This document shows, one piece after another, positions 1 to 64,000 of a DNA stretch of 64,000 nucleotides. The notes under the pieces were generated by a model. The model did not search any database, was not told the DNA's origin, and was given only the letters and a program-made list of their open reading frames with translations. A program made the position numbers and the translations under genes. The stretch's first letter is position 1, and every line of letters begins with the position of its first letter. This DNA is from Bdellovibrionales bacterium (GTDB lineage: Bacteria > Bdellovibrionota_C > UBA2361 > SZUA-149 > JAGRAN01): contig JAGRAN010000007.1 in NCBI GenBank assembly GCA_020434585.1, forward strand, positions 19,239 to 83,238, written 5' to 3'.

Positions 1-885
1 GGTGGCGACACCACCGAGAACTGGGGGGCGGACTTCGACGCTCCGTCTTCCAGCTTGGACCGCGGCGCGGGCACCATCACGCTCGGCCGTACGTCCTACA
101 CGCGCGAGAGCTCGTACACGTTCTCGAACGTCGCGAGTGGAAGCGCCACGGACAGCGGCGACCACTTCATGCCGATGCTTCGGCTCGGCGCGACGGCCCC
201 GCGCAAGGAAGGCTCGAACTTCTCGTGGGGCGTGTTCGGCGGCTTCGGCTACGGCAACATCGATGCCAATTCGGGCTTGTACCGCGGCCGGGATATCTCC
301 GGCGGGGACTACCTGACGTTCACGACGGACTACGACACCTTCAAGGTGGCTTCCGGTCTGGACGACATCCCCGACTACGCGTACTACGGCGAGCCCGGCA
401 TCGACGGCCCCACCATCTTCTTCACGCCCATCTCCACGAGTTCGGAGTCGTACACCGACTTCTTCTCGGGCAATGGCTACACGATGGTGGAGCAGGAGCT
501 GGACCTCGATCTGTTCGAGCTGCGTCTCGGACTGCAGGCCAGCTGGGAGTTCGAGTTGGATCAGAGCAACGATCTGGTCCTCGGCATCGAAGGCGGCCCG
601 TCTCTGACGATCGCCTCCGGCAGCTACCGCATCAACGAGACGATCTTCGCCGACACCCACGGCGAGAAGCGCACGTTCGAGTTCAGCGACAGCGACAGCT
701 CGACCAAGGTGCTTCCAGGCGTGTTTGTCGGGGGCAACGCTCTGTGGCGCACGCGCCTCGGGGAAATGCCTGTCGATCTCGGCGTTCGCGGCGGCTACTC
801 CTGGCATGACGACTTCAACCTCGGCGGCGCCAGTGTCGACGGCGGCGCCTGGGAAGTCGGAGCTCGTCTGACCATCCACTTCTGA
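1..885 (+). CDS. Outer-membrane beta-barrel protein, GC-rich; 5' end lies outside the window
   Basis: The open frame runs from base 1 without a stop, and the listed Met at 55 is internal. The predicted protein is rich in Gly/Tyr/Ser/Asp beta-strand residues and ends in ...ARLTIHF with a C-terminal Phe, typical of OM beta-barrels. Codon usage is strongly GC3-biased, unlike most of the window. Confidence 0.5.
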   Translation, partial: GGDTTENWGADFDAPSSSLDRGAGTITLGRTSYTRESSYTFSNVASGSATDSGDHFMPMLRLGATAPRKEGSNFSWGVFGGFGYGNIDANSGLYRGRDISGGDYLTFTTDYDTFKVASGLDDIPDYAYYGEPGIDGPTIFFTPISTSSESYTDFFSGNGYTMVEQELDLDLFELRLGLQASWEFELDQSNDLVLGIEGGPSLTIASGSYRINETIFADTHGEKRTFEFSDSDSSTKVLPGVFVGGNALWRTRLGEMPVDLGVRGGYSWHDDFNLGGASVDGGAWEVGARLTIHF

Positions 886-922
886 GCATGACTCGGGAGA
901 CTTGTGGTCTAAACCCCAAGCC

Positions 923-963
923 ATAACTCTCTGCCCAGAGGACTAGGGCAGTGCAAGAGTTAT
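923..963 (+). terminator. Nested hairpin downstream of the GC-rich OMP gene (ATAACTCT-CTGCCC-loop-GGGCAG-tgca-AGAGTTAT)
   Basis: The inverted repeats were read directly from the sequence, 38 bp after the TGA stop. There is no U-tract, so this is a putative factor-dependent or foreign-type terminator. Confidence 0.3.
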
Positions 964-1074
964 CGGATACGGGACAGAAGCGAAAGCGCTTCAACCCGGG
1001 CGGGGCAGATCGCTAGTCAGGTTCCTTCAAAAGGTATACCCAGACTAACAGGCGATGCCCGCCCGATATGCTGT

Positions 1075-1782
1075 TTAGCCTACAGCTTCCTCGGCATGGG
1101 ATTCGAGCTCGGCAACAACCGGCTCGGCAATTTCCAAATCGAACACCGGGGCAGCTTTTCTTTGATCTTGAAAGAATAGAATTGCTGTAAGCTGTCCAAG
1201 CATTAATCCGGCGAAGCCAACTGCGATAATCAAAAAGCCGGTAAAGAATTTTACGTGCCCAAAAATCTGCTCAACAAACTGCGCTCCGAATACTCCCTGC
1301 CCGAAGAACGCCAGGCCCAAAATGAAGCAAATACTGAACAGCTGCAGACGCTGAAAGTTAGACAAGTCTTCGCCGCTGGGGCGGATCCTTTCCAGAAAAT
1401 CTGGACGCAGTTTCAATATATAAACCGCACACCCCGCAGCAATTCCCATTGGAATAGAAACGAGTACTGAGGCAAGGGTTCCGGCACCGCTGGCCGAAGA
1501 GACAATTACACTAGTCAGGATGACGCACTCAATCGCCGCAGCGACCGGATTTCTCAACAGCGCTAATGCCATCTCAGTGGATGTTGGCTTTTTCCCATCT
1601 TCACGAGTTGGGAAAACTAATAAATGAAGAGGACTGCTAGACGTTTGTCGTGAGCCACGACGCTTTGAAGATTTCATTGGGGATAGTCCTACCGTTGACA
1701 CCGACGATAATTTTGCCAACTGCATAGCGAGAACTAACGGCAGCCAGCGTGAGTTAATAATAGGCCACCACAACACCACCAA
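1075..1782 (-). CDS. Hypothetical multi-pass membrane protein
   Basis: 235-aa ORF with several hydrophobic segments. I see no recognisable family, and the start codon is uncertain. Confidence 0.35.
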   Translation of the reverse strand: MVVLWWPIINSRWLPLVLAMQLAKLSSVSTVGLSPMKSSKRRGSRQTSSSPLHLLVFPTREDGKKPTSTEMALALLRNPVAAAIECVILTSVIVSSASGAGTLASVLVSIPMGIAAGCAVYILKLRPDFLERIRPSGEDLSNFQRLQLFSICFILGLAFFGQGVFGAQFVEQIFGHVKFFTGFLIIAVGFAGLMLGQLTAILFFQDQRKAAPVFDLEIAEPVVAELESHAEEAVG

Positions 1783-2101
1783 ACTCCGAACGTTTATATA
1801 GTTATGAGCTGCCGGGGACTTACCGTAGCTTTTTAACTTAACTCTCTGAAACGACAGGAGTAATTAAGTGTCAAAATCTGTCCCTTTCTAGCTGGATTAA
1901 ACGCATCGATTAGCCTCGCGCCAGCACAACTCTATTACGGGAGAAATTCCGTAGACTGGAGACAGGGCGCGTAATGGTTTTTCGATTGTCGATGTGGTGA
2001 AGCAGTGTTGAGTCCTTTTATAAGAGCTGAACTCTGTTTCATCACGCGTTGATTCAGACAGTTGATTTATTCGCACCTTACGCGTGAGAAAGGGAAGCAC
2101 G

Positions 2102-2479
2102 ATGCTTGGTAGTATCGCTTCCTTGTCGTTGGAGCACCAGCTGCTCCTCCTCGTGATCGGCGTCGTTGCTTTTGGTCTCGAGTCACTCTGGCGCAACTTC
2201 TTCACTCCGAAGAGCCCGGCAGAGTTGGTTCGAGAACTCGACAAGAGCGATGAACCGCGAGACCACCAGGTTCTGTGTGAGATCCTCGATGAGGATCCAA
2301 CAGCCTGGAACGCCGCACCGGCTGAACCTTGGGACGTGGCAGCGGACCTTCGAGCACTTGCTCGTCCACTGACCTCCTTCCTCGGCTCCGTTCGGCAACT
2401 CGCATGCGCAGCTGCTCGCTTTGCGCGCTTCGGTCGGAACCGCACGTCGGAACCGGTCCCGGAGCCTGTCAAAGCCTAA
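2102..2479 (+). CDS. Hypothetical protein with an N-terminal TM helix and an acidic C-terminal region
   Basis: The ORF track starts at GTG 2084. ATG 2102 is preceded by AAAGGGA 7 nt upstream. The opposite-strand ORF 1897..2472 has an Arg/Ser-rich junk-like composition. Confidence 0.3.
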   Translation: MLGSIASLSLEHQLLLLVIGVVAFGLESLWRNFFTPKSPAELVRELDKSDEPRDHQVLCEILDEDPTAWNAAPAEPWDVAADLRALARPLTSFLGSVRQLACAAARFARFGRNRTSEPVPEPVKA

Positions 2480-2661
2480 ACCGCTGTAGGTCGATCACTC
2501 TCGCACCCAAGGGGTTCCTTAAAGAAAGGAGAACTCGCGCTCTGTCCCCAGCGCCCTTTACATTTCGAAAACTCTTCGGTGCAGGAATCCCACCACGAAA
2601 GCGAAACCCTGTTTTGTTAATATTCATAGACCTATTAGGTCAAACTTTGTAAGATCACCCC

Positions 2662-2781
2662 ATGCGCAACAATAGATGGAACTCCATTTATGCGGGCGTT
2701 CTCGTTTATACTGCCTGCCTGATTTACCTCCTCTGGCTGCTTACTTCGCACTACAGAGGTTTGGTTGATGCATTGGCTTGA
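2662..2781 (+). CDS. 39-aa single-TM small ORF overlapping the start of the symporter gene
   Basis: ATG 2662 ... TGA 2779-2781, giving MRNNRWNSIYAGVLVYTACLIYLLWLLTSHYRGLVDALA. It overlaps the symporter start (TTG 2765 / ATG 2768) by 14-17 nt. It is not in the ORF track because it is under 60 aa. Confidence 0.25.
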   Translation: MRNNRWNSIYAGVLVYTACLIYLLWLLTSHYRGLVDALA

Positions 2782-4498
2782 TTGGTCAATCGTCTTAGCT
2801 TATCTCAGCTACATCGCTCTCAGCGGAATTAGACTGGGCCGAAAATCCGACTCTCTTGATTCATTTCTTCTTGCTGGAAGAAGCATGCCCTGGTGGGCTG
2901 TTGGTCTTTCCGTCATGGCGACTCAGATGAGTGCAATTACAATAGTTGGAACAACCGGGAAAGCGTATGAAGATGGCCTAAGGTTCATCCAGTTTTATTT
3001 TGGTTTGCCTTTGGCGATGGTCCTGCTGTGCATGACTCTGGTTCCCTTTTTTCACACCTCCCGCATTTACACTGCGTATGAGTACCTAGAGCGGCGTTTT
3101 GACGCGAAAACTCGCACACTCGCAGGCCTTGTATTTCTGCTGTCTAGAGGACTTTCCTGTGGTGTCGTGATCGCCGCACCTTCCGTAATACTTTCAATTG
3201 TTCTGGGATGGAATGAGCTTTTGATCATTCTGTCGATGGGGCTGACAACCGTTTTGTACACTATGATTGGCGGAGTCACAGCGGTAACTTGGACTGACGT
3301 TCGGCAGATGATCATAATTTTCTGCAGTCTAATCGCTTGTGCTTCCGTGATTTACCTGTCTCTACCTGACTCGGTAACCATTTCTGGCGCCGCCGTGCTT
3401 GCAGCCGCCTCCGGAAAGATGACCGCAGTCGACTTTAATCCCAGTTTTTCTGAAACCTACACTTTCTGGTCAGGCATGCTTGCTGGAACTTTCTTAATGC
3501 TCTCCTATTTCGGCTGCGACCAGAGCCAAGTGCAGAGATATTTAACCGCACGCTCAGTTGATGAAAGCAAATTATCGCTGTTGATGAGCGCAGTACTGAA
3601 AATACCTCTGCAACTGCTAGTGCTAGGCCTTGGGGTGTCTGTATTTGTGTACTATCAATTTCAGGCACCTCCTCTAGTTTTCGAACCAGGTGTCGCGACC
3701 CAAATCACTGACCCTGCCCAGCGCTCAAACTATGCCGGATTAGAGCGTAATTTTCAGCAAAACTGGATGGAAAAACGAAAGTTAGCCAAGCAGCTTGGCG
3801 AAGGGAAAAGTGGCCAACAACAAATTGCACGGTTCAATTCACTTCACGCTAGGGAAATTGAACTACGTCGCGAAGCGTTGGGACTCTTAGCTAAATCGAA
3901 AAATCAAAGCGAATATTCGGACGTCAACTACATTTTCCCGAAGTTCATTACAACAGTACTTCCGGTCGGGATGCTGGGCCTGATGATCGCGGCCATATTT
4001 GCTGCTGCTATGTCATCGGTATCATCAGAACTGAGCGCACTGGCTTCAACCAGCGTAATCGATGTCTACAAACGCCATATTCACCCCGAGGATGAAGACT
4101 CTCACTATCTAAGAGCGGCGCGGCTGCTAACTCTTTTCTGGGGTTTGTTCGCCTGTGGTGCCGCCTATTATGCAAGAAATCTCGGCGCTCTGATTGAGGT
4201 CGTAAACCGCTTCGGCTCTTTTTTTTATGGCGCCCTACTTGGCGTATTTGTGCTCGCATTAGGTTTCAAGAGGGCAAACAGCGCGGGCGCCTTTTATGGC
4301 TTAATCAGCGGTGTTCTCGTCGTGAGTGTATTCGACAACTTGCCATGGCTTGCCTCATCCACAGGAAGCACAGCGTTGCTCACACTCTCTGAACACTCAC
4401 GCATCAGCTTCCTGTGGTACAATGTAATCGGCGCCGTTACCGTAGTCCTAGTCGGTCTATTGATCTCTGCAGCAGGTCGTAGAGATCACGCAGCTTGA
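2765..4498 (+). CDS. Sodium:solute symporter (SSS/SLC5 family) transporter
   Basis: 577 aa with roughly 13 TM helices. The N-terminal segments match the SSS family (WAVGLSVMATQMSAITIVGTTGKAYEDG; LYTMIGGVTAVTWTDVRQM). A hydrophilic insertion of about 80 aa lies mid-protein. Confidence 0.85.
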   Translation: MMHWLDWSIVLAYLSYIALSGIRLGRKSDSLDSFLLAGRSMPWWAVGLSVMATQMSAITIVGTTGKAYEDGLRFIQFYFGLPLAMVLLCMTLVPFFHTSRIYTAYEYLERRFDAKTRTLAGLVFLLSRGLSCGVVIAAPSVILSIVLGWNELLIILSMGLTTVLYTMIGGVTAVTWTDVRQMIIIFCSLIACASVIYLSLPDSVTISGAAVLAAASGKMTAVDFNPSFSETYTFWSGMLAGTFLMLSYFGCDQSQVQRYLTARSVDESKLSLLMSAVLKIPLQLLVLGLGVSVFVYYQFQAPPLVFEPGVATQITDPAQRSNYAGLERNFQQNWMEKRKLAKQLGEGKSGQQQIARFNSLHAREIELRREALGLLAKSKNQSEYSDVNYIFPKFITTVLPVGMLGLMIAAIFAAAMSSVSSELSALASTSVIDVYKRHIHPEDEDSHYLRAARLLTLFWGLFACGAAYYARNLGALIEVVNRFGSFFYGALLGVFVLALGFKRANSAGAFYGLISGVLVVSVFDNLPWLASSTGSTALLTLSEHSRISFLWYNVIGAVTVVLVGLLISAAGRRDHAA

Positions 4499-4962
4499 GC
4501 AGGCAGCTCTATAACCGCTTCGACATATTTGCGCTTATGCTTCCTGCATGCACGATCTGGAGTTTCAACCGAGTCCAGTTCGCAGATCATCCAATACGCC
4601 AAATAGCCGTAGAAAATGTCGAATGCTATCCTGTGCGTCATGCCTCCAGCGTAAAGTTCCAACATGCTTAGTCCAACTGCAGCAAACATACAGTTTGCAC
4701 CCCATCGCTGGTAGTAAAGCAGGCCAATCAAGGCGGAGAGGCGCAAAGCGGAGTGCATTATCACTATCGGCATAGAAAGCAGTCCGCCATTGCTGTGAAC
4801 ATATTCGACTATGCTGATACCCGCAGACATGTCGTAGCCGAAAAATAAGATTGACGCGATTATGAAGAGAATTTCGTAGACGAAGTATGCGATCAACATC
4901 CATTTGAAGACTTCTGGAGCATGTTTAGAACCCATAAATACCTCCCGTTTAAAACCTGACAT
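4486..4962 (-). CDS. Hypothetical small membrane protein
   Basis: 158-aa ORF with four hydrophobic segments. The start is probably the Met of MGSKH at about 4935. An AT-rich promoter-like region lies upstream (4963-5160). Confidence 0.4.
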   Translation of the reverse strand: MSGFKREVFMGSKHAPEVFKWMLIAYFVYEILFIIASILFFGYDMSAGISIVEYVHSNGGLLSMPIVIMHSALRLSALIGLLYYQRWGANCMFAAVGLSMLELYAGGMTHRIAFDIFYGYLAYWMICELDSVETPDRACRKHKRKYVEAVIELPAQAA

Positions 4963-5191
4963 AAGACTAATATATCATATATTTTTGGACAAGTGTAGTT
5001 CACACATATTTTTTTAAAAACAAAACTACAAGCGGTTTCTCGCTGTTTAACTTGTCATTTCGGCATCTTAGGCTACCTCGACCTTGATAAGTCAGCCGAT
5101 AATATTAAGCACATTTGGTATTTCTGTGTCTATAACACATATAGGCAGGCTGCGCTCATTCTCAATTTTGGCTAGATAATTGGCGTTGCGG

Positions 5192-5301
5192 GCCTCTCCG
5201 GAACACTCTCCGGAGAGGCTCGCCGCAAGGGTATAAGGTTTTTTGCAGGATCCTGGGCGCATGGAGGCCGCATCCTGAAGCTCTTAGTTTCAGGATGCGG
5301 C
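5192..5301. promoter_or_regulatory. Two strong GC-rich hairpins in the 5' region of the GC-rich membrane-protein gene
   Basis: 5192-5219: GCCTCTCCGGA / TCCGGAGAGGC, an 11-bp perfect stem with a 6-nt loop. 5267-5301: GCCGCATCCTGAA / TTCAGGATGCGGC, a 13-bp perfect stem with a 9-nt loop. Both were read directly from the sequence. Confidence 0.3.
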
Positions 5302-5362
5302 AATTCTGCTGCGTCAAACCGGTCCTTATCCGCCTAAGGGATATAGGCACAGGAGGGTCCTC

Positions 5363-5863
5363 ATGTCTCTCATGCAGTTCACCTACACGGTTGCAATTCT
5401 GGCAATCGCGGTCAGCATGCTGGTGCTGCCGTTTACTCGGTCGTACTTCAAGCTGCTGCGGATGTTCTCGCTTACCTTCTTCGAGCAGGAGCGCTGCTGG
5501 AGGAGCTTCACCAAAGCACTGGTGAACGCCCTTCTCCATGGCGCTCTCGTCGCGGCTCCGTTCGCGATGCTGATCACGCTCGGAGATCACCGGCTCTGGA
5601 ACATCGCTCATTCGGGAGCGGGAATCGAGGTGGCGCACGTCCATCTCCCCCCGTCGCTCGGTGCAGTGTACAACCATGCGGTTCGTCGCTTCCTCATCGG
5701 GTTGCCAGGGTTCTTCCTGCTCAGCGCTTGTGTGGCATTCCTGCTGCGCGTGCTGGCAACGATGGACCTCGAACGGCATCGAAAGGTGCTTCTCGCGGCG
5801 GTCCTGTTTCTGCTGCTGAGCAGTCTCGGCTTCTGGTGGGCGATTTCGCACTTCGGATGGTAG
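5363..5863 (+). CDS. Hypothetical 4-TM membrane protein on a GC-rich island
   Basis: GGAGGG lies 8 nt before ATG 5363. The 166-aa product has four hydrophobic helices and GC3-biased codons. The antisense ORF 5162..5851 is His/Arg/Glu/Gln-rich and looks like a GC artefact. Confidence 0.45.
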   Translation: MSLMQFTYTVAILAIAVSMLVLPFTRSYFKLLRMFSLTFFEQERCWRSFTKALVNALLHGALVAAPFAMLITLGDHRLWNIAHSGAGIEVAHVHLPPSLGAVYNHAVRRFLIGLPGFFLLSACVAFLLRVLATMDLERHRKVLLAAVLFLLLSSLGFWWAISHFGW

Positions 5864-5871
5864 GCATTAGC

Positions 5872-5902
5872 CGGCGCCGACGCAGAGTATGCGTCGGCGC
5901 CG
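5872..5902 (+). terminator. GC-rich hairpin after the island gene (CGGCGCCGACGC-agagtat-GCGTCGGCGCCG)
   Basis: 12-bp perfect stem starting 9 nt after stop codon 5861-5863. There is no U-tract. It lies between convergent genes. Confidence 0.35.
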
Positions 5903-5953
5903 CGCGCCTCAACACCCTTGACGGTGAGTCTGATTTTCTCTGAACTCTACTGA

Positions 5954-7813
5954 CTAGCCACCCCATTCACAGGGAAGCTTCACGATTGACGCCGGTGGGT
6001 TTGCTCCCGGCGGCACATCACCGGCGATGAAGTTAGTCCCGCAAGACAGCTTGGCTCTGACTGAGTTACACTCGGTCGTTTGATTTGGGACAGAAAATCC
6101 CCACGCGATCCCAGACCCTTCAGGGATACCTGCTTCCTGAGCAGATTGGCTTTGTTCTCCGATGCTAACGTCGGTTACATACCCGTCAACAAAGCCAATT
6201 ATCTCAATTCTGGCGTCCGCATCTAAATGACGCAGTTCATTTCCGGACGCGCAGAGTCCGGATTCATCAATATTTGTCGCGGCGATGACAGGAAACTTTG
6301 CCTTCCAAACCCTTGTATCATCACTTATACCGCTGCGCGGTTTGAACGGAACGGTAACCATTGTGCCGCCTGGACCCTGCGCAGCTATCACATTCTCGGA
6401 ATCCGGCTCGACCCAACGGGAAGGACAAACCCCATGTGTCTTGAAAAAATTGTCGTCCAAGTCGAAAGGAGTTGCCGCCTGAACCCTGAAAATATTGGCT
6501 GAGTGTTCAATCGAACCTAATTCAGTGTCCCTCAGTCTGACCCGGCTTTGTTCCCCTAGAGCAGGATTCGATATCTTGTCCCATACGATATTGCTGTCAA
6601 AGCGCTCTCCGGTCATACCTTCGTTTAATAGCTGAAACTCTTCACCGAGCCGCATCGGCACACATCCGGCATGAAGTGGATCGTTGAATATACTCTCAAC
6701 TTTATCGAGAACCGTTCCAAATCGAACTTCACGGGAAGGAAGCCCAACGACCCCAAAGTGTTCAATACTGCTGGGATACTTCTTCGCATGGAAGCCCCAG
6801 CGCGTTTTTTGCTCGAGCGCAACTTCCGACATCGGCTGCCCGTGTTGTGTTACACACACTGGATTTTCGTCGTCGACTAATGCATCGAACCGAACTAATC
6901 CTCCCATAGCCTGGTTTGCTTCCTGGGCAGATTCATACATTGCCACGTCAGTGTGAGAATATGCTCCATCCGGTCTACAAGCTTCGGACGGAAACGTCGG
7001 CAGCGGACGATTCTCTGCCGCGACGCTGTTGTTTCTGCAGTTCTGCCCGGTGCAGAACTGGTCCGCCCTGGTAAACAAGCGGTCACCCTCACAAAGCCCT
7101 TGATCTAGTCCACCGTTTTCGCTGTTGCGGATTGCACAGGCCGGGACGGCAAACGGGACGGCGCAAACCGCATCAATCGGCCGCTCTACGATCGCAATTG
7201 CTTCAGCTTTATCTACGTGATCAACTCCTCCAAAAACACTTCCTATTAGCGGCTTTCGTGTACGCTCAATTACAACTCGAACAGCATTGGCGGATAATAT
7301 CGGTGGGATCCCGCGCGTCGCCTCGTTGTTCATCGCAGCATCGTGCGCTTCCAGCGATTGAAAGCCTCGATATTCGTTATGTCCGTCGAAATCATCATCC
7401 CGCACGAGCCATCGGCCCCGCTGAACAGTAATGATCATATCTAGAAATTCATATGTATCTTCATCAATTTCATTAGGCGGCGGTAGGTCTCCCGCACCGT
7501 TACTCTCTCCACCAGCTTTTCTAGCGACCGGATTGTACTCATACAACTCGTCCAGCATATCGGGAACAACCATTGAAACAACGTGATAGTCAGCAGTTCC
7601 CGTCGCGGCCAGCTTCGCAGCTTCCCAACAGGCGTAAGTGCCGCAAAGGTTTGTCGCCCCAGAATGTGCAGCTGCATCTACTGCAGCCTGAAGTTCAATT
7701 TCACCCACACGCACATAGTTCGTATTAACAACAAATGCCGCGATTCCAGCGAAGATTCCTAGCAGCAGCGCTAGCATCGGTATAACCTGCCCGCGCTCCT
7801 CTAAAGCAAACAT
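5954..7813 (-). CDS. tadG: TadG-like Flp-pilus assembly protein (large secreted pseudopilin-like protein)
   Basis: The N-terminal segment EERGQVIPMLALLLGIFAGIAAFVVNTNY...LQAAVDAAAHSGATNL matches the TadE/G-like N-terminal domain (Pfam PF13400 pattern ending in DAAALAGA). The long frame 5954..7882 has several candidate Met starts; I chose 7813 (MFALEE) to avoid overlapping the upstream gene. Confidence 0.6.
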   Translation of the reverse strand: MFALEERGQVIPMLALLLGIFAGIAAFVVNTNYVRVGEIELQAAVDAAAHSGATNLCGTYACWEAAKLAATGTADYHVVSMVVPDMLDELYEYNPVARKAGGESNGAGDLPPPNEIDEDTYEFLDMIITVQRGRWLVRDDDFDGHNEYRGFQSLEAHDAAMNNEATRGIPPILSANAVRVVIERTRKPLIGSVFGGVDHVDKAEAIAIVERPIDAVCAVPFAVPACAIRNSENGGLDQGLCEGDRLFTRADQFCTGQNCRNNSVAAENRPLPTFPSEACRPDGAYSHTDVAMYESAQEANQAMGGLVRFDALVDDENPVCVTQHGQPMSEVALEQKTRWGFHAKKYPSSIEHFGVVGLPSREVRFGTVLDKVESIFNDPLHAGCVPMRLGEEFQLLNEGMTGERFDSNIVWDKISNPALGEQSRVRLRDTELGSIEHSANIFRVQAATPFDLDDNFFKTHGVCPSRWVEPDSENVIAAQGPGGTMVTVPFKPRSGISDDTRVWKAKFPVIAATNIDESGLCASGNELRHLDADARIEIIGFVDGYVTDVSIGEQSQSAQEAGIPEGSGIAWGFSVPNQTTECNSVRAKLSCGTNFIAGDVPPGANPPASIVKLPCEWGG

Positions 7814-7814
7814 T

Positions 7815-8285
7815 TTAAAACGTATCTTGATTGGGGTCATCACAATGCTCCGTCGGATAGAAAACCATCTTTTCGTAGCCAAATCTGTCGTTGCCCGGGA
7901 TCAGCGAGCAAAGCAAACAATCAAAATCAACATCTATGCTGAGACTGAGCACCGTCCACCGCTCTTCAGGAGGCAAGGGATTTGGACCACCGTAACCGTG
8001 CAGCAGTACACGAGACTCGACATCGTAGATGTTTAGTTCTCGCGCAAACCAATACAGATTCTTAAGGTCCGTGAACTTTTGGCGCGCTTCATAGGCACAG
8101 CGCGTTTTATCCACTTGCGATGCACCATGTCGAACGGATTGTGCCATTATCATGTCTAAAATCGCGTTCTTGGCCATGAACCTTCCAACATCAAAAAACA
8201 TCGCCATGAACAGCAGCAAGAAAGGCAGCACTTGTGCAAATTCAACTATAGTAGCACCCCCCTCTTTTCGGCATTTATGCAGCAT
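7815..8285 (-). CDS. tadE: TadE/TadF-like pseudopilin
   Basis: The N-terminus is KEGGATIVEFAQVLPFLLLFMAMFF, which fits the TadE-like domain with a prepilin-type site (G followed by xxxxEF, Glu at +5). Confidence 0.65.
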   Translation of the reverse strand: MLHKCRKEGGATIVEFAQVLPFLLLFMAMFFDVGRFMAKNAILDMIMAQSVRHGASQVDKTRCAYEARQKFTDLKNLYWFARELNIYDVESRVLLHGYGGPNPLPPEERWTVLSLSIDVDFDCLLCSLIPGNDRFGYEKMVFYPTEHCDDPNQDTF

Positions 8286-8824
8286 CAGGTTGTCCTCCGA
8301 AACTCTTCAACATGCGAGCAATCATAGTCATCGTACAGAAATAGATTGCGGCCATCGTCTTCAAGTATTGGAGATCCTGACTCCAGGTGAAAGCTGCTCC
8401 TAGCATGCTGTTCAAAAAAATTCTTAAACATCGCGTTAAATGCATTGGGTGCACGACGATGAATGTCAAATTGAATCAGCGGCAGCGCTTCAACATTCTC
8501 CCCCGCGTTGATCATTCTTGGCGTAAGCACCAAGTCGTATTCTTTCGGCTCTAGGCCAAGCACATAAAAGTATACTGCTGCGCGCCTGCAAACGCCGGCA
8601 GTTGTAATATCTGGAGCAGTTGCAGTAATGCGACTGATGTCTCGGCCAACTGCGCGTGACACCTCAAATAGGTTGCCTTGGTCGCGGAGCTGAATTGCGA
8701 TGTCGACAAAGCCGGTAATTAGGAAGACTAGAAAACTGACTATTACCGAGAATTCGATGATCGCGCCGCCGCGCTAATGCGGATACCCAAACGCGGAACA
8801 ATTGCTCCTGCGTACAAAACCCAT
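8285..8824 (-). pseudogene. TadE-like pseudopilin gene interrupted by an in-frame TAG
   Basis: ATG at 8824 (minus strand) with GGGGG 8-12 nt upstream gives MGFVRRSNCSAFGYPH, then TAG at 8774-8776, then the same frame continues RGGAIIEFSVIVSFLVFLITGFVDIAIQ... into the listed ORF 8285..8662. That listed ORF starts at GTG only because the ORF caller restarts there. The sequence after the stop is a textbook TadE N-terminus but has no start codon of its own. Confidence 0.45.
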
Positions 8825-8963
8825 TTTTCAACCCCCGGCGCCGCAGCGCCAATCTGAATAACCATACGTGCTGTGCACAATGTGTGTTAATCACACATTT
8901 TTATGATAGCATGGCGTTCGAACCTTGTGCAAGCTCGCTAAGTGCCTAAAATTGCAGGGGTCT

Positions 8964-8997
8964 CAAAAAGGCTCCGCAAAGCGAACGCTTTGCGGAG
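8964..8997 (-). terminator. Rho-independent terminator of the OMP gene
   Basis: CTCCGCAAAGCG-aa-CGCTTTGCGGAG, a 12-bp perfect stem. On the minus strand it is followed by TTTTT (plus strand AAAAAG at 8965-8970). It sits 24 bp after the stop at 9021. Confidence 0.5.
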
Positions 8998-9020
8998 CTA
9001 AGTAACTAATGGAGGGGGCT

Positions 9021-9893
9021 TTAGCTGAAGCAAACAAAATCGAACTTGAAAATTAAGTCCGTAGTAATCCTCCAGCCATAAACATCATCATTGTTGAGCA
9101 CATCGAATTCCCAGCCGACACCACCATCCAGCCACTTCGCAAAGCGATATCTAAGACCAACACCCAGGTTCAAGGTGCTCTTGCCGTCCAGGTCACTCGC
9201 ACCGAAGTTAATTACGTCGGCACCTTCACCAGTGATTGGTATGCGCTCTCCTTCAGATAGAACATGAAAGAAATTCGCTTCGAAGACCGGATACAAATTT
9301 CCAATCGGGTAGTCAGCATGGAAGCTAACATCCCAAAATGTCGAGTCATCGCTATTAAACGGCAGTCGGAGCTGCGTAAATCCCATTAAATTGAAGTCAC
9401 CAGCAGCCATTGCTCCACTCAAAAATGGCGAAATAAGACCATCACCTTCTCCTTGAAATACTTCAGGGTCACCAGTTGCGATTTGGTATCTGAGTCCAGC
9501 TGTGGCGATGCTGCCTGCATCTTCATCCACGTAAAACGCGTACTTTAAGCCAGCTTCAAGGTTAGCGGAGCCTTCTGTATCAGGAAGAACCTGGTCGGGC
9601 TTGATGATCAAGTAACCGTCTTTCGTAGCAATCAGTCCTAAGCGGTCAGTTAGCGCCAAGCGCGCTTGCGCAGCAATTAACTGCACAGAACCTCCGCCGG
9701 TGGCAAAGTCGCTATCTAGGTCGTGATACACATATGCTGGCCTGACTTCTGTGGTAATTCTTGGGTCTTCAAATACAAGCGGATTATTTATCGGCGAAAT
9801 CATTCCATCCAAACGACTTCCCTCTGCAAGCACTCTGCCTGGCGCAAAGTAGACCGCAGCTACAATCAAAACTAGAATAAGTTTATGTTTCAT
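9021..9893 (-). CDS. Outer-membrane beta-barrel protein with signal peptide
   Basis: The start is taken at MKHKLILVLIVAAVYFAPGRVLA, a signal peptide, with AGGAGAGGGGA upstream. The body has alternating beta-strand composition and many Gly/Asp/Tyr residues. It may belong to the MetA-pathway/MipA-like OMP family, but that is not verified. Confidence 0.55.
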   Translation of the reverse strand: MKHKLILVLIVAAVYFAPGRVLAEGSRLDGMISPINNPLVFEDPRITTEVRPAYVYHDLDSDFATGGGSVQLIAAQARLALTDRLGLIATKDGYLIIKPDQVLPDTEGSANLEAGLKYAFYVDEDAGSIATAGLRYQIATGDPEVFQGEGDGLISPFLSGAMAAGDFNLMGFTQLRLPFNSDDSTFWDVSFHADYPIGNLYPVFEANFFHVLSEGERIPITGEGADVINFGASDLDGKSTLNLGVGLRYRFAKWLDGGVGWEFDVLNNDDVYGWRITTDLIFKFDFVCFS

Positions 9894-10188
9894 TTCCCCT
9901 CTCCTGACGTAGGCACACTTGCATGAAGCGTGGTGTATACAAGAAGCATTGAACGAAGTGAGGCAATAGATCCAGCCCATGTTTTATGGCTGCGGGCACC
10001 CACTCGCTTGCACTAATACTTTAAGAGATTCTTCAACTTCTATGCGCTTAGAACGATTGGCCGCTTAACAGGACGTTACCCGAAAATCACTTAAATGTTT
10101 TTTACAAGGTCAGCGATTGTTTTATTATGCGGCGTGCATAGTACTGAGGAAAGGTTACAACAATAAAAATTTCAAGTTTAACCGCCGC

Positions 10189-10617
10189 TCAGCGAACCCC
10201 CCAGCCCAAAGGCTGGTATCCTTTTTGGCGCAAGCAAATGTCTACGTAGCGGCGGAAGATTTCGTCCGGCTCACGATCGAAAAAATACCAAATGAACGCA
10301 CTCGTTGCTCCACCAGCGGCGCCTGCGGCCACTCCACGGCCAATGTTTCTATCCCAAATCGCAGATGTCACCGCACCGCCGGCAGCTCCAGCCGCGGCTC
10401 CACGGGTCGCGTTATAGCCTGCCTTCTGCGCTCGCGATTCGCCAATTGCATTTTGGTCTTTCGCGCGCTGCATGCATTCTTTGATATCTTCTTCGGCCTT
10501 GATCTGACCCACGTCCTTAAACTTCTCGTTGTCCATCAACACGGGCTTTTTGCTGCAGGCTGAAATGGCACCGCAGAAGACGACTAGGCCGGCAACGCAG
10601 AGCGTTTTGATTCTCAT
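10189..10617 (-). CDS. Lipoprotein with a glycine-zipper (GxxxG repeat) domain
   Basis: Lipobox LVVFCGAISAC. The motif GAAAGAAGGAVTSAIW...GVAAGAAGGATSAFIW resembles YMGG/glycine-zipper domains. Confidence 0.6.
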   Translation of the reverse strand: MRIKTLCVAGLVVFCGAISACSKKPVLMDNEKFKDVGQIKAEEDIKECMQRAKDQNAIGESRAQKAGYNATRGAAAGAAGGAVTSAIWDRNIGRGVAAGAAGGATSAFIWYFFDREPDEIFRRYVDICLRQKGYQPLGWGVR

Positions 10618-10808
10618 TGGCTCAGCTCCCTGATTGAGGCAAAATTTGACAGCAATTATAAGATCTTACTCGGGCAGCCAGCAAAAAACACTACTAGCCA
10701 CTGTGCTTTGTTACTATTCTAGCGTACTCCGGGAAGTTAATAACTTAAACTCCTACACCACAGAGCAGGGTGTTTCGGCGATCCATGCCTTTTGGTAGCA
10801 ATGTTTAC

Positions 10809-12197
10809 ATGAACCGCTTACATCTGATGTTTCTCGCAGCTTTTATTGTTTCGATACTGCTGACTGCTGGCAGTGCCAATGCGGTCGATGTCATGGAGTG
10901 GAATAGTGACAGTTCGCCTGAATCTCCCGCTAAGCTGAGCCTTGAGACAATAGTTCGCCGCAAGCACGCAGCCATAAGCGTAGCCGGAATGATAGGAGGC
11001 GCCGAAGACAGCACAGATTACTATCTTGTTCGCAGAGCTTTTGAAAGGCCAGGTGTTATCACGGTTGGGATTGTTAGCGGGAATGACGTAACCCCTTACA
11101 ATATTGAAGTACAGAGCAAGTCCGACAAATCAATCGTGTCTTTTAAAGAAGTTTACGGCAATAAGCTCTTCCACCTGAACTCTTTAGGCGATTTCATCCT
11201 AAAAATTACTGTAGCTGAAACCAATATCCTCCTGCCTTATGCCCTATCAATTGAGCAAACCGTTCCAGAATTTTTCGCTGCGGACTCTGAATCGGACAAT
11301 CGCAGCGATCGCTCAATCTTAAATCAGCGCTACGAACAAAGCCCACTGCGCGAGGGTCTGAGGGATGTCGGTGAATCTGCACGCAGCGCCAAACGAGTAA
11401 ACATGCGTAGCGACCTCGAACCGGAAAGCAAAGCGCGCTTTGCCGTCGTTGAAGGGTTTCTTCAGAATCCCAGCGATGTCGACATGTATTTCGTCTCACA
11501 AAAGTTTAAACCGCATACTCATCTTACTTTTTGGGTTGAAAGCCCTAACGCAACGGTCACTATCTTTTTGAAAGACTCGGATACTGCATTGATTGACGAT
11601 AGTATTGTGCAGGGTCGAAAGAAAATGGATGTTGTAGTCGGCGACCGTCTTTATCTTAAGATCGGTGCCGGCCCAGGCGCCGAAGGAACTATCCCTTACG
11701 CTTTTAAGATCTGGATGTATCCCCCAGATGGCGGAATGCGCAGAGACGCCGGTCATACCCACAAAACAGCCCTGCCGTTCGATGCGAAAAAATTCGCAAC
11801 AAACGAGGTAGAACGGAGCACCATAATTAGAGGCCGCGTTGGTTTAAGTGATAAAGTCGATGGCTATCGCTGGAATCCGGCAGCGCCGTCATATCTTCAG
11901 GTTGCCGCCTTTAGCTCGCCTGCAGAAGGTCTGGAGTCGTATTCGTTAATCGACGCAGTGACTGGCAAAACGATCGCCGAATATAATCCGATCAAAGACT
12001 CAGCCGTACCGCACAAGCCATTTATCGAAGCGTACGTTTCCAGTCCCGTCTTTATTAAGTTAGCTGCGTCGGACATCGTGCATAGTGGAGTTTCATACGC
12101 CCTTTCGATCCGCGAAGTTAATCTACCCCGCTTGAACGCACCCGACAAAGTGGTTCCTAAAGATTATAGTTTTTTCAAAGCGCCCAAGCAGCCGTAG
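10809..12197 (+). CDS. Secreted hypothetical protein
   Basis: The signal peptide MNRLHLMFLAAFIVSILLTAGSANA starts at an internal Met of ORF 10770..12197. I recognise no family. Confidence 0.5.
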   Translation: MNRLHLMFLAAFIVSILLTAGSANAVDVMEWNSDSSPESPAKLSLETIVRRKHAAISVAGMIGGAEDSTDYYLVRRAFERPGVITVGIVSGNDVTPYNIEVQSKSDKSIVSFKEVYGNKLFHLNSLGDFILKITVAETNILLPYALSIEQTVPEFFAADSESDNRSDRSILNQRYEQSPLREGLRDVGESARSAKRVNMRSDLEPESKARFAVVEGFLQNPSDVDMYFVSQKFKPHTHLTFWVESPNATVTIFLKDSDTALIDDSIVQGRKKMDVVVGDRLYLKIGAGPGAEGTIPYAFKIWMYPPDGGMRRDAGHTHKTALPFDAKKFATNEVERSTIIRGRVGLSDKVDGYRWNPAAPSYLQVAAFSSPAEGLESYSLIDAVTGKTIAEYNPIKDSAVPHKPFIEAYVSSPVFIKLAASDIVHSGVSYALSIREVNLPRLNAPDKVVPKDYSFFKAPKQP

Positions 12198-12203
12198 ACG
12201 GGC

Positions 12204-12893
12204 TCACAAACCTGGAGACAGGTCTGCGCTCGGAGGGACTGTTGTTAGGCTCGCACCAGGACGTGCGTATCTCGCCCTCAAGGCAACCTCTAGCGTGAAG
12301 CCGTGCGTCTGAAGCCATTTGGTTTGATGACAATACTCTTTTTCCAACTGTTCTACTTTGTCCAAACCATTATGCAGCTTCTGCATTAGGTCTTCCTGGG
12401 TGGTGTCATAAGTGTGAAAAAGTTTGGCTTGGCCTGCATTGATCGAATCTGGGTCATTGCTTGACTCAAGCGCTGAAGCGGCTGCACCGGCGGACGCCAT
12501 CATAATCTTGCGCAGACGGAATTTTTCCATAGTTACGTAGTAAACGCGGTAGTTCTGCTCAAGCTGATTAAAGATTTGCTTTATGAAATCGTCGACCTCC
12601 TGCAGCTGTTCGGAGCACTCATCGACCGAAACACAACAGGACTCCATCTGCGGAACGTCGACCGTCAACGCATCAACCTGCATCTCGACACCTTGAAGTG
12701 ATTCATAAAAGGACTGGGCTAACGCAGCCCAATCAGCGGTTTGCGATAATACGTTGTTCGCACTACCGACCGTACCATAGTGATCCTGGGCATCATTAAA
12801 AGCAGCCCCCCACCCACCGTCATCCGCTAAAACGCGACTGCTATTGCCCGCTATCAGCAGCGCAGCGAGTAACCATACTCGTGCATTTTTCAT
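12204..12893 (-). CDS. Secreted hypothetical protein
   Basis: Signal peptide MKNARVWLLAALLIAGNSSRVLA. The Cys cluster CCVSVDEC and the overall composition are protein-like. Confidence 0.5.
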   Translation of the reverse strand: MKNARVWLLAALLIAGNSSRVLADDGGWGAAFNDAQDHYGTVGSANNVLSQTADWAALAQSFYESLQGVEMQVDALTVDVPQMESCCVSVDECSEQLQEVDDFIKQIFNQLEQNYRVYYVTMEKFRLRKIMMASAGAAASALESSNDPDSINAGQAKLFHTYDTTQEDLMQKLHNGLDKVEQLEKEYCHQTKWLQTHGFTLEVALRARYARPGASLTTVPPSADLSPGL

Positions 12894-13095
12894 TGGATCA
12901 TCCTAAGAACACAGCTCGATTGAACTCGAGGATATAATCGCAATTTGTCAGATCTTTGACAATCCTTGCATAGAAGTCGAGGAGTTCCCTTACGCCAGAC
13001 CAGGAATTGCTTTCAGATCAAAGTTTTCCCTGCTAAGTATTACCTCAATATCTGTAACAATAGATTTACGCACCTTTGCTTTAGCAAGCTCTGCA

Positions 13096-13500
13096 ATGAA
13101 AATATTAATCGTCGACGATGACAAACCTGTCTCGGCCCTTCTCCAAACCCTGTTAAAAGCTTACGGGGAGACCCAAGTTGCTTACGACGGTTCAGAAGCA
13201 ATTCAAAAGTTTAGTGAAGCCCTCGATCATAATCAGCCCTTCAGCCTCGTTTGTCTCGACGTTATGATGCCGAACATCAGCGGTGTTCAAGCACTGCAGC
13301 TAATGCGAGAAGAGGAGCGCAGTAGGCAGATCAGTAGTACAGACGCATCAAAGGTCGTAATCGTGTCCGTAGTTGACGATAAAGAAATTGTCGAAGGAAT
13401 GATGAGGGATGGGGCCGATGCCTATTTATCCAAAGACGAAGCAATGTCAAAGCTCCCCGACACATTAGCCGACTTGGGCTTTAATCCGCTTGCTAAATAG
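13096..13500 (+). CDS. Stand-alone response-regulator receiver domain (CheY-like)
   Basis: KILIVDDD...LVCLDVMMP...VSVVDDKE carries the acidic pocket and phospho-acceptor Asp pattern of REC domains. The protein is 134 aa with no output domain. Confidence 0.85.
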   Translation: MKILIVDDDKPVSALLQTLLKAYGETQVAYDGSEAIQKFSEALDHNQPFSLVCLDVMMPNISGVQALQLMREEERSRQISSTDASKVVIVSVVDDKEIVEGMMRDGADAYLSKDEAMSKLPDTLADLGFNPLAK

Positions 13501-13520
13501 AACTAGCAATTAAAGGGAAG

Positions 13521-13555
13521 CAGCGGACCCGTGATCGTGATCAACGGGCCCGCTG
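13521..13555. terminator. Hairpin between convergent genes (CAGCGGACCCG ... CGGGCCCGCTG)
   Basis: The two arms pair at 10 of 11 positions around a palindromic loop. There is no U-tract on either side. Confidence 0.3.
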
Positions 13556-13600
13556 CAGAGGCTCTTGCAGTAACGCTTAAGCCTACTTGCGACTCGCAGC

Positions 13601-14518
13601 TCAGGCCGCGACAGCTTCCAGCATGTAGCTGGTGCCGATCTTCTTGCGCCAGCGCTCGGACTCGGCAATGACCTCAGCCATGCCGCCGGACTGGATCAGC
13701 GCCGAGAAGCCCTCAGCGAAGCGATCGAACAGGCCGCGATCTCGCGCGTACTTGAAGAACGAGACAGCGAACTCGCCGTCGGCGAGCAAGCGCTCCGGAT
13801 CCAGGTACACATCCTCGCGGATGTACGGACCGAAGATGCGACGAACGGGACGACACTCGAAGCCAGCGTCCTCGAGCAGCGCGATCACGAGTTCCAGCCG
13901 GGGGTACTGCTCGGCGTAGAGAGTCCCCGGGTCTTCCGCGACGTCAAGTCCCGCATGCTGACCTGCCCACTGGTAGTAGCGCGACTTGCGCGACTGGGTG
14001 GGCGTAGTCGAGACGATGCAGAGCGAACCGCCGGTGACGATCTTCTTGCGCAGCCGACTGAGAACGGCTTCGGTGCGCGGGTGCAGCTTGTTGCCGCGGT
14101 CGAAGTGGTGGATGCACTCGACGAGGGTTGCGATGTGAATCGAACCGTCGTCTACCGGCACATCCTCCGCAACGAGGTCCGTCTGATGCACCCCGCGCAA
14201 AACCCCGAAGGGTTCCACTTTCGAGCGGGCCTGCACCAGCATCTCATCGAAGAGGTCCACCAGGTGGACGCCTCCGATCATCGAACCCGACTCACGCCAG
14301 TGGCCGAGCATCCGCTCTTCGTAGTTGCCTGTGCCGCATCCGGCAGCAAGCAGCTGAAGCGCGCCGAGGTCCAGGCCGAGCCGCTGTGCCGTACTCTGGC
14401 ACGAGTCGACCAAATGCCTGAATCCCATCGGCTGGCGGAACTCATCGTAGCGGGAGCCGGTCTGCGCGTAGTCGTTCACGGCAGAACCGAGTGGGGCTGT
14501 GGTTGTGGAATCGTTCAA
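13601..14518 (-). CDS. Class I SAM-dependent methyltransferase on a GC-rich island
   Basis: The motif LLAAGCGTGN is a Gly-rich SAM-binding motif I, and GC3 is very high. The ORF track extends to 14647, but codons 1-43 lie in ordinary-GC DNA that also contains a long hairpin. The in-frame TTG at 14518, with an AGGTAGG-like Shine-Dalgarno, is at the composition boundary and is a more plausible start. Start confidence is low. Confidence 0.55.
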   Translation of the reverse strand: MNDSTTTAPLGSAVNDYAQTGSRYDEFRQPMGFRHLVDSCQSTAQRLGLDLGALQLLAAGCGTGNYEERMLGHWRESGSMIGGVHLVDLFDEMLVQARSKVEPFGVLRGVHQTDLVAEDVPVDDGSIHIATLVECIHHFDRGNKLHPRTEAVLSRLRKKIVTGGSLCIVSTTPTQSRKSRYYQWAGQHAGLDVAEDPGTLYAEQYPRLELVIALLEDAGFECRPVRRIFGPYIREDVYLDPERLLADGEFAVSFFKYARDRGLFDRFAEGFSALIQSGGMAEVIAESERWRKKIGTSYMLEAVAA

Positions 14519-14853
14519 GAACCTACCTAACCTTTCGTGTTGTGGTGTTGGGAACCGAAAAACGTACGAGTCTAGAGTCGCTCGATAGGCAACCTCCTTC
14601 CTGTATGGTGACTGGGAAAACGAGCACTTCGTACAAGCGACGACCACAAGGTCACCGCGCGAACGAAGTGCTCAGAAAAATAGTCCTTTGAAAGAGCCGG
14701 CGCGAATCTATCCACTGCAAAGCACTCGGATCAAGGCGCATTTTGCCGATTAACCAACTTCAAACAAACGTGTATTTGCTTCTTAACACGGCAGTTGCTA
14801 AACGATTTCATCCGAAGCCTATTGAACGCTAACCTCTACTAGATAAACCCTGG

Positions 14854-15291
14854 ATGAACCCTGCAAATTTTTACGCAACTGCGAACTTTACCTGCGAAGC
14901 CTGCAACCCCCCTCACGTCGATCGCCAAGACGGCGGACACATAGTGATCCACCCGAAGCGTCCCGTAGAGCACCGTTGGGAGCTGGATACTGCGGAAGCT
15001 CATGAACTAGTTGAGCTCTCAATGCGTCTCGGGAAAGCCATGCTGAGCGGACTCAATCAGCGCGGCATTCCGGTAGAGCGAATAAATTTTCAAGACAACG
15101 GCAACTGGGCGATCGGTGAAGGGCGCAAGCCGACTATGCATCTTCATCTCTATGGAAGGTCACGCAACTCTGTGCATCAGACTCACGGGGAAGCCTTGCT
15201 TTTCCCAAAACGAGAAACAAAATTTTGGAAAACGCTTGAGCCGCTGAATGAAGTCGATCTCGCCGCGATCCTCGCACAGCTTAACCTCTAG
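14854..15291 (+). CDS. HIT-family (histidine triad) hydrolase
   Basis: MHLHLYGR is an H-phi-H-phi-H-phi-phi histidine triad. GGHIVIHPKRPV resembles the HIT nucleotide-binding region. Confidence 0.6.
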   Translation: MNPANFYATANFTCEACNPPHVDRQDGGHIVIHPKRPVEHRWELDTAEAHELVELSMRLGKAMLSGLNQRGIPVERINFQDNGNWAIGEGRKPTMHLHLYGRSRNSVHQTHGEALLFPKRETKFWKTLEPLNEVDLAAILAQLNL

Positions 15292-15767
15292 CGACTGCCG
15301 ACTTGCCCCTACGTATATTCGCGCGCTGAGCAACCGAAACTTGGTAAATAATCCCTTATTCTTTGCGAATTTGCTGTGCAATAAAACACGTAAAATTAGG
15401 GGTCGATCGGTCTCTCTGTTCGTAGGCAATTGCAATCCCATATACGTGCCAAACAGCCCCGAGAGCCGATTAAAGGGTGTTTACACGTTTCACAACGCCA
15501 ACATTACAAGATATTTTACTAGCAGATGTCCTTGAGCGATGACGCAGATTGTGCAAATTTGCCTATATTCATAGGATCAACGACAATTTGGCAGGTTTGG
15601 CTCGCATCGATTTTTTGGCCGCCGGAGCCATTACGGACGGTGACCGACGCGAACAAAGATGCTAGCTATATAAGCGTTAACCGCTATCTGGTTTGCGGCC
15701 CTTAGCGTAGTGTATTACATTTCGTTAAGCTGTGTTTGTATAAAATATTCTTAGAAAAGAGGGTACT

Positions 15768-16112
15768 ATGGCGAGAGCAAAAAGAAGACAGGTAAAAGGT
15801 ATAAAGAAGGCGATGACAAAGTCTCAAGTGCTTTCTGAAATCGCAGAAGGTACCGAACTCACGAAGAAAGAAGTTGCAGCAGTTTTCAGCGAACTCGAAC
15901 ACGTGATTGAGCGCCACATCAAAAAAGGCTCTGTCGGCAATTTCAGCATCCCGGGTATTTTGAAAATTAAGACTATCAAAAAGCCTGCTCGCAAAGCTCG
16001 CAAGAACGTCCCGAACCCATTTAAGCCGGGTGAGCTAATGGACATCAAAGCCAAGCCTGCTAGCATCCGCGTTAAGTGTCTTCCACTGAAGAAACTTAAG
16101 GACATGGTTTAA
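15768..16112 (+). CDS. HU/IHF-family nucleoid DNA-binding protein with a Lys/Arg-rich N-terminal extension
   Basis: MTKSQVLSEIAEGTELTKKEVAAVFSELEHVI...GNFSIPGILKIKTIKKPARKARKNVPNPFKPGE is HU-like, including the DNA-binding arm. AGAGGG lies 6 nt before ATG 15768. Confidence 0.8.
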   Translation: MARAKRRQVKGIKKAMTKSQVLSEIAEGTELTKKEVAAVFSELEHVIERHIKKGSVGNFSIPGILKIKTIKKPARKARKNVPNPFKPGELMDIKAKPASIRVKCLPLKKLKDMV

Positions 16113-16128
16113 TAAACCTGCCCACTTG

Positions 16129-16156
16129 GAGGCGTTGCTACGCTGCAGCGCCTCCA
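16129..16156. terminator. Hairpin between convergent HU and dehydrogenase genes
   Basis: GGAGGCGTTGC ... GCAGCGCCTCC pairs at 10 of 11 positions. No U-tract. Confidence 0.3.
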
Positions 16157-16183
16157 TCGCTTCACCAACAATACCCGAAAATC

Positions 16184-17134
16184 CTAAACTTGAGCTTCTC
16201 TTGCCAGTTCGTTGAGCTGACTTGCTAGCTGTTTGAGGCGAACTTGCTGCATATCAAACGAGTGGCCGCCTCTGTGAGGACTCATAATCACGTTCGATAA
16301 GCTTTGATAGTCGAGTTGCGACGGCAGAGTCGAGGCTATCTCTTCCTCGCTTTCCGGATATTGATACCAAACATCGATTCCGGCACGCAGCCTGCCGCGG
16401 CTCAACTGTTCAAACAGGGCAGACTCATCGATAACCTGTCCACGAGCGATATTCACCACAATTGCTCCATTTGGTAGCAGTGAAAGCTCTCTGTGCCCGA
16501 TAATGCCCTGCGTCTGTGGGGTGCCGGGAACGGCTAGGATAAGCGCGGCCAGTGCAGGCAGATGCGATAGAAGGTCATCATTTCGGTATTGGCCTGGCTC
16601 AGGGTGCCGCCTAAAAATCTCTACTTCCATTCCGAGAGCAGTTAGAGCGCGTTCTATTCGAGAACCGATATGTCCATAGCCGAGAACTCCGGCCCGCTTT
16701 CCTGCAAGAGTTATTGAGTCCGACGGAACTTTATAACGCGATGACCAGTCTCCTCGGCGGATTTCGGAATCGATGGGCACTAGCAGCTTTGCTGCCGCCA
16801 GGAGAAGTGCCAGCGCCATTTCGGCGGTTGGCTCAGCATTGAAGTGGCAAGTCTGCACTGCCAGCCCAGGGAAATTGTTAAGCAAGACTTGTGTGGCTTC
16901 TCGGATCCCCGCGGTTGGAACAATTAAGGTTTTTAAATTCTCGTGAGCTAGAAGTTCGGTGCTTGGCTTCGTGCTTACTAAAACATCGAATGCCACAGGA
17001 GGATCGAGCGAAACGCAGAGCTCCACCTTGTCAGAAACAAAATTCTTCAACTGCTGGATGTCTTCGTCGGAGGTAATTAGATTCAGGTACTGCCTGTCTC
17101 GCGGTCGACCAAGCGGGACAAATACTCGCAGCAT
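16184..17134 (-). CDS. D-isomer-specific 2-hydroxyacid dehydrogenase family (NAD-binding)
   Basis: GVLGYGHIGSRI is a GxGxxG Rossmann motif. The domain order and His/Arg/Glu catalytic-region pattern are typical of the D-2-hydroxyacid dehydrogenase family. Confidence 0.85.
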   Translation of the reverse strand: MLRVFVPLGRPRDRQYLNLITSDEDIQQLKNFVSDKVELCVSLDPPVAFDVLVSTKPSTELLAHENLKTLIVPTAGIREATQVLLNNFPGLAVQTCHFNAEPTAEMALALLLAAAKLLVPIDSEIRRGDWSSRYKVPSDSITLAGKRAGVLGYGHIGSRIERALTALGMEVEIFRRHPEPGQYRNDDLLSHLPALAALILAVPGTPQTQGIIGHRELSLLPNGAIVVNIARGQVIDESALFEQLSRGRLRAGIDVWYQYPESEEEIASTLPSQLDYQSLSNVIMSPHRGGHSFDMQQVRLKQLASQLNELAREAQV

Positions 17135-18864
17135 TAGGGATATCCTCCAACTTTCTTCATCTGCGGCAGGGCTATTTGGAGCTCTGTGTCGATATCCTTT
17201 TCCGGCGGAAAAAGATAATGCATTCCACTTATTCGCTTCAAAAAGCGCACATAATCGCGATTCTCTACCAACAAATCTAAAACCAAATCCAAGGAAGGCC
17301 CTTCATCCATGAGGCGGAGCCAGGCATCGCGAATAGCAATATCTAGCGCCCTAAGCACAGGCGGATTCTCCTGCATTTTCTTACTAGCGAAGCAAATTGT
17401 ATCGATATTGCTCATTTCGCTAGCTATATCTTCGAATATGACGCTGTTGCCAAAGATCTTGGTCAAAGTGTGGTGTGGCCACCACATTATCGCGCGCAGT
17501 TCCGGATCGCCACTTCTGAATGCTGAAGTTACCTCATGAGGCTCCATGTTGAGCACGTCGACTCTGCCTTCATAGAAAAAGCCTTCTTCAGCCAGGGAGT
17601 TAAAGTAATACTGAGGTGAAGTAGGCTGATCATTCATAAACAAATAGGTACCGTAACGCGGGGCATCTTCTGCATAAATATTTCCAGCAGGAGCCGCGAT
17701 TCGATAGGTAATCCGGGGCATGAGCATTAAAGGTGAAAAGCCTGTTTTTTCGCCTAGCCCTATCAGCCCAGCAGCCGGGCCAATCGCCATAAACATAACG
17801 TCCGGTTCCGGATCTAGTTGGCCAAGCCGGAGTTCGTTGAGCAGCATCCGAGAATGCGAGTATCCAAACGTAATGTCCAGATTAATACCATTAATAAACT
17901 TGATATAATACAGCAGTGACAAAGTTGTAATTTCGACGACAGGCACATAGCAGCGAATAGGTGCGTCGTCAGGGCCGGGTAGTAAAGACTGACCGTTGCG
18001 CGAAACTCCAAGGCGATCAGCGGACAACAAACCCCTGTCTATGTCACTTACAATCGGTGTATCAGCATACGGTCCTGTTAAGTCTCTATATGTCTGATTA
18101 CCCTTTATGCGGGCTTCCGCCTTATCAAGATCCCACCTATTGAAGATGTTCGTCGAATACAGCATTGACAACACTTCGCTTCGAAAAATTGCCTTGAGCT
18201 GATCGCGATTGTGCTGATCTCTAAACGGAAACGGAAGAGGTCCGCGTACTTGCTGCTCGTCTAAAAATTTTCTCGCGCTAATTAGAGGAGCAGCAGCGCG
18301 ACGACTGTGATCTACCCTCTTCGGAGATTCGCTAGATTCGACCTTCGGCTTTTTCTGAGACTTAACTGATTGGGACATCTCACGTAGACGTTCCGGATCC
18401 GTGCATAGCTCGTTCTCCACAAAAATCTTAATTCCATCTGGCGCAATGAGGGAAGGATTGAAAGATACTTCCGCAGGGCCACTGCGTCGAAGTTCCGGGT
18501 TGCTACGCTTAAAAATTTGCCTGCACAATGGTCGTCCCGAGGCATCTTCGCCAAAAAGCTCGTGCAGCCAATTAGTGTTCTTTCCTATCGCGTAATCGAG
18601 GCTTGCTGCCCCGGAGCCCCTAGTTCCGCTGATAACCACTTTTTGCGATGTGCCGCGAGCGGATATCTCCGCGCACTCGATTCCAAGAACCGTTAACGCT
18701 TGAACAGCCGACGACCACCTAAACGATCCCGCGCCAAAATACGCACCGGAGGTATTGCCTCGAGCAGAAATTCTGGGTTCACCGTTAACACTGTCGATAA
18801 ATTCAATCTTATAAACTTCGGGATTTAATCCGTCTGTCATCCAGAATTTAAGTGAAGCGCTCAT
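17134..18864 (-). CDS. Hypothetical cytoplasmic protein; the C-terminal half looks like a periplasmic-binding-protein (NMT1/TAXI/PhnD-like) fold
   Basis: 576 aa with no signal peptide. GNTSGAYFGAGSF and the C-terminal half loosely resemble substrate-binding folds. The family call is weak. Its stop overlaps the start of the gene downstream on the minus strand (ATGA). Confidence 0.45.
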   Translation of the reverse strand: MSASLKFWMTDGLNPEVYKIEFIDSVNGEPRISARGNTSGAYFGAGSFRWSSAVQALTVLGIECAEISARGTSQKVVISGTRGSGAASLDYAIGKNTNWLHELFGEDASGRPLCRQIFKRSNPELRRSGPAEVSFNPSLIAPDGIKIFVENELCTDPERLREMSQSVKSQKKPKVESSESPKRVDHSRRAAAPLISARKFLDEQQVRGPLPFPFRDQHNRDQLKAIFRSEVLSMLYSTNIFNRWDLDKAEARIKGNQTYRDLTGPYADTPIVSDIDRGLLSADRLGVSRNGQSLLPGPDDAPIRCYVPVVEITTLSLLYYIKFINGINLDITFGYSHSRMLLNELRLGQLDPEPDVMFMAIGPAAGLIGLGEKTGFSPLMLMPRITYRIAAPAGNIYAEDAPRYGTYLFMNDQPTSPQYYFNSLAEEGFFYEGRVDVLNMEPHEVTSAFRSGDPELRAIMWWPHHTLTKIFGNSVIFEDIASEMSNIDTICFASKKMQENPPVLRALDIAIRDAWLRLMDEGPSLDLVLDLLVENRDYVRFLKRISGMHYLFPPEKDIDTELQIALPQMKKVGGYP

Positions 18865-19251
18865 AACGACAAGTCCGCTCTATCTACAGTAAAAAATCAA
18901 CTCCGCCCGACCGCTCGTTTCCAACGGCGAGCCTTTCGTTCGCTAAACAACGCTAGTCCTTATTACATTTTACCGAATAAATAAATAGAGAATTATTACT
19001 TTTTATTCAATGTCTCTTTTGCTGTGTTAAATTAACCAGTTATGGACATACAATGTCCTGAAATTTTATCGGCTCGGTGTGGTATTTTAAAATGCATGAG
19101 TAAATTAAAGGGCGCGGGAGGGGAGCACCGAAACATCTCCTGCACAACGAGTCGAAGCAGTAAAATGGCAGTATGTGATGTAATATTAGATACTTACGTC
19201 GCAAACGGCGTTTTGGGGAAGTCTACGATTAGCAACAATTTGCATACGAAT

Positions 19252-19878
19252 CTAAGCGAACCCTATTTGAACCGAAACCAATTTGCCCTCTTCGTCGGCA
19301 AGGAACTCTGGCTCCAAACCATAAGCCGACATAAAACAGTAGCAAACGAGAACCTTCATATGTTCAAGCGAAGGCGTGCGCCCGACAATCGAAATCGCGC
19401 GAGCCACCCTCCCCTCGCAACAAAACGGACCAAAAGAAACACTCAAACCGCAACAATTTCCCTCTGGTCCAACGATCGTGTCAAAAACGCAAGTCGGTAA
19501 AGTTCCAAAACCTCTGGAAGCCCAATGCCTACAGCTATCGACAAAAAGTTCCAGAAGATCGAGGTTCACACCCTTTGAAATCGATCCTCTCTCCGTCTGG
19601 AAAGTAGATTCAAAAGCTGTAGTCAGCCGATCTTTGAGAATCTTGATCTCTGAAATGACTTTGCCTCCAACGAACGCTTCCTTCGCTGCGGTAAAAACTT
19701 CGACAACTTCTCTAATCATTACGATCGAATCTTTTGCATCAACGATATCTTCAAAATTTAATGAAGCTCCATCAAGCAGATCATCCAGCGCACATTCTAA
19801 GACAAATAGCGGACTACGAACGGCATGCTCGATGTCAGCGAGGACTGCACACATCTGTATTTGCTTTAACTTACCCAT
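19252..19878 (-). CDS. Hypothetical protein immediately downstream of the J-domain gene
   Basis: 208 aa, starting 4 nt after the J-protein stop. Its composition is more protein-like than the overlapping plus-strand ORF 19376..19885. Confidence 0.4.
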   Translation of the reverse strand: MGKLKQIQMCAVLADIEHAVRSPLFVLECALDDLLDGASLNFEDIVDAKDSIVMIREVVEVFTAAKEAFVGGKVISEIKILKDRLTTAFESTFQTERGSISKGVNLDLLELFVDSCRHWASRGFGTLPTCVFDTIVGPEGNCCGLSVSFGPFCCEGRVARAISIVGRTPSLEHMKVLVCYCFMSAYGLEPEFLADEEGKLVSVQIGFA

Positions 19879-19881
19879 CCC

Positions 19882-21321
19882 TTAAAACTTGCGGAGCAGC
19901 TCTATGGCGTTTCCATAATCTTCACGCAGTTTAACCAACTCCTCAATCGAGCCAGTTCCGGTGTCGGGGTGCAGCTCTTTGATTCTCCTGCGGTACCGTC
20001 TTCTCAAGTCCTTTACACCGGCCCAAGGGGGAAGCCCCAGGGTAGAGCATGCTCGCGCTACCAGCCTTGCTTCATCTTGACTAAGCCGATTAAGCACAGC
20101 AGTTTCCTCCATGTCAGATCGCAAATAAAAACGACACAGCAGGGTCGCGAGAGCCAGAATAGTAAGCCCAAACACGCTAAGAACGGCACCGGTCGAACTG
20201 CCACTCAAATTCCAAGAGAGGAACTCTGCCTCACCTGATTGGACCGCAATCGTTCTCAATTTGTCGCTGCGCGGAATAACACTAGAATCAATGCGTGCGG
20301 CTTCTTGTAAAAAACTAAGCGCTAACGACGGAGATTTACCTATCAGCGCCTCAGCATTGCGATGCCAGCTTACTACAATCGCATGCTTCAACGCTTCATC
20401 CCTCTGCGATACACGCGACACACGAGCCAATTGCTTCGGCGACAGAATGGGACGACTCGGGTCTAGGATCTTATACAATGCCTCAATTAGCTGCGGAGTA
20501 ATATAATCAGCTTCGATAAAGTCCCCGATTCTATTTATAACGAACTCTTGCGTCACATTGTGCAACTCGACGTCCCGGAACGTACTGTGGGCGACAATTT
20601 TACGAACAATTCGGTCGCTCGTAGAAAGTGGTTTCCTGGCCGTCTCACATAAGGTCAACTTGATATCTTGCAGGCAATCACGAAGTACTTTCACTGCAGC
20701 GTTAAATAAGCGGGAAAAATCTACTCCCGCTGTTTTAACAGCTCTCTGGTACGCAGAAATTTGCTTCTCAAGCGTCGTTCCACTTAGATCTTCCAAAGAA
20801 GCCAGGAGCACTTGGAGGCGCTGATTGCGTTCGAGCCGCAGAACTAACAGCGCAAACAACTGCGGATTACTCTCAATATCTAAGCTAACGGCGTCATAAA
20901 ACTGGCGCCATCTTAAGTCTGACATTCCCTCACCTTCAACCAGACGCGCCAGACTCTGGGCGTGATGGGAAATCAGAAACTCGACGTTCTTTTGCGTTAG
21001 CGGTGATACAGCATCGCTGCGTAAAAGGTGTCTGAGTGCTATAATTTGTACACCTACTTCAGCTTGCTCGCTATGTAGCAAGTTTATCAGATCGCGTTCC
21101 GAGACTTTGCTTCTCGTTTGCACGGCGCGGTCTAAGTATTCACGCAGCAGAGCCTGACATTGTACGAATTGACTCCTAACCCCATGACTCACAATGCATT
21201 GAGACTCATTTACCTGTTTGCACCTCTCACAACTAACGGCTATTCCCAAGACTTCCACTTGTGCGCTAGCTGACTGCACAATTAGAATCAAACCTGTTGT
21301 GAAGATTGTCAGGTATCTCAT
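19882..21321 (-). CDS. Membrane-anchored J-domain protein with a large N-terminal extracytoplasmic domain (DjlA-like topology)
   Basis: It has a signal peptide (MRYLTIFTTGLILIVQSASA), about 390 aa of alpha-helical domain, one TM helix (AVLSVFGLTILALATLLCRFYL) and a C-terminal J-domain (KDLRRRYRRRIKELHPDTG, containing the HPD motif). Confidence 0.6.
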   Translation of the reverse strand: MRYLTIFTTGLILIVQSASAQVEVLGIAVSCERCKQVNESQCIVSHGVRSQFVQCQALLREYLDRAVQTRSKVSERDLINLLHSEQAEVGVQIIALRHLLRSDAVSPLTQKNVEFLISHHAQSLARLVEGEGMSDLRWRQFYDAVSLDIESNPQLFALLVLRLERNQRLQVLLASLEDLSGTTLEKQISAYQRAVKTAGVDFSRLFNAAVKVLRDCLQDIKLTLCETARKPLSTSDRIVRKIVAHSTFRDVELHNVTQEFVINRIGDFIEADYITPQLIEALYKILDPSRPILSPKQLARVSRVSQRDEALKHAIVVSWHRNAEALIGKSPSLALSFLQEAARIDSSVIPRSDKLRTIAVQSGEAEFLSWNLSGSSTGAVLSVFGLTILALATLLCRFYLRSDMEETAVLNRLSQDEARLVARACSTLGLPPWAGVKDLRRRYRRRIKELHPDTGTGSIEELVKLREDYGNAIELLRKF

Positions 21322-21362
21322 GCGTTAAGACCTACTCACTAGCGTTCAAATTTTGTAAAAGC

Positions 21363-23207
21363 TCATGCATCGCTCAATACGCGATTAACCGCATTGCGCA
21401 GCGCATGCTTGTCAAAAGGCTTTTCAAGCATTGCGAGTTTGTCTCGTTCGTGAAAAATGCCACGCGCTCCGCGCAAATTCGCTCCACTTGCAACAATAAC
21501 TGGAACTTCCGAATCCAGCTCATTTAGAAAGTCAGTTGCGCTGGTGTCACCCAATTGAACGTCAGATATGACGAGATCGGGTTTCGCCTTGGCAAAGCTC
21601 CTCCTGGCCTGCTCCACGTTCTCCGCTTCGAAAACTTCATCAACCAGACTGCCAAGCTGGCGAATCATTGCTCTACGTGCAGCTCCATCATCGTCCAAAA
21701 CAAGTGCTTTTATCCCAGACGAGCGCCACTTCGATTCAACTACAAGCTGTCCAGTTTTCATTCTGACGGCAAACATGGCTCCGCCAAGAGAGCTTCTTGT
21801 GTAGCTAAGCGAACCGCCACTCGCTTCCACCAATAGCTTTGAGACAGCGAGGCCCAGGCCTGTGCCTTGGACTCCACCTGAACGACTAAATCTATTGAAA
21901 GGCTTAAAAAGTTCGCCAAGGTTTTCAGACGCAATTCCAGGTCCGCTGTCGCTGACGCTTAAATCCACCCAATCGCCCGCTCGAACTGCCTCAATTAAGA
22001 TCTGTCCACCGCCACCATACTTAATTGCGTTGGAAAGAAGATTTGAAAGAACACGGGACAAATGAAGTTCATCAGCTAAAACAGTCATATCAATCGGTAT
22101 TCTTAACGAAAGCTCCACTCCTCTGTTGGTAAGCAGTATTTTTTCTCGCTCAACGACTTCCTCAACGACTGTGCTCAACCTGAAAGATGCTCGATTGGAA
22201 GTGAGACGGCCATGCCGGTACCTTGCGAAGTCCAACAAATCGCAGACCATTCGATGCTGCTCTCTTACCGCGTGATCAACAATTCGCAGGTGCGTGTTCC
22301 GCTCCTGCTCATCGAGCGGCCTACCCACACACAGTAATGCATCGAGCGCATACATCGCACTGTTGCCAGGCGCCTTTAAGTCGTGGGATATTCCGAGAAT
22401 AACGTCCCGATCGAAACTTTCATCACTTACTCGCTTTTCCGCTGCTTTTGCTGCCAGGAGCAGGGAGCAAACATGAGCCGTCATTGCTTCAAGAACTTCT
22501 AATCGTATTCCCTCTAACTGCGAACAGGTAGTTCTAAGGCCGACCCAAATGAGTGAATTTGAGACAACTGCTTCGTCAACCGGACAAAAAAGAACCTCTC
22601 TGCTTATTCCGAAAAGATTTAAGCCTTTATCATCGACCGGTGCCGCAATGAAGCGATCATTGGCACCATTTGGAGAGCCAAAGTCCAGTTTACGTTGAAC
22701 ATGTTCAAGAATCACCTGCTCAAGCCGACCCTTAAATGCCCCACAAAGGGCTTCCACTTGCAGGCTTCCTCCTTCGCCATCGCTATTGATCCAAGCTACA
22801 GCTACGACATCCGGCTCAAATTCACGGAAAATCATGCCTAGCAGATCCTGCGCAAGCGTTGATGCGCTTTCGAACATTGTCGCCTGGGCAACACTTCTTT
22901 TCCATGCGCGAACCAAATCAAAATTATTCGCCGCACCCCCCCCTCTATCGAGTGCCAGCGCTTTAATAAGGTGCCAAATATGTTCTGCTCGGGCCATTGT
23001 GAAGGCACCTCGCTTTGGAAGCGGCTTTCCATGCAGCGCGTTTACGAAGGCATATCTCAGGTAGTCAAAGTCGTGCCGTACTCGAATAAGCAAAATAAGC
23101 AACGTTACAGCAACAAACGTTATCAAAACTGAGCCCGTAAGGAAGACGCTTTCGATTAAGGAATCGTTCCCAAACTGAAGAGAACTAAATAGCATGACTG
23201 AAGTCAC
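21363..23207 (-). CDS. Hybrid sensor histidine kinase / response regulator
   Basis: N-terminal TM, H-box HDLKAPGNSAMYAL, HATPase_c G-boxes (DSGPGI, GTGLGLAV), and a C-terminal REC domain (LVLDDDG...VISDVQLGD). Confidence 0.85.
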   Translation of the reverse strand: MTSVMLFSSLQFGNDSLIESVFLTGSVLITFVAVTLLILLIRVRHDFDYLRYAFVNALHGKPLPKRGAFTMARAEHIWHLIKALALDRGGGAANNFDLVRAWKRSVAQATMFESASTLAQDLLGMIFREFEPDVVAVAWINSDGEGGSLQVEALCGAFKGRLEQVILEHVQRKLDFGSPNGANDRFIAAPVDDKGLNLFGISREVLFCPVDEAVVSNSLIWVGLRTTCSQLEGIRLEVLEAMTAHVCSLLLAAKAAEKRVSDESFDRDVILGISHDLKAPGNSAMYALDALLCVGRPLDEQERNTHLRIVDHAVREQHRMVCDLLDFARYRHGRLTSNRASFRLSTVVEEVVEREKILLTNRGVELSLRIPIDMTVLADELHLSRVLSNLLSNAIKYGGGGQILIEAVRAGDWVDLSVSDSGPGIASENLGELFKPFNRFSRSGGVQGTGLGLAVSKLLVEASGGSLSYTRSSLGGAMFAVRMKTGQLVVESKWRSSGIKALVLDDDGAARRAMIRQLGSLVDEVFEAENVEQARRSFAKAKPDLVISDVQLGDTSATDFLNELDSEVPVIVASGANLRGARGIFHERDKLAMLEKPFDKHALRNAVNRVLSDA

Positions 23208-24402
23208 TTCTCGTACGATAGCCGCGGCATATTAAATTTTGTGACCACGCCAACAATACTTCGGGATTCGCACATTTCCGCACGATCGCATCAGCACCGC
23301 CAGCTGCCGCATCCAAGTCCACACGCTCGCTGTCGTCCGAAGTTAGCATCAGAACTGGTACCGTGACACCTTGCTTCCGAATCTCTACAGTAAACTCGAT
23401 CCCGTCAATCTTGGGCATATGAACGTCGCACACTACTAGGATTGGAAGGTCTCCAGTTTCATTCAACCAATCAATTGCCTCCATTCCACTCGACTTATGA
23501 ACAACCGAATATCCTTTGGACGTAAAAAGTTTACTAAGAACCAGGCTGAACCGATCATCGTCTTCGATAAGTAAAATCACTTTGCCACTAGGTTGAACGT
23601 AACTTGGACGAACCTCCCATCCGGCTTGACGAACCGATTCACATTTATTTACAGAAGCAATGGGTCGATTTTTGCCCCAAGTAAGAGTAACTCCTCCACC
23701 GCCGTTCGGGTGATACTTGATGTTAATGGTTCGTCCAGCGACTCTCACGTTGTTCTGGTTACTCGAACGACGGCTGAAGCTCTCATACAATGATGGATGT
23801 ATGTTACCTGTATAAACTTGCCGTCCAACTCTGCATTCGTATTCATTCGTCGTACCGAAACCAAGCAGCAGACTCGTCGCCCCGACCGCTTCGCAGTCAG
23901 CGATCAGCTTTTCCAGTAATAGCGACTGCTCCACTACCGATAATTGCTGCTCCCCGTTATTGGCCACATTGAAGAACTGGTTCCACGCGTCTCCTATGAT
24001 GGAAGGCAAACCAACCGCCAGATCGACATTTAGTCTTGAGAACTCCTTGATTGAAACACGCCACGGGTCAGCCGCTACTAGCCTGTATTCAGCTGATTCA
24101 TTTACTGGACGCTGGGGAATAATATACTCCCGGCGCATAATTTCAGGATCTAAACCACACCTTGCAACCAACTTTTTGGAAGGAACGTGACATCGAAGGC
24201 TTGGCTCCAGGCTAATCCGATGAGCTACCTGCTCAGCAAGCACCCCGCCAAGTTTACTTTCAGCTTTGACATAAAGCTCAACATCACAGAAGCGTTCGTA
24301 ATCCGCCTGCGTAAGTATGCTCGAACTGACTACCTGACTAAGGGCCTCCCTCAAAGACCGCGGTTTGGAGAAGAGCCTGAAATGATCGAGTATCCGCCGC
24401 AA
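23185..24402 (-). CDS. Response regulator with a C-terminal REC domain and an N-terminal T2SSE_N/MshEN-like region
   Basis: The REC domain is clear: KVILLIEDDD...LVVCDVHMPKIDG...LMLTSDD. The N-terminal 170 aa loosely resemble the GspE N-terminal domain (…LVARCGLDPEIMRREYIIP…), and a Gly-rich middle segment follows. The N-terminal call is inference. Confidence 0.65.
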   Translation of the reverse strand: MRRILDHFRLFSKPRSLREALSQVVSSSILTQADYERFCDVELYVKAESKLGGVLAEQVAHRISLEPSLRCHVPSKKLVARCGLDPEIMRREYIIPQRPVNESAEYRLVAADPWRVSIKEFSRLNVDLAVGLPSIIGDAWNQFFNVANNGEQQLSVVEQSLLLEKLIADCEAVGATSLLLGFGTTNEYECRVGRQVYTGNIHPSLYESFSRRSSNQNNVRVAGRTINIKYHPNGGGGVTLTWGKNRPIASVNKCESVRQAGWEVRPSYVQPSGKVILLIEDDDRFSLVLSKLFTSKGYSVVHKSSGMEAIDWLNETGDLPILVVCDVHMPKIDGIEFTVEIRKQGVTVPVLMLTSDDSERVDLDAAAGGADAIVRKCANPEVLLAWSQNLICRGYRTRSDFSHAI

Positions 24403-24405
24403 CTT

Positions 24406-25317
24406 TTAAAGCTCCTGTTCAAGTGAACCAGCCTGAACTTTTTGACTTTCAAGAGAAGTCATTACATCCAGAAGAGGCGCGAGAGGTGCTGCCGCTACAA
24501 GGCACAACAATCCCATAATTGACACGAACACTGGGAATACAACCAAATTTTCAAGCCGCTTAACTCTCGACTCGACGGACGTTCGCCATTCGTTGTGCGC
24601 ATGGTCGCCCAAACTCCGCAAACTGGGTATCAGCTCCCCGCCTTCGTTGCCTGAAATATCCAGATGCATTAAGACATGCCGCAGAACCTTGTGTGGCAAT
24701 GCATCTGAAACCTCTTTCAGTGCTGAGCCAAACGACATCCCGGATGCTGATAGTTCGTATACTTCAGAGATAATTCTGAGGATCGGATCTCGTCGCTTAC
24801 CATTTCGTGCGCGCACAATTTCGTGCAAGGCAGGCAAAATACCAAGCCCACTCTCGACTAGTAGTATTAACGATTCAACCAAAAGCGGAGCGCCGTATAG
24901 AATATTTCTATCTAATTCTGCGCTTCGGTAGCGAAGAATCAGCAAGTAAATCATAACGCCGACATAAGCCCCGAGAAAAATTAGTCCAACTTGGCTCCAT
25001 ACGGAATCCTGCAAGCACCCAAGCGCAATGCCGCAGGCTGTAGTGGAAGCAAGTAAAGCGCAAAATAGTGCGAAAGCGCTGCGTCGTTCTGATTTGCTAA
25101 AAAATCCTGCCCTGCCGAGACGATCTCCTATTCCGGGGAGGAAGAGCCTGAGGTCCTTTAAATGCTGTCTCACGACTTTGTTATCTGCTTCTTGCTCTCC
25201 CTTAGCTAGCTGTTCAAGTCGCTCAAGCTCCGTAGTGATCGACTGTCGCCGATCAATAAGCAAGCTAAATAGCCAAAGTGCACTGGAGCCCAATAGAAAC
25301 GTAGCCGAATTTATCAC
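24406..25317 (-). CDS. tadC: TadC (T2SSF-family inner-membrane platform protein)
   Basis: Three TM segments, a cytoplasmic helical T2SSF domain and its position in the Tad operon. Confidence 0.75.
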   Translation of the reverse strand: MINSATFLLGSSALWLFSLLIDRRQSITTELERLEQLAKGEQEADNKVVRQHLKDLRLFLPGIGDRLGRAGFFSKSERRSAFALFCALLASTTACGIALGCLQDSVWSQVGLIFLGAYVGVMIYLLILRYRSAELDRNILYGAPLLVESLILLVESGLGILPALHEIVRARNGKRRDPILRIISEVYELSASGMSFGSALKEVSDALPHKVLRHVLMHLDISGNEGGELIPSLRSLGDHAHNEWRTSVESRVKRLENLVVFPVFVSIMGLLCLVAAAPLAPLLDVMTSLESQKVQAGSLEQEL

Positions 25318-26177
25318 GGTTTAAACGCGCTCAATCTTCTTACCCAAAGGTAGCCTCCTACTATGCAGGTGACACCAACTGTAGCAGCAGTATTTGCAAC
25401 TGAATCGTTAAGTAAAGTTTCCCAGAAAGACGCTGATCGCAGCGATACAATCATCAAAATAATTGGAGCTATTACCAAGAGAACGTTAGAAGTCATCCTC
25501 ATGGTCGACGTGCTCACTTTCGCGGCCCCAAGGAGACAAATTCTGTCACGTGTGACTTTAGCCAAACGCTCGAGGGTCGGCGCAAATCGCCCCCCATTGT
25601 TAGCTGCAAGTAAATATGCCGCCCGAAAGAGCTCAATATCCGGCAGCCTAATTCTTGCGGCAAAGCGGGCTATCGCTTCTTCTTTCGAGACACCTTTCCC
25701 CGTAGCCTCTAACAGCTTCTCCACCTCCTCGCGCACTACACTTGTTTTTGGCATAAGCTGAATCGCCCTTTCCATCGCACATTCGACGGTGTGTCCTGCC
25801 TTTATGCTAGAAGCAGCAGCAAGAAGGAGAGTCGGATAGTCCTCGGAGAATCTAGAGGATTTAGATTGTATTCTCGAATCAATCCAACCAAACGGCATGC
25901 TTGCCACTCCTGCGGCAATTAGCGGTAAAAGGAATTCGTTAACAAACGGAGCAGCCATCGCGGCGCTTCCTACAGAAAATATGGAAATTGTCAGCAGAAA
26001 TACTGGAGCCGATATAGGAAGCTCAGCTTGCCACAACACCTTTGCTAAGCCTTGCTTTGGTTTGTTGTAGGCGATGCTCTTTTCGGCAATGATGCCGCAG
26101 TGCTGCATCTCCGGATCGCTTTCACAAAGTAAATATGTCCGTCGCAAGGCGTTTCGATTGCTACCCTGACCAATCAT
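25314..26177 (-). CDS. tadB: TadB (T2SSF-family inner-membrane platform protein)
   Basis: T2SSF-like composition. It overlaps tadC by 4 nt and is tightly coupled to tadA. Confidence 0.75.
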   Translation of the reverse strand: MIGQGSNRNALRRTYLLCESDPEMQHCGIIAEKSIAYNKPKQGLAKVLWQAELPISAPVFLLTISIFSVGSAAMAAPFVNEFLLPLIAAGVASMPFGWIDSRIQSKSSRFSEDYPTLLLAAASSIKAGHTVECAMERAIQLMPKTSVVREEVEKLLEATGKGVSKEEAIARFAARIRLPDIELFRAAYLLAANNGGRFAPTLERLAKVTRDRICLLGAAKVSTSTMRMTSNVLLVIAPIILMIVSLRSASFWETLLNDSVANTAATVGVTCIVGGYLWVRRLSAFKP

Positions 26178-27553
26178 CAGTGAAGATTCCTGTAAAGCGC
26201 TTCCGCTGGAAAGGCAAGTTCAGTGCCAGGTTCCGGCAAAGTGAGTCCGCTTTCAGTCAGTCTCTCGGAAAACTGAGAAATTCCTGACAATCTGTCCCAA
26301 ATCGGAAACTGATGTGACTCTCTCAGGCGAAAAATCGGTGACAGCTGAATGACTTTTTCCCCTGCGGGATGCATCTCGACTACTTCTGCAATTCGCCTTT
26401 TCTGATTTTTTGAATCAACTGCAAGAAAGACGACAACTGACAGGGCATTTGCGATCTGGCGCCGAATTGCTCCAATATCCACTGCGGGCTGTGCGCGAGC
26501 GAGAAACAGCTCAAGCCTACCAACCGCATCTTTCGCACTCCTTGCATGAATGGTTGAGAAGCCGGGATGCCCAGACGCACAAACATCAATGAATGCCTCA
26601 GCCGCATCAGAATCTCTCATCTCGCCTAAAATGATTCGATTCATTGCCATTCTCATTCCTGCGCGAATCGCTTGGGCAGGTGTGATCCGCCCGACCCCCT
26701 CGGTGTTGGCTTCGCGAGTAAGCAGCGTGCGAACAAAGTCCCTTTCCAAAAGAATCTCGTGGGTATCCTCAATGCACAGAATTGCCTCTCGCTCGTCTAT
26801 CGCTGCTGCGAGCGCACGAACTAGAGTAGTCTTCCCGGTACCCACCTCGCCTGCTATCAAAATTGTTGCGTCGGTATAATGAGCAAGCCCCTGCAGGTAG
26901 TTAAGCACTGACTCTGGGGCCAGCTCCCACGCGGCTAAGTCCGCAACGCTTACATTCTTATGTCTTGCAACACGCAGGGTAAGCATAGGCCCAGAGCCTG
27001 GGGGCGAGAACGATTTGTGTGTGACGCAGGCGCGCACGTGTGTGTCAACAGCAGCGTCAACTACAGGTGTTGCCGTAGTGCATGCTTTTCCAACTCGCTT
27101 TAACAAATTCTCAACGAAAGATTCGTACGATTCTTGACTTGTAAAGGCATAATCCGTCGAGACGTTATGTCGTCTAGTTTGAATGCTTATGTCATCGTAA
27201 GAACGGACTATAATGTCGTTCACATCAGAGTTTGTTACGAGTGGTGTTAGGACATCGTAATTTTGTAGTGCGGTAGCGAGCGCAGACAAAGCTGTTTTAC
27301 GCTCTCTTTCTGTTAGTTGCTCGCCTTCTTCTTCTTCGACTGACTTAATCAGCTTCATTAATTCGACATCGCTCATCTCGGCTGTTGAGATGTCGCCTTG
27401 AGAACGACCGACCCTCTCTTTAGCACGCTGAACGACGTAACTTGTCGTTGTAGTAAGTGACCTTTGCAATCCGCCGGAGCTTGCCGCCCGTGAATTAGTT
27501 GCTCGTCGAAAATAATTTGCACGTATTTGCTCTGCCGTAAGTTTAACTGACAT
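26177..27553 (-). CDS. tadA: TadA/CpaF secretion ATPase (VirB11/GspE superfamily)
   Basis: Walker A GEVGTGKTT. Asp and His boxes, typical of type II/IV secretion NTPases, lie in the C-terminal half. Confidence 0.9.
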   Translation of the reverse strand: MSVKLTAEQIRANYFRRATNSRAASSGGLQRSLTTTTSYVVQRAKERVGRSQGDISTAEMSDVELMKLIKSVEEEEGEQLTERERKTALSALATALQNYDVLTPLVTNSDVNDIIVRSYDDISIQTRRHNVSTDYAFTSQESYESFVENLLKRVGKACTTATPVVDAAVDTHVRACVTHKSFSPPGSGPMLTLRVARHKNVSVADLAAWELAPESVLNYLQGLAHYTDATILIAGEVGTGKTTLVRALAAAIDEREAILCIEDTHEILLERDFVRTLLTREANTEGVGRITPAQAIRAGMRMAMNRIILGEMRDSDAAEAFIDVCASGHPGFSTIHARSAKDAVGRLELFLARAQPAVDIGAIRRQIANALSVVVFLAVDSKNQKRRIAEVVEMHPAGEKVIQLSPIFRLRESHQFPIWDRLSGISQFSERLTESGLTLPEPGTELAFPAEALYRNLH

Positions 27554-27571
27554 GGCACCGTTCCACAGAAG

Positions 27572-28444
27572 TTAGCTTTGTTGCTCAACCCAGCGTGTTT
27601 GATCAACTAAATAGTAAACCTTTCCGTCAGGCCCCTTCGCCACACCTTGATAGTCGATTTTTTTCGGCACCGCCTGTCGATCCATCAGCTGCGATTGCTC
27701 AACAAGATGTACATTTGTAGGGAGCTGATCATCAGCTCCGCGCAGAGAAAACGTCAGGCGCCCAATGTTTGCAGCAGTTTTGATTCGCAATGCATCTTCC
27801 TGCGAAACCAGAAGTGTTACGGTGCGCGGCGCTTTTGGAGCAGAACTTCCAGCAGTAAGCGGATCTACCGATCTACCTGCGGATAGTATACGAACATTTT
27901 CAGCAATTACTTTTGACTGCAGACTTCCTTTTGAGGTGCCATCACTCCTAATCACAATGACATCTACAAAGCTTCCCGATCGCGCCCAACCCTCAACCGC
28001 ACTTTCCTCGTCCACTCGGACCGTAATTGCCCGCATACCCTGCGGAATATTTTCTACTACAGCATTTGTATCAACTGCAGTCTCGTTCAGCGATGCAATT
28101 GGCACAGGTATCCCGGCGGGAAGAGATGTCGAGGTAATGCTTGCTTTGTGCAACGCAACGTTTCTCAAGAAACCCTTATCTACTTTCGAGCTAGGCCAAG
28201 ATGCCATAGTAAACGGAATGTTTTGCAGCCGTTCGCCTTTCGCTACAGACCTAACCGGCACCGGAACGAGCACCCCTTCGTCTTCAGTTACAACTTGTAC
28301 GGGAGTCGGAGCTGTTTTCGATGCTTCGGCATTCGGACGTCCGCCGTAAATCACGATTGCCGCAATTGCGATCGCTAGCGTAGTGACAGCTGAGTACGAC
28401 AACTGGGAGCGACTCCTAATTCGCCGTGGAAGCCTTTTCTTCAT
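27572..28444 (-). CDS. cpaB: CpaB/RcpC Flp-pilus assembly protein
   Basis: N-terminal TM anchor, then SAF-like and RcpC-like beta-rich domains. Adjacent to the pilin and tadA. Confidence 0.7.
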   Translation of the reverse strand: MKKRLPRRIRSRSQLSYSAVTTLAIAIAAIVIYGGRPNAEASKTAPTPVQVVTEDEGVLVPVPVRSVAKGERLQNIPFTMASWPSSKVDKGFLRNVALHKASITSTSLPAGIPVPIASLNETAVDTNAVVENIPQGMRAITVRVDEESAVEGWARSGSFVDVIVIRSDGTSKGSLQSKVIAENVRILSAGRSVDPLTAGSSAPKAPRTVTLLVSQEDALRIKTAANIGRLTFSLRGADDQLPTNVHLVEQSQLMDRQAVPKKIDYQGVAKGPDGKVYYLVDQTRWVEQQS

Positions 28445-28491
28445 TGCTCTGTCTCGAGTATACGTTTGCTACTAGTGATTCATATCGCGGC

Positions 28492-28671
28492 TCATCCTAA
28501 ACCTGATGGCGGAGCATTGAAGCCGACATTAGTTAAATACGAGCTAATATTACCGTAAAAGGCAGTTAACCCAGCACCTATGCCTACCACCGCAGCGACA
28601 AATAAGATCTGCTCCAAGGACAGGCTTCCCTTTTCTTCCTTCGCTTTTGCTTTTGTATTTGGTCGTTTCAT
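28492..28671 (-). CDS. flp: Flp-type pilin (59 aa), not present in the ORF track
   Basis: AGGAGA 6 nt upstream of the ATG. The product is MKRPNTKAKAKEEKG|SLSLEQILFVAAVVGIGAGLTAFYGNISSYLTNVGFNAPPSGLG: a basic leader, Gly at -1, Glu at +5 and a hydrophobic helix, which is the class-III (TadV-processed) prepilin signature. It sits 47 bp upstream of cpaB. Confidence 0.55.
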   Translation of the reverse strand: MKRPNTKAKAKEEKGSLSLEQILFVAAVVGIGAGLTAFYGNISSYLTNVGFNAPPSGLG

Positions 28672-28751
28672 TTTCTATCTCCTATTGGATACAACAGTGT
28701 GTCCGTGGACGGTTTTACCTCGCAACCAATCGGAACCTTTTGCCTGAACGT

Positions 28752-30293
28752 TCATCCGCCCCCTAAGTCAGTTAGTTCATTTACCGAGATTTGCTTAGGG
28801 GGAGAATAATAGCTAAGTAAATTGGATTCTACGCTTCCAAGATCTTCGTCCAAAGCTAACGCAGGACGTATCAGTTCTGGATCAAGCGGCACGTTGAGTT
28901 GACTGTTCGGAAGGTCTAATGCTGGAACACTCAGCCTTCTAGCGCTCTCAACGCGGCGCTGTAAAAGACTCTGCCAACGTTTCCTATTGGCTTTTCCAGA
29001 TTCCGTTCGTATGGCATCTCCAACTATAAGCTGCGAACATATTTGCTCTAGTGTCCGTTGAATTGCTTTGCTGCCTTCGGTGTAAAACGAGTTGCCAGTT
29101 CCAATCCACCTTTGCGCTTTCTGGTCGAAGCAGAGAGCAGGGAGTGATGCCATTTCCGCATCGAAGTGTTCGCTAAAGCTTAGAAACTCTTTAATGTCTC
29201 GGGGAGAAAGTCCTTTGGTGGCCAGTGTATTCAACAGTATTTTTGGCTGCCCTTGTGCGGGAGAGCCGTTTAGTGCACTACACAGGCGAGACAGCAAATG
29301 CACTGAAGCAGGGTCATTTGACGACACAATCAACCTTCTATCTGCGCGAGACTGAATTGCGTACGAAAGAACGCCCTCCGCTCCGCCAATATCTATCCAA
29401 ACTGCGTCAAACATTTCTTGGAGGATCTCAACCATTTGAAGGGTAAACTCAAATCTTTCAGGGTCGCGAATCCACAGCTCCCTTATCTGACTTCCGTCGT
29501 TGCGGCCGACACTTCCCTCGGCAGGCGGAAGAAGTATATTTATTCCGTTTGGTGCCTGAACAATGCATTTTGTTACGAGTTCAGCGTCAGGAGTCACTCG
29601 GTGCATCAATGCTGATTTGTAGTCCATCGAATGAAGCCGGTCCGCGCCTGCATAAAAGGCGAAGATACTGCTAGGCGAGAGATCCAAAACTACCGACTTT
29701 TTCGCAATCACGTCACTTGCATGCGCAAGCCCTGACACTACACTAGTCGCTCCAACGCCACCTTTCACTCCACAGACGGTGACTAGCTTTCCTCGAGGCT
29801 GGCTAAGTGTCACCGTGCACTGAGTGCTCAATCTATGAACGATTCTATGTGGGTCATCGCCTATTTTCTTGAACTGGTCAGTGGTTATTGCTTGAAACCG
29901 GCTAAGGTTACGAAGCGAGAAATCCGTATCTTCGAAGAATACAAAGACTGGAACTTCAGGATGAGCAGCTCTAATGCTCTTACATACTCGGTACGCGGAT
30001 TCGACTCCTACCTTCCATCCGACAATAACTGCGTCTGGACGGTAGTTGATTTCTACTTCCTCTTTTGAGGCAGTATAGAAAGTGGGGAGTAAGAGATGAC
30101 CGATGCTGTGGTGGCAGCTCGAGTAAAGTACTTCTAGGAACTGCTTTAGCTCCTGCTGGGACACTCTATCATGATCAACACAAGCAATTCTCACTGGTCC
30201 CTCAAAAGGCCAAATGCGGTTTCCTACTAGCGTTATCGACCAGGGTGGACTAATCGTTTCACTACCCCACCTAGCCTCACGGCCCTTTGCCAC
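28752..30293 (-). CDS. tadZ: TadZ/CpaE (ParA/MinD-like ATPase with an N-terminal receiver-like domain)
   Basis: GVKGGVGATSVVSGLA is a deviant Walker A of the MinD/ParA type. The N-terminal 130 aa are REC-like, as in TadZ. The true start may be downstream of 30293. Confidence 0.75.
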   Translation of the reverse strand: MAKGREARWGSETISPPWSITLVGNRIWPFEGPVRIACVDHDRVSQQELKQFLEVLYSSCHHSIGHLLLPTFYTASKEEVEINYRPDAVIVGWKVGVESAYRVCKSIRAAHPEVPVFVFFEDTDFSLRNLSRFQAITTDQFKKIGDDPHRIVHRLSTQCTVTLSQPRGKLVTVCGVKGGVGATSVVSGLAHASDVIAKKSVVLDLSPSSIFAFYAGADRLHSMDYKSALMHRVTPDAELVTKCIVQAPNGINILLPPAEGSVGRNDGSQIRELWIRDPERFEFTLQMVEILQEMFDAVWIDIGGAEGVLSYAIQSRADRRLIVSSNDPASVHLLSRLCSALNGSPAQGQPKILLNTLATKGLSPRDIKEFLSFSEHFDAEMASLPALCFDQKAQRWIGTGNSFYTEGSKAIQRTLEQICSQLIVGDAIRTESGKANRKRWQSLLQRRVESARRLSVPALDLPNSQLNVPLDPELIRPALALDEDLGSVESNLLSYYSPPKQISVNELTDLGGG

Positions 30294-30357
30294 ACGAATT
30301 CAATCCGCGAAACGACTGGTAATATTACGCGATAACCAAAGGAAGGGTTGGGGACCT

Positions 30358-30696
30358 ATGGGGAAACTAAGTAAATTTACTCAGCTGTTATTAAAAGACG
30401 ACCAGAGGATCGTTCAGCAGCTAGATCCATGGTCAATTCAAGTCCTCGCTATTGTGCGCCAGGCAATTCTCGAATTGACCAGCGACTATATGAAACACCG
30501 GCGTTTCCCAATCGCTCAAGCTCCCAGCAAAGAACTCTACTACATGGCAGTTTCAATTACTCTCAGCAGATGGCACGATTGCAGCTCTGAGCTTAATCCG
30601 ATTCCGGAACTCACAGTTAAGGATTTTCTAATTTGGTACGAAAGTGAAGCGATTTTCCTAATCGAATCTCTATTGAAAGAAAACAACCATTCCTAA
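30358..30696 (+). CDS. Hypothetical small protein (112 aa) between tadZ and the M48 peptidase gene
   Basis: The internal Met of ORF 30214..30696 is preceded by GGAAGGGTTGGGG. The protein composition is plausible. Upstream of this Met the ORF is antisense to tadZ. Confidence 0.35.
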   Translation: MGKLSKFTQLLLKDDQRIVQQLDPWSIQVLAIVRQAILELTSDYMKHRRFPIAQAPSKELYYMAVSITLSRWHDCSSELNPIPELTVKDFLIWYESEAIFLIESLLKENNHS

Positions 30697-32675
30697 TGCG
30701 ATCTGGCTAGAATTCCTGGCGGGACTGGGCATCCAATAGAGTCACCTACAGCCCGAATCAGCTCCCCCTCAGATACGGTAACTCGGCCATCAACCACTAC
30801 ACAGCTAGCACAAGCATGCATAATCCGCTCCTTGAGCATCGGAGCAGCTCGCGCAAGCTCATCTAAAACTTTTACCACACGCCTGAGCTCAACGCTTTGC
30901 GCCGGAGAAACGTGCGGGATCACACCTGCATTTAGGCTTTTCATACCGGCTTGATACGCGGCAAGTACGCGATCCTCTGAAATCTCTCCACGCTGAGCTA
31001 ATGCTAATATTAGCTCACTGCACAAAGACACGATCTGCTCAACTTTGCGATACTTGATGCCTACGATCTTGGACCCGTAATAATGCTCATCGCACCTGCG
31101 GCGAATCACTTGATATATTACATACTCCGCCAAAGTTATAACTTCATCTGCTTTGATAAGCTGCTGAGCCGTTTCCGTAAAATTCGAGTACTGCTCCCGA
31201 GACATGCTCATAAGTGCAGGAAGTGACAAATCAACTAACGGAAGGCGGGCCATTTCAGGTAGCTGATATACAAGAGGCAGCAGATGAAGCATGTGACGTA
31301 CTACATGGTCTTCCGCTCGAGCTGTCACTATCGAGACTTGCTTCTGCGCAACTTCATTGCTTCGATCAAACAACATGCAGAATATCAAAGCTCGAACTGA
31401 GTACGGTTCATGAACTGAGTCGCGAATCTCTGCCGGCAAAGTACGCAAAATCTCGCGCGCAACTTCGAGATACTCAGGCGTTAACGTCCCAACCGACATA
31501 ACCAGTTCATCTGGAGATACTTCTACTTTTGTACTCTCTGTAGCAGTCGCAGCACTATTGAATCCGCTCAAACCGGCATAATTTGGGCTAGGGCTGCTAA
31601 CGAACTTTGCACCTCCTGCCTCCACTGCGGCAAAGCGCCCATCAAAACCGGGTTCAATTCTCCTGATTCGATCGATCAAAGGAGGATGAGTCCGCAGCAA
31701 CGCAATAAAACCCTCAGCTAGGCCATTGGCGAAAAAGAAATGGCTGGCTTCTTCGGCGTTGGGATTCTCAATTCGAGATCCCAATTGCAGACCACCCAAC
31801 TTTTTCAGCGCTCCAGATATTCCACCTGGGTTCCTAGTAAACTGAACAGCGGAAGCATCAGCCAAAAACTCCCGCTGGCGCGACACCGCTGCCTTTATCA
31901 GACGGCCGAAGAAAAGCCCGATATAGCCGACAACCATCAAGCCAATTCCTAAAATGAGGAGGTACATATGTCCGCCGCCTCGGTCGCGGTTCGAAGAGTA
32001 ACGAACGCGACCGGTACCACGAAGCATCCAATAACCGAGCATCCAAATTATCAAAATCCCATGGAGCACTCCCGTCAGACGGATGTTAAGACGCATATCC
32101 CCGTTCAAAATGTGGCTGAACTCATGCGCAATCACACCTTGTAGTTCGTCTCGCGACAGTTGCTGAATGCAGCCCCGAGTGACTCCTATTACGGCTTTGT
32201 CTGGCGAAAAACCTGCGGCAAACGCATTGATGCCCAACTCATGATCCATCACAAACACAGGAGGTACCGTCACACCTGACGCGATCGCCATTTCCTCCAC
32301 AACGTTAAGCACAGTGCGCTCGTGATAGTCGTCGGTATTAGGCAAGATCTGGCGTCCCCCCAGATCTTTCGCTATCGCCTCCCCGCCTGAAGCGAGTGCG
32401 ATAACCTTGTAAAGACTGCCAAATGCCACCAGCAAAATAGTGCCTGCAGCCACGCCCCCAAAAACCTCCCAGTCCCAACGCAGATGTAACGCTGGGCTTC
32501 TCGTATGACGCATATTCCCGATGCTGTCTGCCGCCCACTCTAGATGGGTCATCTGAAAAACCACATCGAACAAGAGGTAGATCGCGACAATAATTGCCAG
32601 CACAGCGGCAATAAAATAAAACACCAGTAGCGAGGTCTTCTGACGGGCTTGTTCTTGGCTTTCAAAGAAGTTCAT
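30693..32675 (-). CDS. M48-family zinc metalloprotease (HtpX/Ste24-like) with a long C-terminal extension
   Basis: HEFSHILNGD contains HExxH. TM helices flank the catalytic domain, and about 300 extra C-terminal residues follow. Confidence 0.8.
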   Translation of the reverse strand: MNFFESQEQARQKTSLLVFYFIAAVLAIIVAIYLLFDVVFQMTHLEWAADSIGNMRHTRSPALHLRWDWEVFGGVAAGTILLVAFGSLYKVIALASGGEAIAKDLGGRQILPNTDDYHERTVLNVVEEMAIASGVTVPPVFVMDHELGINAFAAGFSPDKAVIGVTRGCIQQLSRDELQGVIAHEFSHILNGDMRLNIRLTGVLHGILIIWMLGYWMLRGTGRVRYSSNRDRGGGHMYLLILGIGLMVVGYIGLFFGRLIKAAVSRQREFLADASAVQFTRNPGGISGALKKLGGLQLGSRIENPNAEEASHFFFANGLAEGFIALLRTHPPLIDRIRRIEPGFDGRFAAVEAGGAKFVSSPSPNYAGLSGFNSAATATESTKVEVSPDELVMSVGTLTPEYLEVAREILRTLPAEIRDSVHEPYSVRALIFCMLFDRSNEVAQKQVSIVTARAEDHVVRHMLHLLPLVYQLPEMARLPLVDLSLPALMSMSREQYSNFTETAQQLIKADEVITLAEYVIYQVIRRRCDEHYYGSKIVGIKYRKVEQIVSLCSELILALAQRGEISEDRVLAAYQAGMKSLNAGVIPHVSPAQSVELRRVVKVLDELARAAPMLKERIMHACASCVVVDGRVTVSEGELIRAVGDSIGCPVPPGILARSH

Positions 32676-32730
32676 ATGCTGCGCTGCCTGATGGAAACTT
32701 TACCCCCGCCCTATAAAACAGCACGGTCTA

Positions 32731-34965
32731 CTATTGATCAAGGTATGACAGCAGCTTATCTCGAAACTCTTCAAACTGGAGAGGCTTAGCGAGGTAGTCG
32801 TCCATCCCTGCTTCCAAACACCGCTCACGGTCATGATTCAAACTTCCTGCCGTAAGGGCAATAATCGGCACCTTTGCATTATGAAATGATTCTCGGATGA
32901 CGCGAGTCGCTTCATACCCGTCCATTTTCGGCATTTGACAGTCCATAATTATCGCATCGTATGCGACAGCGCGTGCGCGCTGAACTGCCTCCTCTCCGTC
33001 TGCGGCCAAGTCTGCGGTCACCCCGATCCGATCGAGATAGCGCACAAGCAGCCGTTGGTTAACTAGATTATCGTCTACTACTAAAACTACGCTATCCCTT
33101 GGAGCATTCGAACTAGACTCAACAGAATTCTGTGGTTTTATCGCGGAAATCATAATGGTTTCGCGCCTGCTGACATACTCCGAAAGTGCCCCTAATCTTA
33201 GCGGCAGCGTCAGGAAAACCGACTGATCAAATCTGGAATCACCGTCTTTAAGCAAATGTCGCGAACGCATCGAGCTAAGCAGCACGACATTTCGTACCAC
33301 CGGGTGCTTGCCGACGAATTCCCAAATTTCAGCCACCTGCTCAGCTGACACACAACATGCTTGAATATAAATATCTGTAGAGTGTTCTACTTGCCCGGCC
33401 AAACACTGTCTCAATTGTTCGACTGTGCTGCAGTCACAAATTTGAGCCCCCTGCTTGGCTAAATAAAGATCCAAGACTTGTCGCGTAACCCCCGGACGTC
33501 CTACATAGGCAAGTTTGTAGTTCTCAAACTTAGGGAATGAGACCAATTCTGAACCAGCAGCGGGCAGCTGAACATTCACAACGCAGGTAAAAACCGAACC
33601 CACACCAACGTCACTTTCGACCTCAATGTCACCTCCCATGGCAACCGCAAGTCGTTTGCAAATAGAAAGCCCTAATCCTGTTCCGCCGTACTGACGCGTG
33701 GTCGACGCGTCGGCCTGAGTGAAAGCATCAAACAATGTTGCGATTTTTTCTTCAGGAATGCCGATGCCGGTATCCTCAACTGAAATAGCAAGCAGCAGAT
33801 TACTCAACGACCGCTCACGAACCGCCACCCGAATTGCAACACCTCCCTCCGGCGTGAACTTTACGGCGTTATTTGCAAGATTCACTACAATTTGCTTGAT
33901 GCGCGCCGGGTCACCTATTACATTTCGCGGCACATCAGGCTCTACCATTACCCCAAGCTCAACTGACTTCTCGTCAGACAACGGCGACACGATGTAAGCG
34001 GAATCTTCCACCATCTGCAATAAATCAAACTCGACCGATTCAAAATCAACTGCGCCGGCATCGATTTTAGAATAATCCAGAATGTCGTTGATAACGGCTA
34101 AAAGCGCGTCGCCCGACTTACGCACCAACGAAGCAGACTCATACTGTTCTTCATCCAGTGAGGAGTCCATCAGAAGTTCTGTCATACCGATAATGCCATT
34201 TAGCGGCGTGCGTATCTCATGGCTCATATTAGCCAGGAACTCGCTTTTGGCTTGAGTTGCCTGCTCCGCCTGCTCAAGCGCAAGCGCCAACTCGCTGTTA
34301 AGCTTTTTCTGCTCGTCCTTCTCTGCGACTAGGTTTTGAATCAGCGCTTCATTGTCCATTCGCAACAGCAGAGTATTGCCAATGAACTCATTCATCATTT
34401 TCGAAACTCTGAAGAGCGTCACCATGTAGACAACTACCATCATCCCCATAACTGAGTGCATTTCATCGCCAATCATAAAAAACCTTGCTGCAACAGGAGC
34501 GCAAGTCAACACGATGAAGGTCCTAACGCACGGAAGCATTGGAGATAGGGTCGCAACTGCGCCAGTTGAAAGGCCAGCCGCGACAAAAGCCATAAAAACT
34601 TGGAAGCTGAGCTCTTTCGGCCAAAAGACGATTGGCAGCACGCACCACAACCCAGATTGCAGCAGGGCCCAGTAGAAAAATTTTTCTGCCCAAGGTTCAA
34701 AGTCGACAATAGCTGCAACACGCTTTCGAAACGTCATCGTCAACCAAAGTCTACCAGCAGTCGAACCGAGCAACGCAATCAACCAAACGTAAATCCCTCG
34801 GCCAACAAAGGCTCGCGAAAGAACAAACACCAGCAGTATTGCCACAAAAACAGACGCTATCAGCGATGTCCGCGAGGAGTTAAATAGAAGTTTGGTCTGT
34901 TCCCGATAGGCGCTTCGCTGCTGAGCAGATGCATCACTTGGCAAACGCACATCAGGTATCAACAT
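32731..34965 (-). CDS. Hybrid sensor histidine kinase / response regulator with a polytopic membrane sensor domain
   Basis: Roughly 6-7 TM helices at the N-terminus, a coiled coil, H-box [14 protein letters not shown], HATPase_c, and a C-terminal REC domain ([11 protein letters not shown]...[12 protein letters not shown]). Confidence 0.85.
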
Positions 34966-34991
34966 CGGATTGATGCTCCGAGAGCTGTAAG

Positions 34992-36785
34992 CTAATCGAT
35001 GGTATCCCAGTCAAACGAACCGTTTTCGAAGATATGATCAGCTAACACCTTCATGTCCTCATCCTCATTTTTCTCAATGCGTCTGAGATTCTGATTCATT
35101 CTGCGCTTCGCTTGCTGGCTAAACGTGTTGGCGATTGCGATCTCATTCACGCAAGACTCACTGCCTCGCTCTTCAATGAGCTTACTAACGCGAGAAAGCA
35201 CCGCGAGACCGACAAATAAATCAATCACAACGTTTGCGATTCTCGACATCGCGAACTGTTTCTCAATAACTTTCTTACCGTGGCGACGCAGAACCATTTC
35301 GGCAGCACGCTCGAGAGCAAGAGTATAGTGTTCAAACACCAATGCTGCATCGGTCAGAGACGGCGGAATGAAATCGACTTTGTCTCGTCCAAGCGAGGTC
35401 AGACGGGTAATCCGCTTAGACGCATATTCGGACATAACTCCGAAACCTTTAATTGGATGGTTAAAGATTCCCGTTACGCTTTCAGACAGATCCTGCAGAT
35501 ATTCTCCGACCTGCTTTAAGCCGCTAAGTGCAATATAGAGACGTAAAATTTCGTTCGTCCCTTCATAGATCATATTAATGCGTGAATCGCGGATGATCAT
35601 TTCATACGGATAATCTTTCATGAACCCGTTGCCGCCTGCGATTTGCAATGCTTCATTGCCGGTTCGCCACATCGCTTCAGTTGCGAACACTTTACAAATA
35701 GCTGCTTCAACTGAAAAATCCTTAACACCATTGTCGATATAGTGGCCCAGCAGAGATACTGCGCTTTCAGCGGCAAAGCAGTCGATCGTCATTTGAGCAA
35801 CTTTTTGCTTAATTAGGCCAAACTCAGAGATGCTCTGTCCGAATTGCTTTCGCTGAGTCGCGTATTCTGAGGCCAGGGCAATCGAGGTCTTCATGCCTCC
35901 GATGCATCCTCCGCCCAACCCCGTGCGGCCGTTGTTAAGAATGTTCATCGCTATTTTGAAGCCTTTCCCCTCTTCGCCAAGCAGATTCTCAGCGGGGACA
36001 AGCACATTGTCGAACATGACGCTCGACGTGGCAGATGCTCTGATTCCAAGTTTGTCTTCTTTATTGCCGACGCTTACCCCATCCCAGGCCCGCTCAACTA
36101 AAAATGCAGAAATCTTTCCTTTCTCACTATCGGTGCGAGCGAAGACGGTATAAAAATCAGCGATTGGTCCGTTGGTAATCCAAATTTTCTCACCGCTCAG
36201 TCGCCATGTTCCGTCATCCTGCTTTTCCGCATGCGTCGAAACCGAAGCAGCGTCAGATCCAGAGCCGGGCTCAGTCAGGCAAAACGCTCCTATCATTTCT
36301 CCGGATGCTAGTCGCGGTAGATAATGTCGCTTCTGTTCGTCGGTTCCAAACAGAATTACACCCTTAATTCCGATTGAACTATGTGCGCCGATAGTAAGAG
36401 ACGTGGAAGCGTCGTACCTACTAGTCTGCTGCAGCACTCTCGAGTAAGCACAGCTGGAAAGTCCGAGCCCGCCGTACTCTTCAGGCACCACTAGGCCAAA
36501 CAGACCGAGCTCTTTTAATGATTGAATGTATTCGGGCGGCTGCGCGCCAACCTTATCAAACTCGCGAAACTCCTCTTCGCGACCTTGCATAAACTTGTCG
36601 ATTGATTCGAGGATTATCCGCACCGTTTCGGCTTCTTCTGGATGAAGAGCGGGAAAGGGAAATAGATTTTCTTCTACTATCTCACCGAGGAACAGAGATT
36701 TTGCGGCGCTCGCTTCTACGTCGAGCTCAGCCGATCGCGAATCTTCCGGCGGCAGTTTTGCGTCTTGTGTCTCAGCCATTAGCAA
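34992..36785 (-). CDS. Acyl-CoA dehydrogenase (long form with a C-terminal extension)
   Basis: The N-terminal, middle beta-barrel and C-terminal helical domains of the ACAD family are present, including a conserved FAD-binding region (YEGTNEI). 597 aa. Confidence 0.85.
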
Positions 36786-36887
36786 CCTCGCTGGGATGTA
36801 AGAATAACTAAATTAAACTCATACCCTACATCTTGTAACCTACACTATATATTATACGGGGTGTGCCGGATCCCTACAAGCTGTGTC

Positions 36888-37856
36888 CTAAATTGAGCTC
36901 AAGACAAAATCCAGCGCCCTAAGCTCCGACCCATAGCTTCCACCTGACCCAAATGCGACAAACCCGTTGTGGCCTCCGTGGCGCGGGGTTTCGAGGAAGA
37001 CAAACTCGCTGCGCTGCACTTCTGTAGACGGATAGCACCCAGGTCCAAGAAACGGATCATCAGCAGCGTTCAGCATCAGGGCAGGAACACGAATCGAGGA
37101 TAGGAACTGCTTCGAGCTGCACTTGCGCCAATACTCCTCGGCGCTGCCAAACCCATGAACAGGGGCTGTATAAAAGTCGTCGAACTCAGCAAACGTGCGC
37201 ATAGAATTCACGGCAGCGTAATTCAAAGCGTCCGGAAATTGCTCGCGCTTACGCTGCATCTTAGCGCGCAAAAATCTCATGAAGCGCGCCATGTAGAGAG
37301 TGTTCGACGCCAACTCCAGACAATCAGCGCTCTCTTTTAAGTCGCAAGGTACTGAAATTGCCACCGCAGCGTCTACTAAGCTGGGACCATTCTCCCCCTC
37401 TTCTCCGAGGAATTTTAGAACTACATTGCCGCCAAGGCTGAAGCCGACTAGCACAAGCTGCTGATAACTACCTGCAGATTTTATCATTGGCAGTAGCTCC
37501 CGCAAATCTGCGGTTGCTCCGCTGTGATACGACTTAAGCAAGCGGTTCGGTTCGCCGCTGCAGCCTCTAAAATTAAAGCAAGCTACATCGAAACCGCTGC
37601 TGCTAAATGTTCTGGTCATGCCTCGCATGTACCAAGTGTCGGAGCTACCTTCTAAGCCATGAAACAAAACCGCCAGCTTAGAGTTGCTGTTGCGAAGCCA
37701 GTCAATATCCACGAAATCACCATCTGAAGTCTCGTATCGTTCGCGCTTGCAGGATGGCTGGCTAAGTCGTCGACAAAGTGTTGGGAAAATCGTCTGAATG
37801 TGACCGTTGCGAAACAGGAGCGGCGCCTGATAGTTGGATTGTTCGATAAGGGGCAT
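36888..37856 (-). CDS. Alpha/beta-hydrolase (YheT/ABHD1-3-like)
   Basis: GFSLGGN is a GxSxG nucleophile elbow. The domain order matches COG0429-type hydrolases. Confidence 0.7.
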   Translation of the reverse strand: MPLIEQSNYQAPLLFRNGHIQTIFPTLCRRLSQPSCKRERYETSDGDFVDIDWLRNSNSKLAVLFHGLEGSSDTWYMRGMTRTFSSSGFDVACFNFRGCSGEPNRLLKSYHSGATADLRELLPMIKSAGSYQQLVLVGFSLGGNVVLKFLGEEGENGPSLVDAAVAISVPCDLKESADCLELASNTLYMARFMRFLRAKMQRKREQFPDALNYAAVNSMRTFAEFDDFYTAPVHGFGSAEEYWRKCSSKQFLSSIRVPALMLNAADDPFLGPGCYPSTEVQRSEFVFLETPRHGGHNGFVAFGSGGSYGSELRALDFVLSSI

Positions 37857-38114
37857 CTGGAGTTGCGTACTGGCGTTGGTTAGACTGCTGGCAGCCCAAA
37901 CATACGATCTACACCCCAGCTAGGGAAGCAACGACTACCAAATTTTTGGTAATCCGAGTCCGAAAACTAGTCCTAAAATACCGCAAAGACCCCACCAAGC
38001 GAGGGGGAGTCGAATCGGTGCGTCTGAGGAGGCTTGATTTTTACTTTCTGTATCCACTGCTATGCTACAACTCCAAAATCATCTACATAAACAGGAGTCG
38101 GCACGAGCTTCGGA

Positions 38115-39284
38115 TTGCTTTATAAATCGACTCGTTTCGATCAATTTAGAGATCAGTTCTCTTCCAGAATGCGTATTCTACATGTCTCAAGTCTGATCGA
38201 ACCGCTTGCTGTCACGCCACTCGGCGGCACTGAACAGCTTATTTGGGAGTTGTCCAAACTACAGGCTGCTGACGGACACGCAGTCGAGGTCATCGCTGTG
38301 CAAGGTTCGAAGCTAGCTGATGGTGTCACGTTTAGAGATTTGAGCATCAAACGCGACAGCGTCATCAGATTAAGCACTGAGCCAGCCAATATTCCTGCAG
38401 ACACGGGGAAAATAGCTGAAATCATTGAGAGAGAACGTACTGCCTTCACACCTGTGCTCAATTTCATTCGCCAAAATAGTGAGAGCATCGACGTAATACA
38501 CAATCATTCGTACGATTACACAGCGTTGTTTGGGCTGAACGAACTGGGCATTCCAACTGTCCACACACTGCATCTTCCGCCAAATTACAGTTGGATAAAC
38601 GAGGCTTTTCGAGCGCATGCGTCCGCACCCCACATTAGATATGTCGTCGTCTCACGCGCGATGCAGCGCGCTTACGTCGACGCAATGGCGAAAGACTTTC
38701 GACTGATACCGAATTGGATCGACTGCTCCAGTATAGAGTTCGGCGATCATCCTGACGATTTGCTGCTGTGGGTAGGTCGGGTCTCACCCGAGAAGGGCCT
38801 CGATCGCGCCATACGAATTTCACAGCTCATTGGTAAAAAGCTGCTCGCGATTGGGCCAGTTTACGATGATGATTATTACCGCAGTGTCATTCTGCCGCTG
38901 CTTACGCGAAGCACCACAGATTATGTCGGTGCAAAACCCCGCCATTACGTTCTGGATCAAATGGGAAAAGCCCGGGCCTTAATTGCTCCGATCTCTTGGG
39001 AAGAACCCTTTGGTCTTGTTTTCGTCGAGTCGCTGGCAAGCGGCACCCCAGTTGTGGTCAGCCCACGGGGAGCAGCTCTCGAGATCATCGAAGAGGGGGC
39101 AAACGGCTTTTTAGCCATTTCAGATGAAGATTTCGCCTCCTCAATCGAAAAGTTAGATGAAATTTCTCGAAGCTATTGCAGGCAATCTGTGGAAACTCGT
39201 TTCAATCCCAGTGTCTCATTGGGAAAGTATTACGAGCTGTACCGTGAGCTAGCGGATTGCCGACCACCGTCAATGCAAAAATAA
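38115..39284 (+). CDS. Glycosyltransferase family 4 (GT-B fold)
   Basis: EPFGLVFVESLASGTPVV is the EX7E motif. The start is more likely the Met of MRILHVSS at about 38169. Confidence 0.8.
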   Translation: MLYKSTRFDQFRDQFSSRMRILHVSSLIEPLAVTPLGGTEQLIWELSKLQAADGHAVEVIAVQGSKLADGVTFRDLSIKRDSVIRLSTEPANIPADTGKIAEIIERERTAFTPVLNFIRQNSESIDVIHNHSYDYTALFGLNELGIPTVHTLHLPPNYSWINEAFRAHASAPHIRYVVVSRAMQRAYVDAMAKDFRLIPNWIDCSSIEFGDHPDDLLLWVGRVSPEKGLDRAIRISQLIGKKLLAIGPVYDDDYYRSVILPLLTRSTTDYVGAKPRHYVLDQMGKARALIAPISWEEPFGLVFVESLASGTPVVVSPRGAALEIIEEGANGFLAISDEDFASSIEKLDEISRSYCRQSVETRFNPSVSLGKYYELYRELADCRPPSMQK

Positions 39285-39466
39285 AACGGTAAACAATTTC
39301 AGCAGCTTAAAAATTCGCACCGTGCAGACGTGAAATACGCGTCCGAGCCAAACCTTATCAACAGTATGTTCGCATAGTCGGTAACTTCCTAAAGAGAAAG
39401 TTGATTTCATTCACAATGATATCAACAGACCTGTATACAACATTTTGTGTTGACACTCATATGTAG

Positions 39467-39482
39467 GCACAATATCTTGTGG
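39467..39482. promoter_or_regulatory. Putative NrdR box upstream of nrdA (gCACAATATcTTGTGg)
   Basis: A near-perfect 16-bp palindrome matching the NrdR-box consensus acaCwAtATaTwGtgt, about 175 bp upstream of nrdA. A weaker second candidate cCACAAgATgTTGgg lies at 39578-39593. Confidence 0.35.
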
Positions 39483-39656
39483 CTAGGTTGGCACGGTTAA
39501 CAAAGGGTTTAAGGCTTCAAAAGTTAGGAAAATCAACACCATACCATAGTTTTATGGACGAGCAGCGCTCAGAGGCGCCCCACAAGATGTTGGGAGGCGG
39601 CTTTGTGCGCGTTTATTGGTGTGTAGAAATCCATCAGGCGGAAGGGAACGATTGAT

Positions 39657-42509
39657 ATGGAAGCACAAGTGGCAAACACAAGCATGCAGGGAGCTGCACC
39701 AGCGCCGCGACAATCGCGGGTAACTAAGCGCGACGGAGCAATCGCCGAGTTCGACGAAAGGAGAATCCGTCGAGCGATCGAAAAAGCGTTCCGAGCTGAC
39801 TTGGAAATAGACGCTGACGCCACTCTCGAACCCAGTCTCGCAAAACAAATCGAACTCATCTCCCTGGACGTCGTTGGCGAAGTTCTCGAACCATCATTCG
39901 AGACAGGGGTCGATGTAGAATACATACAAGACGTCGTCGAAAAGAAGATCATGCTTTACGGCCATTATAGTGTGGCGCGGCGCTATATCCTCTATCGCGC
40001 TGAGCGAGCGAAGGCTCGCCTACTTCGCGGTGAAGCTGAATCCGGCAGAGAGAAGCCGGAATTTAACGTCGTCCTTGCAGACGGAACTATCGCCCCGCTT
40101 CGTTGGGATCGCATCATTCGAACGATAGAGGAAGCATGCCACGGACTACGCGAAACAGATCCAAATGCCTTAATCGAGGAAGTGAGCCGCTCAGTCTACA
40201 ACAACATTCCCGAAGCTGACCTCGAGCGAGCAACAGTGCTGGCCGCCAGGACAAGGATTGAACAGGATCCGGAGTACTCAGTTGTCGCAGCCAGACTCTT
40301 GCTAGACATTACCTACCGTGAAGTGTTCGAAGAAGAGCAGAACCTTGAAGGGTTCCAACAGCTTCACGCACAGAAGTTCGACGAATACATCAACAGGGGA
40401 ATTGAAGCAGAGCTGCTTTCGAAGGACCTGCTGCGTTACAACCTAGACACCTTGGCAAAAGCACTGAAGCCCGAACGCGACCTAGACTTCCTGTACCTTG
40501 GAATTCAAACCATCTACGATCGCTATCTGATTCACGTTAACAAGCGCCGAATCGAAGTTCCGCAGTTTATGTTTATGCGAGTCGCGATGGGTCTTGCACT
40601 AAACGAAGGTCCGCAAAAAGAACAGCGCGCAATTGAGTTCTACAACACGCTCTCGACGTTCAGGTTCGTGTCTTCGACTCCAACGCTGTTCAATTCTGGA
40701 ACACTCCACCCGCAGTTAAGCTCGTGCTACCTGTCGACTATTGGAGATGATCTGAACCACATCTTCAAAGTCGTCTCCGACAACGCTAAACTCTCGAAAT
40801 GGGCTGGCGGTATCGGCAACGACTGGACTAGCGTTCGCGCCACAGGCTCCAAAATCAAAGGCACAAACGGCGAAAGCCAAGGTGTTATCCCGTTTCTAAA
40901 AGTCGCTAATGACACTGCCGTTGCGGTAAACCAAGGCGGCAAACGCAAAGGAGCGGTCTGTGCTTATTTAGAAACATGGCACCTGGAGATCGAGGAGTTT
41001 CTGGAACTGCGCAAGAACACCGGTGACGACCGGCGCAGAACCCATGACATGAATACCGCTAACTGGATTCCGGACCTGTTTCTCAAGCGTGTCGCGGAAG
41101 GTGGTACTTGGACTCTGTTCAGCCCTGACGAAGTACCCGACTTACACGAAACGTACGGCAAGGACTTTGAGAAGCGCTACGTTGACTACGAACACAAGGC
41201 TGCCAGCGGCGAGATTCGGCTGTTTAAGCAAATTCCAGCGCTGCAGCTTTGGCGTAAGATGCTTTCGATGCTGTTCGAAACCGGACACCCCTGGGTCACT
41301 TTTAAGGATCCTTCAAACATTCGCTCACCACAGGATCATGCTGGCGTAGTTCACAATTCAAACCTCTGCACAGAGATCCTGCTAAACACATCCGAGGACG
41401 AAACCGCAGTTTGCAACCTCGGATCAGTGAATCTGGCTGCACATATGACTCCGCGAGGGATCGACAAGCAGCTCCTGCAGAAGACGATTCAAACCGCTGT
41501 TCGCATGCTGGACAACGTAATTGACATCAACTTCTATCCGACGGACGAGGCTAGGAATTCAAACCTGCGCCACCGCCCGGTCGGATTAGGCCTGATGGGC
41601 TTTCAGGATGCGCTTTATTCTCAGCGAATCAGCTACGCCAGCCACGACGCGGTTGAGTTCGCGGATGAGAGCATGGAGCTGATCTCGTACTACGCGATTC
41701 TTGCTTCAATTGATTTAGCAAGAGAACGCGGCGCGTATGCTTCTTACGAAGGCTCAAAGTGGAGTAAAGGCCTGCTGCCAATCGACACGCTGCGCCTGCT
41801 TGAAGAGGAACGTGGAAGTGAATACTTCTTGGTCGACACCAGCTCAAAACAAGACTGGGACCTAGTGCGCGCGGAACTTGCCAAGCACGGAATTCGCAAC
41901 AGCAACGTAATGGCCATCGCCCCGACTGCTACTATTGCCAATATTTCCGGTGTTACACAGTCGATTGAGCCGACCTATCGTAATTTGTTCGTTAAGTCGA
42001 ACCTCTCAGGCGACTTCACGGTCGTAAATCCGCATTTGGTTCAAGACCTCAAGAACCTACGTTTGTGGGATCAGGAGATGATTGACGACTTGAAGTATTT
42101 CGACGGCTCAATCCAGTCCATTCCCAGAGTACCCGGCGATTTGATGCGTCTATACATGACGTCCTTCGAAGTCGAACCTCAATGGTTAATTGAGTGCGCT
42201 AGTCGAAGGCAAAAGTGGATTGACATGGGTCAGTCGCTCAACCTCTACATCAAAAGTACCAGCGGAAAGCTGCTCAGCAATATGTATTTGCTTGCTTGGA
42301 AAAAAGGGTTGAAGACTACTTATTATCTCCGCTCTCTCGGTGCCACGCAGGTTGAGAAATCAAGCATTGATATCAACAAGCGTGGAATTCAGCCGCGATG
42401 GATGAAAAGCAAATCAGCGTCAAGCACAGTTGCTGTGGATCGAAGTGAACCGAAGCCGCAGGGCGCTTTTTGCGACCCCACGGATCCCGACTGTGAAGCG
42501 TGCCAGTAA
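39657..42509 (+). CDS. nrdA: Ribonucleoside-diphosphate reductase alpha subunit, class Ia, with N-terminal ATP-cone(s)
   Basis: ATP-cone [23 protein letters not shown], catalytic-core motifs (NLCTEI, the GLMG region) and a C-terminal Cys pair C..C. 950 aa. Confidence 0.95.
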
Positions 42510-42530
42510 CCAAGGATAGGAGATTAAGTT

Positions 42531-43589
42531 ATGTCGTGCTGCAATGCTGCTGAAGAAGTGCAATCCTACGACTTAGAAAAGCGCATCAACGTAGAAGATA
42601 AACGGTTGATCAACTGCAAAGCGGTAGATGTTAACCAGCTAATGCCGCTGAAATACAGCTGGGCGTGGGAACACTACTTAAACGGCTGTGCCAATCACTG
42701 GATGCCGAACGAAGTACCGATGCAAAAGGACATCGAGCTGTGGAAGTCCGGCGCACTGACCATGCCGGAGCGGCTGGTAATTATGCGCAACCTCGGCTTC
42801 TTCAGCACTGGTGAAAGCCTGGTGGCAAACAACATCGTGTTGTCTATTTTCAAGTTCGTCACGAACCCCGAGGCGCGCCAGTATCTGCTGCGGCAAGCAT
42901 TTGAAGAAGCGATTCATACTCACGCGTTTCACTACATCGTGGAATCGCTGGGGCTCGATGGTCGGGAAGTCTTCAACATGTATCATGAAGTCGATTCGAT
43001 TAAAGGCAAGGACGAGTTTGTCATGGCCTTGACGTCCGACATCCTTGATCCCAATTTTTCGACAAACACAGTCGAAGGCCAGCAGAAGTTCCTTAAGAAC
43101 CTGGTCGGCTTTTACGTGATTATGGAGGGGATCTTCTTCTATAGCGGCTTCGTCATGATTCTGTCCTTCCACAGACAAAATCGAATGACCGGTATCGGCG
43201 AGCAGTTTCAATACATACTTCGCGATGAAACTATTCATTTGAATTTTGGCGTCGACCTGATTAACACAATCAAGTTCGAGAATCCTGATATCTGGACCCC
43301 CGAGCTGCAACGCGAAATTTACGACATGATCGATCAGGCGGTTAATTTCGAATACGCCTACGCTTGCGACTGTCTGCCAGATGGGGTTCTTGGTCTGAAT
43401 GCGGACATGTTCAAGGAGTATGTTGAATATGTGGCTGACCGGCGCTTAGAGCGAATCGGGCTTAAGAGTAAATATGGTTCGAAGAATCCGTTCCCTTGGA
43501 TGAGCGAAACGATGGACTTAACTAAAGAAAAGAATTTCTTTGAGACCCGCGTTACCGAATATCAGAGTGCTGGGTCACTAACCTGGTAA
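42531..43589 (+). CDS. nrdB: Ribonucleotide reductase beta subunit (ferritin-like di-iron/tyrosyl radical protein)
   Basis: It has the class I R2 fold signature (EAIHTHAF...[10 protein letters not shown]) and the R2 C-terminal tail. It starts 22 nt after nrdA. Confidence 0.95.
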
Positions 43590-43618
43590 TCCCTTTCCTC
43601 CTATTGTCACGTGTCGAA

Positions 43619-43645
43619 GGCGTCCCTCACGGGACGCCTTTTTTT
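43619..43645 (+). terminator. Rho-independent terminator of nrdAB
   Basis: GGCGTCCC-tcac-GGGACGCC followed by TTTTTTT, 30 nt after the nrdB stop. Confidence 0.7.
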
Positions 43646-43647
43646 GC

Positions 43648-43995
43648 TTACGAATTGTTGAGTATCCGGGCAAAGATTTCTGCCGAAGAGATCTTAGCTC
43701 CTCGGGTAACAGTAGCAATGCCGACGCCCAGCTCATCCGCAATCTCCCGCTGCGGAGTCCCCTGGCGCAGCCGTTTAACTATCTCGAGTCGAGTTGGAAT
43801 TTCCTTTAACTCTGAGGGAGTTAACAAAGCTTCAAACAGACTATTCAGCTCCTTCTCGTCCGAGCAGACGCGAATCGCCTTAATCAGCTCCTTTAGCAAT
43901 CGAGTATATTCTTTACTCACAACGCATATCTCCAGACTTGAACAGTTGAAGGCTAGTACAGTATCAAGAACTTCGCGATTGACAATTTGTATCAA
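43648..43995 (-). CDS. YerC/YecD-family Trp-repressor-like protein
   Basis: EKELNSLFEALLTPSELKEIPTRLEIVKRLRQGTPQREIADELGVGIATVTRG matches the TrpR-like YerC family. Confidence 0.6.
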   Translation of the reverse strand: MIQIVNREVLDTVLAFNCSSLEICVVSKEYTRLLKELIKAIRVCSDEKELNSLFEALLTPSELKEIPTRLEIVKRLRQGTPQREIADELGVGIATVTRGAKISSAEIFARILNNS

Positions 43996-44147
43996 TATAC
44001 TAGTATGCTAGTCCACTGATGCGCTCTTTCCCAGCTGAATCTCGTTAGACCCCCCAGGCAGCGTCCGGAGGCAACATCCGGTCGCTGTCTGGCAGTAACT
44101 AGCCGAAAAGGGTTTTCGGATAGGGAAATCTCTGTCCCCAGTGGCCC

Positions 44148-44768
44148 ATGACCACCCTTCTGGTCATGAGGAAGAAAGGAAGGTGTCAAGTGACCGAACC
44201 TCCCAACTTCAGGATCGAACTCCTGGAGGGGCGAGCGGCTCTCGAGCACGTTCCCTGCTTCGCTCGAGCTCAGGTCGAAGTCTTCGGACAACCGCCCTGG
44301 AATCTGAAGTGGTACGAGGGATCGGTCGACGACCCCAAGTCTGCTCTCGGATTCCACACTTGGGCGGCCAACAACGACTCGGCCTATCTCGGAGCGTACG
44401 CAGGTGACCAGCTCGCGGGGTTCGCTGTTGGTCTGGCTCTCAACGAGGATGTCATCCGAACGCTCGAACTCGATCAGTTCGGCGCGGCCCCCGGTGACTA
44501 CTACTTCCTGGTTGCGTGCGTGCTTCCCTCGTTCCGCCGTCAGGGCCTTTACTGGCTTCTGATCGAGCGGCGCATGGAGCTGGCCCGCGCTAAGAAGAGT
44601 CCGACACTGTGGGTTCGCACCCACGTTGATAGCACGACCGTCACGCGCTACTACCGCGAAGAGCACGGATTCGACGAAGTCGCTCGCTACACCACCGTTG
44701 ACTACGGATTCGTCACCGTTCCCCGAGTCGTCCTGCGCAAGGTCGTCCTCGCGGAAGCACCGGTCTGA
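44148..44768 (+). CDS. GNAT-family N-acetyltransferase on a GC-rich island
   Basis: FRRQGLYWLLIERRMELA is acetyl-CoA-binding motif A (Q/RxxGxG/A-like). Codon usage is GC3-biased. The likely start is GTG 44190, with GGAAGG 6 nt upstream. The antisense ORF 43992..44804 is a GC artefact. Confidence 0.6.
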   Translation: MTTLLVMRKKGRCQVTEPPNFRIELLEGRAALEHVPCFARAQVEVFGQPPWNLKWYEGSVDDPKSALGFHTWAANNDSAYLGAYAGDQLAGFAVGLALNEDVIRTLELDQFGAAPGDYYFLVACVLPSFRRQGLYWLLIERRMELARAKKSPTLWVRTHVDSTTVTRYYREEHGFDEVARYTTVDYGFVTVPRVVLRKVVLAEAPV

Positions 44769-44880
44769 CGACCATCCAGTTTTGACAGACAGATCGTCGG
44801 ACACAGAGTATGTGTCTGTCCCAGCGTTACATCGGCAACTGCCATGCAGCGCTCAATTTCGAGCGCCTGGAACCATGACG

Positions 44881-45966
44881 CTATTCACCCTGAGTCTGAT
44901 CCTCAGAATTCGAAGATTCTTTTTGCTGGCGTGCGAGTCGGCGCCTGCGCCTGCGACGCGCAAGTTTTTGGGCGTGGGCACGCATATCTTCTATCGTATC
45001 GTATTCGTCCACAATCTCGACACCGACCACTTCCTCCAATACATCTTCCAGCGTGACAATTCCCGCGAAACCACCGTGCTCATCAACTACCGTGCAAATT
45101 TGCTCGTGTGATTCAAACATCTCTTCGAGCAGCTGATCGAGCGAGATAAATTCCGGCACGGCCCGCATCGGACGAGCAACTTCTTTCAGCATTTTAGTCT
45201 CTTCGCCACGCAGCAGTGCGCGGTATATATCCCGCTGTAGAATAAAGTGGGTCACCGTATCTGGGTCTTTAGGATCGTAAAGTGGAATTCGAGAAAAATT
45301 TAACTTCTCGAGTTCCGGGGCAATGTCGCGAAGCTGTAGATTTTCGTCGAGCCTAAATACGACAACACGAGGAGTCAAAACATCCTTGGCCATCGAATTT
45401 TCGAGACCGATGATGTTCTCGATTACGGTGCCCTCAAGAGCGTCCAGCACTCCCTCTTCCTTGCCCATGGCTGTTAAAGAGAGCACTTCCTCTTCAGAAA
45501 CAAGCGGTTCATCGCTCTCACCAAAACGGCGCGATACTTGTTCCGTGATCACAACCAGCGGATATATTATCTTAATCAAAAACGCTAGCGGCAGTGCTAT
45601 CATCGGCGCTACTTGCCGAGAATAAGTTACGCCGATCTGCTTCGGAATAATTTCGCTCAAATACAAAATCAATAGCGTAAAAACTACAGAAAAAATCCAA
45701 ACGCCGGACTCACCGAACAAAGCTGCAGCTGCAGCTCCTGACACTGCGGCACCGACAGTATGGGAGATGGTGTTTAGGATTAAAATCGCACCGATGGGCT
45801 TGCCGATTTCGTTCTTAAAACGAAGCAGCGTCTGACCTGCCCGAGATCCGCTGTCTGCAAGGTGACGAACATGGGGTAAAGGAACAGCAAACAACGCTGC
45901 TTCCATTAAAGAACACGTGGCCGATATAAACAAAGCTACGCCAACAGCAACAACTAGAAATGTCAT
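44881..45966 (-). CDS. CNNM/CorC/TlyC-family transporter (DUF21 membrane domain, CBS pair, CorC_HlyC)
   Basis: Four N-terminal TM helices, tandem CBS motifs and a C-terminal transporter-associated domain. Confidence 0.85.
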   Translation of the reverse strand: MTFLVVAVGVALFISATCSLMEAALFAVPLPHVRHLADSGSRAGQTLLRFKNEIGKPIGAILILNTISHTVGAAVSGAAAAALFGESGVWIFSVVFTLLILYLSEIIPKQIGVTYSRQVAPMIALPLAFLIKIIYPLVVITEQVSRRFGESDEPLVSEEEVLSLTAMGKEEGVLDALEGTVIENIIGLENSMAKDVLTPRVVVFRLDENLQLRDIAPELEKLNFSRIPLYDPKDPDTVTHFILQRDIYRALLRGEETKMLKEVARPMRAVPEFISLDQLLEEMFESHEQICTVVDEHGGFAGIVTLEDVLEEVVGVEIVDEYDTIEDMRAHAQKLARRRRRRRLARQQKESSNSEDQTQGE

Positions 45967-46160
45967 GTTATCTGCAAACTGCCTCCGATTATTCGAGCCT
46001 CAACACCTATGGACCACTCTATCGCCAGGAACCGCCGACTTACAATGACCAAATATCTGACTTTGTTTATTGGAATTTACCTAATTCTTGCCCTTCCTCA
46101 AAATCGCGCTAGTCTGGTGTGCTAGATTTCACAGACTGGACTTACTAGGAGCAAATTCGC

Positions 46161-46748
46161 ATGAAAAGTGTTTTCGCCGCACTGGCAGCCGTAATTTTAC
46201 TACCCTGGACTTCGTACGCACAGATGTACGACATCGACAGCGCTCACACCCGAGTAGGCTTCGAGATCGGGCACTTGGGGATCAGCACCGTGCGCGGCCA
46301 GTTCGGAGAGTTTTCCGGCTCGTTTAAGTTTGACGAGAAAAAGCCCTCCAACTCGATGGCAGTAGCCGAAATCAACGTCGGCAGCATCGATACCAACAAC
46401 GACAAACGGGACACTCATTTGCGCTCCGAGGAGTTTTTCAATTCGCAAAAGTTCCCTGTCATGAAGTTTAAATCCACTGAGGTGCAGAAGGTCGGTGACG
46501 GCCATCTCAAAGTTAAGGGCGATCTGACGATCGGCAATGTGACCAAACCCGTAACTCTCGATACCCAGCTGAAAGGCAAAGTTACCGATCCATGGGGCAA
46601 CGAGCGCGTTGGATTTAAAGCAACCACGAAACTTGATCGAAGGGACTACGGCCTAACTTGGAGTAAACTGCTCGAAACTGGAGGGTTGGTTGTTGACAAT
46701 GAAGTAACCGTCCTAATCGACGTGGAAGGGATTGCCCAAAAAAGCTAG
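46161..46748 (+). CDS. yceI: YceI-family periplasmic protein
   Basis: Signal peptide, then YDIDSAHTRVGFEIGHLGISTVRGQF...VDNEVTV, which is the YceI-like beta-barrel. Confidence 0.85.
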   Translation: MKSVFAALAAVILLPWTSYAQMYDIDSAHTRVGFEIGHLGISTVRGQFGEFSGSFKFDEKKPSNSMAVAEINVGSIDTNNDKRDTHLRSEEFFNSQKFPVMKFKSTEVQKVGDGHLKVKGDLTIGNVTKPVTLDTQLKGKVTDPWGNERVGFKATTKLDRRDYGLTWSKLLETGGLVVDNEVTVLIDVEGIAQKS

Positions 46749-47833
46749 GCTTGTTTTATCTGCTCACAGAGTGCGCGGTGCTTCTCGCAGCCAAGAATTG
46801 CCGCGTGCTCTCTAGGATCCTCAGCGGAGACATCCAATTCCGCGGCAAACTTCCGTAAGGCACTTACACGATTAAGAGCTTCGTCTACCTTGGCTGCCGG
46901 CAGCGCTCCGGTCTTTATCGCTGCTGTTATCCCGTTCGCCATAGAAATAGCATGCTCAACAGGCTTCCTGTCCTTTGGGTTGCCGGCGAGCAGGAGATCG
47001 ACTCCAGCATTCAATGCCTGCACCCCTCGCTGCTCCAAGCTCACTCCCGCAGCACCAAGCATTTCAAGGTCATCACTGATAACAGTATAGGGAAAGCGCA
47101 AGTCTTTGCGAAGTAAGCCTTCGATAATCGATGAAGAAAAAGTCGCTGGACTCACTTTATCTAGTTGTGGATAGAGGACATGAGCACTCATCATTAAACG
47201 CAATCCAGCATCGATTGAAGACTTGAATGGTATAAGCTCACGTTCTTCTAGTTGTCGCTTCGAAACATCTAAGACCGGCAATTCCTCATGGGAATCCGCG
47301 AACGTCGCCCCGTGACCAGGAAAATGTTTACCGCAAGCTACAACGCCCTCAGAGTGCAGAGTGCTAATTACGACAGCGCCTGCCGAAGCTACACTTTGGG
47401 GATCGCTTGAAAAGGCACGATCGCCAATTACTTTGTTTGTGGGTTCAGACAAGACATCCAATACCGGAGCAAAACTTAAGTTAAAGCCTAGAGAGCGTAG
47501 CTCCTGAGCCATGGCCCGAGTGGCATCTTCAGCGTAATCACCCCATGCAGCAGCAGCGGGAAAGCGAGTCACCGGATCCGGGAATCGATGAACACGCCCA
47601 CCTTCGTGGTCAATACTTATTAAAAGATCATCACGACTGATCGCACTCTTGGCATCTGCCAATAGCGAAACCAGCGAATCCTGCCAGCATGCGCTGCTCG
47701 TATCAATGTTGTGCTTAAAAAGTATTATTCCGCTCGGACGGAGCAGACTGAGCTGCTCAGCCTCCTGCTTAGATAAGCTGCTGCCGCTTAAGCCGGTTAC
47801 AAATAGCGAGCCAATTTGCATTTGATCGTTCAT
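46745..47833 (-). CDS. nagZ: Beta-N-acetylhexosaminidase NagZ (GH3)
   Basis: KHFPGHG...D(S/T)H is the GH3 catalytic region, with the size and domain pattern of NagZ. It overlaps the yceI stop by 4 nt in convergent orientation. Confidence 0.85.
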   Translation of the reverse strand: MNDQMQIGSLFVTGLSGSSLSKQEAEQLSLLRPSGIILFKHNIDTSSACWQDSLVSLLADAKSAISRDDLLISIDHEGGRVHRFPDPVTRFPAAAAWGDYAEDATRAMAQELRSLGFNLSFAPVLDVLSEPTNKVIGDRAFSSDPQSVASAGAVVISTLHSEGVVACGKHFPGHGATFADSHEELPVLDVSKRQLEERELIPFKSSIDAGLRLMMSAHVLYPQLDKVSPATFSSSIIEGLLRKDLRFPYTVISDDLEMLGAAGVSLEQRGVQALNAGVDLLLAGNPKDRKPVEHAISMANGITAAIKTGALPAAKVDEALNRVSALRKFAAELDVSAEDPREHAAILGCEKHRALCEQIKQA

Positions 47834-47991
47834 AAAAGCTCCGTTCTCTTGCAGCTTACGCTAGATGAACGGAAGAAGACAACGGATACAAGCGGTTAGC
47901 GTTGAGATTTCTGCTTGTTCCGGCGCTTGTCACCAGGCTGTAACTCAACTAAGATTTGCTGCCTTCGCGCGATTGAAAATGGAGACATCGG

Positions 47992-48735
47992 ATGAGAATA
48001 CTTACGGCAGCCCTGCTGTGTTTTATAATTGCCAGCGCATCATATTCTTCTACTGTCGCTACAATTATTTTCGGTAAAAGCGGCCTGCCGGACTACAGTT
48101 TAATTCTTATTCTACTGAGCACTTATTTGATGCTGGAAGGAATTTACGCCATTGAGAAAGAACGTCAGCAGCAGAGCGAACAGCTGAGAGACGACGCGAG
48201 GCGCCACCTACGATCATACGAAAAGGCAGAAAATGCGAAAAACCAAGATGATTCAGAAAACGAAAAGCTGAAACTTGCGCTGCGCGACGCAGAGACTAAG
48301 CTAAATGAGCTTCGCCGTGATGCTGAGAAGGGCGGAACAAATATTAACGCCGAGATCGTAAATTTTCTTGGCATCCTGCAAGAGCAAGGCCGTCTGGTTG
48401 ATTTCTTGATGGACGACATTACTGCCTATGACGATGCTCAAGTCGGTTCCGCAGCAAGAGTAGTGCACCAAGGCTGCCGAGAATTACTAGATCAGTATTT
48501 CGAGATAGCGCCTGTATTCGAAGGTAACGAAGGCTCGTCGACTGAGCTTGGAGATGATTTCAGCACCCAGATGTACCGGATCGTCGGAACAAGCGGCGGT
48601 CAGCCCCCATACAAGGGAACCGTAGTCCATCGCGGATGGCGCACGGCCAAGGTCAACATACCGAAAGTTTCAGCCTCTCTCACCAGCGGCGAACCGCTGG
48701 ATATTATCGCCCCCGCTCAAGTAGAAGTCGATTAG
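47992..48735 (+). CDS. DUF2760-like protein (N-terminal TM helices plus a coiled-coil domain), partner of the Hsp70-like gene
   Basis: Two N-terminal TM helices, a charged coiled coil and a conserved C-terminal domain. It sits 20 bp upstream of an atypical Hsp70 gene. The DUF2760 assignment is from memory of that known gene pairing, not from a search. Confidence 0.5.
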   Translation: MRILTAALLCFIIASASYSSTVATIIFGKSGLPDYSLILILLSTYLMLEGIYAIEKERQQQSEQLRDDARRHLRSYEKAENAKNQDDSENEKLKLALRDAETKLNELRRDAEKGGTNINAEIVNFLGILQEQGRLVDFLMDDITAYDDAQVGSAARVVHQGCRELLDQYFEIAPVFEGNEGSSTELGDDFSTQMYRIVGTSGGQPPYKGTVVHRGWRTAKVNIPKVSASLTSGEPLDIIAPAQVEVD

Positions 48736-48754
48736 CTGTAATAACTCTGTTGTA

Positions 48755-51514
48755 ATGTCTTCATCCAGATACATTATCGGAATCGACCTTGGCACGAGCA
48801 ATTGTGGCCTGGCCTACATCGACACTCTTAACGCGGACCAAGGAACTCAGCTGCTGCAAATCAGTCAACAACAGACTGAGCAAGCCGTCGGTTCTTCAAG
48901 ATTCCTGCCGTCGTTCTTGTTTCTGCCGCAAAAGCGCGGCGACGTAACTCCGAGTCCAGTCGTCGGTCAATTTGCCAAGAGACAGTTAAGTTACCTTCCC
49001 GGTAGAGTCGTCAGCAGCGCCAAATCTTGGCTCGCCCACCAAGATTCCCTAGGGACAGTCCAAATTCTTCCGTGGGGCAGTGACGAGATTAATTGGCAGG
49101 ACAAAGTTTCAGCCGTCGACGCCAGCGCTGCGTATCTGCAGCACCTTGCCCAAAACTGGAACGAAACCATTGGCAGCATAGAAGCGTCGTATCGCTTTGA
49201 ACAACAACGAGTAATCATCACTGTCCCAGCATCCTTCACCGAAGCCGCCCAAAGTTTGACACTTGAGGCTGCCCGAAAAGCTGGTTTTCCGTCTGACGTG
49301 CGCCTGCTCGAAGAACCCCAGGCCGCTCTGTATTACTGGCTTGAACATCAAGCCGACAGCGCGGACTTAAGCACGGCCCTTGGCCAGATCTTTCCCGACA
49401 TTTCAGACCAGCCGAAGCATGTCTTGGTATGTGATGTGGGCGGCGGTACTACGGATTTCAGCTTGTTCGAACTGCGGATGAAATCCGCTGGAGTAGAAAT
49501 CGTTCGTTCTAAGGTCAGCGACCACTTGCTGTTAGGCGGTGACAATATCGACTTTGCACTTGCGGAACACTTGGAACCGCAGCTCCGCAGAAACAATAAG
49601 CCACTCTCTACGGCCGAATGGATTAAACTAACCGCCCAGTGCCGAGAAGCAAAGGAAACTGTCTTTGGGTCCGAGCAAGCTTCGACCGACACTTTTCACA
49701 TCTCAATTGCCGGAAGCGGATCCAGCCTTTTCGACTCGTCAAGAACTGCGTCACTGCCATTAAGCACCTTACAATCTCTGGTGACCTCAGTGTTTTTTCC
49801 GAGCTGCTCAGCCAAAGAAGCCGCACCGCGCATGTTGACCGACCCAAGCGAAATCGGTCTGCCGACCGTAGCGGAACGTGCAATCACCCGCCACCTATCT
49901 ACATTTTTGGATGGAGTTGAGATTGACGGAATTCTTTACGCCGGAGGCTCTCTCGCACCACGGTTCTTGCGCGACAGAATTACGGAAATTGTCTCCTCAT
50001 GGATGCAAGGAGAGTTGGTCGTTCTTGAGAATCCTGAGATAAGTGAAGCCGTAGCACGAGGCGCCGCACGCTTTGGCCACGTCCTCGAGCATCCGAAAGA
50101 TGTAATTCACGGTGGATATCCCCGCTCACTTTATATCGAAGTTGAAGGACGAAAACATGGCAAGAAATTGATTTGCATTGTGGCCAAAGGCGCTGCGCTC
50201 GGTACTTCCATCGAGTTGGATTCCCAGCCTCTGCGAGCTCTTGTAAATCAGCCGATTCGCATTCAACCTTATTACTCAAGCAGTCGTTCCACTGATGCCG
50301 TCGGTGACATTATAGACTTCGCGGAGACTCACGAGATCCATCCTCTCCCTATGCTTCAAACCGTGCTGGAACTTCCTCCGGGACGCCCACGTCCACCGCA
50401 CGATCAGCTGCAGGTCAATCTAAACGCCACAATCTCTGAAACCGGACTACTCAACGTAACTTGTCATGAAGCTGCCCAGTCGAGCACAGCTGCACATGCC
50501 TGGGCGTTAACCTTTAACGTGCGCAACCAAGCAGAAGAGAATCCAGAAAGTACTGTTGAAGAAGAATCACAGTTTGAACTTCCCACAGGATTTGAACCCG
50601 CTTGCGAAGAAATTGAGGCTGTATTCGGCAAGGCAAAGCAAACCACAGCAGACATTAAACCAAAACGATTGGTTTCTTCGATGGAGCGGTTGCTGTCCCA
50701 AAAGCGCGCCGACTGGCACCCACTTTTGCTGAGGAAATTTTGGCCGGTACTCGAGCGAGGTATGGCAAGAAGAAACCGGAGCGTCGCGCATGAATCTACT
50801 TGGCTCTATCTGGCTGGATTCTTACTACGTCCTGGATACGGTACATCAGTCGATTCAACTTATATGCTTCAGCTTTGGAGATGCTTTGATTCAGGCCTGC
50901 GGAACCCAAAAGAAGCTCAAGTTGCCGATCAATGGAACATTATGTGGCGGCGAGTTGCAGGAGGACTCGAGCAGGCTAAACAAGAACAATTATTTCACCT
51001 CACTTCGCCCAAGATATTCAACAAGGGAAAATCCGCCAGTCTTGAATCGATCCGTTTAGCTTGCTCGCTTGAACGCATTTCGATTGAGGCCAAAGAAAAG
51101 ATGGGCTCGTATCTTCTCAAGCGCATCTGTGCAAAGGGCGCCGCAGCTCGTGAACACCTGATGTGGGAACTGGGCAGACTTAGCTGCCGTGTTCCGATGT
51201 ACGCCAGCACTCAGCATGCAGTCCCGCCTGACATTCTCATGAATTGGTTTGGCAAGCTGCAAAATGTAGATTGGTCGAAAAGTGAATTAACCCGCTTTCA
51301 AGCAATTTTTTCTCAAGCATGCCGAGTTTCTGGTGATCGCAGCGTGGACTTGAGTTTAGATCAACAGGCTCAAGTACTGCAGTTTATGCGAGGAACCGGG
51401 GCTCCAACTGACTGCATCAACGTTATCGAGAATTTCGTTGAATCAAGCGATCAAGACAAGCGGATGCTCTTCGGAGAATCACTTCCCCTCGGACTAAAGC
51501 TCGTAAAATCCTAA
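48755..51514 (+). CDS. Atypical Hsp70-family protein (919 aa) with a non-canonical C-terminal region
   Basis: The N-terminal NBD motifs are clear: IIGIDLGTSNCGLAYID (phosphate 1) and VLVCDVGGGTTDFSLFEL (phosphate 2). Beyond the NBD the sequence does not resemble a DnaK substrate-binding domain. Confidence 0.8.
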   Translation: MSSSRYIIGIDLGTSNCGLAYIDTLNADQGTQLLQISQQQTEQAVGSSRFLPSFLFLPQKRGDVTPSPVVGQFAKRQLSYLPGRVVSSAKSWLAHQDSLGTVQILPWGSDEINWQDKVSAVDASAAYLQHLAQNWNETIGSIEASYRFEQQRVIITVPASFTEAAQSLTLEAARKAGFPSDVRLLEEPQAALYYWLEHQADSADLSTALGQIFPDISDQPKHVLVCDVGGGTTDFSLFELRMKSAGVEIVRSKVSDHLLLGGDNIDFALAEHLEPQLRRNNKPLSTAEWIKLTAQCREAKETVFGSEQASTDTFHISIAGSGSSLFDSSRTASLPLSTLQSLVTSVFFPSCSAKEAAPRMLTDPSEIGLPTVAERAITRHLSTFLDGVEIDGILYAGGSLAPRFLRDRITEIVSSWMQGELVVLENPEISEAVARGAARFGHVLEHPKDVIHGGYPRSLYIEVEGRKHGKKLICIVAKGAALGTSIELDSQPLRALVNQPIRIQPYYSSSRSTDAVGDIIDFAETHEIHPLPMLQTVLELPPGRPRPPHDQLQVNLNATISETGLLNVTCHEAAQSSTAAHAWALTFNVRNQAEENPESTVEEESQFELPTGFEPACEEIEAVFGKAKQTTADIKPKRLVSSMERLLSQKRADWHPLLLRKFWPVLERGMARRNRSVAHESTWLYLAGFLLRPGYGTSVDSTYMLQLWRCFDSGLRNPKEAQVADQWNIMWRRVAGGLEQAKQEQLFHLTSPKIFNKGKSASLESIRLACSLERISIEAKEKMGSYLLKRICAKGAAAREHLMWELGRLSCRVPMYASTQHAVPPDILMNWFGKLQNVDWSKSELTRFQAIFSQACRVSGDRSVDLSLDQQAQVLQFMRGTGAPTDCINVIENFVESSDQDKRMLFGESLPLGLKLVKS

Positions 51515-51604
51515 ATTCCCCATGCCTAAGCTCGGCTTTTTAAAATTGCGCCCTAGCAAGTCCAAGGGGGAAAGGCTATCCTCTACCTACTGAACGAGGA
51601 GTGC

Positions 51605-52006
51605 TTGAGATTCATGAAAGACGCTTTTTTGATGGTGACAACTCCCGATTTACCCGGGCATGAGATAGAAAAATGTCTCGGTGTCGTGTGGGGTGAAGCT
51701 GTTATTAACATCAACGTATTTCGGGAAGCCTTGTCTACTATCACTGAAATTCTTGGGGCAAGGTCTCGCCCTTTCGAGAGTCGCCTTAAGGCAGCGCGAA
51801 CTATTGCGCTAAACGAAATGATTCTTCAAGCAGCGAAGCGAGACGCAAATGCGATTGTCGGTCTGCACTTTACCCACGAGACACCTCGCGGTTCGATGAT
51901 AATGGTTGTCGCCAGTGGGACTGCAGTTCGCGCCAAAGGTCCATCGGTCGATACAAGTTCCGATAAATCAGCTGAAACTGAGCAGAATAACGGCGACGCC
52001 TCCTAA
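51605..52006 (+). CDS. ybjQ: YbjQ/UPF0145 family protein
   Basis: The segment GVVWGEAVININVFREALSTITEILGARSRPFESRLKAARTIALNEMILQAAKRDANAIVGLHF...GSMIMVVASGTAVRA aligns well with E. coli YbjQ. Confidence 0.75.
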   Translation: MRFMKDAFLMVTTPDLPGHEIEKCLGVVWGEAVININVFREALSTITEILGARSRPFESRLKAARTIALNEMILQAAKRDANAIVGLHFTHETPRGSMIMVVASGTAVRAKGPSVDTSSDKSAETEQNNGDAS

Positions 52007-52014
52007 CCTGAGAG

Positions 52015-52299
52015 CTACAGTCTGCCGTTTAGCTGAACCCGTAAATTTCCAACAAACGATTCGAGGTTGTCGACGGCTTTGTCGAAATCATCTTCAATAA
52101 AAGTGGAGCTAAAAATTGCCTGAGTCTCAGGGGTAAGAGTTTCTAGAGTAACAGACGCACCGTTTACGCGAATTGTGACTTGAGATCCGATTATATCGCT
52201 TAGAACAAGAGAACTCCCGGAAGTCATGTCAAGCCTATCGCCAGCCGAATTTATGCGGATGGTAAATCCTTCGTTGTTTGCTTCGAATATACGAGACAT
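52015..52299 (-). CDS. Hypothetical small protein
   Basis: GAGGGGAAA lies immediately upstream of the ATG. 94 aa with a plausible composition and no recognisable family. Confidence 0.35.
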   Translation of the reverse strand: MSRIFEANNEGFTIRINSAGDRLDMTSGSSLVLSDIIGSQVTIRVNGASVTLETLTPETQAIFSSTFIEDDFDKAVDNLESFVGNLRVQLNGRL

Positions 52300-52502
52300 T
52301 TTCCCCTCAGAAAGTTTGTCAAAGAGACAATTATAGTGGCTCTGGTGACCCTAATCGAGTCCCCCAGCCAACTAGATGCTCATAAAACCACGAGCGATTC
52401 GTGAAGGTTTCGTTTGAAATCAGCGAGTTCACCGACTCTCGACACACATCTTCTGCATACCGGTTTTCTAAGAAACCATTACTCATTGTACAAAATGCTG
52501 TA

Positions 52503-52537
52503 GCAGCCGGTCGGGAATACTCTTCCCAACCGGCTGC
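52503..52537 (-). terminator. Hairpin terminator of the GC-rich hypothetical gene
   Basis: GCAGCCGGTCGGGAA-tactc-TTCCCAACCGGCTGC, a 15-bp stem with one mismatch, 20 nt after stop codon 52557. On the minus strand it is followed by ATTTTG. Confidence 0.4.
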
Positions 52538-52556
52538 TTGCTGGCCTGCATCTTGA

Positions 52557-53021
52557 TCAATCCAGAGCGCTCGGCCTCGGCAAGTTTCTGCTTTGCAGCC
52601 ACATGAGCGCTTCCCGCCGCAGCTTGCACTCTTCTTCCAGCCGTTCCGTGAGCGGCAGCTTGTCGTAGGCGCCGTGAAGTAGGTCGACGAAGTTCCTGGT
52701 GTCGCGATGCTCGTACTCCCCGTTCGGAAAGTCACGGTACGCAACCCAGATGAGCTCGAAGCGCCCCATAACCACCTCGAAGAGGTGAAAACGCTGTCGA
52801 TACGCTCCGCCATCGTCAGCTGCGATGACGAGCACGTAGGGTGCCGCCATGAGCACAACGCTCTTCGAACGACTCTTGGCGTCGAGGTGACCAGCTACGT
52901 CCGAACGACGCCCGCTGAGGACCAGTCGGCAACCTCCTTTGTCGCCGGGAAACAGCTCGATAGGGCTCGAATTCCCGCAACGAACGCTCTCGACAATCGG
53001 GCGAAATTCACGTGGTATCAC
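52557..53021 (-). CDS. Hypothetical protein on a GC-rich island
   Basis: GTG start with GGAGG 7 nt upstream. 154 aa with GC3-biased codons. The antisense ORF 52331..52858 is Ser/Thr/Arg/Trp-rich junk. Confidence 0.45.
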   Translation of the reverse strand: MIPREFRPIVESVRCGNSSPIELFPGDKGGCRLVLSGRRSDVAGHLDAKSRSKSVVLMAAPYVLVIAADDGGAYRQRFHLFEVVMGRFELIWVAYRDFPNGEYEHRDTRNFVDLLHGAYDKLPLTERLEEECKLRREALMWLQSRNLPRPSALD

Positions 53022-53210
53022 TACCTTACCTCCGGGTAACTGACTTGACTTGCCAGGGCGCCATGGGCAACCCTCCTACCAGCGACCATTTAAACGAACC
53101 GTTTCGCCGGTATGCAGTAAAGGTGTGTCTCGATTACTCGTTAAATAAGGCAAAGAACCAGAAAAATGTGTTGGCAGCACATACTCTTATAGCAGCTAAT
53201 TAGTGTGTTA

Positions 53211-54026
53211 TCAAGATGCCTTGCCGCGCGACCTTCTCTCAGTCCAGCTAAATGCCCCTAACACAACCCTTCCTCCTCCTTCGCTGGTTTTGGAGGGCGC
53301 ATGGTCTAGGTCGTGTTTCGCCAAGTATGCACGCGCACGCTTGTGAAACCGTTCTCCTTCTTTAAGCAGCCACTTGCGAATAACTGGCAGCATAGCAGGC
53401 GATATATTGTCGAATTCAGTCCTCAAATGAAGGTTACGAGTCTCCGGCCCAACAAGCACATTTTCCTCTACGGCCGACGATATTGCCTTAATATCTCTGT
53501 AAAGCAGGTTCATCCCCCTGGACTGCATGGAATGGTAGGACTGAGCGCTGGCCAATCTTACTATTCGCTCGCCGCGAACTTCTGCCAGCTGTCGTCTCAG
53601 TAATTCCTTTCTTGTCGCTAGAATATCAGCGTTTTTGTCGACACTTCTAACAAGTTGGCCAAACTGGTTGTTCTTACCTTTAAATGAAAGCGGCTGCGGG
53701 GTGTTAGTCTCGTCGCAAAATAGCTTATTGACCTCCCAAGCACACAATAGTTTCGCGATAATCCCTGGTGTGAACTCCGCGCTTCCTGGTTTGCGCCGAT
53801 AATCACGAACCTGCATCTTCGAAAGCCCTGTCAGTATCTCTAGCTGACTTTCGCTGCTTACCCCTTGGCTTTTAAGAAGTTCTGTCTCGGCTACCTCTAC
53901 AAATAACTTTCGTACCGCATCGACTACTTCAGACGCATTAATTGCACGCTCTATGCAGCATTCAATTAGCGGCCTCAGTGTCGGACATAGCAGCTGCTCC
54001 GAAACTCTCTGCTGTCGCTTACTCAT
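53211..54026 (-). CDS. Hypothetical protein (possible DNA-binding regulator)
   Basis: 271 aa, basic and helical. I cannot assign a family. A perfect 7-1-7 palindrome lies 26 bp upstream of its start. Confidence 0.45.
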   Translation of the reverse strand: MSKRQQRVSEQLLCPTLRPLIECCIERAINASEVVDAVRKLFVEVAETELLKSQGVSSESQLEILTGLSKMQVRDYRRKPGSAEFTPGIIAKLLCAWEVNKLFCDETNTPQPLSFKGKNNQFGQLVRSVDKNADILATRKELLRRQLAEVRGERIVRLASAQSYHSMQSRGMNLLYRDIKAISSAVEENVLVGPETRNLHLRTEFDNISPAMLPVIRKWLLKEGERFHKRARAYLAKHDLDHAPSKTSEGGGRVVLGAFSWTERRSRGKAS

Positions 54027-54198
54027 TTGGCAAACCCCTGCGCTATTGTTATGTGTGAATCACACAGTCTTATGACTTTTAATACGTCATTTTTATCAAC
54101 AAACTTTAGCTTAGCGTGCTAAGCGAGTTCCCTCAGCGCTTTAACCTGTTGTAAATACTTGTATAAGTTTCAAAACTGCGAATCTGCAGAAAATAATT

Positions 54199-54227
54199 TT
54201 GCATCCCGGCTCATTTCCGTGTAATAT
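54199..54227 (+). promoter_or_regulatory. Sigma70-like promoter (TTGCAT - 17 nt - TAATAT)
   Basis: -35 TTGCAT at 54199-54204 and -10 TAATAT at 54222-54227, with a 17-nt spacer and an A-rich discriminator. Read directly from the sequence. Confidence 0.4.
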
Positions 54228-54460
54228 AAAAAATGTGCTGATAACACATAATATGCAACACAAGGAGGGAAGCCCGTCATAACAAGAGAAAGTAAGCAAA
54301 AAGTCGACAGGCGACTCTCTGAAGCAAAAGATTTTGCAGAATTTTAAGGATTTACCCTCAACGACAACGTAACAACCTACCCGAAGGGTTCCCGCCCCTC
54401 CCCAGCTAACGGAACCCTTCACCCTTCTTAACTGGACCTCTCACATTTATGTGAATCCAA

Positions 54461-54492
54461 ATCCCGGGTTTCCCTCACCCGGGATTTTTTTA
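54461..54492 (+). terminator. Rho-independent terminator with no upstream protein-coding gene
   Basis: ATCCCGGGT-ttccctc-ACCCGGGAT, a 9-bp stem, followed by TTTTTTT. It lies about 100 nt upstream of the sulfatase-like CDS. Confidence 0.6.
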
Positions 54493-54590
54493 TGTACTCA
54501 AGCGAATATGCTAGATTTTCTGTCTTAGAAATGGATGCTGGTCCAATTTATGAAACTTGGACCGGAAGTTAAGAATTTGTTGCTCACCGC

Positions 54591-56192
54591 ATGCAAAGCA
54601 AGCCACTTATCGAAAAACCTATTTACCCTCTGCTCTTCGCTATTTACCCCTTTCTCTATCTGTATGCAGAGAATTCGGATATCGCATCGCTGGGCGACCT
54701 GCTCGTCACTTGCACGGCTGCCGTGTTAGGGACCGCCCTAGTATTTTTGATCTTTGCTAAGTTATTTCACTCGACTGCCAAAGGAGCAGTTGCTTCTGCG
54801 GCAGCGGCACTCCTGTTCTGCACTCATGGATATATGTACCAAGGCCTGATGCACTATGCTTGGACGTCAACTTCTGGGGATTTTGTAAGCAGACGGCTGA
54901 GGGCGCTGAATTTTCATTTTGAACTGGGACTAGTCGAGCTGTTTGTTCTGCTAGCTATTCTACTATTACTGCGAAGAACTAGGTCAATTCCGCCGGTTGT
55001 TCCCGCATTTCTCAATACTGTTTCATCCGCTCTAATAATCCTTGCTGCAATCAATTCATTTTCGGTAGGGGCGTCTGACGCAGACCAAACTGACAATCTG
55101 CCAGCAGCTGAGTCTGAACAAGTATCTTCTCAGACCACCCTGCCTGACATTTACTACGTGATTCTAGACGGATACGGCAGGCAAGATAAGCTTCGTGAAC
55201 ACTTCGGATTCGACAATTCGGAGTTTATTGACTGGCTGCGCAGTAAAGGATTCTTCGTTGCGAATCACAGCAGGCCAAATTTTTATTGGACCTATCTGTC
55301 CCTCTCTTCGTCGCTAAATTTCGAGTACATCACATATTTAAGTGAGCGCCTTGGCGAAAAATCAAGAAATCGCACTATCCCGTATCGAATGATTAAGTAC
55401 AACAATCTGATCAAAACCCTCCGCCGGCTCGGATATCGAATTTACCATCTCCAGTCGACTTGGGGTGCAACGATGCATAATCCCGCCGCAGACCGAAACA
55501 TCCCTTGCAGTAATGCCCTTTTCAACAATGAATTCTACCGAGTTGCCGTAGAGGTCACGGCCCTATCAGCATTCCCGCATGTCGTTAGCTTCGACCTTGC
55601 TCAGTGCCACTTGAACAATTTTGCTCATCTTGCAGAGACTGCGACTGAGGACGGGCCTAAATTTATCTTCGCCCATTTCATTCCCCCTCACCATCCGTAC
55701 CTGTTCGACAGCAGCGGCAATATTTTGAGAAACGCGACTGTGTCTAATCAATTCGAGTTTCAAAAGCTGCTTTGGGGCGATCGCAATGCTTACAAAGAGC
55801 AGATTTCTTTTGTTAATAAAAAGGTTCGCGAAGCTGTAGAAAAAATCCTGCAGAATTCGTCCACGCCGCCCATTATTGTCCTACAGTCGGATCATGGACC
55901 GACGCTGTTGCAGGAGACTGACGCTGTAGCGGACGATACTCGGTTGGCGAATTTTACAGCTGTGCTCTCGCCTGGCGCGCCAAATTTGATCCCTGATAAC
56001 ATTACACCAGTGAATATCTTTCGTTTGATATTGCGCCACTACTTTGGTTTGGCTTTAGAGCCTCTACCAAACAGACATTATAAATCTGGTTACCACAGCC
56101 CTTTTGCCTTTGAGGAAGAATTCTTTCCTACGCAAAGTGGTCCGGAGACGCTGAGTCAAGCATCAGCTGGAAATTCGGCGGGCAATCTCTAG
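54591..56192 (+). CDS. Sulfatase-like / alkaline-phosphatase-superfamily membrane protein (LTA-synthase / phosphoethanolamine-transferase-like topology)
   Basis: Four or five N-terminal TM helices, then an extracytoplasmic catalytic-like domain (DIYYVILDGYGRQD...). The family call is approximate. Confidence 0.55.
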   Translation: MQSKPLIEKPIYPLLFAIYPFLYLYAENSDIASLGDLLVTCTAAVLGTALVFLIFAKLFHSTAKGAVASAAAALLFCTHGYMYQGLMHYAWTSTSGDFVSRRLRALNFHFELGLVELFVLLAILLLLRRTRSIPPVVPAFLNTVSSALIILAAINSFSVGASDADQTDNLPAAESEQVSSQTTLPDIYYVILDGYGRQDKLREHFGFDNSEFIDWLRSKGFFVANHSRPNFYWTYLSLSSSLNFEYITYLSERLGEKSRNRTIPYRMIKYNNLIKTLRRLGYRIYHLQSTWGATMHNPAADRNIPCSNALFNNEFYRVAVEVTALSAFPHVVSFDLAQCHLNNFAHLAETATEDGPKFIFAHFIPPHHPYLFDSSGNILRNATVSNQFEFQKLLWGDRNAYKEQISFVNKKVREAVEKILQNSSTPPIIVLQSDHGPTLLQETDAVADDTRLANFTAVLSPGAPNLIPDNITPVNIFRLILRHYFGLALEPLPNRHYKSGYHSPFAFEEEFFPTQSGPETLSQASAGNSAGNL

Positions 56193-57708
56193 TCAGCAGT
56201 GCGCCAGTCGGAACAGTCGGGTAAAGCTCTTCGAAATTGCGGATATCCGTATAGCTGATACGCCTTAGAATTTGGGAGCGGTTCACAGCGTCAGGTGTTT
56301 TAACTCCGGCTGCGGCCAGCAGCTCGACTGCACTCTCTACCGTTTCGTGATGAAAATGGGCTACCCGTTGCTCCTTTTCTTTAGGAACCAGACCCACTGT
56401 TAGCTGAGGGTTGTGAGTTGTAATCCCAGTTGGGCAGGAATTACTGTTGCACTCAAGGGCTTGAATGCAGCCTAACGCTAGCATCATTCCGCGCGCAGAA
56501 TTGCAGTAGTCTGCACCGAGAGCTAAGGTTCGAACGATATCAAATCCTGTAACAATCTTGCCCGAAGCACATATCTTTATTTTATCGCGAAGTCCGAACC
56601 CACGCAGCATATCATCAACAAAGACCAGACCTTCCTTCAGCGGAGTCCCGACGGCGTTTGAAAACTCAAGAGGTGCTGCACCAGTGCCTCCTTCGCCTCC
56701 ATCGACTGTTATATAGTCTGGAGCAATTCCGCTGGCGATCATCGCTTTGCAAATGGCAATAAAATCTACGGGCCGGCCGACACAAAGCTTAAACCCAACA
56801 GGCTTTCCGCCGGAAGCTTCCCTCAGACGCGCAACAAACTCCAACAGGCCTCGGGGAGTTGAGAATGCGCTGTGTGCAGGAGGAGAAAGTACTTTTGTAT
56901 GAGGCTCAACTCCTCTGATCTTCGCAATTTCCGGAGTATTTTTAACTGCCGGAAGAATGCCTCCATGCCCAGGTTTCGCGCCCTGTGACAACTTCACTTC
57001 GATCATGCGGACCGATTCATGACTTGCGTTGGATTTGAACATCTCTTCATCAAACTCGCCGGCTAGAGTTCGGCAGCCAAAATAACCTGTTCCTATCTGC
57101 CAAACCAAGTCACCCCCCGGCTGAAGGTGATAGGGGCTCAACCCGCCTTCTCCGGTATTATGTGCAAATCCGCCAATCCGCGCGCCGCCATTTAGCGCGA
57201 GCACCGCGTTTGCGCTTAAAGAACCAAAGCTCATGGCAGAAATATTCAGCAGGCTAGCGCTGTACGGTTTGGCACAGCCGCTGCCAATGCTAACTCGGGG
57301 ATGGTTGTCCAAATCTTCTAAATGTAGCGGGTTTAATGAATGGTTCAGCCATTCGTATCCGACTTCATATACATCAAGCTGAGTTCCAAAAGGTGTAGTA
57401 TCAAGATCTCGCTTCGCTCGCTGGTATACAACGGACCGGTTAACCCTGTTGAACGGACGACCATTAATATCTGACTCGACGAAATACTGGTAAATTTTTG
57501 GACGCAGATCTTCCATAATGTAGCGTCCTCTACCAACCAGCGGGTAGTTACGCTTAATCGTTTGCTGAGTCTGGAGCATGTCGGAAACTCCGACGGAGAT
57601 CAGCGGTATGACCACAAGCAGCGTCCATAAAATCGGTGTCCAAAAAACTGAGACGGCTAGAATAAAAATCAGCACAGCTGCTGAAGAAACAACAAATACT
57701 TTTCTCAT
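56128..57708 (-). CDS. Glutamate-synthase-domain-2-like FMN-dependent oxidoreductase (COG0069 family) with an N-terminal TM anchor
   Basis: ISAMSFGSLS...GEGG...VWQIGTGYFGCR and the downstream Gly-rich FMN/Fe-S region are typical of GltB domain 2 homologues. Confidence 0.8.
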   Translation of the reverse strand: MRKVFVVSSAAVLIFILAVSVFWTPILWTLLVVIPLISVGVSDMLQTQQTIKRNYPLVGRGRYIMEDLRPKIYQYFVESDINGRPFNRVNRSVVYQRAKRDLDTTPFGTQLDVYEVGYEWLNHSLNPLHLEDLDNHPRVSIGSGCAKPYSASLLNISAMSFGSLSANAVLALNGGARIGGFAHNTGEGGLSPYHLQPGGDLVWQIGTGYFGCRTLAGEFDEEMFKSNASHESVRMIEVKLSQGAKPGHGGILPAVKNTPEIAKIRGVEPHTKVLSPPAHSAFSTPRGLLEFVARLREASGGKPVGFKLCVGRPVDFIAICKAMIASGIAPDYITVDGGEGGTGAAPLEFSNAVGTPLKEGLVFVDDMLRGFGLRDKIKICASGKIVTGFDIVRTLALGADYCNSARGMMLALGCIQALECNSNSCPTGITTHNPQLTVGLVPKEKEQRVAHFHHETVESAVELLAAAGVKTPDAVNRSQILRRISYTDIRNFEELYPTVPTGALLTRDCPPNFQLMLDSASPDHFA

Positions 57709-57717
57709 AGGTGCTTC

Positions 57718-58779
57718 CTAATAATTCACTCCACCCCACTGCGCTTCTTGAATTTTAGCGCACTGTTCTCTTAAATCTGAAACGGCTTCCTGCCAGTAGC
57801 GAGGGGAGCCAAAGTCTGGAAAAGCATTTGAAAAGGCTGGATCGTCCCAGCGCTTGGCTATCCATGCAGTAAAGTGGATGTAGCGCAGGGTGCGCAGCGG
57901 CTCAATTAATCGAATTGTGCTCCAATCAAAAGGTCGCATCTGTTCGTAACCGGTGATAAATTTCTCACGCTGCTTAAGTCCGACCTCGTCATCCGCCCCG
58001 ACCAGCAGCCAAAAGTCCTGCACACATGGCCCGCTAACACAGTCGTCAAAATCAACAAGAAAAGGACCGTTCGAACCCCATAAAATGTTACCGCAGTGAC
58101 AATCTCCATGAATTCTCTGATAAGGAACTCCTTCAAACAGCGGTTCCATATTTTCAAGAGCCTGCACAGCAGTTTGTTCGTAAGAGTCAAAAAGCGCTTC
58201 CGGAACTATCTCAGAATCGAGTATATAGTCGAGGTTCTGCCAGCCGTATGTCTCAACATCCAGCAACAGCCGGTGCTCCAATTTCTTGGTCTCACCGATA
58301 TTATGAACTCTAGCGAGCAGACGTCCGAGCTGTTCAACTTCTTGGTCGTTAAGTTCGTCCTTCAGTCTGCCGCCTTGCTTGGGGAACATTGAGAATAAAA
58401 TGCCGCTTTCAGGGGTTTCCTGAAGAGTGCTGCCGTCCTTGAAAAATCCAGGAACAATCACAGGCAGTTCTGCTGAATTCAGATCAATAAGAAACTGATG
58501 TTCTTCGTTAATCTGCTGCCTGCTCCAGCGACCAGGGCGGTAAAATTTGACGATGCGAAATCGCTCAGGCGCTCTTGACGGAAGCTTGTCGTCGTCGATA
58601 TCGAGTTCAACTTCGTAAACTCTGTTCTCTAAACTATTAAGCTGAAGGCACCGGCCGGTACATTTAACTCCAGCGGATTCCACAGCTGCTAGTATTCTGT
58701 CCGGGGTTAGCTCAAAGAAGAACTGGGTTTCCTCATCGCCCCATGCCGAACTAGAATCACCGCCCGCGTCTTGTTCCAA
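57718..58779 (-). CDS. srkA: SrkA/RdoA/YihE-family Ser/Thr protein kinase (aminoglycoside-phosphotransferase fold)
   Basis: The catalytic loop HGDCHCGNILW and the motif DFDDC resemble YihE/HSK2-like kinases. Confidence 0.7.
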   Translation of the reverse strand: MEQDAGGDSSSAWGDEETQFFFELTPDRILAAVESAGVKCTGRCLQLNSLENRVYEVELDIDDDKLPSRAPERFRIVKFYRPGRWSRQQINEEHQFLIDLNSAELPVIVPGFFKDGSTLQETPESGILFSMFPKQGGRLKDELNDQEVEQLGRLLARVHNIGETKKLEHRLLLDVETYGWQNLDYILDSEIVPEALFDSYEQTAVQALENMEPLFEGVPYQRIHGDCHCGNILWGSNGPFLVDFDDCVSGPCVQDFWLLVGADDEVGLKQREKFITGYEQMRPFDWSTIRLIEPLRTLRYIHFTAWIAKRWDDPAFSNAFPDFGSPRYWQEAVSDLREQCAKIQEAQWGGVNY

Positions 58780-58784
58780 TGCTG

Positions 58785-59390
58785 TTACCTCACTGTTTGC
58801 GGCAATTCCAACGATGCATCCGCACTGGAATAATAATCGTAAAGTTCTCTGAGAGCAGTGCGAACATTGCCCCCATGCTCTTCAAAAAGCGCGCTAATTT
58901 CCTTGGGGGCTTCAGCCCCTCGCGGGAGGAGTTCCTTGACGATGCTGCTTAAAAGAGAAGAGCTCGTTGTTGTAAAATAGAGAGTTGGCAAGCGCCCGGG
59001 AGAGTGAGCTGCTCCAGCAATAATTTTACACTTCCTCAGTCGCCATCGCACATAAGACCAAATGATTCTGTTCAATCGTTCACTGCTGTCGATGAATACG
59101 CACTCGACGCTTGAAGCCTGTCTTAGCTGAGAGAGCAAATGCCTTAGGCTTCCGATAGAGTTTAGCCGCTGTGCCCTTAGCGAAAAAACCGTTTTGCCGC
59201 TTGCCGCGAAATTTCTGCACAATTCGTCCAGCAAAGTAGACTTGCCTGAGCCCTCTGGTCCAACAATCATGCCCCTGCCGCCAGAAGCTTCTAGCCTCAG
59301 GCGCAGTCGCCTGAGTGAATCTCCATCAGAAAACTTATAACGAACTGAGTGCATCCTCGTCGCGGTGAATGGATTCTCTCGCGCAATCAC
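58785..59390 (-). CDS. P-loop NTPase, uncharacterised
   Basis: Walker A GPEGSGKST and a candidate Walker B VECVFIDSSE. 201 aa. Confidence 0.5.
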   Translation of the reverse strand: MIARENPFTATRMHSVRYKFSDGDSLRRLRLRLEASGGRGMIVGPEGSGKSTLLDELCRNFAASGKTVFSLRAQRLNSIGSLRHLLSQLRQASSVECVFIDSSERLNRIIWSYVRWRLRKCKIIAGAAHSPGRLPTLYFTTTSSSLLSSIVKELLPRGAEAPKEISALFEEHGGNVRTALRELYDYYSSADASLELPQTVR

Positions 59391-59761
59391 TATTGCACCT
59401 TGGTCAACTGAATCTCCTTCCCGGCCGGAGAAACGACGATAGTTTCACGCGCAACTGCGTCAGCACCTGCGCAAACAAGTTCAATCGCCCAAACCAACGA
59501 AATTAACTTGCCGGAGAAGCTAAATGGGCCTTCGGGGACGACGAATTCAAATTCACCTTGATATTGCATCGAAGGTATTAAGGTGCGCTTTTCGACAATC
59601 GACACATCTTGATCGCCCTTACCGGTCGTATACCAGAACAATCTAACCTCCGCCGACTCGGGGAGCTTGTTCAAGTTCCACTCGACGCTGCCGGTGAGCT
59701 TCTCCGCAGGAGCAAACGTATTTCTTCCGTGAGAAAGTTTAATTGCGCAAAAGCTCACCAC
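59390..59761 (-). CDS. Hypothetical small protein
   Basis: 123-aa ORF whose stop and start abut the neighbouring genes in the same minus-strand operon. Confidence 0.35.
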   Translation of the reverse strand: MVSFCAIKLSHGRNTFAPAEKLTGSVEWNLNKLPESAEVRLFWYTTGKGDQDVSIVEKRTLIPSMQYQGEFEFVVPEGPFSFSGKLISLVWAIELVCAGADAVARETIVVSPAGKEIQLTKVQ

Positions 59762-61548
59762 AAGCCTCCCGTCCCGCCGCTCTGCTTGCCGGGCAGGACT
59801 CTCAGAGTGAATGATTCGCTAATATCAGGCCAGCGGGCAATTTCCCCCTTAAGGTTTAGCGTCCATACAATCTTATTATTTGAAGCGACAAACGAATGCA
59901 TTGTGTCGGCCGGTATCGTAAATGAAGCCTCCCCGCCTGACGCGTGCATAGCTGATAGATTTTCGGCTATGGGTATTCGCGCAAACTTACTTCGATCTGT
60001 ATAGGTGGTGGTTCCTCTGCGATACTGCGCCTCTTCAACACCTTCGAGATAAACGTCAAACTTCTGAATAGCAGAAGTTTTGCCCGTAAGCCTCCAGCGG
60101 ATAGACACTGATTCACCAAGTTTGGGCGATACAGTTTGAATCGACACTTCTGGTCGGGGATTCCAAAGCGCAAGGAAAAAATAAAGTATGCCGAACCAGC
60201 TAGCGAGCACCATTAGCAAAAACGGAGAAATAAATAGCGTTAAGAACCAATCAGGATTTCCCGAACTCCATCCGGTCCAAACTTCGTTGGCAAATACTGA
60301 AACTATTCCTGTAATGAATGCGGCTACCAAAATCATACCAATTAAGCGCCCAACCGGTGATGAGCTTGGTTTGAGAATTGGCATTCCGGCTGCAGCTGAA
60401 AAGGTAGTCGCCGGTTCGAGAGGAAGCCACTCGGCAGACGTAGCTTGGCTAAACTGCATATCTGGCGCCACCCCAGAGACCTGACGACCGGATTTTCTTC
60501 CGCCCGTCAGGCAGTAGTACATTCCGATCGCTCCGATACTTCCGAAAATCAGCGGAATTAGTCCTAGTAAGAATCCAAAGCCGATCTCTCGATCGAGAAC
60601 TGCTTCAGCCGGATCGTTCGGATTAACATAGCAGGGAACTTTTTTACCTTTGGGATGTTCGTTTACGATTTTACGCTTGCTTTCATATCCGCTAGAAGAG
60701 CCTCCGATAAAATCATAAGTGTTTGACTTATACTGCCGTCCCTGCACTTCGTATCGGTATAAAATATCCACGCTGTAAGTAGTGCCATCATCACTCGAAT
60801 GTGAACGCACATTGCTCGACTCGACTTTGCAGTCCAAGACTAGCCATTTTTTTGAGTCTTGGTATTTTTCAAATGGTCGAACCAATAGAGGGTAGCCGGT
60901 TCCCAACCCAACTAAAAAGAACACCCCAAAGAAAATCACGCCAATCGTACGGCCGCTCCAGCTACTTGAAGCTGAGTCGGAAATCGAAGTTACAGATTCA
61001 CTGCGCGTAGCACCTCCCTTCAAACAGAAATAAACGCCGCCGCCGCCAATTAAAATAAACACCAGCGGTATTAAGAGGAACAAGCCGAACCAAAGAGAAC
61101 TGTGCTCGATAATTGCTTCTTCGGGCTTGTTCGGATTAACGAAGCACTTCGCAGTGCGGCCTACTGGATATATGTCAACTAGGTGCTGTGCAGTTCGATA
61201 CTCGCTGGAACCTGAATTCGAGATTTCGAAATCGGTTCCGACAAAACTTCGTCCTTTGTAACTATAGGTATAGCGCACATCGAAATGATATGGATTTTCG
61301 CCACCGCGATCCGCTACTTCACTCTTCGAAATTTGGCACTGAACTTCGTCCCAAGAATAGCTGTCGATTATGTGGAGCAGCTCACTGCCGAGCAGCCAGG
61401 TAAAACCTAAGCCGAAAAGCAAAAAGATACTACAAAAGACTGCCCCTCCGACGGATCGTCCGCTACTGCCTCCAGCCACAGTGTTTCTTTTGGAACCGAA
61501 GTTAATTCTCATTAGAGCGTCACAGAGCAGCCCATTTGCCGTTTTCAA
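59755..61548 (-). CDS. Membrane protein with two tandem DUF3592-like repeats
   Basis: An internal repeat is clear (…YHFDVRYTYSYKGRSF…CFVNPNKPEEAII… and …YSVDILYRYEVQGRQY…CYVNPNDPAEAVL…), each preceded by a TM helix. More TM helices and a beta-rich C-terminal domain follow. Confidence 0.55.
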   Translation of the reverse strand: MKTANGLLCDALMRINFGSKRNTVAGGSSGRSVGGAVFCSIFLLFGLGFTWLLGSELLHIIDSYSWDEVQCQISKSEVADRGGENPYHFDVRYTYSYKGRSFVGTDFEISNSGSSEYRTAQHLVDIYPVGRTAKCFVNPNKPEEAIIEHSSLWFGLFLLIPLVFILIGGGGVYFCLKGGATRSESVTSISDSASSSWSGRTIGVIFFGVFFLVGLGTGYPLLVRPFEKYQDSKKWLVLDCKVESSNVRSHSSDDGTTYSVDILYRYEVQGRQYKSNTYDFIGGSSSGYESKRKIVNEHPKGKKVPCYVNPNDPAEAVLDREIGFGFLLGLIPLIFGSIGAIGMYYCLTGGRKSGRQVSGVAPDMQFSQATSAEWLPLEPATTFSAAAGMPILKPSSSPVGRLIGMILVAAFITGIVSVFANEVWTGWSSGNPDWFLTLFISPFLLMVLASWFGILYFFLALWNPRPEVSIQTVSPKLGESVSIRWRLTGKTSAIQKFDVYLEGVEEAQYRRGTTTYTDRSKFARIPIAENLSAMHASGGEASFTIPADTMHSFVASNNKIVWTLNLKGEIARWPDISESFTLRVLPGKQSGGTGGLW

Positions 61549-62758
61549 TTAAAGCAATTTGTTCACCGTTGTATGTCTGAGCTGAAACGTTTACTTCCTC
61601 AGAAGATATCATCATATCCGTATGAACGGTGCTGTCGTTGCATCCGACCGCTTCAAGTTCCTCCTTGCTCATCGAATCTCCGCCTTCCAAACAGAATTTG
61701 TATGCGGAACCAACAGCGATATGGCAGGCTGCATTCTCATCAAACAGGATTTCCTGAAACACCAGTCCACTCTGGAAAACCGGCGAGTCTATCCCCACTA
61801 GAGCAACTTCGCCTAAGCGGTCCGCATTCTCGTCGCTCCGAATGTACTCTCGAAACGTTTCTTCGCCTTCACTTGCTGAAAAGGATGAGATTTTACCCGC
61901 GTTAAATTCTAGCTCGAGATCTGTAATTAGCTTTCCATTGATTAAAAATGGTCTTGTTGCCCGAACCTTTCCGTGGGTTTCTCTACAATCGGGGGTAGTA
62001 AATACCTCTTCTGTCGGAACGTTTGGCTCAAATTCCACCTTGCGTGGGCTCATGTCCCCGCCGCCTTTAAATTTAGCCTTTTGTGAAAGGCCAACATATA
62101 GATCTGTTCCGGGTCCGGTGAAATGAAGTTGTTTGATTTTCAAATCAGTCAGCTTCTTGGCTCGAGCTTGAAGCGTATCGTTGTGTTCCCTCCAAAGTTC
62201 CAAACAATTTGGCTTGTCGGCACGACAAATCCTAAAAATCTCGTCCCAAAGTTTCGCGCAAGCCTCTTCTGCTCCGAGTTTGGGAAAAACCTTCTGCCCC
62301 CATCTGGGTGTCGCTGCAGCAGCTACAGTCCAGTGCACCTTACTCTTGCCTATGCCTTCATCGTAAAAATACTTAACCGCGAGATGCTGATTGAGCCGAA
62401 CTGTATTAACTCGCTTTGGATCCAGATCGGCTAAGATGTCAGGATTTTCACTTCCGATAATTTTTATGTTTGCTGCGGTTTGATCGACCAGGTCTCTGTA
62501 CTTGACGCTCAAATATTTTGGAACGTACGCAAGATCTTCCTCAGAAGACTTTTCTATTCTCAAACGGGCCAGTCGCGGCTCCATTAAGTCGATGTTGACG
62601 TGTTTCGCACCGCGTGCATAAGCCGCCTCGGCAACAGCGTAACTAAAATCCCTATGAATAGCTTCCGAGCTGATATTAACCACTTGGCCGCTTTGCACAT
62701 TCAGGCCGTGAGCTACCAGCAGTTCAGCATAGTTACGAAGCTTTTCATCAAACGTCAT
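61520..62758 (-). CDS. Aminopeptidase, M29 family (AmpS/PepS/aminopeptidase T-like)
   Basis: Full-length similarity to thermophilic-metalloprotease M29 aminopeptidases (…HTDMMIS… near the C-terminus). 412 aa. Confidence 0.8.
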   Translation of the reverse strand: MTFDEKLRNYAELLVAHGLNVQSGQVVNISSEAIHRDFSYAVAEAAYARGAKHVNIDLMEPRLARLRIEKSSEEDLAYVPKYLSVKYRDLVDQTAANIKIIGSENPDILADLDPKRVNTVRLNQHLAVKYFYDEGIGKSKVHWTVAAAATPRWGQKVFPKLGAEEACAKLWDEIFRICRADKPNCLELWREHNDTLQARAKKLTDLKIKQLHFTGPGTDLYVGLSQKAKFKGGGDMSPRKVEFEPNVPTEEVFTTPDCRETHGKVRATRPFLINGKLITDLELEFNAGKISSFSASEGEETFREYIRSDENADRLGEVALVGIDSPVFQSGLVFQEILFDENAACHIAVGSAYKFCLEGGDSMSKEELEAVGCNDSTVHTDMMISSEEVNVSAQTYNGEQIALIENGKWAAL

Positions 62759-62781
62759 AGTTCCTCCTTACTTAAAACTAG

Positions 62782-63495
62782 TTGAGCTTTAGGCTGACAC
62801 CGGCTCGGCTTCACGATAGCATTAGCCCTGATATAATCCCAAGTACGATGTCTAGAATAATGTCATGCCCTTTGTGCTTCTCGACGGCTGTCGCACCCTA
62901 TATGGAGGCGCACGGCAGAGAGTTTATTGGATGCAAAAACTGTGATCTCGTTTTTCAGAATCCTGCCCAGCTGCCGACGCTAGAATTCGAACGTCAGCGC
63001 TATCTAGAGCATGAAAATCATATAGGAAACATCGGTTATACTGATTTCCTTGGAAGGCTCATTAACGCACTCAGGCCCTTCCTCAAACATCGTCAACTTG
63101 GACTGGATTTCGGATGTGGCCCCTCTCCTGTATTGGCTACCTTGCTGGCGCGAGAAGGCTACGTTGTAGATTGCTACGATCCGTTCTTCTTCCCTTACCC
63201 GACAAGGCCCAAGTATGATTTCGTTACTGCCAGTGAAGTCTGTGAACATTTTCACAACCCTGGGCGGGAATTTGGATTAATTTGTTCGCTTCTGGGAGAA
63301 GATGCCCATCTGGGTATTATGACAGCTATGCTTTCAAACGAAGTTGACTTCGAGCAATGGTACTATGCTCGGGATGAAACACACGTCTGCTTCTACTCCC
63401 CTTCAACTTTTGAAGTCATAGCGGAACTTTTTCAGCTGCAAATTTTAAGCTTAACGCACAACGTTGTCGTACTCAAAACAAGGAGGTCGCACTAG
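62782..63495 (+). CDS. Class I SAM-dependent methyltransferase with an N-terminal zinc ribbon
   Basis: CPLC...CKNC zinc ribbon, then LDFGCGPSPV (motif I). The start is probably an internal Met at about 62848. Confidence 0.7.
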   Translation: MSFRLTPARLHDSISPDIIPSTMSRIMSCPLCFSTAVAPYMEAHGREFIGCKNCDLVFQNPAQLPTLEFERQRYLEHENHIGNIGYTDFLGRLINALRPFLKHRQLGLDFGCGPSPVLATLLAREGYVVDCYDPFFFPYPTRPKYDFVTASEVCEHFHNPGREFGLICSLLGEDAHLGIMTAMLSNEVDFEQWYYARDETHVCFYSPSTFEVIAELFQLQILSLTHNVVVLKTRRSH

Positions 63496-64000
63496 TGGGC
63501 CAAACCTGCACAGAGCTTGTGTTAGAGACAAACGTTACAGGTCGAGCGCTCCTTCAGCCTGCCGCCGATTCGTGCAAAGCAACGGTCTTGGGCTTTCATG
63601 GGTATGCAGAAAACGCTGAAATACAGCTATCGCGCCTCGAGATGCTGCTGCCCGATCGCAGTTGGAACTTGATTTCAGTACAGGGTCTATACGCGTTTTA
63701 CAATCGAACCGGTGATGTCGTAGCCAGCTGGATGACAAAGCAAAATCGCGAAGCCGCCATTCGCAACAATCTTGCTTTTATTAACGCAGTTATCGAGAAC
63801 GCAAAGGTCGACAACAATCTCGGTAAGGGAGTCATCTTTGCTGGTTTTTCTCAGGGAACGTCTATGGCGTACCGCGCTGCAGCCGCGTCAAGATTACAGT
63901 GCTTGGGAGTTATCGCTGTGGGGGGCGACATCCCCCCAGAGCTCGACTCAAGCTCAGCAGGCAAAATCGGCTTCGCGGTCCAGGCAAGGGGCAATCTGGA
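63495..64000 (+). CDS. Phospholipase/carboxylesterase-family alpha/beta hydrolase; 3' end lies outside the window
   Basis: AGGAGG 8 nt before GTG 63495. GFSQGTSMA is a GxSxG nucleophile elbow. The frame is open to the end of the window. Confidence 0.55.
   Translation, partial: MGQTCTELVLETNVTGRALLQPAADSCKATVLGFHGYAENAEIQLSRLEMLLPDRSWNLISVQGLYAFYNRTGDVVASWMTKQNREAAIRNNLAFINAVIENAKVDNNLGKGVIFAGFSQGTSMAYRAAAASRLQCLGVIAVGGDIPPELDSSSAGKIGFAVQARGNL

Follow-up and report, generated by a model that had tools for sequence, protein, structure and literature searches.

Genomic Context and Parts of the Element

The 564-nt gap between a gene for a DUF6502 protein and a gene for a sulfatase-like membrane protein houses an RNA element, which is divergent in transcription from the DUF6502 gene (Table 1; the window denotes the whole 64-kb stretch of DNA that was analysed). 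Homologues of the sulfatase-like protein are named at NCBI as members of the LTA synthase family or as sulfatase-like hydrolases/transferases, and its coding sequence starts 99 nt past the T-run of the terminator, in agreement with the distance of about 100 nt given in the original prediction; this gene is a neighbour that lies outside the RNA, and possibly a read-through target. The nearest named relatives of the host proteins, at about 40% identity, come from Bdellovibrionota, Oligoflexales, Deltaproteobacteria and Gammaproteobacteria MAGs, and Shine-Dalgarno sequences precede 33% of the starts in this host versus a background of 10%.

On balance, the interval 54234–54491 of the plus strand is taken to be the gene of a non-coding RNA, about 260 nt long, whose 3′ end is set by a constitutive intrinsic terminator. 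Its predicted fold (MFE −66.4 kcal/mol, z = −3.1) is more stable than those of shuffled versions of the same interval. The terminator, with 11 pairs, six of them G-C, followed by T7 and with a hairpin energy of about −14 kcal/mol, ranks first among the terminator-like sites in a 10-kb scan and is called as an intrinsic terminator in all three genomes compared here, in line with the strength originally attributed to it. At the other end, the sequence, the 17-nt spacer and the coordinates of the promoter described earlier as near-consensus sigma-70 stand, but the match to the consensus amounts to only 7 of 12 positions (TTGCAT against TTGACA, 3/6; TAATAT against TATAAT, 4/6), and a promoter scan calls this element neither in the window nor in the first of the two related genomes, L001; its sole support is its near identity in L001, and it is unrecognisable in the second, L037.

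Table 1. Genes and sequence features at the locus, in window coordinates.
Feature	Position	Strand	Remarks
Palindrome O3, TGTGTTGGCAGCACA (TGTG-N7-CACA)	53167..53181		Just 3′ of the DUF6502 stop codon; equivalent at L001:1895; candidate operator
DUF6502 gene	53211..54026	−	271 aa; Pfam PF20112, E = 1.2e-13
Palindrome O1, TGTGTGAATCACACA (perfect 7+1+7)	54052..54066		26–40 nt ahead of the start codon of DUF6502; candidate operator
Promoter-like TTGCAT-17-TAATAT	54199..54227	+	TTGCAT 54199–54204; 17-nt spacer; TAATAT 54222–54227
Palindrome O2, TGTGCTGATAACACA	54234..54248	+	Predicted +1 to +15; candidate operator
Variable 5′ domain	54249..54345	+	63% identical to L001, ~20% alignable to L037
G-box GGAGGG	54264–54269	+	In variable 5′ domain
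Small hairpin GTCG/CGAC	54303–54315	+	In variable 5′ domain
CUCUCU, local partner of the G-box	54315–54320	+	In variable 5′ domain
Near-invariant single-stranded block, AAGGAUUUACCCUCAACGACAACGUAACAACCUACCC	54346..54382	+	ACCCUCA at 54354–54360 plus CA-rich run
Hairpin 1	54383..54420	+	Perfect 10-bp stem, GAAGGGTTCC 54383–54392 / GGAACCCTTC 54411–54420
Linker, ACCCUUCUUAACUGGACCUC	54421..54440	+	Additional C/U-rich motifs
Hairpin 2, UCACA-N4-UGUGA	54441..54454	+	Five pairs invariant in 3/3; variation in loop bases alone
Intrinsic terminator	54459..54491	+	GC-rich stem of 10–11 bp (54459–54468/54478–54487); C-rich loop UUCCCUC; U7/T7 54485–54491
Possible extended −10 promoter, TGCTAGATT	54509–54517		Between terminator and sulfatase-like gene; sequence reading only; partly kept in L001
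Sulfatase-like membrane protein gene	54591..56192	+	533 aa; Pfam Sulfatase, E = 8e-8

Conservation in Two Related Genomes

The comparison involves three sequences: the window and the homologous loci of L001 and L037, two related genomes assembled from metagenomes. The L001 locus, found through relatives of the sulfatase-like protein (67% identical), has the same gene order and a homologous element at 3178–3475, with the RNA orthologue itself at 3213–3473, and the L037 locus, found by protein search (60% identical sulfatase-like protein), carries a more diverged copy at 5640–5904. Synteny is conserved, the RNA being co-oriented with the sulfatase-like operon and directly upstream of it in all three genomes, including L037, which has no DUF6502 gene next to the RNA; in L001, a DUF6502 orthologue adjoins the RNA. 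The RNA of L001 is followed first by an inserted DUF6174 lipoprotein gene and only then by the sulfatase-like gene, and the distance from the U-tract of the terminator to the next start codon is about 36 nt in that genome.

Sequence identity is distributed very unevenly along the locus. Flanking coding DNA of the window is 61% identical to that of L001 and 58–61% to that of L037, and the upstream spacer 44% and 33%, respectively; the spacer from the terminator to the sulfatase-like gene is 42% identical between the window and L037. The segment from the promoter to +30 reaches 87% in L001, and the 3′ domain of the RNA (the 3′ 155 nt) 94% in L001 and 78% in L037, while the 5′ half of the RNA is 63% identical to L001 and the 5′ domain, at about 20%, is barely alignable to L037. 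In L001, conservation sets in at the −35 box; in L037, it begins near the −10 region. It ends a few bases past the U-tract; a footprint extending from the promoter region to just past the U-tract is that expected of a transcription unit.

The 5′ domain includes the conserved islands GCAACA and CAUAAC. The single-stranded block that follows is identical in L001 and shows three differences in L037, of which two are deletions of a single nucleotide and the third is a U-to-C change. The 18-nt loop of hairpin 1, which includes CCCCTCCCC, carries the motif CCCCUCCCC and is still C-rich in L037, where it reads CCCUCCCCC; in the linker, CUUCUU and ACUGGACCUCUCACA are unchanged across the three sequences.

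Outside these genomes, searches of a database of 5.8 billion proteins with three different neighbouring proteins returned no additional relatives above about 43% identity, which indicates that the clade is very sparsely sampled. A covariance model built on the 3′ domain was run on 34 loci, among them 25 with more distant sulfatase-like homologues (29–48% identity) and five with distant DUF6502 proteins, and matched only the three known copies, the 25 distant sulfatase-homologue loci being devoid of the element. Neither nhmmer nor blastn nor the covariance model detected an RNA homologue in the distant DUF6502 loci (L025, L026, L028, L035 and L036), in 23 sulfatase-homologue loci (L002–L024), in L038 or in L039/L040. 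A metagenome scan with the 19-mer ACCCTCAACGACAACGTAA gave two matches, L029 and L030, both due to chance, L029 being apparently coding; this 19-mer is too strict a pattern because L037 reads ACCTCAACGACAACGCAA. Two scans of viral contigs with patterns invariant across all three RNAs yielded no match. More tolerant sequence anchors of the RNA are CTCAACGACAACGNAACAACCTACC and ACTGGACCTCTCACA. As judged from sequence comparison, the element is a real, selected and structured non-coding RNA, conserved well above the neutral level.

Structure of the 3′ Core and of the 5′ Domain

In a model-guided alignment of the 3′ domain, hairpin 1, hairpin 2 and the terminator together comprise 25 base pairs, none of which is lost in any of the three sequences, and two compensatory changes are found among them; the hairpins of the original prediction are conserved in both relatives. 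The perfect 10-bp stem of hairpin 1 with its 18-nt loop is confirmed in the sequence, and its pairs are kept in every copy (10/10), with one compensatory change, from C-G to U-A, in L037, while the terminator stem shows one compensatory change from A-U to G-C and one G-U wobble. Substitutions avoid the stems: 5 of 50 paired columns are variable versus 33 of 108 unpaired ones (Fisher p = 0.005), and four of the five paired-column changes are those of the two compensatory pairs. The covariation score is reached by 51 of 500 shuffles, a weak control given three sequences only.

The C-rich motifs, namely ACCCUCA, the CCCCUCCCC loop, CCCUUCUU, CCUCUC and the terminator loop, where the CCCTC noted originally is indeed present, stay C-rich in all three sequences. 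Those in the loops of hairpin 1 and the terminator have predicted unpaired probabilities of 0.85–1.0, whereas the motifs in the linker are less consistently exposed (0.38–0.74). The comparison shows that the functional core is made up of the 3′ 150 nt, comprising the single-stranded block, the hairpin with the CCCCUCCCC loop, the C/U-rich linker, the small hairpin and the terminator.

The variable 5′ domain is a structured, fast-evolving appendage of this core. A helix, P1, can be drawn at matching positions in the three sequences, with its 5′ strand at nt 29 and its 3′ strand at nt 83–86, and its counterparts (UCU.AGGGA/UCCCU.AGA in L001 and CGGCCGG/CCGGCCG in L037) lie at matching distances from the 5′ end, this positional homology resting on a hand alignment. 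Covariation of P1 between L001 and L037 looks extensive, but the helix is proposed only tentatively, since it is not the MFE structure of L037 and imposing it on that sequence gives a fold 5 kcal/mol less stable than an alternative one.

The G-box of this domain, which had been placed at 54269–54276, actually lies slightly upstream (Table 1). Several alternative pairings do exist for it in the window sequence, as had been claimed: its partner is CCCUUCUU in the MFE fold, CCCUC in the consensus of two sequences and, when the 5′ domain is folded in isolation, the local CUCUCU, the most consistent of them. None of these pairings is conserved, however, because the G-box is replaced in L037 by GGCCGG, which is unable to pair with the C-rich loops. 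The modelled pairing between the G-box and CUCUCU suggests a helix that would close the variable 5′ domain.

Palindromes Around the Predicted RNA Start and the DUF6502 Gene

The palindrome TGTG-N7-CACA occurs seven times in the window against 0.57 copies expected, and three of these copies, beginning at 53167, 54052 and 54234, surround the DUF6502 gene. O1 is kept as TGTGTTAATAACACA in L001, and a site at a similar distance is found at L037:5484; O2 is retained as TGTG-N7-CACA in L001 (3213–3227) and in L037 (5640–5654). The first base of O2 coincides with the predicted +1 of the RNA, a position set only by where conservation begins, and the +1 site is kept in both relatives. It is also possible that O2 forms a 5′-terminal stem-loop of the RNA; its TGTG and CACA arms are invariant in the window, L001 and L037, and no RNA-level covariation is found in it among these sequences.

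Exact copies of the palindrome adjoin DUF6502 genes of 31–39% identity in three distant loci (L028, L035 and L036) and are also present around the DUF6502 gene of L001, whereas among the loci with neither DUF6502 nor the RNA one (L038) has a copy and 30 have none. In L035, the copy begins a unit of about 200 nt which ends in a strong terminator and is divergent from DUF6502; the RNA of this unit is G-rich and not homologous to the C-rich RNA described here, and such an operator-to-terminator arrangement may mean that the module predates the sequence family of the RNA. By analogy with the oxyR/oxyS and gcvA/gcvB pairs, the location of the palindromes, at the RNA +1 and around DUF6502 genes, suggests operator control, with DUF6502 acting as an autoregulated DNA-binding protein that would control the divergent RNA gene.

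The protein itself offers few clues. Its AF2 model (pLDDT 74) contains a helix-helix-beta-hairpin segment, and Foldseek returned no significant match for it (best E = 0.38), the non-significant top matches being mostly winged-helix proteins. Searches detected no PDB sequence match and no HTH Pfam match, and the assignment of DUF6502 as a recognisable HTH protein was consequently rejected. On genomic grounds, we infer that DUF6502 is a candidate cognate regulator of the RNA.

That the palindromes are real and enriched, and that the one at the 5′ terminus lacks RNA-type covariation, would fit an explanation without any functional RNA, in which the conservation reflects DNA-level regulatory sites of the flanking genes plus an ordinary terminator. 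This explanation is very improbable: the best-conserved part lies 110–260 nt downstream of the promoter and not at the promoter, compensatory changes preserve two helices while substitutions avoid stems, and a terminator with no upstream ORF has only this RNA to terminate.

Comparison with Known RNA Systems

The Rfam/Infernal scan proposed with the original prediction finds no Rfam 15 family at its gathering threshold anywhere in the window (0 matches). At E ≤ 10, the best matches (Yfr10, anti-hemB, GadY and NsiR1) score 13.7–20.9 bits against thresholds of 39–51, and these sub-threshold matches are due mainly to the terminator and to the hairpin that precedes it. Candidate identities as 6S RNA, SRP RNA, tmRNA or RNase P, as well as CsrB-type sponges, retrons, and CRISPR- or TnpB-associated RNAs, were rejected, since they have no Rfam match and their architecture and neighbouring genes do not fit.

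RNA genes divergent from the gene of their own regulator are well represented by the pairs oxyR-oxyS, gcvA-gcvB and sgrR-sgrS. The locus resembles the oxyR-oxyS type in that a putative sRNA is divergent from a candidate regulator and the intergenic region contains shared palindromes, one of which overlaps the sRNA promoter/start; it differs in that DUF6502 is no known transcription factor and its gene does not adjoin the RNA in L037.

Regarding size, RsaE/RoxS is an RNA of about 100 nt with two hairpins, in comparison with the approximately 260 nt of the present RNA. The likeness lies in the promoter-to-terminator organisation, in the several conserved C-rich regions located in loops and linkers and, if the operator is functional, in transcription under dedicated regulators. 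In Firmicutes, the multiple C-rich regions of RsaE/RoxS pair with G-rich Shine-Dalgarno sequences (PMC4409812). The motifs found here are of the CCCUC type rather than CCCC, the host belongs to an uncultured Gram-negative-like lineage, the architecture differs, and the RsaE model gives no match to the element even at E ≤ 10, so that it is not a member of that family.

A second group with related features is that of the cuckoo RNAs (CcsR1-4 and NfeR1/alpha-r14), which contain two to four adjacent hairpins of 24–50 nt with loops of 9–27 nt, each loop bearing the motif CCUCCUCCC; this motif resembles an anti-Shine-Dalgarno sequence, and occlusion of the Shine-Dalgarno has been proposed for it (PMC4615179). 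Hairpin 1, of 38 nt and with an anti-Shine-Dalgarno-like C-rich nonamer in its 18-nt loop, falls within the cuckoo size limits. The element nevertheless has a single hairpin of this kind, its motif being CCCCUCCCC or, in L037, CCCUCCCCC, while CCUCCUCCC is absent; the remaining C-rich motifs are situated in linkers or in the terminator loop, and the host is not an alphaproteobacterium. With one hairpin and no match to an Rfam model, the RNA falls outside the cuckoo family.

A Probable Small RNA with Proposed C-rich Seeds and Its Alternatives

The reading given slightly better than even credence is that of an independent, terminator-ended sRNA with anti-Shine-Dalgarno-like C-rich seeds. Transcription would start about 7 nt after TAATAT, at the TGTG-N7-CACA palindrome. 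This palindrome would probably be the operator to which a transcription factor binds, the DUF6502 protein encoded on the opposite side being a possible candidate, and such operator control would result in the RNA being made only on a signal. The exposed C-rich patches would then serve as seeds pairing with G-rich sequences, the likely targets being the Shine-Dalgarno regions of mRNAs encoded elsewhere, and this pairing would block translation or change mRNA stability in a manner similar to that of RsaE/RoxS and the cuckoo RNAs. Since the host uses Shine-Dalgarno sequences, exposed C-rich motifs could occlude its ribosome-binding sites. This sRNA reading is supported by the conserved terminator, by the seed-like exposed motifs, and by a downstream neighbour that varies through the insertion of DUF6174 in L001. 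Absence of an ORF and conservation above the neutral level are also found, together with the terminator, as for an sRNA gene, while the promoter, with its 7/12 match, is present in two of the three genomes and unrecognisable in L037, which counts against this reading, as do the invariable position upstream of the sulfatase-like operon and the short gap in L001, both fitting a leader, and a DUF6502 protein that has no detectable DNA-binding homology and whose gene does not accompany the RNA in L037. Target prediction with RNAduplex on 54 translation-initiation regions in the 64-kb window gave results no better than random windows.

The principal alternative, to which a clearly smaller probability is assigned, is a cis-acting leader, either an attenuator or riboswitch-like, of the sulfatase-like gene or of the operon formed by DUF6174 and the sulfatase-like gene. 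On this account, the conserved 3′ domain would be the binding site of a factor (a ligand, a protein or a small RNA) through which read-through at the terminator is modulated, and the terminated RNA would be a by-product. As in terminator riboswitches and attenuators, a long conserved 5′ element that ends in a terminator is found directly upstream of a co-oriented gene, and this holds in the three genomes even where DUF6502 has been lost; the start codon that closely follows the U-tract in L001 and the aptamer-like pattern of very high conservation of unpaired nucleotides point in the same direction, as does the promoter scan, which called no sigma-70-like promoter between the terminator and the sulfatase-like gene in the window, L001 or L037. 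By sequence reading only, the possible extended −10 element TGCTAGATT could nonetheless drive the operon independently.

The behaviour of the terminator speaks against a leader. In the original prediction, the element was either an independent sRNA (about 260 nt) or a leader of the terminator/antiterminator type, with the GGAGGG pairing alternatively with the C-rich loop of the hairpin or with that of the terminator; a discrete, selected, structured RNA ending at a terminator is supported, but the GGAGGG switch finds no support, because pairing with the terminator loop leaves the terminator stem closed and, as described above, the G-box is not conserved. With the 3′ arm of the terminator removed, its 5′ arm is unpaired in the MFE folds of the window and L001, with pairing probabilities per nucleotide of 0.03–0.66, mostly below 0.45, and a 5′ arm with no stable partner implies that no antiterminator is encoded; an antiterminator was searched for in the folds of both sequences, and none is predicted. 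In contrast to known terminator riboswitches and attenuators, the element has no multi-helix junction and no Rfam match, and it is not associated with the sulfatase-like gene family outside this clade, being missing from the 25 loci with more distant homologues of the sulfatase-like gene. A terminator-like site is found upstream of sulfatase-like homologues in 2 of 23 loci, which indicates that terminator-bearing leaders are untypical of this gene family.

By analogy, the RNA might also act as a protein-binding sponge or scaffold, although this is rather improbable. The GGA repeats of CsrB/RsmZ titrate CsrA; here, the four to five CCCUC-like motifs (ACCCUCA, CCCCUCCCC, CCCUUCUU, CCUCUC and CCCUCA) would bind a C/U-specific protein, for example one with a KH domain. 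The conservation of multiple similar C-rich motifs, of which those in loops are nearly always unpaired, and the lack of an evident mRNA target within the window are consistent with this possibility, but no candidate binding protein is identified, the copies are few and differ from each other, and the pattern is equally explained by base-pairing seeds. The RNA also differs from CsrB/RsmZ in that only two GGA motifs (AAGGAU and CUGGAC) are conserved in the three sequences, neither of them in a hairpin loop.

Finally, a small protein encoded on either strand is scarcely credible, and the small-ORF hypothesis was rejected: AAGGAGGG at 54262–54269 does resemble a ribosome-binding site and an antisense ORF of 93 aa (54141..54422) exists in the window, but no start codon follows this SD-like box, which L037 lacks, and L001 contains no equivalent of the antisense ORF. 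The sole ORF that recurs in both of these sequences, the window and L001, has its start at the −35 box and only reflects how similar the DNA is at that place, so that no conserved ORF is found on either strand in this pairwise comparison, in agreement with the earlier observation that no credible protein-coding ORF is present.

Implications

In summary, the most likely identity of the element is that of a new sRNA under operator control, specific to this lineage and of the C-rich anti-Shine-Dalgarno kind; it appears to be ordinary in kind and new in family, as far as can be judged from three homologues. More speculatively, it may belong to an undescribed regulator/RNA module in which DUF6502 would be a new family of DNA-binding regulators that recognises TGTG-N7-CACA and controls the divergent RNA, while the exposed CCCUC-type array of the RNA would act globally on G-rich ribosome-binding sites, or else its invariant 3′ core may be the sensor of a new factor-dependent attenuator of an LTA-synthase-family envelope-modifying enzyme; both are put forward tentatively, as unlikely proposals.

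Current understanding is not overturned by these data, whose value lies in the annotation and in a small, clean experimental system. If confirmed, the RNA would represent a new family of sRNAs, from an uncultured lineage that has hardly been sampled, and an independent case of the design with multiple C-rich anti-Shine-Dalgarno seeds, so far found in Firmicutes and Alphaproteobacteria. The link between the palindromes and DUF6502 would, in addition, provide the first testable functional hypothesis for DUF6502, as an autoregulated transcription factor.

Genomic Context of the RNA

The gene content near the RNA varies among relatives (L001:3471-3965; L037:4902-6000), with a DUF6174 lipoprotein-like gene separating the RNA from the sulfatase-like gene in L001, and the DUF6502 gene missing beside the RNA in L037, where two palindromes are retained. 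A conserved gene cluster adjoins the RNA locus in three of three genomes (the window, L031, and L037), and its Hsp70-like member has widespread homologues, with more than 3,000 matches annotated simply as Hsp70 family. Within the RNA itself, two GGA-containing motifs are invariant in the window, L001, and L037 copies, and the first of these, AAGGAU, is similar to a CsrA-binding core. A BarA/GacS-like sensor kinase gene is also found in the window.

At the 3′ end of the RNA, the last bases of the terminator U-tract also form part of an extended −10-like promoter; its counterpart in L001 (TTATGT-16-TGCTAAGTT) is partially conserved, and the site is not conserved in L037. Judged by its sequence, this putative promoter could drive the downstream operon without the need of read-through. 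The sulfatase-like gene is convergent with a glutamate-synthase-domain gene, and the last 65 nt of each are shared with the other, provided that the longest ORFs are correct.

Coordinates of features in the window and related loci
Feature	Location	Details
Conserved cluster	48755-54026; L031; L037:790-5363	DUF2760 protein; Hsp70-like, ~920 aa, with DUF3731; YbjQ-like protein; small unannotated ORFs
AAGGAU	54346-54351	
CUGGAC	54433-54438	
Sensor kinase gene	32731-34965	
Promoter-like site	54490-54517	TTATGT-16-TGCTAGATT
Sulfatase-like gene	end 56192	
Glutamate-synthase-domain gene	56128-57708	minus strand
3′-end overlap	56128-56192	
Palindrome-to-terminator unit	L035:648-861	minus strand; adjoins DUF6502 gene
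TGTG-N7-CACA	5125-5139, 8881-8897, 33424-33438, 53167-53181, 54052-54066, 54234-54248	

Analogous Unit and Palindromes

Locus L035, whose DUF6502 protein shares only 37% identity with that of the window, carries an operator-like palindrome (TGTGCATTTTGCACA) with a strong terminator (12-bp stem, T7) ~170 nt further on. Together they delimit a divergent non-coding unit analogous to the window RNA; it is G-rich, non-homologous to that RNA, and has no match in Rfam. In the window, TGTG-N7-CACA, with an extended form of approximately ATGTGT-N5-ACACAT, occurs in seven copies versus 0.57 expected, and this enrichment, together with the mostly intergenic position of the copies, suggests the regulon of a putative transcription factor, reaching past the RNA locus.
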